Origin: Lytechinus pictus
Lineage: Eukaryota
NCBI RefSeq assembly: GCF_037042905.1
Contig: NC_087248.1
Span: 20,832,001 to 20,896,000 of the forward strand
Length of the DNA: 64,000 nucleotides
Direction: 5' to 3'
Shown: piece after piece, positions 1 through 64,000 of the stretch
How positions within the stretch are numbered: position 1 is the first letter of the stretch
Layout: every line of letters begins with the position of its first letter
The notes under the pieces: model-generated
What the model was told of the DNA's origin: nothing
Databases searched by the model: none
What the model saw: the letters and a program-made list of their open reading frames with translations, nothing else
Translations under genes and position numbers: made by a program

Positions 1-475
1 TTTGAATATTGAGATCACTAGTGCCATGTAGATCCTCCCATCGGCAATGCGACCAAGATCTGTGATATCACACACGTACAACTCCCTCATTACTTTAGTA
101 CTTATTTCACTTATATTCTCACTTTTATAGAGTCTATCACAAGGTTAGGTGTTTTCTTTATGAGATGACAAGTACAGAGGTTTCACAACATTATATCATT
201 GATGAATCGTTTGTCATATGATTAGAATGAGCAAAAAGAGATGTTTTGGGGTATATTTTCAGTGTCCGAATGGGAGAGTTGTACGTGTGTGACATCACAG
301 ATCTTGGTCGCATTGCCAATGGGAGGATCTCCATAGCATTAGTGATCTCGACATTCAAATGCTCATAACTCTTTTATTGCTAGTCCTATTTTACTCAAAG
401 TTTTGTTGATCTTATTCTTTGATTTTTCTGCTTTCACAAAAGCTAACTTGCTCCAAGAGTTTCATTCTCCTTTAA
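1..475. mobile_element. Kolobok-like MITE family A, left end outside the window
   Basis: Near-identical to 29550-30023; ends ...TTTCATTCTCCT followed by TTAA (472-475). Confidence 0.85.
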
Positions 476-700
476 AGGGGAAGTTCACCCTGACCGTAAA
501 GTTTATCGTAAAAATAGCAGGAAAATAAATATTGGTGAATGATCGAGGGAAATCCATCAAAGATTACTTAAAAAGTGAAAAAAAAACTTAAAATTCTAAT
601 GAATTTCCTAACCCTTGATGGATTTTCCTCAACCTTCATTAATATTTTCTATTATTTTTTCTGATATTTTACAACAAACTTTTGTTGGGGCGAACTTTAA
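476..700. mobile_element. Kolobok-like MITE family B (short derivative) sharing the TTAA of the previous element
   Basis: TTAA-AGGGGAAGTTCACCCTGAC start and degenerate inverted end GGGGCGAACT-TTAA; related to 2225-2958. Confidence 0.6.
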
Positions 701-941
701 GTTCCAAATTTATTTATTTATTTATTTATTAATTAATTAATCAATTAATTAATTCCTTTTAGTTCCCAACCCGATTTTTTTCTCATTTTGAGGAATTAAT
801 ACTGAAACTACTGATGGGTGATTCCCTGCATGCTGGGTCGTTCGAGATATATTTTGACAACATTTTACTTTTTTTTTTTACTTTAAAAAACAAATTAGCA
901 TTTCTCTTGATTAATGGTGATCCAGAAGGGAACAAGAACCA

Positions 942-1525
942 CGACAAGTTCACCCCAGGAAAATTCTGACTTGAATAAATAAAGAAAAATCAAACTAGCA
1001 TAGTGCTGAAAATTTCATCAAAATCGGATGTAAAATAAGAAAGTTATGACATTTTAAAGTTTCGCTTATTTTTCACAAATATGCGCAACTAGTTAAGTCA
1101 GCTGATGATGTCCATCACTCACTATTTCGTTTGTTTTTTATTGTTTGAATTATACAATATTTCATTTTGTATAGATTTGACAATAAGGACCAACTTGACT
1201 AAACCATATAGCATTAAACAATGCTAATTCCACATGTTCAGGGAGGAATTAATCCTATCACTTGACAATGAGGAGAAAAATAGAATATTTCTAAATTCAT
1301 ATAATAAAATACAAAAGAAATAGCGAGTGGATGACGTCATAGTCTCCTCATTTGCATACCAGCCAGGATGTGCATAAAACTTTTTTGTGAAATTAAGCGA
1401 AACTTTAAAAGGTCATAACTTTCTTACTTTATATCCGATTTTGATGAAATTTTCAGTGTTATGCTTGTTGGATTTTTCTCTTTTTATTCAAATCAACTTT
1501 TTGTTTGGGTGGACTTGTCCTTTAA
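942..1525. mobile_element. Kolobok-like MITE family C
   Basis: GACAAGTTCACCCC...GGGTGGACTTGTCCT-TTAA; similar over its length to 18550-19129. Confidence 0.8.
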
Positions 1526-2006
1526 CTTGACTCGGCTACATATACTCCAGAATTTAATTGCAAAGCAGTACAGTGCCGTGGCGGGACACAAAAGCATAGA
1601 ATCGCCCCGATGATAGATTACTTTTAGGCACGTTTATTATTATTCAAAACGTCAGTTTGGGCAACAGCACCACTGTCATTCGGTGCATTTGAACTCAAAT
1701 GGCATGATGGTTTGATAATCAATGAGGAAACCCCTTTTCATTAGATTCGCTAGAAAGCATCAATGCGTCCAATAGCGACTGGTATTTAACAATTTGCCTA
1801 ATTTTGATACATAGCCTCGTTGGGATCCTAGTCGGAGTAAAATTATATTATGAATGGATTAAAATTCCATTTTTTTTTAACCTTACCACGACCCAGACGT
1901 AGGTTGTTTAGCTCGGAGGAAATTAAGGTCGGAGTAGTGCCCCTCTGGACATAGTTACACAGACCTTCCTCCGAACTAGTTATACTCCTGGAAACAAGTA
2001 GGAGTA

Positions 2007-2198
2007 CACTCTTAAAATGTTGGGCAACATACCGTCCACACAACAATTGGTTGAAAATTATCCAACTCTAGGTATTTTTCAACCAATACTGTCTAGGTTT
2101 CACCCAAGGCACAATTTTTTGGTTTAAAACTACCCAGATTTTGATGAATTTTTAACCAATTGTGGTTTGGACAGTATGTTGCCCAACATTTTAAAAGA
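2007..2198. mobile_element. CACT-terminated palindromic MITE
   Basis: CACTCTTAAAATGTTGGGCAACATAC ... GTATGTTGCCCAACATTTTAA inverted repeats; right terminus degraded. Confidence 0.65.
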
Positions 2199-2224
2199 AT
2201 TTATCTTGGTCAGAGGAAGGTCGG

Positions 2225-2958
2225 AGTTCACCATGACAAAAAATATATTCTAAAAATAGCAGAAATAATTAAAATATTGGAGAAGGGTCGAGAAAAATCC
2301 TTGAAAGATTTATAAAGCTATTCTAATTTCAATTTTATTTCTTTGATTTGTGACGTCATATGCGAGCAGCTTCCCATGTATCATGATTTTGTTTAAAAAA
2401 AATAAATCTGAAATGTAATTTTCTATTTAAAAAAAGATCTAAATGGGTTTCTAGTATTTACCTTTAGAACGTCAACAGACGAATTATTTCAAACCCGCTC
2501 CTGAAAAAAGAAAATTTTTAATCCTCATAAGAATTCAAAAAACGACATCTGTGCATTTTATTACATAAAATATGAGACAACTGCTCGTATAATAATAATA
2601 ATAAAAATAATAAGGTTTTATTTATCCAGGGTAGCCACTTCGATCATAAGACTGCTCTTCTAGTGGGCCCTGCGTAACATAAATGTTATCATTACCCTTC
2701 TCCAGTCAAAATGCTGAGCGCCAAGCAAGAAGGCAGAAGGTCCCATTTTATAAGTCTTTGGTATGACTCGGCCGGGGATCGAACCCACGACCTCCCGTTC
2801 ATGAGGTGGACGCTCTATACCACTGAGCCACATGACGTCACAAATCAAAAACTTGAAATTCCAACAACTTTCAAAAATCTCTAATATATTATTTTCCTAA
2901 AACCTTCAACAATATGTTTCATTTTTTCTGGTACCTGTACAACGAACCTTCGTCAGGG
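2225..2958. mobile_element. Degenerate family B MITE interrupted by a SINE
   Basis: GAGTTCACCATGAC...GTCAGGG ends; internal inverted pair TTTGTGACGTCAT/ATGACGTCACAAA; similar to 476-700. Confidence 0.55.
2589..2830 (-). mobile_element. tRNA-derived SINE
   Basis: Minus strand has an A box (TGGCTCAGTGG), a B box (GGTTCGATCCC), a body and a (TTA)n tail. Confidence 0.85.
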
Positions 2959-3930
2959 CATGGACCTGTGAAGAGATGGACATTCATCGATTTAATAATG
3001 AATTCACTAACAGGTGACTGTTATTATCATCTGATCGTCACCGAGAGAAGGGGCTGAAGGTGTTCGTGATTGGACATATATATTTATCATATTGTTTGCT
3101 TGCTTTGTTTGCTTGCATTTATTTCTGCGTTCAAAAACACAATACAAAAATATTTACAATTACAAAATACAAAATAATTCACAATATAAACAATGTAGTC
3201 ATATTACATTATAAATACAAATAAGAGACAGTGTGAGTATAAATTAATCTTTTATAAATGTAAACATATATATATATAATGTAATAAATGAACGCAGGAG
3301 ACCGCCATCGTGAGCGGTTAGGCTTGAATTGATGGCGGCCTCATATGATATTGTATGCGCAGTGGATGATAAATCACTGAAATCATGGAAAATCGATATG
3401 CAGTTCTTATTTGCCTCTGGTAATCCCAATTCCATGTGTTTTAATTAAAAAAAAGTCTGCATATTTTAATATAGAGGCAATTTGGTGATTGATTTTTTTT
3501 TACCATTTGAAATTACATGCTCCCAAGTTTCTTCATGATATTCCAGATGTACGTGGCACATATATAGATCGTGTATCTCTCAGTGTTATTGAGATCGTTA
3601 TGTGTGAGCGGAGGTGGGTGGATCGAATGGTATCATATTTTATATCACAAAAATAGTCTGCTTCTCAAGTGTGCTGCTCCAAATATGAAGCATATTAATT
3701 GAAAGGCATATGTTGAAAAAGGGCATCAGCCAACAAAAATCAAGATCATCAGGGAAACTGTTCCTTCAGATATCTCTTGGTAGTCATCCCGGGTAGTCAT
3801 GGTAATAGCTATTGTCACAACACCTGTGTGTTCTCATTCAGATGTACATAACCAGATAACCAGGTGACGGTGACTATCATTGGATGAAAGAAATGCTCGC
3901 GTTAATCGTCCATCTCTTCATAGGTCCATG
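2959..3930. mobile_element. P-superfamily-like TIR element (CATGGACCT.. ends) containing a LINE-like 3' fragment
   Basis: 23-bp TIRs CATGGACCTGTGAAGAGATGGAC / GTCCATCTCTTCATAGGTCCATG with one mismatch. No clear TSD. Confidence 0.5.
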
Positions 3931-4703
3931 ATCATATCCATTGACAAAGAAGTCACTCAGCCACGTTAGCAGCTGAGGCATTCGTGAAAATTTCCTCTCA
4001 GTCTAACGTGAACAAAATGGAATTCGTTCCTGATGTCTCCAACATCAATCAGTTGAGTCATGAGCGGTGTACAATGTACAAGTAGGGTATCAATAAGAAG
4101 CTAAGGGGTTACACATTCTGGTATATTTGAAAATGAAATATTCAACGATCTCTGAATATTTGTTCCCTTTTGTTGATACGAATTATATGATGGCGCCTTT
4201 GCCTATGGGGCTATTTCCATGACTGTGTCTGCCGTATTGTCATTATCATTTTCAATGGGATTCGATGAAAAATAAGACTATGTTATATCACAAAAAGTGC
4301 AAAGCAATTACGTATTGAATGAAAGTATAATCATGATAATTGTGTCAGTATAGACATGATAGAAAAGCTGTCGATTTATCTCAGTGAGGTTAAATGTCAC
4401 AAAACCACTTTAGTCAATGAAACTTCGATCTATTTTTCCCCCGGCAAGTACACGTTATTCACCAACTCATTCTCACCATCATATAATTGAGAGTCCCATT
4501 ACTATATGCTTTGTTTCTAATGCAAGGTTGTGGATTCCATTGGGTTAGAAAAATAAAGAGGGATCTATTTGTAAATTGTAATCCATGAAATTTGGAAAAG
4601 GGCCCTCAAAAACCCATCTCCATGCATGATCGAACCACACGTTGATGACATATTTCAGGAGCTTTCGATTAATTTCAAGCGATAATGGTCAGCTCAACGT
4701 TGC

Positions 4704-4718
4704 GTTGCCCACAGCAAC
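4704..4718. promoter_or_regulatory. RFX X-box-like motif upstream of tubulin gene 1
   Basis: GTTGCC-CAC-AGCAAC matches GTNRCC(N0-3)RGYAAC. Confidence 0.45.
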
Positions 4719-4940
4719 AGTGTACACAGTCATCTGTCACGAGGTTTGCATTTCAAATGGACAAAAGAATTGACCATACATACCGGTGGTGATTTTCGAT
4801 CGATCGCACAATATAGGCAAACGTTAGGCGAGGACTGATGAATGGGAAGCCATTGACCCCCCCCCCTCCTCCTCTTCCCCCTCCTTGCAACAAAATACCA
4901 AGGGCAATCGCCTGGCGACCGTTGAGAGGCGCCAACCGTT

Positions 4941-5030
4941 AGCCAATCACAGGCCGTTGTTTGGTTGTTCAGGTATCGGGGAGAGAATTGTATAAATAGG
5001 AGGGTCCCGTTAGGCCAACCACCATTCATA
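4941..5030 (+). promoter_or_regulatory. Core promoter of alpha-tubulin gene 1 (CCAAT + TATA)
   Basis: AGCCAATCA at 4941-4949 and TATAAATA at 4991-4998, about 130 bp upstream of the ATG-only exon; pyrimidine-rich Inr-like CCATTCA near 5022. Confidence 0.75.
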
Positions 5031-5122
5031 ACCTGCTTCAGACACATCGCACGTCGGCGGCACTAGTGAATTGTGACTTTCAAGTCAACTTTTCGACAAC
5101 ATCCCAACTCAAATACCTCAAT

Positions 5123-8377
<3,255 letters not shown>

Positions 8378-9524
8378 AGTATAACGCAAAATGAACCCAA
8401 TCTTTCAGACCATCATCGGCAAAACTTCCTCTAAAAGATGAAGATATTCTAAGAATACCTTAATCGAATTTCCGTCCACATAACTCGCGACTTTCAGAGG
8501 GAAAGTAATTGTTCAAAACAGTAAAACGATGATACCAATACAGTATGTGATCATTAAGATTAAATCATGATCAACCTAAAATTTTCCTCATCTTGTTTTA
8601 GTAATTTTTTTGTTTTGCTTTGAATGGTCTTGCATGAGGTGTCTTACTTTGTGGGGGTGTGTTCAGAATGAGTTGGGTGTTGTAGGAGTGTCCGCAATTT
8701 GGGCAGGAAAAGTGCAAGTTTGTATATGTAATAAAATATTTAATTTTGTTTGACAAGTGTGCTAATGTCAATACAAAATGTCATTAATTTTGGTGAGAGC
8801 GATATAGATGTACAGATACTGCCTTACTTAAAAGAAGCAAGTAACATTTGATTTTCTTTTTTGATTCAATCTGTTTATGATTTCAAAATTTTAAGATTTT
8901 ATCTAGACCATATTGGCTGGTTACCCATCATGCTATTACATTTGAATTTATGTAAATTTTGGACACATTTTACTCTTGTTGTAGGAAGTTACACTTTTGT
9001 TACTTGCTTTCTTCAAAGTAGGGGAGTGTAAGTGTATGAAAGTGATGCTGGCTGAAGGAGACAAGAGGGGAAATATGAGGAAGAAACGGTTGAAATATGA
9101 CAATGCGCTATGGAAAGTGAAAGACGATGCGACGGACATGAGGGATAGTTTGTGATGAGATGTGAAGAGGTAGAAAATGGGAGGAGTGGGAGAAGAGAGA
9201 TATGGAGAGAGTGGGTGGAAGGGCGAGCTATCAAGGTTTGAGTGGGGGTGCTTATACATGTTATGTGACCTATCCAAAGAGCTATATCCCCAACATGCCC
9301 AATGCAATCAAATCTATTCGATTCTAGCTACAAGCTATTGCATGCATCATTCATATTTTTTTAAACAAAGATCATAGAGAATAAAATCTCGAGTGGTGGT
9401 GGGTAGGGATGAGGGGCTAAATGGGATTCAATGTCGTAAAAATGTGGACATAAAACACGCCCCGTAAAGGCTATAAAAATGCCAAAATCAGGGGAAAGGG
9501 GTACGATTTTCAAAGATATCCAAT

Positions 9525-9982
9525 CATGAAAATTATGTAAAATAAGAAAGTTATAACATTTTAAAGTTTCGCTTAATTTCTCAAAACAGTTATATGCACA
9601 TCCTGTTTGGTATGCAAATGAGGGGACCGATGACATCACCCACTAACTGTTTCTTTTGTATTTTATTATATGCAATTTCATCATTTTAACATTTTGTGGT
9701 TCCAGCAAGGGGTTCCTAATTGTCAAATTCGTAAAAATTGAAATATTGTATAATTCACACAATAAAAAACAAAAGAAATAGTGAGTGAGTGACATCATCG
9801 ACTCTCTCATTTGCATATCACTGAGTTGAGCATAGAACTGTTTTATGAAAAATAAGCGAAACTTTAAAATGTCATAACTTTCTTATTTAACATCCAATTT
9901 TGATGAAGTTTTCAGCGTTATTCATGTTTGATTTTTCTCTATTTATTTAAATCAACTCTTTCGGGGGTGGACTTGACCTTAA
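9525..9982. mobile_element. Partial family C-related Kolobok-like MITE
   Basis: Shares ATGTAAAATAAGAAAGTTAT..TTTTAAAGTTTCGCTT and the GGGTGGACTTGACCT end with family C. Confidence 0.7.
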
Positions 9983-10390
9983 AAAAAAAAAAAAATCCTT
10001 TTTTCTTCTGGGGCATCCGTCCGTATATTCTCTGCTTGTGAATACATTTTGCCTGGATATTGACATGATCGAAACACTCATTTTGCGCACGAAATGGTAA
10101 TGGTATTATTTCGAGCAATACAGGGGGCTCGTCATCAGAATGATTCGTCGCCGAAAAAACTCATTACCGAGAAAAAAAAAGGCAAAAATGGGGCAAAGGG
10201 GGGGGGGGTAAAAATTGTGACTTATTCATATCCTCACTTTCGGGGGGGGGTCGATCACTGCCGATTAAAGGTACTGGGCAAAGATTGTCAGTAGCGTAAA
10301 GAGAAACAAAAATAGGATCCAAACATGACGAAGGAAGCAAAAGTTCTCAAAAGATGCGAAAGAGCAAACATTTTTTTTTAACTTTGGGGG

Positions 10391-10503
10391 CAGTGGCGGA
10401 CCGTGACCCAGAGGAGACAAAACATGGAGGGGCACAGCATTGTTCACAAAAAATACAGTGCCCCTCCAATGCTTTGTCTCCTCCGGGTCACGGTCCGCCA
10501 CTG
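10391..10503. mobile_element. 113-bp hAT-like mini-MITE
   Basis: TIRs of about 45 bp (CAGTGGCGGACCGTGACCC.../...GGGTCACGGTCCGCCACTG); perfect 8-bp TSD TTTGGGGG. Confidence 0.9.
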
Positions 10504-10884
10504 TTTGGGGGTATGACCCAAAGCCCCCCCACCCCCCACCATCTGTGCGCCACTGCTGATCGTGACAATCTTTGGCTAAAATCCGGGCCAGGAATGAATG
10601 TCGATATGTTATGATGACCTTTTCATGAAAGATTTCTATACTTTTATTTATAGCAAACACCCTCTTTATACTATTTCTATACGCCATCAATAATATTCCA
10701 ATTTAAATGCGTAGAAACCTAACATTTATTTCAAGAAAAAATAGGCCTATACAGTTTCCATCGCTGTTTTGCATTCTTTAAGTATCGCGTCTATAATTGT
10801 TAATATTATGTTCAATCCTTTATGCATGGCACATGCAAACATGTTTTATGTATGTTTTATTTTACATATTTGTTTTATCTGTTC

Positions 10885-11080
10885 CATGACATTTGCTCCA
10901 CCGACAATTGTTGTGCTCTAAATTCAAAACACATCCATCGAATGCCCTTCTCCAACCCTAGATTTAACACTATACCCTACCCTAAACCTAATTATAAAAA
11001 CCCTATTGTATAACCTTATATCCTAGACGAAATAAAGCCCGATGGGCAATTGTCGCCTGAGAAAGTGTCTTGCCACCGTT
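10885..11080. mobile_element. Short TIR element with CCCTA(A) motifs (second copy at 36151-36626)
   Basis: CGACAATTG ... CAATTGTCG inverted ends; shared internal TATATC(C/T)TAGACGAAATA..AAGCCC. Confidence 0.55.
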
Positions 11081-11414
11081 TTATCATTTGATTGAATAAA
11101 TAAAAATAAACAAGGAAACGTTTCAACATAAGCACCCCTACTCGTTGGACTACGCCCCAATTCATCACCAGGTTTGGATCCCCTGTAACCATGGTAACTG
11201 CCTCCAATTATTGTCTCATTCGGACCGGACACACAATGGACAGAATGTGATTCACGTTTCCCTTTGTCAGCATTTAAAAAAACATTTTTTAAGGGGGAGG
11301 GGGGGGGGGGAGTTCAGGCACCCAACTTTTTTTTTAATGTTTTTTTTTAGCATCCATCCGGCATTAATCGAAGGGTTATTGTAATTCACACCGTCATGCC
11401 TGATAGAACGGTTA

Positions 11415-11850
11415 CACTTCGTAATTCCGAAGGTTCTTTATTCCGAAGGTTCGTAACTCCGAAACACGTAAATTGCCTTTACCTCGATGTTCGTTAATCC
11501 GAAAACGTAAAAGGGTTCGTTAATCCGAACATTTGTGGCGTTATTCCGAAGGTTCGTTATTCCGAAGGTTCGATAATCCGAAAACGAAATTAGGTTCGAT
11601 GTTCCGAAGGTTCGTTAATCCGAAAACGAAATAAGGTTCGTTGTTCCGAAGGTTCGTTAGTCCGAAAACGAAATAAGGTTCGTTAATCATTTAGTTTTCG
11701 GACTAACGAACCTTCGGAATTACGAACCTCATTTCGTTTTCGGACTAACGAACCTTCGGAATTACGAACCTTCGGAAATACGAACCTTCGGAATAACGAA
11801 CCATCGGAATATCCGAACCTTCGGAATAACGAAGCTTCGGAATTACGAAT
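11415..11850. repeat. Minisatellite-built foldback MITE (TTCCGAAGGTTCGTTA units switching orientation)
   Basis: Units of about 16 bp run forward from 11418 to about 11700 and inverted (CGAACCTTCGGAA) from about 11700 to 11850; outer TTCGTAATTCCGAAG / CTTCGGAATTACGAA. Confidence 0.8.
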
Positions 11851-12014
11851 GTATGCGGATAGGACAGAATGACTTGGGACAGTAGATTAACAAGCCGATA
11901 ACGATCCAGTATGCAGTACACAGGCATAGTATTCTTTTAAAAATTGTTATAATTGTAAAATTTATGTTTTAAGTAATGAACCCTCCACATAAGAGGTAGA
12001 ACAAATACAAAAAG

Positions 12015-12560
12015 TGATGATGATGATAATGATGATGATGATGGTGATGATGATGGCGGTGTAGTGGTTGTGGNNNNNNNNNNNNNNNNNNNNNNNNNNN
12101 NNNNNNNNNNNNNNNNNNNNNNNNNNNNNNNNNNNNNNNNNNNNNNNNNNNNNNNNNNNNNNNNNNNNNNNNNNNNNNNNNNNNNNNNNNNNNNNNNNNN
12201 NNNNNNNNNNNNNNNNNNNNNNNNNNNNNNNNNNNNNNNNNNNNNNNNNNNNNNNNNNNNNNNNNNNNNNNNNNNNNNNNNNNNNNNNTATAATGGTTAC
12301 GAAATCCTTCCATTGTTCAAGATTGCCGAATTCATCATCTGCATTCATGACTCCGATGATGATGATGGTGATGATGATGATTATGGTGATGATGGTGATG
12401 ATGATGATGGCGATGGTGATGACGATGATGGCGGTGGTGGTGGTGTTGATGGTGATGATGATGATAATGATGATGAAGATGATGATGATCAAGATGATGA
12501 AGATGATGATGATGATGGTGGTGGTGGTGGCGATAATAGTGATGATGTCAATGTTGATGA
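12015..12560. repeat. (GAT)n/(GGT)n microsatellite spanning an assembly gap
   Basis: Trinucleotide repeat on both sides of the N run 12074-12288. Confidence 0.9.
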
Positions 12561-13200
12561 ACCTGATGGTCCCGATCATCTCCATCAACCGAATAATTAT
12601 TATGGTCATATTGCGCTAAAAGCACAATTCATCTATTTCCTCCGGTAAAAATTTTGATTTAAAGTCTCCAAAAAGACAATTAAGGAGAGTATTCCAATCC
12701 CGGGATTTCAGTATGTTTAAGAAGTCAATGATGTTTGTCAATTTGTGTATTTTTTTTCTCTAATGTGCATCTTCTTTGTACTGTTTTGCTTGTACCATGG
12801 TCCAAGCATTTCGTGCAGTGCCGCAAAAAAATAAAGAGCCACATTAAAAAAAAGAAGAATGTCACCTTCAGGACCTATCAAAGAAGGTTTTTATAATGAT
12901 TACGAAATCCTTTCATTGTTCAAGATTGCCGAATTCGTCATCTGCATTCATGACTCCGAAACGAAAATCGAACGCCATGATGCCTTAGCACGGCTATAGC
13001 AACCAACTCAATGGCGTTCTTTGTGTTTACTATAGGCAAGGTAAACAAAAGCTTTCGCCATGTGTGCGAGTGTGTTGTAAATGCGTGTATCGCTTTTTGT
13101 ATTGCTCTAGCCATTTTCGCAATTATTTCTCAACTTGCTGATAGACACAGCGCACGTCAGAAGCATTTTGTGGAAATTGTGTACACCTTGATTTATCATC

Positions 13201-17576
<4,376 letters not shown>

Positions 17577-18039
17577 AGTTATTCTCCCCTCTCTCTGAGC
17601 TTTAAGTATAACACTTTTTATGTTATGATTGTATGTTTATTCATTTGATATTTATTTCATATGCTTTAGCGTTGGTTGTTCATGTTGATCATGTTACATT
17701 GCCTTCGCCACCTCATCAATGATGTCAATGCACAAAATGATGATTGTTAAATAGAATTCCAAAATTCATTAAGTTTTATGATATGTAATATCTGTTTAAA
17801 CTGTTCGAAGGTGTAACAAATTACTTTATACCAGACCCGATTCATATCCGGGCACAACTCCAACAGAAGACAACTCTCGAAGACACCTTTCCCGAATAGT
17901 CAATCTCCTGACGACAATACCTGCAGTTCCCGGGGAAGTCGTCCTCCTTGAGTAGTTGTTTTAGCACCATATTCACAAACTTAAGAAAAGGTGACAAAAG
18001 GAGTGTAATGGCAACGGGAATGTTGCAACGAAATTTTGC

Positions 18040-18425
18040 TATGTTGGTGGTGATGGTGATAGTGATGATGATGGTGATATCGACGTTTGTGGCTGCGATG
18101 AAAATGATAAAAGATGATGACGATGATAAATGATGATGATGTTGACAGTGCATGATAATGGTATTGACGATGATAATTGTGGTGGGGATGATACGACGAC
18201 GATGATGTTAGTGTTTGTGTTGTTGTTGTTGACGATGATGCTGCTGCTGCTGATGATGATGGTAATGATGATGATGATTATGATGATGATGATGAAGATG
18301 ATGATGATGAAGATGATGACGATTATGATGATGATAAAGATGATGATGATGATAATGATAAAGGCGGTGGTGGTAGTGTGAAAGGTGACTTAAATGTTGG
18401 TGTCAATGATGATGTAAAAGATGAC
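18040..18425. repeat. (GAT)n microsatellite
   Basis: Degenerate GAT/GTT/GCT trinucleotide array. Confidence 0.9.
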
Positions 18426-18549
18426 GAAAAAAAAATTGTTTTAGTTTTGCTTTATATTTATGTAATTAAATGTTGGCAATAGTGTGACTACTGATTTTAC
18501 ATGTATATATGCGTTCAGTTGTTCAACATGCATTTTATGTTATCATTAA

Positions 18550-19129
18550 AGGCCAAGTCCACCCAAAAAATGCTGATTTGAATAAATAGAGAAAATCAAT
18601 CTAGCCCAACACTGAAAATTTCATCAAAATCGGATGTAAAATAAGAAAGTTATGACATTTTAAAGTTTCGCTTATTTTTCACAAAACAGTGATATGCACA
18701 TTTGAGTGACATATGTCCCTCACTCACTATTTCTTTTGTTTTTTATTGTTTGAATTATACAATATATCATTTTTTACAAATTTGACAATAATGACCAACT
18801 TGACTGAACCATATAGTATTAAACAATCCTAATTCCACATGTTCAGGGAGGAATTAATCGTTGTTTCACTTGGCAATGAGAAAATTAGAATATTTCATAT
18901 TTCATATAATAAAATACAAAAGAAATAGTGAGTGGATGATGTCATCAGTCTCCTCATTTGCATACAGACCAGGATTTGCATATAACTGTTTTGTGAAATT
19001 AAGCGAAACTTTAAAATGTCATAACTTTCTTATTTTACATTCGATTTTGATGAAATTTTCAGTGTTATGTTTGTTGGATTTTTTTCTCTTTTTATTCAAA
19101 TCAACTTCTTGTTGGAGTGGACTTGTCCT
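18550..19129. mobile_element. Kolobok-like MITE family C, full length
   Basis: TTAA|AGGCCAAGTCCAC ... GTGGACTTGTCCT|TTAA. Confidence 0.88.
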
Positions 19130-20509
19130 TTAAAGAAGGAGTCGACTTTTCCAATGACTAAAGGAAAGAGTCGATTTCCACCCCGATTTTATCGCAACTA
19201 GATCAGAGTTAATTTTTAAGAATGAGATGAACACAACCTTAACGATCAGTTACGCAAAAAAAGAAAAAAATAATAATTGACTTACCAAAAAAAGGAAAGT
19301 CTTGTAGTTTTATTTCCCGGCGTTACACGCAAGCAGACTCCCACTTTTCATGTAATGTAAATTTCATAATAAATTATTACATTTTTTTGTGAAAAGAAAT
19401 GAAAATAACTTCCCCTATACCTCCAATATATAATCAGGTGTATTTCTTCATACATCTTTATAGATAAGGAATTAAATTTTTATGACTCATTGGCAAAATC
19501 GTTATGAAATTCATATCATGACGTGTGATACAGCTGCTCGCATGTGACGACACAAAATGGAAGTCATGAAAACTCAGTTTTTTTATGACAGATTTTTACC
19601 AGAAATTCATCAGTATTTTATCCTATTTCTTGCTTTCAATAGAGATAGTTGAGGTGGTATTGATTGTCATATTTAGACATAACCCCTGCAAATACAGTTC
19701 TATTTATTTGAAACAACTTCATCGTATTTATGTTATTGAACTCGATTCATATTTATATTATACACATAATGTGTTCTTACATATTTGTATATTAGTGGAT
19801 TAAAGTAAATTTAAAAGAAAAAACAAATCATTTGCCAGATGAATATTTCATTTTTGATAGATTTGGTATGATATGTATAAGATGATTGAATGGGAGAGAG
19901 CGTATACGGTATAAGGATAGAGAGAAAGGGACGTGCAAGAGAGGGGGAGAGGGAGGGAGAGAGGGAGAGAGGGAGAGAGAGAGGGAGAGGGAGAGAGGGG
20001 GGGGGGTTACAGGATAGACTACTATCTAATCATTAATAGTAATGGAAACAGCAGAAGCCATAGAAGTATTAATTTTGTCACCCTTTTAGTAATTATTATC
20101 ATTACTGTTTTGCGGTGATGTTTTAATCATTTTGAAGTGGTTCTCATCAGATAGGAAAGGGGGACGTGGGGCGTAGAGAAGGGAAAGGTAAAACCACTTG
20201 ATGCATCATCTATCACCACTGCCAACAGTAACAAAACCCACTTCTACTCTCTCCCTCTCTCTTAACCCCCATTCCATATTAGCTCAAACATATTTCAATA
20301 TCATTGTTGATAGTTGCACACCACAGGTGTAGGGTATGAATTTAATGTGCTAAAATTACAGGTGTGCAGGGCGCCATCTCATTGCATCTTCCTAACTTGA
20401 GAAATGAAGATGATGAACTTTGGATAATAACATAATATTTGTAGATAGATGACTTGGTCGTAGTGAACAAGAAATGTAATCTTCACTAATACTAATTTAT
20501 CCCTTTCGA

Positions 20510-21320
20510 ACCTTTTTTTGTTTTCAATTCTTTTTACTTTTCTTGTTGTTTTTCTTCTTTTCTACATCATCTTATTTTTAATCTTCAGTAATAAATCTTC
20601 TTTTTCTTATTTTTTTCTTCTTCCTTTTATTCTCTTCTCCTCCTTCTTTTTCCTCTNNNNNNNNNNNNNNNNNNNNNNNNNNNNNNNNNNNNNNNNNNNN
20701 NNNNNNNNNNNNNNNNNNNNNNNNNNNNNNNNNNNNNNNNNNNNNNNNNNNNNNNNNNNNNNNNNNNNNNNNNNNNNNNNNNNNNNNNNNNNNNNNNNNN
20801 NNNNNNNCTTCTTCTTCTACTTCTTTCTTTTTTCCCTTTCCCCCCCTTTTTTTCTTCCTCTTCTTCTCCTTCTTCCTTTTCTTCATGTTATTTTTCTTCT
20901 CTNNNNNNNNNNNNNNNNNNNNNNNNNNNNNNNNNNNNNNNNNNNNNNNNNNNNNNNNNNNNNNNNNNNNNNNNNNNNNNNNNNNNNNNNNNNNNNNNNN
21001 NNNNNNNNNNNNNNNNNNNNNNNNNNNNNNNNNNNNNNNNNNNNNNNNNNNNNNNNNNNNNNNNNNNNNNNNNNNNNNNNNNNNNNNNNNNNNNNNNNNN
21101 NNNNNNNNNNNNNNNNNNNNNNNNNNNNNNNNNNNNNNNNNNNNNNNNNNNNNNNNNNNNNNNNNNNNNNNNNNNNNNNNNNNNNNNNNNNNNNNNNNNN
21201 NNNNNNNNNNNNNCTCCTTCCTTTTCTTCATGTTATTATATTTCTTCTCTTCTTTATTATCATCATCATCATCATCACCATCATCATCAATCACCACCAC
21301 CACCATTATCATCATCATTA
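20510..21320. repeat. (CTT)n/(CAT)n low-complexity region with two gaps
   Basis: Pyrimidine-rich trinucleotide repeats around N runs. Confidence 0.85.
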
Positions 21321-21585
21321 TCTATCACTAATGTCGCCATTATTGTGATCTGCCCATTATCATTGACTAAGGCATGTTGAGGTTTTAAATAAAAGTGAAT
21401 ACTATACCCCCAATCATGGGTTGTCATCGACTTAGAGGGAAAAGTGGCAACCGGATAAAGAGGAATTAATGTATCTAAAAATATGATATTATGTCCTCTA
21501 TGATTCAACATTCATTGCCATGGCGACTGCCATGATGCAACGCGCGTTAATTGCATCGAACATGTTTTTCGAAGTTGTTAATTAA

Positions 21586-21966
21586 AGTGATTGGCTAACA
21601 TTGGTTTGACTTTAAAAAAAACCTGAGCTAGAAGGTCACACTTGTCACCTGTGTGTGTGTGATATGTTACAAAAATGTAGCACAGAAAATATCGCGTCTG
21701 GAAATCAATATTTGGTGCTTCAAAAAGTGAAATATAAAGTGACCGGAAACACCATCTTAATTTCATCCCATACACTTATGTGTTCTATTTAAGCGTCTTT
21801 AAGACGCCTAATTACAAAATTGGGTTTTGCCTTGTATTTTTAGCTTTTCATTTTCAATAATGGTTGTTTCAGGGTTATTTTAGTTCTAATACATGTACTT
21901 GTACACATGTTTCATCTTGGTTTGAAATTTTTTTAAATCGGCTGCTCACAAAGTTAAATAATACCT
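21586..21966. mobile_element. Kolobok-like MITE
   Basis: TTAA|AGTGATTGGCTAACATTG ... CAAAGTTAAATAATACCT|TTAA, imperfect TIRs. Confidence 0.6.
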
Positions 21967-22703
21967 TTAAGCCATTAATATCTTCGGGGTTCGAGATTGA
22001 ACTAATTGGATAATTTTCTTACGCTCGTCAAAGTATGACAGCAAATTTGTAAAGCTGTTAGAAACGAGATTATTTAGAATTGACGTATGTATAACAATAT
22101 TTATTTATCGTTGTGGAGGCATAATTTGCATGGGTGGTGATCCGGGGGAAGGGGAGGAGTAGTCCTCGAATTTTGAATATGTACAGCAGCCTATGGTGAG
22201 AATCGCCTCACCCCCTCCCCCCCCCCCCCCCGTCCCTTCTAAGAGACCAAAAATCTAACGAAATCTTCTCAGACCTGTTGACTAAAAGGAATAAACTGAA
22301 AAGAAGGAGAAAAAACCCAACAACATTAAAACGCAAAAAGGGTCTAGGAATCACTGCTTGGTCAGTTAGTCCTAATTATGTTTTACCGCGTTCAGACTGT
22401 TCCCCTATGTCATGAATGTTGAGGATGTAGCGGGACATCCTCTAACAAACGCAAAGCGTGGACGCTCGCTCGGACCCCCCCCCCCCCATGAATGCAATTA
22501 TGTTGTGAGGAGAGAGAGAAAGTGATAGGGTCCCACTTTCACAATCACTCAAAATCACTTTCGAAAATGATATTATCCTTGTCGGTATTGCGTTCCAAAT
22601 TATCGAATACTAGTCTGCTGTACATGTCATATGTTTAATTCTGATTGTAAAAAAATCCTTCTTTAGTGATTCACGAACTATATGACTGGTATTTCAGTGT
22701 AAC

Positions 22704-22727
22704 CATGGACCTACTAGTAGGTCCATG
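22704..22727. mobile_element. 24-bp palindromic P-like transposon footprint
   Basis: GTGTAAC|CATGGACCTACTAGTAGGTCCATG|GTGTAAC, 7-bp direct repeat. Confidence 0.75.
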
Positions 22728-23766
22728 GTGTAACTAACATCAAAATGGGATTCGCTTAATTACGAATATGATACGAACAGAGGCGATGCCACAAAGGGCG
22801 AATGGGGGGGGGGGGTAGGAAAGCTGATCCTGGAAAATATGCGATCAATACAAATATCAATCTTTATTCTTTATTGCAACAATATTGCATATTTTACAAA
22901 GTTGGATTATTTACAGATAAAATGGTTGACAATTGTACATTTCACATTTTAAAGATTGATATATTTTTAAAATGACGAGAATATAGTAGGGCCAGAGGAA
23001 AAATGGATGGTGAAAGGGGAAAAAAAGAAGGCAAACACATGACGAGCGTAGAAAATGAAAAAAATCTCATCCTGTAGACTGAATTAACACCCATATCTCT
23101 TAAATGTATTGATGAGAAAAACGCCTATGTCGACTCCCCGCCCCACCCCCTCCTCGAAATTCACCGGCACCCCCTGATACAAACAAACTTGCATATGTAC
23201 CTCGTAACGGCATTGTCAAACATTCTCTGAAAAGTGATGCGTTAATAATATGTCAAAGACAATCACAAGCATTAATAACCTAGCATGATAAAGTGTAAGT
23301 TTAGTGCGATATGGTGTGAGTAAGCCCATTTTTAATGAAATGTCATTTAAAAAGACCTTGTCACACACGTTTCCAGAGTAAGTGGATATAGACCCCGTAA
23401 AACTCAAACCTACATTAGTTTTGACATCTGATACGACCTTGTGCGAAAGCAGCATTCCGTGAAGGACGACAACTGTTGAAATTTTACTAGGTTTTTAAAA
23501 GCCAAGACCACGAGTTCTTGTCCGTTTTTATTCAAGAGTGTATGAAAAGAAATCTGCCACTCATTTTATTACAGCCATTACACAAATTATATTCAATACT
23601 CCATGAGTGGCATGGCAATGGATGGAGGTCGTGCGTTTACTTTAAATCTTCATTTTTAAAAGCTGATTATGATATCATACTTGTATCATATAAGAAAAGA
23701 AGTCCGCAACTAATATCGTCATTTCACACATTATATTGCTCCTTATTGGTGCAGATGGAATCTGTA

Positions 23767-24651
23767 CAGTGGCGTACCGTGGGTCACAGCATTGGGGGTA
23801 ATCATTATACGTATCTGTCTCACTTAACAAACAATGCGAGCGCGAAGCGCGAGCTGAAATTTTTTTATATATTGACCCCAAACAGGGACATTTTAAGGAC
23901 TATTTTTTATGAATTCATAAAGAACATACATATCTTACCATAAAGTCATCTAATTCGAGTGCCAAACGCTTGCTGATTTTGATAGAATTACACCTAAAAC
24001 ACATTAAGTACTTTTTATAGTCATTATAATCATGGACATGATACGTATCTCACTAATCAAGTAATTGCGAGTGCGAAGCGCGAGGTGAAAATTTTTGAAA
24101 TTCAGACCTGAAGAGGGGCATTCTAAGGCTTGTTCGTAGGAAGTTTTGATATTCATACCAGAAAAGGAAACATTTTAAGAACTTTTTTAGGAATTCATGA
24201 AGAGCTGACATATCTCACAAATCCACCAATGCGAACGTAAGCAGGGACTGGAAATGTGTTATATTCAGGCCTCAAACATGTCAAAAGGGGGTAATTACTT
24301 TAAGTAGTCATGAACAAGAAGCATATGTCTCTACATAAAACGATAATAAGTCGAAGTGCAAGGAAATATATTGGGTGTAGATGGACTTGAAACCTGATGT
24401 TTTAGTACACAGGATTATTATCTCATTAAACAGGCAATGCGAGCACCATGAATGATGAACACATAGGCCCTAAGCAAATTATGTTTCAAAAAGTTATGAA
24501 AAAAATATTTCTTATGTAATAATATAATATATATAATACAACATAATATATAATAATATACAATAATGTCTTCTTTCCCCACATTCGTTCTCTTTCTTTC
24601 TACCTATTTTTCTCCTTTCCCAGTGCCCCACCCCCGGGGGGGGGGGCACTG
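23767..24651. mobile_element. hAT-like non-autonomous element with GCGAGCGCGAAGCGCGAGC repeats
   Basis: CAGTGGCGTAC...GCACTG ends; imperfect 8-bp TSD AATCTGTA/ACTCCGTA; internal motifs shared with 55790-59115. Confidence 0.65.
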
Positions 24652-24911
24652 ACTCCGTATCTCTAGAGACTGCAAAACTCTCGTTTCGTTTTACCGCGTT
24701 CTTATAATTTTCTCTTAAAAATACTTTCTTTTTTTAATCACACGAGAACGAGCTGCAAAACTGCCAACCCATCAGCTCAACACAATGTATTAATCACTAC
24801 TAATCTGTGATATTGTTTGCTGAATGTGCCTATTAGTAGTCTACAACCCCCACAAGTCGGCAATTAGCGTAGCGATGGCTAATTTGCTCTCTCTCCAAAG
24901 AACTGTAATCT

Positions 24912-25040
24912 GGGTCCCGTAACACAAAGGTTAGCGATTAATCGGACGCTTGATTTTTACGATTGATTGTACATTGTTGTCAATGCAATCAATCGTTAAA
25001 AAATGTTCTACGATCATTGCTAAGCTTTGTGTCATGGGCC
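24912..25040. mobile_element. Harbinger-like MITE just upstream of the GPCR (related copy at 52229-52357)
   Basis: GGGTCCCGTAACACAAAGGTTAGC ... GCTAAGCTTTGTGTCATGGGCC inverted ends. Confidence 0.6.
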
Positions 25041-25191
25041 TCTGGTGTGACTTCGGGGGACGTCAGCGCTTCTCTTTGATTTTGGTTGCCATAGTTACGG
25101 GAGTAATGTTTACATGATACAGCGGAGTAAGCAGTCACTCGATCATTACAGCTTCCTAACATACCAAACTTAACATCGTCTTCACGACACC

Positions 25192-26166
25192 ATGTTGACA
25201 GCGTCTACCAATGGAACATCGTCGCCGACTTGGTCGTGGGATGCGATTGATTGGGGCGATTGGTACACACTGCTTCAGTTAGTTCCTGCATGTTTAGGAT
25301 GTCTTGGCAACCTAGTGGTCATGGCTATCCTGTTTCCACGAAAGTCACAGAATAGATCTACAGACACCCTGATCGGCCATCTTGCTGTGGCCGACTTCCT
25401 AACATCAGTGTTTCTTCTACCAATCCCTTCGGTTAGGAATGTTCCCCAGAACTGGGCTGGGTTCTTATATTGTGGCTTCATACATACAAAGAGCTGCCGT
25501 CTGGTATGCATCTTCTCCTCGATTTACATACTCGTCGTTATCTGTTGCGATCGCTACGTTGCGGTTGTCTACCCTCTGCAGTTCAATCGTTGGCTCACGA
25601 GAGGGCACTGCACCTTGTCCATTGCTCTCACCTGGCTGGTATCCTCCGTAGGCCAATTCACAGCGACTTTCACCACTCTGGATATATCAAAGAGCGTTTG
25701 CAGGTTGTCGTCAGGGTATTATAGTCGGGTCATCGGTGGTTCTCTGAATTTCTTCTTTGTTTTCGCTTTACCCGCCCTGGCCATGCTCACCTTACAACTC
25801 ATTGTTGCCCATAAGTTGCTCCGGAAGTCCCGACGTTTCAACTCCGCAATGAATGGCCCATCTGGTATCCCTTCTTTTCACTTGGTTGCACGACGGAAGG
25901 TGCTGAAGTTGACGGCCATCGTAGTCGCCATATTTGTGACCACCGTTGGCCCCAACCAAATAAGTTACTACTGCTACAACGTCGGGATGTTGCCTCGGGA
26001 ATACCTTTCGGGAGAGTTTCATCGCTTCACATTTCTTCTCGCTTGCTACAACTCGTGCGCCAACCCATTTATATACGCCTCACAGAACAAGAAGTTCAGG
26101 GAAGCATTTTTGAACATGTGGCCGATATGGAAAAGGCCCAAGTCTCGTGACCTTCCTATATTTTAA
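25192..26166 (+). CDS. Intronless rhodopsin-family (class A) GPCR, 324 aa, peptide-receptor-like/lineage-expanded type
   Basis: Seven hydrophobic segments; N-terminal N-glycosylation sequon NGT; GN in TM1 (LGNLVV); LAVAD in TM2; TM3 Cys and CDRY motif; W in TM4; P in TM5; NSCANPFIY (NPxxY); helix 8 KKFREAF. Confidence 0.9.
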   Translation: MLTASTNGTSSPTWSWDAIDWGDWYTLLQLVPACLGCLGNLVVMAILFPRKSQNRSTDTLIGHLAVADFLTSVFLLPIPSVRNVPQNWAGFLYCGFIHTKSCRLVCIFSSIYILVVICCDRYVAVVYPLQFNRWLTRGHCTLSIALTWLVSSVGQFTATFTTLDISKSVCRLSSGYYSRVIGGSLNFFFVFALPALAMLTLQLIVAHKLLRKSRRFNSAMNGPSGIPSFHLVARRKVLKLTAIVVAIFVTTVGPNQISYYCYNVGMLPREYLSGEFHRFTFLLACYNSCANPFIYASQNKKFREAFLNMWPIWKRPKSRDLPIF

Positions 26167-27134
26167 ACACTTATCATAATCATTGGATTAACACTTTCTG
26201 TTCCAGTGTTACGAACATTATCCATGACTAAATTTTGTTCGCTATATAGTACTTTAAAAATAATCTTTAAACTTGAGATGTTCGTAAAGTATCAAAGAGT
26301 ACCGTATACTGTATTTTGATATTTTTATTGAATGATTTACATTCTCTGGTATAAACCCCAATCATTCTCAAAAAGGAATAATAATCCAATAGAATCATAA
26401 ACATTTATAAACTGAAACGATTAATTTTCACAACGGAAATTATACGATCTGCCAAGTGGCATACGAAACATTTGATATAACATGCATGAATATAAACATT
26501 TCTGTACAAAAATGTTGTCCATACGCAGTGTGATCGAGGGGGGGGGGGGGTGTGGGCTTTGGACGAAGGGTTGGGTTCGCGTCAACGCGACGATACCCAC
26601 CCTTTCTGTACAGACAGTTGAGGTCTAATCACTATAACAATGATATGAAGAAAAGAAGATAGCCATTGCTCCCTCTAGACTGGAGCCAAGAGCGGACACA
26701 CATTTGACGCAATGATTAAATATCATTTAAAGGGGTTTTGTTTATTTGTTGCTGTCGTTATTGCTTTTTCGATCGGTATTTCGCTAATAAAACAAAGTAA
26801 ACTCTGCTATCTCATATTATTCCGCTGTTTTACTCTTGTTTGACGTTTTACACACACCAATTTTGGACACAGAAACTATATTTTTGTTTGTGTGCATGGG
26901 GTCAGCACTCGTGTGTGCGTGTGATATAGACATACTAGAGAGAGAGAGAGAGAGAGAGAGAGATCATCGACCGATCTCTGAGCGGCCAGCGGCCGGCGCG
27001 CCGCGGCGACCGCCGGTGACCGCTCGATCCAACAAGTTCAAGTTTTGATCTGTTTCTGTTTATGGTAACTCCCGTAGGAACCCGGAAGAACAGCGTTTTG
27101 CTGGTAAACGCCAAGCTGGTATATAACAAATAAC

Positions 27135-27305
27135 CTAGGAAACATTTTACGTCTAGGTTAATCAGTCATAGTGGCTGACGTTATAGACGACATGTATTAC
27201 TCTCGGGTCTTTTTATCAAAGTGAAGACAATGGCAGAGTAGGGATTCGAACTCTCAACCTTGCGATTATGAGTCCAATGCTCTAACCACTGGACCATACG
27301 ACCCG
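27135..27305 (-). mobile_element. tRNA-derived SINE
   Basis: Minus strand GGGTCGTATGGTCCAGTGGTTAGAGC...GAGTTCGAATCCC with A and B boxes; acceptor stem does not pair. Confidence 0.7.
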
Positions 27306-27554
27306 TGTGGACCTAATTCGATTACGTCGGCTCCCGGACGGCGACTACCAGGGCACCAAGCGTACTTAGGGCGGCGAGTGAAAAGTGAGCAGGCGCCACC
27401 AGGATTTCAACTCCGCGCTAAATCTTGAGCAGCGACCGAGCGATATCCAAACCAGTGGTGCCCGGCCGGCCACCGTTCGGTACACGGGCGAAATCAGCTA
27501 AAAACTCTCGGTCGCCGAGCACGCTAATTTTGGGGGTCGTGACCTTAGTCAAAG

Positions 27555-27670
27555 TGTGGACTGTGGATTGATGCCTTGCCAAAGGACGCTAGGCCATGGT
27601 TGGATTCGAACACACGACCCTATCTTATTACAAGCCGAGAGTCAGAACCGCTACACCACGGCGCTCCCAC
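27555..27670 (-). mobile_element. tRNA-derived SINE head (3'-truncated)
   Basis: GTGGTGTAGCGG A box, GTTCGAATCC B box, then CATGGC..CCTT.GGCAAG as in 36400-36506. Confidence 0.7.
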
Positions 27671-27911
27671 TAAAAATATAATTAGAATGTAAATCATTCA
27701 AGGTATTGAAATCTATCAAGTTCCCCTTTTTTCGGGATACAGGAAGCAGTGGAGAATTTTCACATAAATTATTTAACGGACCTCAATGTAGTCATGCGAT
27801 TCTTTGACGGATTGGCCCTCTATCGGCTTTGATTGTCCATTGTCGACAATTCATAGCATGAAGCCCAGTCACATAATAGACACTGACTCCAAATCGATTA
27901 ATCGACTGATG

Positions 27912-28157
27912 CACTGCAAAAACTCCGGTGTTGATTAACACCAACCCAGAATCTATAAATTATGTCCACACCAGAGAAGTATTGAAACAACACCAGTTTG
28001 AAATCAAACCGATGCTGTTCTAATACTAACTGGTGTTGTATAAACACCTATGGTGTTAGACCAAAACGAAACTGGTGTTAATTGTTTAACACTTCTCTGG
28101 TGTGGACATATATAGATTCCGGGCTGGTGTTAAATCAACACCAGAGTTTTTGCAGTG
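27912..28157. mobile_element. CACT-type (EnSpm/CACTA-like) MITE
   Basis: CACTGCAAAAACTC..GTGTTGATT / AATCAACAC..GAGTTTTTGCAGTG long TIRs; 2-bp TSD TG. Confidence 0.85.
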
Positions 28158-28172
28158 TGGTTCTGCCAATGC

Positions 28173-28770
28173 GGAGGTGCCGTGGCCGAGTGGTCTAAAG
28201 GCGACCGCACACCTTATGATTGGTCTGCGACCCGATTGCAGAATAAAATGTAGTATAATTTGATGCTAATATTGAGACTTGGAATATCTTACTATGTAAT
28301 GTTCTAAATCATCGTACGAATACCTATGTACAAATCTGTGACTATGCTATCATCCTTCTTAGAATAAAAGCGAATTTAATATCTAGTCGTAATGACGTCA
28401 TAGCAGTCGTACGATTGGCTACGATTTGAAACTAATTTGGCCTTTACTCCAAAATAAAGGCTTGTAGTCTTTCAAAATGGTTATATTAGTATTCTTTCAA
28501 TTAATTTTAACCTTAAATAAAATGATATGTTCCATTCACATTTTCAGAAAATGAGCAAAATGCGATTTGTTCCAAAATCGGATTGCGAACAGTCGTAAGG
28601 TGTGCGGTGGCCTTAAGGCGCTTGACTATACATTGGAGGTCCGGGGGTTCGATCCCCGGCCGCGGCTTCTACGCCTTCGCTCGTGAGCGAGGGATGCTCT
28701 TTTATCCTGTATTTAAATAAATGGAAACGCAACTCTTCCTGGTAACTAGGTGAGCATTGTTTAAAAAAAA
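28173..28770 (+). mobile_element. tRNA-derived SINE split by a MITE
   Basis: A box GTGGCCGAGTGG at about 28182 and B box GGTTCGATCCCC at about 28646 become contiguous when 28199-28616 is removed. Confidence 0.75.
28199..28613. mobile_element. PIF/Harbinger-like MITE (partial second copy 34775-34862)
   Basis: AGGCGACCGCACACCTTA ... TAAGGTGTGCGGTGGCCT TIRs; 3-bp TSD TAA. Confidence 0.85.
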
Positions 28771-29436
28771 TGATTAGCGTACTATAGAGAACCGAAGCGA
28801 TGACGTAAGTTGCCATGGTAGTCCAGTCAATATAGGGTTTGACCCACCACTAATTGCAACACGAGATATTCCACTGCAATGCTTTCAAGGAAGGTCCCCT
28901 AAACAACATACTAAAAGTCCCAAGAAATCCAAGCAGTGGAAATTTATGAAATTTGCATATTATGCAAATTAGCCATAAAAAGTTAGAAAAATAAGGAAAA
29001 TAGCCCAAAGATTACAAATTGAGTGTCCAAAACAATTCAATTTGAGCGAAAATTCATGATAAATAACTGTATTCAATGTTTTTTGTCAAAAGTGCAAAAA
29101 AATCTACCTCATTTGCATAATATGCAAATAAGCATCCTTATATGGAAAAATGTCAAGGTATTGTGATTTTTCTCTCATTATCTGCTTGAAAATTTCATTA
29201 ATGTTGGAATTTACATGCTGCAATCACTAAGGACTTTGAATACATTTGTATTCAGCTTGGTGTCTGTAGTGTAATTTGCATATTATGCAAATAAAAGTAT
29301 CTAACATGTTATAAATATTCAAGAAAACACACCGGTGATACATCCCTAAAAAATTGCAAGTATATTATCTATTGAAATTGGAATATGGCAATACCTTACA
29401 GGAAGGTTTCCTAAACACCATATTAAAAGTCCTTAA

Positions 29437-30019
29437 AGGAGAATGAAACCCTTGAAACCAGCTGAATCCATATCAAAGAGAAAAATCAAAGAAACATATT
29501 GTTGAAAGTTTGAGGAAGATTGAATGAATAATAAGAAAGTTATGAGCATTCGAATATTGAGATCACTAGTGCCATGTAGATCCTCCCAACGGCAATGCGA
29601 CCAAGATCTGTGATATCACACACGTACAACTCCCTCATTACTTTAGTACTTATTTCACTTATATTCTCACTTTTATAGAGTCTATCACAAGGTGAGGTGT
29701 TCTCTTTATGAGATGACAAGTACAGAGGTTTCACAACATTATATCATTGATGAATCGTTTGTCATATGATTAGAATGAGCAAAAAGAGATGTTTTGGGGT
29801 ATATTTTCAGTGTCCAAATGGGAGAGTTGTACGTGTGTGACATCACAGATCTTGGTCGCATTGCCAATGGGAGGATCTCCATAGCATTAGTGATCTCGAC
29901 ATTCAAATGCTCATAACTCTTTTATTGCTAGTCCTATTTTACTCAAAGTTTTGTTGATCTTATTCTTTGATTTTTCTGCTTTCACAAAAGCTAACTTGCT
30001 CCAAGGGTTTCATTCTCCT
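29437..30019. mobile_element. Kolobok-like MITE family A, full length, nested in the Academ-like element
   Basis: TTAA|AGGAGAATGAAACCCTTG ... CAAGGGTTTCATTCTCCT|TTAA. Confidence 0.9.
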
Positions 30020-30769
30020 TTAAATATACAAGCATATGGAAAATCACAAAATTTGCATATTATGCAAATTAGCAATAATAAATTACAAATAAGGAAAATA
30101 ATCAAAATATTGGAAATCAAGTGCAGAAATCAATACGAATTGAACTGAAGCCCATGATAAGTTTTACAAATTTATTTATTTTCAAATGAAAAAAAAAAAT
30201 CGTAAATAAATCTACCTCATTTGCATATATATGAGCATCTTTATATGGAAAAAAATCAAGAAATTTTTATTTTTCTCACAAAAACAGTTATGAAAACATT
30301 TCAGTCTAGATCAATATGATGTGATCACTAAGAATGGCTAATACATTAATAATCAGCTTAATATCTGAAGTGTAATTTACATATTATGCAAATAAGCATC
30401 CGACATGTTATAAATATTCAAGGAACCACATAAGTGATACTTTCCTCTAAAATTCCATGTAGATTATGTGTATTAACCATGATGACCTTCCCTACACTTC
30501 TTGCTTGGTTGATATTGACTTTTGTCAGGAGCAGTTACCCCACTCATATTGTACAATGAGGAGTCCATTCTACATGGATCCCACTCCTTGAATGCTTCAT
30601 TATTTCCATCCAAGTCTTGCTCTCTTCTTGACTTTGTAGAGACTTTGCGTTTCTTGCGAGTATAGTTCACGCTAGCAACTCCTGGATTGCCAAGTGATCA
30701 GCACAAGATGTCACACCCGTACAAATAAAAGCCCATTAGCTTCGAATATTTGGTCCTTGTAGCACACCT

Positions 30770-31243
30770 ATTCGCTTATAAACTTGGGGTCCTTGTATTC
30801 AAAGCGCTTAACGATAAATCTCCACCCTACATCTCAGAGCTCTTATCTCAGCATAGACCAACACGCAGTCTCAGATCAGCAGCTCAAGCATTGCTGAGGG
30901 AATCTCTCAGCCACACAACCTGGGGTGACAGAGCCTTCTACATCTCTGGACCAAAGCTGTGGAATAGCCTTCCCCAATTTATCAGGAGAGCAGAGACACA
31001 ATCAACTTTTGAGTCTTACCTGAAGACCTTTCTGTTCCCCACTCCAACATTATCCCAAGACAAGAATAACTCAATTGTAGCATTACTAGGACAGTACTTG
31101 AACTGAATGATGATCTAAGCACTGTTTGAAGACATTGAAATTTGTGAGATATTTCCTATTTTTGAGCAAGCGCCATGAGCGCCCAGCTGAGGCGGATACC
31201 GGCGCTTTACAAGAACCCATCATCATCATCATCATCATCATCA
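30770..31243 (+). mobile_element. 5'-truncated L2/CR1-group LINE 3' end
   Basis: YKLGVLVFKALNDKSPPYISELL..RSLRS..GDRAFYISGPKLWNSLP..LKTFLF is typical of the ORF2 C-terminus; followed by a stem-loop tail and (CAT)n. Confidence 0.8.
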
Positions 31244-32249
31244 CTTGTCTTGGTGGTGAATATGAGTACTTGCTTGGATCACAAGATCTCTGGGCATGCT
31301 TAATAAGAGTAACAATGGGCATTTGCCTATACGAGCGACATGAAAGCCATTCATAAATTCATGCTGAAGGCTTAGAGTGCATTATAGGCATCTTTCTCAG
31401 ATACAGGAATCGTGATTAGACGTTCTTGCTGAATCCAGTTGCTGCTTCATGATGAAGCATCCATTTTCTGTTCTTTCCTCTTTGATCTCCTATGGCAACC
31501 ATCTCCAAATATTAAAGCTATAGTTTCTAAGTAAGTCGTATGCAAATAATAATATTAATTTCCTGATATTTATGGTAAACAGAAATTCCTCAGTGAGACA
31601 ATGAACAAACCTGATGGAGGACTAAGCCAGATTATTGCCTTTCCAACAAGAGGACACAACATAATGGAACACCCTTAACATCACCATCAAATACCATCCA
31701 ACATTGATTAGATAGTGTGTACCACTTCCAGGATTTATTTGCCACAATGTGCTACTCATGGGTATACTGTGAGGTTGTCCAGAGGAATGAACATTTTATG
31801 GTACAACTAAGGACGTTCTTCTGGAGGAATGCTGACTTTGATAGTGTCATGCAGATGTACTTTGGACAATCATATATACAACTCTCTGTACTGAAATCCG
31901 ACAAGTCGAGCATAGGAGACTGAATGCCAATCAAGAGGACTTTAACAGGAACACACCGTTAACCATGTCTTCTTCCGACACAAGTTGCCTCAATGAGACA
32001 ATGGACATAAGTTGTGTCGGAAGATGTCAAGAGTTTTAGAGAAAGGCTAGGAAGGCTTGCACATTTTAGAGCTCCAAAACCATCAGTAAGGTAAAGCTCA
32101 GAATTGCTACAATGCATTAAAGAGGACCATAAGAGGGTTTGTAGACAAGCCTATAATACATAATTTGTTGACCGGATTGACAATGATCCAGGCTGTAACA
32201 ATTAGCATGTTGGAAGCCCTTAATATCTATAGCTATGACTACATTGGAA

Positions 32250-32650
32250 TATCATTATTAAAGGAAGGCAAACATTTTTAGTCTTAGTATTCACCACTGA
32301 TCATGATGATGATGACGCTGAAGTCCTGGGACCCAGTCCTGACCCAGATATGGCCAGATAACATATTGTTTAGTCAAGCAGGTGTAGCCAGACTACTGAA
32401 GAAAATGTTAAAGAAAACCTGCATGAAGCTACTAGGCCAGACGGAATCTCTGCTGCACTTCTTAATGAGACTACTCATCAGATCTTACCTGCCATAAGTT
32501 TGCTTTTCCTGGCCTCACTTTATCATGTTTATGCGGTGAAATTTCAAGAAAGTCTAAGTCGTTCCCATCCACATAAGAAAGGGTTGTCAACTCTAACAAA
32601 CTACACACCAATTCAAATACTGTGCTTTGTTCTTGCCAATCCCATCATCT
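32250..32650 (+). pseudogene. Degraded LINE ORF2 fragment (pre-RT region)
   Basis: Frameshifted KATRPDGISAALLNETTHQILPAISLLF..KKG..NYTPI resembles the KAxGPDGI...KKG...NYRPIS motif series. Confidence 0.55.
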
Positions 32651-35002
32651 TGTCAGACTAACGATTAGGAAGCGAAGAATGTATTTCCAGTATTTTTCCT
32701 TGAATATAAATCATATTATGATAGATTTGAATGCTTAGTGATAGCAGCATATTAATTTGAAAAACTGAAATGTTTTCACTGCAGTCAATGTGATAAAAAT
32801 CGAAATATCTTTACATTTTCCATATAAGGATACTTATTTGCATAATATGCAAATGAGGCAGATTTGCTTGATTTTTTAAATAAAGACATTGAACTTATTT
32901 ATTCATCATGAACTTTTGTTCAAAATTACTTGCTGTGGACATTTAATTTGTAATCTTTGGATTAATTTCCTAATTTTCTATTATTTATAATGGCTAATTT
33001 GCATAATATGCAAATTAATTTTCAGGCATTGGGATGAATTCTCATGCTTAGTGATATAGTAGCATATTAATGTCAACATTAATGAAATGTTTTCAAGCAG
33101 TCTATATGAGAAAATTCACAATATCTTGACATTTTTTCAATTTAAGGATGCTTATTTGCATAATATGCAAATGAGGTAGAATTTTTTGCACTTTTGATTA
33201 AAAACATTGAATTCAGTTATTTATCATGAATTACCATTCAAATTAAATTATTTTGGACATTTAATTTGTAATCTTTGGATTATTTCCCTTCTTTTTCTAA
33301 TTTTTCATGGCTAATTTGCATAATATGCAAATTTCATAAATTTCCACTGCTTGGATTTCTTGGGACTTTTAGTATGTTGTTTAGGGGACCTTCCTGGAAA
33401 GCATATCAGTGGAATATCTTGTGTTGCAATTAGTGGTGGGTTACCCCCCTATTCTGGCTAGATTGACTGGACTATGGCGTCATGGCGGTCTGGTTCTAAA
33501 CAAATGAACCTGCCGAATAAAAGCTTGCGATTTTCATAGGAGAAAATGGCTACTATTAGATTTGATAGTGTTAAATTTCTGCGTTAAAAGACCCAATCAA
33601 TATCTTTTCTTATTAATCCTAATTGACCTTTCTAAGTATTCCATATAGACTATGATATTACACTAAACCATATACTCGCTGTAATTAATTCTTGGTATTG
33701 TGCATTGGCAGTGACCGCGAGGGGGGGGGGGGGGGACTCCTCCTCCATTTTAAAATTGTGTACATTAGCATATGGGGAGTTGAAGCATATGTATTGCACC
33801 GGGAAATAGTTTTACCATTTACCATTTATCACGGGCTACCATAGCCTTCCCATGTTTCCTTCCTGATGATAATCTACAAACAATCACTTCCGGCAACGTG
33901 TTTTCCTCTTATTGTTATTTCCTGCAAAGGCAAGTGTCCTTCATGTTCTTCTTTGAATTGTTATCATGGAACTTAGATCATTGTCCACTGAGATAAAAAA
34001 AAAAAAGTAAGAGTGGGGGTAGCTATATATCCCAATTCAATTTCAATAAATTTTAATCCAGTCAAAACACACGTATATTAAAAATGCATTTTTTCCAAGT
34101 CTCGATGTCAAGGTACAAAATACAACTGCGATAGGAAGGTCCAAATAGAATATTGCAAATATTGCACAGAGAATATCAATAAAAATAATGAATAACCAAA
34201 AATATGATAGATATGTCCCCAAAATGTTTTGAAAATGAAAGTGCAAATAGCACGAATTAAATCACCATTTTCGGGTTGTTTATATATGTCCGTCATGAGA
34301 TCCAATAAATCCCCCCCCCCCCGTAATAAAAAAATTATCATGCCACTGTCATGTAAGAAAAATCGAGGGGAAACAGGTTTTGGTTTTGTTTAATGTCACA
34401 TATCCGTGATAAGTACACACATCGTGACAAACGTTCTGCCACAACACTCTCTTAATATTAATCTTCATTATTTGATTATAAGATATACAATTCACGCTCT
34501 CAATATTATTTTAGATATTTTGAGCTTAATTCCAACCTAGATATATTGAAGGAGGATTCAGATACATGGAATAGTGTTGAGATAAATTCCATTTATATAA
34601 TCGAAATGAGTCCCTCCTCATTTTTTTCTTCACAAGACTGCTTGCGATTATTTCTGAATCCATGCACCCCTTACTCCAAATAAACTCTAAAATTGATTAA
34701 TTGATTGATTAATTAATTCATTGATTGACTGACTGATTGTTTCTTTGATTGACTGTTAGATTGATTTATTGATTGATGTTCCATTCACATTTTCAGAAAA
34801 TGAGCAAAATGCGATTTGTTACAAAATCGGATCGCGAACAGTCGTAAGGTGTGCGGTGGCCTTTAGATAACAGTAACTGTCATTCTGCAGGTATAGCTAC
34901 CAATGAAATCTCGCATTTGATTGGATGCAGGGCCCTGCTATACCACAGTTAATATAATGCTAAGTAAGTGTATTACGTTATGGAACTGACCCAAGATCTT
35001 AA

Positions 35003-35606
35003 AGGGATGGTCCAGGCTGGAAATATACTTATCTCAATAAATAGAGTGAAATTCACAAAGCAAAATGCTGAAAATTTGATCAAAATCAGATAACAAATAG
35101 CAAAGTTATTGAATTTTAAAGATATGCATTATTCCGGTGGAACAGTTCCAGGCATGTCTTTATGAATATTCATTAGGTGGGCCGATGATGTCATATCCCC
35201 ACTTGTTCTTTTGTATTTTATTATATGAAATCAGGTTTATTCAAAATTTTTCTACCAAGAACTAAAACAATCGGATTGACAGCTGATTAAGTGCATTAGT
35301 TATTTATTGCTGCAACTTATTTCATCATAATGGATACACGTCATTTACACTTGTATGAAAAAATGAAATATTTATGATTTCATGTAATGATATAAGAAAA
35401 GGGAAAGTGGGGATGTGACATCATCAGCCCATCTATTGAATATTCATGACGATGTGCATATAACTGTTTTCACAAAATAATGATAAACTCTAAAATTCTA
35501 TAACTTTGTTATTTGTTATCCGATTTTGATGAAATTCTGAGCATTTTGCTCTGTTAATTTTACTCTATTTATCTAGATATAAATATTTTCAGCCCGGACT
35601 ATCCCT
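35003..35606. mobile_element. Kolobok-like MITE family D, intact
   Basis: TTAA|AGGGATGGTCCAGGCTG ... CAGCCCGGACTATCCCT|TTAA. Confidence 0.9.
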
Positions 35607-35728
35607 TTAATAAACAGATCGACAATAGATCAATGAGATAATTTTTTATATTATAATATTTGTGCTATCATTGCTGAATAACGAATTTTAATTGAGCCTA
35701 TAATATCTAAAAGGGGATCCACACTTTA

Positions 35729-35896
35729 CACTGTAAAAAATGAAGTGCTAATTTAGCACTTACAGTGCTTGTTATAGTGACTGCACTGCGAGTGTTGATT
35801 TTCTAGTTCAAATTTAAACTAGAAAATCAGCACTTGTAGTGCAGTCACTATACAAGCACTGTAATTGCTAAATTAGCACATCATTTTTTTACAGTG
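35729..35896. mobile_element. 168-bp fully palindromic CACT-type MITE
   Basis: CACTGTAAAAAATGA...TCATTTTTTTACAGTG, self-complementary to its centre; TSD TA. Confidence 0.85.
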
Positions 35897-36213
35897 TACA
35901 TGGTGTACAAGCTTTGCTTTTTAGTGGACCCCCCCCCTCATTTCCATTTATGCTCAATATTATACTGTTTTTTGTTTTACAAAGTAAGAATGCTCGTCTG
36001 TAAAATTGTATTTGATTTGTATTACTTTGTATTTTGTTTTGAAAGGAAATGGAATAAAGAATTGAATTGAATTGAACATGTGAAGCTGCTACACCCAATT
36101 CACCAACAAAAATTGATTAGACACTTACGAGTAATCCATTGGTTAATATACGGTTACATGACATTAATTTTGTTCCTGCGACAATATTGATCCGCTGTAA
36201 ATTCCACACACTA

Positions 36214-36506
36214 ATAAATAATAAGTAAATAAATAAATGATATAGGATTTGTATAGCGCACGTATCCACCTTGCTAGCTGCTCAAGGCGCTCCTGTATTA
36301 CCCCGACTAAGCTAGCCTACTAATTCCGGTGCTCACCAGTTTTTTGAGGAATTACTTCCTGCCGGAAACTCATCTACCGCACCTGGGTCGAGTGCAGCAC
36401 AATGTGGATAAATTTCTTGCTGAAGGAAAACACGCCATGGCTTGGAATCGAACCCACGTCCTTCAGATTGAAAGATGAGTCTTAACCAATGGACCACAAC
36501 TCCCCC
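36214..36506 (-). mobile_element. tRNA-derived SINE with L2-like tail
   Basis: A and B boxes at 36445-36500; tail AGCGCCTTGAGC...GCGCTATACAA plus (TTTA)n; flanking repeat CACTAAT. Confidence 0.8.
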
Positions 36507-37339
36507 ACTAATGAAATGACCAAATGTAATCCTCGATTTAACAATATCATGAATATGCCCTATCCTAAAAAACCTAACCCTATATCTTAGACGAAATATA
36601 AGCCCAGAGCAATTGTCGTGTCACCAAATACATATGTCATCGAAATTGGAAGGGGGATGGGGTCTCAAATTTATCCTTTTTTGTAAGTATAGGAATGGAT
36701 CTTCGCCTATTCCCCTCCTTTTCATCCACGAAATTGCCAATATCATAGGCATATACAAGCTGTAGATTTCCTAAAATTCAATTAACAAGTTCATTTTCAT
36801 AAAAAAAATCGAGGTAAATAAAAATTAAACATTTTCTTGGAAGTGACTCGCCTGTCCTTTAAAGGGATGGTCGAGGCTGGGAATATTTATATCTCAATAA
36901 ATAGAGTAAAATTCACAAAGCAAATTGCTAAAAATTTGATCAAAATTGGATAAAAAATAAGGAAGTTATTAATGATAAAGATTCGCATTATTCTGGTGAA
37001 ACAGTTCTAGGCATGTCTTTATGAATATTCATTAGGTGGGCTGATGATGTCATATCCCCACTTTTTCTTTTGTATTTTATTACATGACATTTGGTTAATT
37101 CAAACATTTTCTACCAAGAACTAAAACAATTGGATTGACAACCGATTAAGTGATCAAATATTGCCGCAACTTGTTTCATCATAATGGAGACACGTTATAC
37201 ACATGTATGAAAAAATGAAACATTTATGATTTCATGTAATAACATAAGAAAATAGAAAGTGGGGGTATGACATCATCAGTCCATCTAATGAATATGTGGA
37301 GCGTTGTGGCCCAGTGGATTAGTCTCCGGACTTTGAAAC

Positions 37340-40300
37340 TATGAGGCGCCGAATGTACCAATATTATATAGAACAATTATTTGTTATATAATCATTATTT
37401 ATTAAATAATAACTATTATTTATATATAATTTACATTTTATTTGTAAATAACTACTATTATATAAAATATCATTTCTAATTATTTATATATAATTCCAAG
37501 TAATACTTCATTATTTGTAAATAATAATAGTTCGACATTCCATTATTTATAAATAATGATTATTTGTGTTTCATTATTTATAAATAATGATTATTTGTTT
37601 TTCATTATTTATAAATAATGATTATTTGTTTTTCATTATTTACAAATAATGATTATTTGTTTTTCATTATTTATAAATAATGATTATTTGTTTTTCATTA
37701 TTTATAAATAATGATTATTTGTTTTTCATTATTTACAAATAATGATTATTTGTTTTTCATTATTTATAAATAATGATTATTTGTTTTTCATTATTTATAA
37801 ATAATGACTATTTGTTTTTCATTATTTATAAATAATGATTATTTGTTTTTCATTATTTACAAATAATGATTATTTGTTTTTCATTATTTATAAATAATGA
37901 TTATTTGTTTTTCATTATTTATAAATAATTTGTTGAGTTTTCCATTATTTATAAATAATGATTATTTGTTAAATAATGAAAACGTCTACTTCATTATTTA
38001 TAAATAATTTTTTCGAGTGCACCATTATTCTCATTATTTATAAATAATCATTATTTAATGTTCGAGTTTTCCATTATTTATAAATAAAGATTATTTGTTA
38101 AATAATGAAATATCTACTTCATTATTTATAAATAATAATTTTGTTTCAATATCCCATTATTTATAAATAATCATTATTTATAAACAATTTTTACAGTTTG
38201 CCATTATATACAAATAATCATTATTTATATACAAATAACCATTATTTATTAAATAATGCCATTATTTATTAAATAATGCCATTATTTATTAAATAATGCC
38301 ATTATTTATTAAATAATGGAAAACTCGCTATAACATGCAAATGTGGGACCGCCCATGATATGAATATTCATGATGCGATTTCCTTTTTCGTGATTTTTCT
38401 TCACAAATATTTGTCCATTTCCTCTTCATAATGACATTTCTTGAAGCAATTTTCTAGGGATATGGTCTGATTGTAATATTCTTCATTTTCTATATAACTT
38501 CGTCTTCGTAGAAATATCAAAAAGTGTAATTTTATACGATTTTTCCTACAGTTCACAATCCCCATAGGCGCGCGTGTATCGTAGGGACAACCGGTGAATC
38601 GACGGAGTGCTCTTCATCGAAATACTACGTTGGTTGGTCCCCGGAAGTGGCGGGCGGAATTTAGCCCGAATCCTCGATGGAAGTCGATCAAGTGCATATG
38701 AGCTGAGAGAGTGAAATATCAGTGTACTTGTACAGGCCCTTCTACTTTTTATAAATATTTCTTGTTGCTTTTTTTGTTAAGTTAATTTTTCCTGGTGTAG
38801 AGATAAGTTTCAGTTCTAATAATGCACTTCAAATACATTTTGGAGTGTCTGTTTGAGGCGTTTAAGCGTTTGGGGCGATTTCACCCTGGCCCCAAAATGC
38901 TCGCAACGACAATACGGGGGCATGATGACCCCTAAATTTTTAAAAACTTATTTTTCTATTGAAAATTATCACAAAATTCACCAAAAGTGTGCAAGAAAGC
39001 CTTCGTATTTCACTTCAAAAAGTGCCCAAATGACAAGCTTGGTCGCTTCGCTGTGTCGCTTTCAACTTGAGAACGTTTACGCGTCTGCTTCCCCCCCCCC
39101 CCTCCTCCGAAAGAAATTCTGTATACGGCCATGCTCTAAAGAGCCTGGCACATTGATTTATGTATACTTTCATTTTCATTACTTTTATCTCATTATCAAC
39201 ATGGCCTTACGCAGAATTTTTTCCAGGGGGGCCGGGGCCGGAGCATGACGCGCGTAAACTTTCTCAAAAAAATCTTGAAAGCGAGATAGCCACGGGACCA
39301 AGCCCAAATGACAAGCTTAATTGGTCGCTTCGCTGTCTCGCTTTCAACTTGAGAACGTTTACGCGCGTCTGCCCCCACCCCCCGAAAGAAATTCTGTGAA
39401 CGGCCATGCTCAAAAGAGCATATGGCACATTGATTTATATGTACTTTTCATTTTCATTATTTTTATCACATTATCATCATGGCCTTACACAGAATTTTTA
39501 CCGGGGGGGGGGGGGAGCAGCTAGGACGCGCGTAAAGCGAGACAGCGACGCGACCAAGCTCAAATGACAAGCTTGGTCGCTTCGCTTTTTCAAGATTTTT
39601 ATTAGAAAGTTTACGCGCGTCCTGCTCCCCCCACCCCCCCCCCCCGGAAAAAATTCTGCGTAAGGCCATGATGATAATGAGATAAAAATAATGAAAATGA
39701 AGTATACATAAATCAATGTGCCAGGCTCTTTAGAGCATGGCCGTATACAGAATTTCTTTCGGAGGAGGGGGGGGGGGGGAAGCAGACGCGTAAACGTTCT
39801 CAAGTTGAAAGCGACACAGCGAAGCGACCAAGCTTGTCATTTGGGCACTTTTTGGAGTTTTAAAAGTGAAATACGAAGGCTTTCGTGCACACTTTTGGTG
39901 AATTTTGTGATAATTTTCAATAGAAAAATAAGTTTTTAAAAATTTAGGGGTCATCATGCCCCCGTATTGTCGTTGCGAGCATTTTGGGGCCAGGGTGAAA
40001 TCGCCCCAAACGCTTAAACGCCTCAAACAGACACTCCAAAATGTATTTGAAGTGCATTATTAGAACTGTATTTAGAAATATTTATAAAAAGTAGAAGGGC
40101 CTGTACAAGTACACTGATATTTCACTCTCTCAGCTCATGTGCACTTGATCGACTTCCATCGAGGATTCGGGCTAAATTCCGCCCGCCACTTCCGGGGACC
40201 AACCAACGTAGTATTTCGATGAAGAGCACTCCGTCGATTCACCGGTTGTCCCTACGATACACGCGCGCCTATGGGGATTGTGAACTGTAGGAAAAATCGT

Positions 40301-41478
40301 ATAAAATTACACTTTTTGATATTTCTACGAAGACGAAGTTATATAGAAAATGAAGAATATTACAATCAGACCATATCCCTAGAAAATTGCTTCAAGAAAT
40401 GTCATTATGAAGAGGAAATGGACAAAAATTTGTGAAGAAAAATCACGAAAAAGGAAATCGCATCATGAATATTCATATCATGGGCGGTCCCACATATGCA
40501 TGTTATAGCGAGTTTTCCATTATTTAATAAATAATGGCATTATTTAATAAATAATGGCATTATTTAATAAATAATGGTTATTTGTATATAAATAATGATT
40601 ATTTGTATATAATGGCAAACTGTAAAAATTGTTTATAAATAATGATTATTTATAAATAATGGGATATTGAAACAAAATTATTATTTATATAAATAATGAA
40701 GTAGATATTTCATTATTTAACAAATAATCTTTATTTATAAATAATGGAAAACTCGAACATTAAATAATGATTATTTATAAATAATGAGAATAATGGTGCA
40801 CTCGAAAAAATTATTTATAAATAATGAAGTAGACGTTTTCATTATTTAACAAATAATCATTATTTATAAATAATGGAAAACTCAACAAATTATTTATAAA
40901 TAATGAAAAACAAATAATCATTATTTATAAATAATGAAAAACAAATAGTCATTATTTGTAAATAATGAAAAACAAATAATCATTATTTATAAATAATGAA
41001 AAACAAATAATCATTATTTGTAAATAATGAAAAACAAATAATCATTATTTATAAATAATGAAAAACAAATAATCATTATTTGTAAATAATGAAAAACAAA
41101 TAATCATTATTTATAAATAATGAAAAACAAATAATCATTATTTATAAATAATGAAAAACAAATAATCATTATTTGTAAATAATGAAAAACAAATAATCAT
41201 TATTTATAAATAATGAAAAACAAATAATCATTATTTATAAATAATGAAAAACAAATAATCATTATTTATAAATAATGGAATGTCGAACTATTATTATTTA
41301 CAAATAATGAAGTATTACTTGGAATTATATATAAATAATTAGAAATTATATTTTATATAATAGTAGTTATTTACAAATAAAATGTAAATTATATATAAAT
41401 AATAGTTATTATTTAATAAATAATGATTATATAACAAATAATTGTTCTATATAATATTGGTACATTCGGCGCCTCATA
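37340..41478. mobile_element. 4.1-kb foldback (giant-TIR) DNA transposon, IS3EU-like termini
   Basis: TATGAGGCGCCGAATGTACC ... GGTACATTCGGCGCCTCATA; arms about 37340-39285 and 39580-41478; 6-bp TSD TGAAAC (37334-37339 and 41479-41484). Confidence 0.9.
37541..37950. repeat. 30-bp tandem array in the left arm (mirror copy about 40860-41280)
   Basis: Unit TTCATTATTTATAAATAATGATTATTTGTT containing a 20-bp palindrome. Confidence 0.9.
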
Positions 41479-41926
41479 TGAAACAGAGGTTCGTGGGTTC
41501 AAATCCCAGCCATGGCGTAGTTTCCTTCAGCAAGAAATTTACTCAACCCTGGCAGGAATTTATTCCTTGAAATGCCACAGCGCTGTGAAAGGCTGCGGGG
41601 CTAAAGCCAGGGTAATAATATCCAAGTCCTTTGGAAGCACATAGAGACGTTATTTATAATGTGTTATGCGCTAAACAAGAACTGACTATTATTATATTCA
41701 TGACGATGTGCATATAACTGTTTTCACAAAATATTGACAAACTTTAAAATTCATCAACTTCGTTACTTGTTATCCTATTTTGATGAATTTTCAGCATTTT
41801 GCTCTATGAATTTTACTCTATTTATTTAGATATAAATATCTCCAGCCCGGACCATCCATTTAAAACGATTCCCAAATCACCCCTTCCTGTTCCTGGCGTT
41901 GGTTAACCCCGGATGTTAAAAGTTAG

Positions 41927-41965
41927 TATAAAACCTTGCGCCAGCCGATAAACCAAACTCACTTC
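41927..41965 (+). promoter_or_regulatory. TATA-box promoter of alpha-tubulin gene 3
   Basis: TATAAAA at 41927-41933 and Inr-like TCACTT about 30 bp downstream; ATG|gtaagt about 200 bp downstream. Confidence 0.65.
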
Positions 41966-42125
41966 TGATATACTCAGCTCGCTTCCAGCACCCTCTCGCT
42001 TCTTGGTCCGCCCATCGAAGACGGTTCTGAGAAGACGCAGGAACTTTTATCCATCGAAAATACCAAAATAACCGTCTTCTTCTTCTTCAATTATTCTTAG
42101 TTGTTGAGTCTAAATATCCACCAAT

Positions 42126-51024
<8,899 letters not shown>

Positions 51025-51746
51025 ATATCCAGACGATCGGGATTATGTTTCCTGAAATTTTTATAAAAAAGCAATTTAACTACAAATTTGATATCAACCA
51101 ATCAAATACTATCATTTCATTAGCCTTTAACAGCTATCGTATTAAACATCAGGTTTTACATGTTTTATGAAACAAGACCCAATTGATGTTCCATATTTTA
51201 TTTCTACTGCCTCGTCGTGACATTCTCTCAACAACAAACTTTAAACTTTCTATTACCTGATAATGTACGTACACCAGAATTTATTCATGAGAAAGGGGTA
51301 GGGTATGATTGTTGAAATGTATGTATCAAAATGAAAGAGAGAGAGAAAAGCAGCCGAGCTGATAATGAATGCATCATGGGGGGGGGGGGTAATTCAAAAT
51401 TAAATTGAAAGATATTATGCATAATTTGGGTAATATGTTTGTGAACTCACCACAAAAGACTTCTATTCCCAGATGATATCTTGAACAATTTTATGAAAAA
51501 TCGGGAGATATTTTTTTTCAATATGAATACTATGTTATGATAATGAGTCCAAATATTGTGATATTTTTATGATTATGTTCTACTTAAATTATATGATCAC
51601 ACTATCTTTCTGTCGATGATGATTGTGTGATGTATAATCCTCTAGCTATGTTTCTTGCCAATGTCTTTCTTTGAGATTCTCCGGTTTAATTTGCTCTTTG
51701 TAAGCCTCGACTCTTAACACGCCAAAGCCGTCAACCTGCGCTTCAG

Positions 51747-52225
51747 GGTCCCGTCTTACAATGAGTTACAATATTGATCCGATCAATCTTAACTCTTTGG
51801 AAATCCATCAATGTCATATTTTTTCTACAGTAAATTTGCACAATGTACTTTGTAAAGAACAAGAAGCACACTAAATTTTAAAGGAAACAATGAATGTATG
51901 AATATACATCATATCTAGAAAACATTTTGAATTAACATGCATTTTAGATGTTGACGTTGCTGGCTTTCCATAGTTGTCGTTGATCGGATCAATCGCAACT
52001 ATGGAAAGCCAGCAAAGTCAACATATAAAATGCATGTTTGTTCAAAAAAATTATAGATATGAATGTATATCCATAAATTCATTGATTTATTGACAATTTG
52101 GTGTGATCTCCTTTGTTTACAAAGGACATTTTGCAAATTTCCTGTAGAAAGAATTATGACACTGATGGATTTCCATAGAATTACGATTGATCGGATCAAT
52201 CGTAACTCTTTGTAAGACGGGGCCC
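51747..52225. mobile_element. Long-TIR Harbinger-like MITE
   Basis: GGGTCCCGTCTTACAA.GAGTTAC ... GTAACTCTTTGTAAGACGGGGCCC, palindromic over about 200 bp per arm. Confidence 0.75.
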
Positions 52226-54139
52226 TGGTGTCCATAACACGAAGCTCAGCAATCATCGTACACGAATATCTTTACGATTGATTACATTGACTACAATGAA
52301 TAATCAATTGTTAAAATCAAGCGTACGATTATTCGCTAGCGTTTGTTTACATGACCCTGCTATCATCACATTCACACCAACATAGAAGAGTTGTGAACTC
52401 CTATGGAGTCGTACACTCTTGAAAACGATTAAGTTGGTGAATGTGAATCCACCGAAAACAATTGTCAAAATCATTGTTTAGAATGTCCCAACATTTGGGC
52501 TGATTTTTTTTCAATTTCATTTTTCTGTCGGATATACATTCTCCAATATATTTTGACCATTTCAAGAGTAATTTCTTTGCCATTTGATGAGTTAGGCTGC
52601 TTCTTAGAGTGAAAAACCGAGACTCAATGAGGCTTATTTCGAATATATTCTATTGATTTATTGTTGTCATGTCTGTGTCAGTGTCTGAATATCAAATAAA
52701 GTTGATAAAAGAACTATATTTCGAAGCGAATTAGTTTTATTGCAAGTTTGCGGTAGGTGCCGACTCATCGATTGTGAAAATAAAAACGATTTACGTCTGA
52801 AATCGACTGTGGATTGAACCCGTAAAGTGGGAGAATTATTAAAATTCTGAGAAGGAAAATGTATGTCTGTGATAAATATGTTGTCACAAACAAACTGATA
52901 ACGACAACAACAATGGTTATTAAAATAAAAAAAAGTAATTTTGCACTGCACATAATGTTTTTACACACAAAAAACGCTGCTACATAAGTTATACAACGCT
53001 GTTTAAAAATAAATCTTACAGGGATTGTTAAAAAAAATTAAACAACCATTCTTAATTTACTGAGAATGAAATATTGAAAACAAATTTTTTTGTTTATTTA
53101 TAAAAACACTTGTTTAAACTAATTTGTTTCATCTACTAAACAGCGTTATATAGAAATTAAAAAGTGTTTTTGCTGTGTAATATAATTCTGAGTTAAAGGG
53201 AATGTTCATCAAAACCGTACAGTTAATTTCAATACAAGCATAAAAAATAAGAAAAACATATATGAAGGCAAACAAGTAATGTGTAGGAATTCCACGTAGG
53301 CGAATTTTTTTGTCAGATTTTTTTTATTATATGAATTCAGACACATTTTTCTATATTCACTTTTATAAGAGTAATAAAAAGACTATGTTAGCATAAATAA
53401 TTGAACAATTGTAATTGATGATTTATAGCATAATTTGGCTCTAATGTGACGTCCCCATTTTTTTTTTTTGGGGGGGGGGGAGGAGGTAGGGTGAGGGAAG
53501 TGGAGAGAGAGAGGGGGATAAAATATTTATAATTATGCACATTATTCGTTATGCAAATGCAGGAACAGATGACGACTGAAGTCGCGTCTTCCACTCTTTT
53601 GCATTTTGTTATAATTTATGAAATATGAACTTCTTATGATCAGTTCCTTTGGGTGGTCCTTTTCAGGACCAACATTTGCCCAAGAAAGATACACGTCCTG
53701 GTGTATTAAGGCGAAACCTACTACATTATCAGCCCCTCGTTATGAAACAAAGTGTGATTATCCCCCTTTTTAACATGTCGAATTACCATTGCCATGGTTA
53801 CTGTAACCATATCCTGTAACCTGTTATGCGGTTGATGCCTGTTAAGTTTTCAAATGAAGTCAATTGTATCGAAAAGGATTCTAAAGAGCTCACTGACAAA
53901 ACAGGTAATCGCAGATGTATTTTACTCATTCTACGTAGGAGGAGGGGAGGTCCCATCTTACTAGGAAAATCTTATTTTGTAAGACATCGATATGAAGATT
54001 TACATCGGGAATCACAATTTTACTTGTAGCTTTGAAAATGTGACAGAAGAGCAAATAATAAATTGAAGTGCTTAAAAATCTTCCTCCTAACATGCCAAGA
54101 AAACGTCTGGAAGCAGCAATATCCCCCAGCCCTTAGTGT

Positions 54140-54321
54140 ACTAATATACCTATCGCAAATATAATTTCTAAACCCCTTGCTCACTCACATCTTTTTATTT
54201 AAGCCCAGAAACCGTACTCATTCCATCTCAGTTAAAACGTTCTTAAACCTATTTACAAAAAAGGACAACGACCATTAATGGGAAACTACCGACCAATCTC
54301 AGTCCTACCTGTAATCACAGA
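54140..54321 (+). pseudogene. LINE RT fragment (PIYKKG..GNYRPISVLPVI), continuing after 55533
   Basis: Canonical NYRPISVLP motif at the start of the RT domain. Confidence 0.65.
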
Positions 54322-55525
54322 CACGGGCGTAAATCCCGGGGGATGGGGGGATACATCCCCCGGGCATCCCCACAACTTTTCGGAGGGGGGGAGGGGGGAC
54401 GGCATGTACAATATCATCCCCCCACTTTTCAAGATAGATAAATATGTTTTTAATCATCAAAATAATGCTTATTACTACTGTTAAAGTGTGGATTCATCTT
54501 TAACTGCAGTCAAAAGTGCTGAAACTGGTCTTAATTTGCATTCTAAAAATGAAAAAAAAAATCTTTATCCATTTATATGGGACTTTAAATCACATTAATT
54601 AACGCAACACTGTAATTAATATTTCAAAAATGATTTTTCTTTCTTCAAATTTTGGAATGTTGCATCATCTCCCAACTTCTTAAAGATTATTCGGAATCTA
54701 ATCTTTTCCTATGTATCAAGTACTTCCACGATTTGGGAGGTTTATATTGTGGCCTGTGATGGCCTATGATCATTTCATATGGCACCCTTATTCCCGATAA
54801 TCATGATCCTATTTTTGTTTTCATTCTCATCTCATCTGTAACCAGTGAGCAAATGAGTTTTCATTGAAGAAAACTCGACAATTAAATCCCTATTTGCACT
54901 TTATATATATTTCTTGTTCATTTCTTCTAAAGTTTACGTTATTTATAATTTACCCTTATCATCCTCTGTATTTAGTTCATTATTTAAACGACTTAATCAA
55001 CTCTTTTGAAGGCTCGCTAACTATACGCTCACCGCCGAAATTTCTCCCATAATTACACTCCATTGAAAGACGATTTGGTTATCATAATTTCATCTGGAAA
55101 ATTTGCTCACTCGCTTCGTTCGCTCGCATTTGCATACTACACTGTAACTGTAACCTAGTAGTTTCCGTCAAAATAAATCACTGTGCTCATTCGCCGCATT
55201 ATCCAATAATCACACCTCATAAAAGGCAATTTTGGTCACTAGTAATGTCTGCCAACTACTGAAAATTTGCTCGCTCGCTTCGGTCGCTTGTATTAGGATT
55301 ATAACTGTAGTTCAGTGGTTTTTATCACAACAAATTCATTACATTTATTATTTCAGCCATGGAGAAGAGGCATTTAACTGAAAGATAAAAGGATTATGTA
55401 CACAGTTACCCGGCCCCGTATACACAGCCCTATGTGTGCGGGGGTGTCCCCCAAATTGTGAATTTCACAGGTCAATATTGCTTTCACCTCCCCCCCTCAC
55501 TGCTTGGACCGGATTTACGCCAGTG
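54322..55525. mobile_element. hAT-like non-autonomous element inserted in the LINE fragment
   Basis: CACGGGCGTAAATCC ... GGATTTACGCCAGTG; 8-bp TSD ATCACAGA/ATCACATA. Confidence 0.75.
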
Positions 55526-56140
55526 ATCACATAAATAATGGAGAAACTTATCTTTAACAAATTACATAGCTATCTGTCGTTTAACAGAATCATTCATATG
55601 TGGTTTCACAGGGGCGGATCCAGCCTTCGCCAATAGGGGGGGGGGGCGGATTTTTTCAGCCATATTTTCCCCGATCGGCTGCTTGAAGATGATTTTGGGG
55701 TTTCCTTGAAGGGGAAGTCCTAATAGTCACTTCTCAGCTTTATTCTTATAAATCGAAATAAATATATCATATCATAATCCTTATTTCTATATTGCGAGCG
55801 CGAAGCGCGAGCTAAATTTTTTGGAATTTTTTTTTTCCTGAAATTTGACAATTCTGGGCAATGTTTGTTATCCTGAAAATGATGTGTTTGCAACTTAATA
55901 ATTACTACGAACGCAAAGCGCGAGCAGAAATGAACTGATGGAAAAGATACCTGTTAAAGTAGCATTTAACAATCAAATAATGTGAGCGCGAAGCGTAAGC
56001 TAATTTTTTTTTACATTTCACCCAAAGAATGGAAATTCTAAGCACTTTTTGTAACTCAAGCAGAATAGGTATATAAGTAAACAATTGATGCGAGCGCGAA
56101 GCGCGAGCGGAACATTTCGAGATTTAGTCCTATATTTACT

Positions 56141-56166
56141 CATGGACCTATTACAATAGGTCCATG
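56141..56166. mobile_element. 26-bp palindromic P-like transposon footprint
   Basis: ATTTACT|CATGGACCTATTACAATAGGTCCATG|ATTTACT. Confidence 0.75.
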
Positions 56167-56509
56167 ATTTACTGAACGAGACACTCTATTCATGCTTTGT
56201 AAATCATGAGAAGGATGAGTATTAATAATGCGAGCGCAAAGCGCGAGCAGAAAATTTTTATATACGTTTTGAACTGGTACTGTTGAAAAGGTAACTGTTA
56301 AGGACTGCTTGCACTTAGCCATGAAGGCGTGACATATTTCAACAATCAAAAGATGCGAGCGCGAAGCGCGAGCTGAACAATTTTGAACTTTCTAAAGAAA
56401 GAATGGAAAATTTTAATCAGTTTTTGTAATCGTGAACAGGATAGCTATATAATTTAATAATTGATGCGAGCGCGAAGAGTGAGCAGAAGAAAAAAATTTA
56501 GATTTAGAC

Positions 56510-58078
56510 CAGCGGCGTAACAAGGGTCGATGGCCAGGGGGGGCAAGAGCAAAAAATTTCCCGGTCATGTCATGACATGAACAGGCGTAATGGTGTAATG
56601 AGCTGAGGCGACTATTTTTAGAAGGCCAGATATTGCGTATCGGGCAGAATTTATCTTTTAAAAAAAGTTGCGAGCGAGCGAAGCGAGCGAGCAAAAATTT
56701 TGACCTTTTTAATAGAAAAATCAAATTTTATGGTAGATTTTGACATGATATCCAGAAAATATTTCACTATTCTTTCTTTAGATTCCTTTTTTGTGGTCTG
56801 TACGCCACTGTGAACAGGATTCTTTGCGGCAGCAGCGTGAAGAGTAAAAAAAAAACGAGGGGCGCAGTATAGCACATGTGCTAAAAAGCTGCTTCCAAGT
56901 CCCGAGCGAAGCGAGCGAGAAAAAAAATCACCTTTTCATGAGAATCTAACTTTGAGCTATTTTTTTTACATTATATTCAGTAAATAAAATCATATCCTAC
57001 ACTTTTCCATTGCTTTTCTTTCCTCCTTTTTTTCTTGTCTGTAGAACTATTTTAGGCCATGGCCCAACCCTTCCATATACGCAGTGCTGTGCGGTTGGGG
57101 TCCGGGGCGGAGCCCCCGGAACTTCTTGATATCGAAGCCATTTAAACCTCGCAGATTGCCGCTATTTCAATCAAATCGCGGGCATATAGTTTTTATTCAA
57201 CCCAGTTGCGTAATGAAGCAACATATTTTGAGGGGGCAAAACATAGCAATGTGGGAAAAATTTGTAAAAAGTCGCCAGCGTGCAAAACGAGCTGGAAAAA
57301 AAATTGCCTATTGAAATCAAATTCTAATTATGTGATAGATTTTTCCATTATATTCAGCAAATAACACATTTCATTGTTCCCATTCATTTCATTGTACGTT
57401 GTCTCCTATAATTTCTTTTATTTCCTCTTTGGTGTGGAACCAAGACCCCCCCCTCCGCGCCTGTATGCCAGCGATTGAACGTGATTGTACGGGGGGGGGG
57501 GGGGGCGTTATAGAGCCATTTGAATGTTATAAATGAAGAACCCCTACTGCGTGGGGTCTGGGGCAAAGCCCCGGTAGCTTATTTGCATATAATTTAGCAA
57601 CCTTATAGAGCAATGTTGTATGCAGTCCATTTTTCTTTCAATCATCGGCAGCCCGGTCGTGTTATTATTTTTGTTCGTGTCCCTTTTCTTTGTTTTCCAC
57701 TTTAGTTTTTGACTAATTACATTCTATTTTCGCTTCCCGCTATTGTTTGCCATTTTATCATATTTTAATTTGTTCCCACCGTGCTATTGCATTACATAGG
57801 CCTATTTCGAAATGATTTGTTCGTTCTCAAATGTTCTTCTTTGGTACATTTTCTGGCTTTCCTTCCTTTTCCATTAAAAAAAATGTTTTTTCTTCGTTTT
57901 CTTTTAATTTTCCCTTTACTTTTCCCTTACCTCCTTTCCTTCTCCCTTTCCTTTCCCTTTCTCTCTCTTTCTCCCTCTTTTTTCTTTTTCCCGCTTTTCT
58001 TTTATTTTCCCGGTGAAATCCGCCAGGGGGGGGGGGGCAACTTGCCCCCCCCCTGCCCCCCCGCCTGTTACGCCACTG
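56510..58078. mobile_element. hAT-like element, nested
   Basis: CAGCGGCGTAACA ... TGTTACGCCACTG; perfect 8-bp TSD ATTTAGAC. Confidence 0.85.
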
Positions 58079-60677
58079 ATTTAGACCTAAAAATGGGCCA
58101 CTCCGTTCATGTTTTGTAAATAATGAAAAGGATGAGTAATATGGGGTCTTCCTACATTAATAATGCGAGCACAAAAATGTTGATATTGTGATCTGAAACT
58201 GGATAATTATTTAATTAGAGAACAAGTTGAGTATCTGAATAAACATGCGCGCGCGTGTTTTATATTTAGACCGAATCTAGGCATTCTAAATACATCTTTA
58301 ATCATGAAAATCATGAAACTTTGATATTCCGATCTGAAAAAAAGAGTAAATTTCAGCTTTATATTTCAAGTACTTTGTAGAAAAATTGTAAGGTGGATAT
58401 GGATCGCACTTAAAAAAGAGCTGATATTTTCATTATTATTACTCTGAGTTTTGACATAGGACCGGGACATCCTTACGACATGTCATCATATGAAAATGAT
58501 GACTATCTTCCTATTCCTCTTGCTAAGCGAGATGAAACAAAAGGGACAATTTGATTATTAAATTAATATTATATTTATTAATGCCTAATGAGGGCGCGAA
58601 ATCTGATGATATTATGGCATAAAAACTGGACATTTCACTTTTGTAATTATGAATAGGATGCATCAGTTAAAGTATTTAATTGCAAGCTAAAATTTTTGAT
58701 AAACTGTCACGAAAAGGGGATTTTAAGTAGTTTGTTGTATAATCAATATTGAAACATATACTCGCCAATCAAAATGCGAGCGTGCAGCGCGCTAGCTCAT
58801 ACGTCTTAACAATCAGACCTGAAAAGGGATATTTTGAAAACTTTATGAAATACACGAAAATAATAGGTACCTGATAAATCAAAATTTGCGAGCGCACAGC
58901 GCAAGCAGCAAATGTAAATATTCAGACCATAAAACTGACATTTTTACAGAGCACTTTTTAAAAATCGATTTGTAAATCACACAAAATAATGAAAGTTCGA
59001 TTTCCGAGGTGAAATATGTTTTGTATATTGACTTCCAAATTTGACATTCGAGCTCCATATTGAACAAGATATGTAAATCACCTAACAGGCAATGCGAGCG
59101 CGAAGCGCGAGCGAAAATTTTATATAGTGGCACGAAAGATTCTTTTTATTTTCCAAGTCTTCCCCTCATCTTATTTTATTTACTCGTCGTCCTTCTCTTC
59201 TTTTTCTCCTCTCCTTTCCCCCCTTTATTCCTTCTTTCTTTCCCTTTTTACTTTTTTGCCCCGCCAAGAGGGGAGGGGGGGGGGGGAGGGCCCCTCGGCC
59301 CCCTGGTCCGCCTACGGGGACAATTAGGGGCGGGAAAATTTGACAAGAAAAAAAAAGGTTATCATCCCAAATGTAAGGTCATCTCGTCCCAACTCGTCCC
59401 AAAATACATGTTTTATTTAGATTTAGAATGATGTATTCTTACCATCATAAAATACCAAAAATAGTAGGGGGCACATTTGATATTGTGTCCCCCCTACTAT
59501 TTTGAGTAGGGGGGAAACGTCCCCCCTGGGATTTCCGCCCATAGTTGAACGTTGTATTCTTTCCAGTAGCGGGCTCTTCGGCCCCATGCAAGTCCAAGAG
59601 GTGGTCCTGACGTAGGCCTATGATCAAGAGAAACGTAATATTAGACGTATAATTTTTTCATGAAGAACTTTCACAGTCTTTATATTAAAAAAAAAATCTA
59701 ATATCATTGTGAGAGAGAGAGCCTTGTAGTCTGCCTATCGTGCCAAACTTTGTTATACGAAAGTGAAGATGTTTATCAATCTTTATGTGTATGTTCTTTC
59801 AGAGTCACCGGATCGGCCATGCATCGCACATATCCATGCTCTTAGCTATGACCCACGACCCCGCGACGTCGGAAAACACCAATCATCAATAAAAAAAATC
59901 TATAAATTATACATTATGTAGCTGGGAGTTGCTTTGTTCGTGCATCATGATGATTGTATATACCGATATCTAATTCTTCTGCTGTGTACGGTCTTCATCG
60001 GAATTCACCGGCAAAAACATTGCAATTTTCGAAGAAGAGATCGTGCAAGACTGCAATTTTTTCTCTGTGCGAGTCTGCCCAGTCAGAATGACAACGGAAC
60101 AAGGTGAGTGAGTCGCCCGGACTTCCCCCGGCCGCGCCCCAGGACAAGGCTGGCGCGCGAGGAGCGCAGTCACGTCACCGTGGCCCCAAAATGCCTGCGC
60201 ACATAAAAACAATTGAAATTTGACTGAAGATTGAGCAGGAATTTTTTTGTGAAGTAACCCAAATGTTAAATGAAATTCCTTGTATTCTAAAAAAAAGCTG
60301 TGTGCCAAAATATTGGCAAAAAATGAGGGCAAAATCATGAAAATGCATTCTATTCTCGAGATCGCGATCGGACATCCTGGTGTGTGACAAAAAAAATGAA
60401 AATCATCAAATATGAATTAATTTGGTATCACATGAAAGCTCTTAAAAAGACCTTTAAAATGATACCAAGAACTTTAATTTTCATCAAAAAATTATAAAGT
60501 TATTCCACTTTAGTTTAAGTCGCGCATATTCATCCAAATTTGTGGTCATTGTCTTCATCATTCATGGTCTTAATGTAAAGTCAAAGGAGTACAGAACCGA
60601 TTTTTGTGACCATTTTGTGACCATTTTGAACCCAAGTCTTCAACAGGCTCTAACTTCTTTGTTTTTTAGCCCTAAGA

Positions 60678-61679
60678 CAAGGCTCCACATTAACTTTTTT
60701 TGGTGGTGGCCCGTTCGGGCCACCAAAACCTTCAAATAATTTTTTTGGGTGGCCCGATATTAAAGTTTGGTGGCCCGAAATATATAAAGAAAAACATTAA
60801 AAATGAATAAATGGGTATAAATGGTTTAACCACTGTCAAAAAAATGAAAGAAAATAATAAAAGGGCAAAAAAAAGTGTGAGAAAATTCCTTCCCTAAATT
60901 TGCCAAAATGTTGGAAAAATTCACATTTCATATTAATGAAATGCCTTCCCAAAGTATTTACTTTCTCAAGAGTTGTTTAAGAAGTCATTTATAAACAAGA
61001 AAGAAAGTACCTGTCTGTTTATTTTTGGCTAGAAAAGACCGGAAAAGACACAGCTTCAAAAGAAACCAAGTAACAACATACATACAAATGCACATGTGGG
61101 ACTGTGATGTACTCACCTATGTGTTTTTATGTGTATTATTTTCATTTGGAAATCGGTCTTTTTGAGTCAAAAGAGAGGTCATGATTCCTCATTTTAATGC
61201 TTGCAAATAATCAGGATACACCAGATTTTAGCAAAAAGGTCTGTAGAAGGGCATTTCATTGGTGTAAAATGTGACTTTGACTTGGATTTTCACAGTTCTG
61301 TGGAAGATTTCTTAGTAGCAACATTTCGTATTGCAGCCCCCTGAGTCTGAATAGGCTGCTAACGCACAGCTGCTTCAAGCATGCAAAGCTCACGCCAGCC
61401 GGCCGGCGTGGCCGGCTGGATAAAAGCTACTTAATGCTATAGCGGTAGGCCAACTTTGTGTGTGTTTGTGTGTAGATCAACAAAAAGGGCGCATGACGAA
61501 CTGGCTTGCCATTTGAACTGTAGAAAGTTGATAAATGCGTGCAAAATGGGGAGAAAAATTGCGCTATTCTGAAAATTATTGGTTGCCCGATTCGGGCCAC
61601 CAAAACTTAATATTTTTCAATAATGGTTGCCCGAGGTGAATTTCTGGTGGCCCCGGGCCACCGCTAATGTCGAGCCTTG
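60678..61679. mobile_element. hAT-like non-autonomous element
   Basis: CAAGGCTCCACATTA ... TAATGTCGAGCCTTG TIRs; subterminal GGTGGCCC repeats; flanking repeat CCTAAGA. Confidence 0.8.
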
Positions 61680-62774
61680 CCTAAGAAGTAATTTAGGTAT
61701 CAATGGAAAGGTGAGAGAAGGCTCAATTGATGTGTATCAATTCATCTTATAATTTTTCTTATGTGTAAAATAATTTCTCCTAATTAATTCTAATTAATTA
61801 TGCAAACAACACAAAATCACAATTACTCGCCTCTTTTTTTGCCAAATGAAGGTTATTATGAGAGATAATTCATATAATTTAGTTGGCATCAAGACAGCAT
61901 CATGTAGATAATTTCCTAAATGAATTTGTCTAAAGTATTGTTTTTGTAATTTCTATTGTATTTCTTTGTTTTTCTGATTATAAATTACAAGCTCTTTTTC
62001 AACTTAGTATTGTAATTTTGTAAATGTTTATGTACGGGGGTCCTTTTTTACATATATATATATAAAACATTTTCTTTTGTACTTTGTATGACCAAATAAA
62101 AATATGTGTGCTTTTTTCTGATGTATTTGATTGTTTCACCAATTCCTTATGTATTCTATTGTTTCAACAATTTGTTATACATGTATAATATGTAACTTTT
62201 GATTTGAGAGACAATGGACATGTGATTACATTTTTTTAGAAGGAATGAGCAGCTGAGTGTAAAATATGTATGTAGAATTGTATGCAATTTATTTCAAGTA
62301 TCAAGAAGGACGAAAATTAAGTTATATTCTATCAGTTGTCAATTTCTTATATTTGTATACATACATTGTAGTACAAAGGCCCTGTTTGAGCTCTCTTTTT
62401 AAATAAAAATAAAATAAATTCAAATTATTAGTCGAAGCCAAAAGAAAAGGAAAAGAGTGGTCTATTTCTTTCAAAACAAACAAACAAAAAAAACCAAAGC
62501 TTCAAACAAGCACTAAAAACAAGAGAATCAAAAGTGACACAAAAACTTGTACCAATCCCATCCCCATTTTCCAATTAAAAACACAACCCCCACCTGCACC
62601 CCTAAAAAAAAGAAAAATGACTAAAAAAATAAATAGTACAATTAATAATAAAGAAAACATAAATACAGGACTTAGACCCATCTGGAAATGAAATATTCTT
62701 TCCTCTGAGTTTTCATGTATTTTCTTACAAGAGTGAAAAAAATTACAACAAAAAAATAAACAACATCTAGTTCG

Positions 62775-63165
62775 TGCATTTTAATAAAAAAATCAACATT
62801 TAAGATATTCTCCTTTCAAAAGCAAATCCAGTCTCCAAATAATGAAATATGACAAAAAAATGAAAAAATAAACAATACAATAATTTAAAAAATAAACTTT
62901 AAAAAATATATAAAAAAGAAACTAAAAAAATAAACATATATTTTGCATTTTAATTAAAAAGTCAACATTTATGATATTCCCCTTTCAAAAGCAAATCCAG
63001 TCTCAAAATAATGAAACATGATTGAAAAGTTTCAAAATATATTTTTTTCTACAAAAGAAAAAAAAGAAACACTATAGATTTTGCATTTTAATTTAATAAG
63101 TCAACATTAATATTCCACTTCCAAAAGAATCCAGTTTCCAAATGATAAAACATGATTGAACAATC
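62775..63165. repeat. Three tandem copies of a 140-170 bp unit
   Basis: TGCATTTTAA..TCAACATT..ATATTC..AAAAG..AATCCAGT.TC.AAAT at about 62775, 62944 and 63082. Confidence 0.7.
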
Positions 63166-63339
63166 AAAGTGAAACATCTTGACTCTATAACCTTAGGAGG
63201 AAAGAATGTTTTTGTGACAAAATGTATATATTTAAATCAATATCAGAATAACAATCTACGGTATAATGACAGACATTTTCAGAAAAAGGCACAATATTAT
63301 CAAGTAAACAATTTAGATCCAGTTCAATCCAGCATGATG

Positions 63340-64000
63340 AACGACTCACTATCGACCGCTCCCGTCACCAAGCCCTCCGCATCGGGTACCGGTAGCTCGA
63401 CTGCCGAAAGACCGACGGGAGCCCAGCTCGACTGCCGAGAGCGGCTGTGACAAGGGTAGCTCGCTCCTCTTATATCTGGACTGCTCCACGATTCAATCTT
63501 TTAATTTTACTTTTTTTGTCGATTTGAATATATTCTATAACAATTCATATACATAATTGGATCGTACTTCTACTTACCATAAAAAAATTTCAATCATTTG
63601 TGCATCCAAAAATTTGATGAACTTTCAAGCTCCGATATCCACACTTTACAGGCGAGTATCCACATTGAAACTTACATGTATATGTACAGAAAGAGCACAT
63701 TTTCAACTGTCTGTATATATAGGCACGAGATTGCATTAACTATGTGCGCATGCGCATGAAACCCCATTTTCGATGAGCCGCCCAGACAGAGGCGATGCCA
63801 CTTGCAGCAAAACCCGTGCGAAAACCGTGCAGCCAAAACCAGCGCTCGCGATGCGCCCGTATTCGCACATACCTACATCCGCAGATTTTCACTCACGAAA
63901 GTAACTTTCGCATATCAACCGATCGCGAAGGTGCAAACAAAGCCAGAAGACTCGCTGTACAAGCCGGGCGCGCATAGGTACACTGTAAACACCTAATTTT
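63340..64000 (-). promoter_or_regulatory. CpG-rich promoter-like region with NRF-1/P3A2 site, TATA-like box and candidate first exon
   Basis: TGCGCATGCGCA at 63745-63756; minus-strand GATATAAG at 63476-63469; donor GTGAGT at 63349-63344. Confidence 0.4.

What the first reader, a model, noticed from the sequence alone, without database searches (positions are those of the whole stretch)
37334..41484. 4.1-kb near-total palindrome: modular foldback transposon with TAT..ATA ends and a 6-bp TSD
Seen: two inverted arms of about 1.9 kb around a middle of about 300 bp, with a precise 6-bp duplication (TGAAAC) and no transposase ORF. Each arm runs unique terminus, AT-rich 30-bp and 20-bp arrays, GC-rich unique domain, then a ~280-bp subrepeat. 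The arms differ slightly (a ~45-bp segment at 38762-38810 is replaced on the right, and the 20-bp array has 4 versus 3 copies), so it is not a perfect mirror. Established: TAY..RTA termini with a 6-bp TSD are the signature of the poorly studied IS3EU superfamily, and tandem outer plus unique inner domains describe Foldback/sea-urchin TU elements. Inference: a young non-autonomous IS3EU-type foldback family, possibly undescribed, able to form cruciforms or long dsRNA.
Basis: partly seen in the sequence, partly recalled or inferred. Interest (0 to 1): 0.8.

Follow-up and report, generated by a model that had tools for sequence, protein, structure and literature searches.

The report
Palindromic foldback transposon, IS3EU-like ends
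This is a real 4.1-kb mobile DNA element that is almost entirely a mirror image of itself, encodes no protein, and has the end sequences and 6-bp insertion footprint typical of the little-studied IS3EU/GingerRoot transposons; it is a tidy new example of a known kind of element, not a new kind.

Summary
Window 37340-41478 (4139 bp) is a near-total palindrome. Its arms are about 99.5% complementary for about 1.85 kb, and the middle of about 320 bp is itself a degenerate palindrome around a loop of about 40 nt. It starts TATG and ends CATA and is flanked by an exact TGAAAC duplication.

The insertion splits one tRNA-like SINE. An intact SINE paralog in the window and hundreds of SINE contigs in three public runs read straight through a single TGAAAC, so the 6-bp duplication is real. 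In other runs a contig begins exactly at base 37340, and another joins an identical 228-bp terminus to a different flank. The element is therefore a discrete unit present at more than one locus.

There is no coding capacity. TA..TA ends plus a 6-bp duplication match published IS3EU/GingerRoot hallmarks, but no transposase link could be tested. Dada, Polinton, Mutator-type foldback elements and assembly artefact each fail at least one test.

I infer that the palindrome arose by fold-back duplication of one arm at a pre-existing imperfect inverted repeat and then transposed as a unit. First readers of this scan noted similar IS3EU-like foldbacks on other pieces of this genome; those notes are unchecked.

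Verdict: real, young and non-autonomous; a new member of a known kind; moderate interest.

The parts
37334..37339 (.). left copy of the target-site duplication, TGAAAC
   Evidence: SINE contigs in runs X1, X3 and X14 end their match at 37339 and continue with the letters found at 41485 onward
37340..41478 (.). whole foldback element, 4139 bp, ends TATGAGG..CCTCATA
   Evidence: a contig in run X2 starts exactly at 37340, and a contig in run X1 joins the identical terminus to a different flank
37340..37506 (+). left terminal domain, 167 bp, 16% GC; holds one copy of the 20-bp-array motif 54 bp from the end
37507..37970 (+). left array of 31-bp units x 15; each unit carries the perfect 18-bp palindrome CATTATTTATAAATAATG
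37931..38180 (+). left 129-bp x 2 higher-order repeat built from the same motif
38199..38318 (+). left 20-bp array: 4 perfect units, one more than the right arm
38319..39023 (+). left inner unique domain, 38% GC, non-coding
38763..38810 (+). segment present in the left arm and absent from the right arm; contigs of three other runs carry it, so the right arm has a deletion
39024..39846 (.). three tandem units of about 270 bp, each a rough palindrome (48% GC); local symmetry centres about every 134 bp
39427..39463 (.). central loop of the whole palindrome, inside the middle unit
39847..40517 (-). right inner unique domain; carries 9 extra bp at 39855-39863 and lacks the segment of about 48 bp
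40518..40617 (-). right 20-bp array, 3 perfect units
40636..40887 (-). right 129-bp x 2 repeat
40848..41311 (-). right array of 31-bp units x 15
41312..41478 (-). right terminal domain
41479..41484 (.). right copy of the target-site duplication, TGAAAC
37296..37339 (+). 5' part of the host tRNA-like SINE (A-box-like GTGGCCCAGTGG), cut by the insertion
41485..41693 (+). 3' part of the same SINE (B-box-like GGTTCAAATCC)

Best explanation
A young, non-autonomous foldback DNA transposon. It is moved in trans, by cut-and-paste, by a DDE transposase that makes 6-bp staggered cuts in the target. That transposase is most likely of the IS3EU/GingerRoot superfamily.

Shown:
- The element is a discrete 4139-bp unit with perfect TA..TA ends.
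- It inserted into a SINE and duplicated TGAAAC.
- Its terminus sits next to a different flank in another data set.
- It encodes nothing.

Inferred:
- The transposase recognises the terminal domain.
- The roughly 20 copies per arm of an 18-bp palindromic motif may be extra binding sites. This is by analogy with the transposase-binding tandem repeats in the TIRs of Galileo, as cited in PMC4079207.
- The element originated when one arm of a progenitor folded back at a pre-existing imperfect inverted repeat (the middle unit of about 270 bp) and was copied. That gave two identical ends, and the palindrome then transposed as a whole.
For: - Exact 6-bp TSD and perfect TIRs from the first base.
- The empty target is seen in a window paralog and in hundreds of SINE contigs of runs X1, X3 and X14 that run from 37339 straight into the 41485 sequence.
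- A contig of run X2 starts exactly at 37340. A contig of run X1 has an identical 228-bp terminus behind a different flank that is absent from the window.
- No ORF and no Pfam match.
[quoted passage not shown] Rust-fungus IS3EU end in TAYGG..CCRTA with 6-bp TSDs (PMC12730594); this element reads TATGA..TCATA. GingerRoot has a 6-bp TSD and TA..TA ends (PMC6839031).
- For the origin: arm identity steps from about 99.5% down to about 87% at the edge of the central unit. At arm mismatches 37568, 38409, 39182 and 40496, other runs show a single state matching one arm or the other. Their contigs carry both the 52-bp and the 9-bp segments that each arm here lacks in turn. The ancestor was therefore a more perfect palindrome that predates this insertion.
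- Fold-back at inverted repeats near breaks is an established route to inverted duplications (PMC6103520).
Against: - Only one complete copy with both flanks was available, so TSD length is n=1.
- No autonomous element with the same ends, and no IS3/IS481-like transposase, could be examined. The window has none.
- The TIRs here are about 1.9 kb, against 30-150 bp reported for IS3EU/GingerRoot.
- The fifth terminal base differs from the TAYGG consensus reported for the rust-fungus IS3EU families.
- The identity step could equally come from gene conversion between arms that does not reach the centre, rather than from a single fold-back event.
- Contig depths cannot be read as copy number.
Confidence: 0.6

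Rival explanations
1. A foldback element mobilised by a different superfamily: Mutator/Foldback, P/Galileo-like, hAT, or an undescribed one that happens to make 6-bp duplications.
For: Most described foldback elements are assigned to Mutator, with P-superfamily exceptions, and foldback architecture is thought to evolve independently in several lineages (PMC4079207). First-reader notes report foldbacks with 8- and 9-bp TSDs elsewhere in this genome. The superfamily assignment here rests only on end letters and one TSD.
Against: The TSD is exactly 6 bp. An 8-bp reading needs a mismatch and makes the ends asymmetric by 2 nt. A contig that starts at 37340 and a second flank both keep TA as part of the element. 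Tetris and Mutator-type foldbacks make 8-10 bp (PMC4079207).
Confidence: 0.22
2. A Dada-type transposon that targets tRNA-like sequences; Dada makes 6-7-bp duplications inside multicopy small RNA genes.
For: The TSD is 6 bp. The insertion lies between the A-box-like and B-box-like motifs of a tRNA-derived SINE. Dada families make 6-7-bp TSDs in tRNA and snRNA genes (PMC3706591).
Against: The Dada families described there lack terminal inverted repeats (PMC3706591), whereas this element is all inverted repeat. The second flank seen in run X1 is not SINE-like. The SINE is extremely abundant, so a chance hit is expected (depths). ARAGORN and Rfam find no tRNA at the rebuilt site or in the window.
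Confidence: 0.03
3. An assembly artefact (a chimeric palindromic read or a collapsed interior), or an in-situ inverted duplication that never moved.
For: Palindromes are classic assembly errors. No single record in the four runs spans the whole structure. The right-arm deletion junction near 40069 was not covered in any of the four runs.
Against: Both flanks are the two halves of one SINE with an exact 6-bp duplication, which an artefact or an in-situ duplication would not create. Independent runs hold the terminus, the arrays, the inner domain and the central unit at 99-100% identity; contigs across 39302-39475 and 39336-39499 cover the centre. The two arms carry distinct private changes. No gap lies within 16 kb.
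Confidence: 0.04
4. A remnant of a Maverick/Polinton element, which also has long TIRs and a 6-bp TSD, reduced to its inverted ends.
For: 6-bp TSD and kb-scale inverted ends; Polintons make 6-bp TSDs (PMC6839031, PMC10045372).
Against: Polinton termini are AG..TC, not TA..TA (PMC6839031). There is no trace of Polinton genes. The arms are built of short tandem arrays.
Confidence: 0.02

Closest known systems
[quoted passage not shown]
   Same: 5'-TA...TA-3' termini (TATG..CATA here, TAYGG..CCRTA in rust-fungus families), a 6-bp target-site duplication and terminal inverted repeats (PMC10045372, PMC12730594, PMC6839031).
   Different: No transposase link could be shown. The TIRs are about 1.9 kb and modular, against 30-150 bp reported. 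The element is palindromic through its centre. No paper in the searched library connects IS3EU with a foldback architecture.
Foldback elements (Drosophila FB, Galileo, Tetris)
   Same: Very long TIRs divided into a flanking domain, an outer tandem-repeat domain and an inner unique domain. No coding capacity. The tandem repeats appear to derive from a subterminal motif, as proposed for Tetris TIR-220 (PMC4079207).
   Different: TSD is 6 bp, not 7 bp (Galileo, from memory) or 8-10 bp (Tetris). The ends are TA..TA. The middle is itself a palindromic repeat unit.
Sea-urchin TU elements (recalled from memory; original papers not read here)
   Same: Inverted arms with outer tandem short repeats and inner unique domains around a variable middle.
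   Different: As I recall, TU outer domains are 15-bp repeats and their TSD is 8 bp. Here the units are 31, 129 and 20 bp and the TSD is 6 bp. There is no sequence evidence of relationship.
Head-to-head Tc1 foldbacks reported by this scan in the same genome (note s1-306781)
   Same: A transposon converted into a two-identical-ends palindrome that still moves as a unit.
   Different: Different superfamily (TA target, transposase-coding arms). That note was not re-tested here.

Membership tests
IS3EU/GingerRoot | 6-bp target-site duplication | tested here: met
   TGAAAC on both sides. A single copy in the SINE paralog and in SINE contigs of three runs. Only one complete copy was available.
IS3EU/GingerRoot | 5'-TA...TA-3' termini (TAYGG..CCRTA in the rust-fungus families) | tested here: met
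   TATGAGG..CCTCATA. TA is retained next to a different flank in run X1 and at the start of a contig in run X2. The fifth base is A, not G.
IS3EU/GingerRoot | terminal inverted repeats | tested here: met
   Perfect from base 1, but more than ten times longer than reported TIRs.
IS3EU/GingerRoot | IS3/IS481-related DDE transposase in the element or in an autonomous relative sharing its ends | not testable with these tools
   No ORF in the element and no transposase in the window. The rest of the genome cannot be searched. Note s1-311670 reports an IS3EU transposase elsewhere, but it is unchecked and its ends are unknown to me.
Foldback elements (structural class) | very long modular TIRs with tandem-repeat outer domain, little or no middle, non-coding | tested here: met
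Mutator-type Foldback | 8-10-bp TSD | tested here: not met
   6 bp
Dada | no terminal inverted repeats; family-specific insertion at one site in a multicopy small RNA gene | tested here: not met
   The element has perfect TIRs, and the second flank is not SINE-like. Feature taken from PMC3706591.
Maverick/Polinton | AG..TC termini and Polinton genes | tested here: not met
   TA..TA ends and no coding capacity
Sea-urchin TU elements | 8-bp TSD and 15-bp outer repeats (recalled from memory) | tested here: not met
   6-bp TSD and units of 31, 129 and 20 bp. The defining features were not verified in a paper read here.

The most novel reading that the evidence does not exclude
This animal genome has a general process that folds one end of a DNA transposon back at a short internal inverted repeat and copies it. 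The result is fully palindromic, two-identical-ends elements that remain mobile. It would act across superfamilies (IS3EU-like here, Tc1 in note s1-306781), and the transcripts of these elements would form long hairpin RNAs that feed silencing of the parent families.
Probability: 0.15. Interest if true: 0.7.

Novelty: new member of a known kind. Interest (0 to 1): 0.4.

Why it matters
IS3EU/GingerRoot is among the least studied eukaryotic transposon superfamilies. A well-delimited, young, foldback-type non-autonomous derivative would extend the list of lineages that independently evolve foldback architecture, so far mainly Mutator and P. It would also give a clean substrate, with two identical ends and arrays of a candidate binding motif, for studying that transposase.

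The step in arm identity at a pre-existing inverted repeat is a readable trace of how such palindromes may form. A 4-kb perfect hairpin-former sitting in a repeat stack near tubulin genes is also a potential fragile site and a potential source of hairpin RNA.

Tried and rejected
- Exact-pattern scans for the terminus and for an inner-domain 26-mer found nothing in metagenome contigs, and a scan for the terminus found nothing in viral contigs.
- The search of earlier findings by sequence returned nothing.
- ARAGORN on the window and on the rebuilt empty site, and Rfam on the window, found no tRNA or other RNA family. The SINE's tRNA likeness therefore rests on A-box-like and B-box-like motifs read by eye.
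- Pfam scans of every ORF of 53 aa or more in the inner half (38319-39460) gave only sub-threshold noise.
- The larger ORFs scanned in the window are tubulin, a GPCR or unmatched; none is a transposase.
- The Dada hypothesis, prompted by the tRNA-like target, was rejected after reading PMC3706591.
- An 8-bp TSD parse (TTTGAAAC against TATGAAAC) was considered and rejected. It needs a mismatch, makes the ends unequal, and conflicts with TA being retained at other flanks.
- Contig depths were not used as copy number, as the tool warns.
Full report
**1. What is there**

Window 37340-41478 is a 4139-bp near-total palindrome.
- The repeat finder reports arm pairs of 791 nt and 504 nt at 99% complementarity.
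- The terminal 30-mer occurs exactly twice in the 64-kb window, once on each strand, with 0 expected from shuffles.
- A global alignment of the element with its own reverse complement gives about 99.5% identity from the ends to about 39170. That is about 10 substitutions in about 1765 aligned positions.
- Identity is about 97% to about 39230 and about 87% over 39228-39411. A poorly paired loop lies at about 39427-39463.
- Folded as single-stranded DNA, the inner 1.48 kb forms one continuous hairpin of -730 kcal/mol.

**2. Anatomy**

From the outside in, each arm has:
- a 167-bp terminal domain at 16% GC;
- fifteen 31-bp units at 12% GC;
- a 129-bp x 2 higher-order repeat;
- a 20-bp array with 4 perfect units on the left and 3 on the right;
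- an inner unique domain of about 700 bp at 38% GC.

The middle, 39024-39846, is three tandem units of about 270 bp at 48% GC.
- Each unit is a rough palindrome. Local symmetry centres recur about every 134 bp, at 39170, 39304, 39439.5, 39574 and 39702.
- The global centre falls in the loop of the middle unit.

Motifs:
- The 31-bp units carry a perfect 18-bp palindrome, CATTATTTATAAATAATG. It occurs 41 times in the window at 2 mismatches or fewer, every time inside the element.
- The motif of the 20-bp array also occurs once in the terminal domain, 54 bp from each end. This suggests the arrays grew from a subterminal motif.
- Symmetry thus exists at three scales: 18 bp, about 270 bp and 4.1 kb.

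Differences between the arms:
- a 2-bp indel;
- one extra 20-bp unit on the left;
- about 52 bp (38763-38810 region) against 9 bp on the right;
- 9 extra bp on the right, at 39855-39863.

**3. It is an insertion with a 6-bp duplication**

- The flanks read ...CTTTGAAAC|TATGAGG... and ...CCTCATA|TGAAAC AGAGG....
- Removing the element and one TGAAAC rebuilds a tRNA-like SINE with A-box-like GTGGCCCAGTGG and B-box-like GGTTCAAATCC.
- A diverged but uninterrupted paralog of this SINE lies at 36409-36500 on the minus strand.
- In Logan contigs of three public runs, 6, 226 and 66 SINE contigs (runs X1, X3 and X14) end their match at 37339. They continue with AGAGGGTCGTGGGTTC..., the sequence found at 41485 onward.
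- The target therefore held a single TGAAAC, and the duplication is exactly 6 bp.
- The SINE itself sits inside a MITE-like repeat of about 610 bp that has two intact copies in the window. This confirms the nesting that another note of this scan described (s1-325075).

**4. It is a discrete, multi-locus unit and not an artefact**

In one search:
- A 228-nt contig of run X2 begins exactly at 37340, as expected where several flanks converge on a shared element end.
- A contig of run X1 carries the identical 228-nt terminus preceded by 29 nt of a different flank...GCAAGTGAA. That flank is absent from the window.
- Runs under three other organism labels (X1, X2 and X14) hold the inner domain at 99.5-100% identity, and X1 and X2 also hold the terminus and arrays with no differences. 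A fourth label (X3) holds copies 1-10% diverged.
- Contigs across 39302-39475 (X1) and 39336-39499 (X3) cover the centre.

The arm differences, compared across:
- At arm mismatches 37568, 38409, 39182 and 40496, the other runs carry a single state that equals one arm or the other.
- Contigs in X1, X2 and X14 carry both the 52-bp segment and the 9 bp.
- The differences between the arms here are therefore private, derived changes. The ancestor was a more perfect palindrome that already existed before this insertion.

An assembly chimera or an in-situ duplication would not recreate the two halves of one SINE with a 6-bp duplication. No gap lies within 16 kb. Two cautions remain: no single record spans the whole element, and the right-arm deletion junction was not covered in these four runs.

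**5. No coding capacity**

- The longest ORF is 131 aa with a TTG start.
- Eight ORFs of the inner half give no Pfam family above noise.
- The larger ORFs in the window that were scanned are tubulins, a GPCR or have no Pfam match; there is no transposase.

**6. Which transposase**

Papers read here state the following:
- Rust-fungus IS3EU have TIRs longer than 30 bp ending in TAYGG..CCRTA, with 6-bp TSDs (PMC12730594).
- GingerRoot elements make 6-bp TSDs, mostly have TA..TA ends and have 100-150-bp TIRs (PMC6839031).
- The same papers list the other makers of 6-bp TSDs. Polinton has AG..TC ends. Ginger2/TDD has TG..CA ends. Dada makes 6-7 bp, in tRNA and snRNA genes, but has no TIRs (PMC3706591).

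This element reads TATGA..TCATA with a 6-bp TSD and perfect TIRs, so IS3EU/GingerRoot is the only described superfamily whose structural hallmarks it meets.

I considered Dada seriously because of the tRNA-like target. It fails on the TIRs and on the second, non-SINE flank. The SINE is so abundant (depths) that a chance hit is unremarkable.

Membership remains unproven. The defining transposase could not be tested, the TSD sample is n=1, and the TIRs are more than ten times longer than reported.

**7. How it most likely works**

Shown: it is a non-coding unit with two identical ends that has inserted at two or more loci.

Inferred:
- It moves by trans-mobilisation, by a DDE transposase that makes 6-bp staggered target cuts.
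- That transposase binds the terminal domain and possibly the roughly 20 motif copies per arm. The analogy is Galileo's transposase-binding tandem repeats, as cited in PMC4079207.

Origin, also inferred:
- The sharp fall in arm identity at the edge of the central unit is the signature expected if a break next to an imperfect inverted repeat was resected, folded back on that repeat and was copied.
- The evidence that the ancestor was an even better palindrome points the same way.
- This route is established in yeast (PMC6103520).
- Concerted evolution of elongated TIRs by gene conversion is the alternative and cannot be excluded.

I put the transposon reading at about 0.9, the IS3EU-type assignment at about 0.6 and the fold-back origin at about 0.4.

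**8. Expression**

Four RNA-labelled runs of one organism label (E) hold 64-67% of the sampled words of 38320-39440. This is a hint that the inner domain is transcribed.

**9. Novelty**

- Foldback elements are long known and are thought to arise independently in several lineages, mostly Mutator and sometimes P (PMC4079207).
- No paper in the searched library links IS3EU with a foldback architecture.
- First readers of this scan noted other '6-bp TSD, IS3EU-type' foldbacks and an IS3EU element with a transposase on other pieces of the same genome (s1-294541, s1-306904, s1-329297, s1-311670). All are unchecked.
- I file this as a new member of a known kind, of moderate interest.

Noticed in passing
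window 34999-35610, 43794-44403, and split copy 36858-37295 + 41694-41864: A MITE-like repeat of about 610 bp with inverted ends (TTTAAAGGGATGG...CCATCCCTTTAA). Two intact copies are 85-89% identical to the copy that hosts the SINE and foldback. More diverged fragments lie at about 1300-1490, 9560-9950 and 18580-19100.
   Followed up: partly
window 37296-37339 + 41485-41693; paralog 36409-36500 (-): A tRNA-like SINE with A-box-like and B-box-like motifs, inserted in the MITE with a 4-bp ATAT duplication. Summed word depth reaches 10^5-10^6 in run X3, so it is a very high-copy family. ARAGORN and Rfam do not call it a tRNA.
   Followed up: partly
window 7292-8377, 16368-17576, 50128-51024 (+): Three ORFs with Tubulin and Tubulin_C domains, which suggests a tubulin gene cluster, and a rhodopsin-family GPCR ORF at 25192-26166. 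The foldback stack lies between them.
   Followed up: no
window 38320-39440: RNA-labelled runs of one organism label (E) hold about two thirds of the sampled words of the element's inner domain. Runs of another label (C) hold about 14%.
   Followed up: partly
window 12074-12288, 13606-13977, 20657-20807, 20903-21213: Four runs of N (assembly gaps or masked stretches), all far from the element. Several mechanical ORFs listed around 11962-14022 and 20518-21348 run through them and are not real.
   Followed up: no
window 38577 (run X3): Copies in run X3 carry a 14-nt insertion behind 38577 and several fixed differences. The inner domain therefore exists as a diverged subfamily under another organism label.
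   Followed up: no
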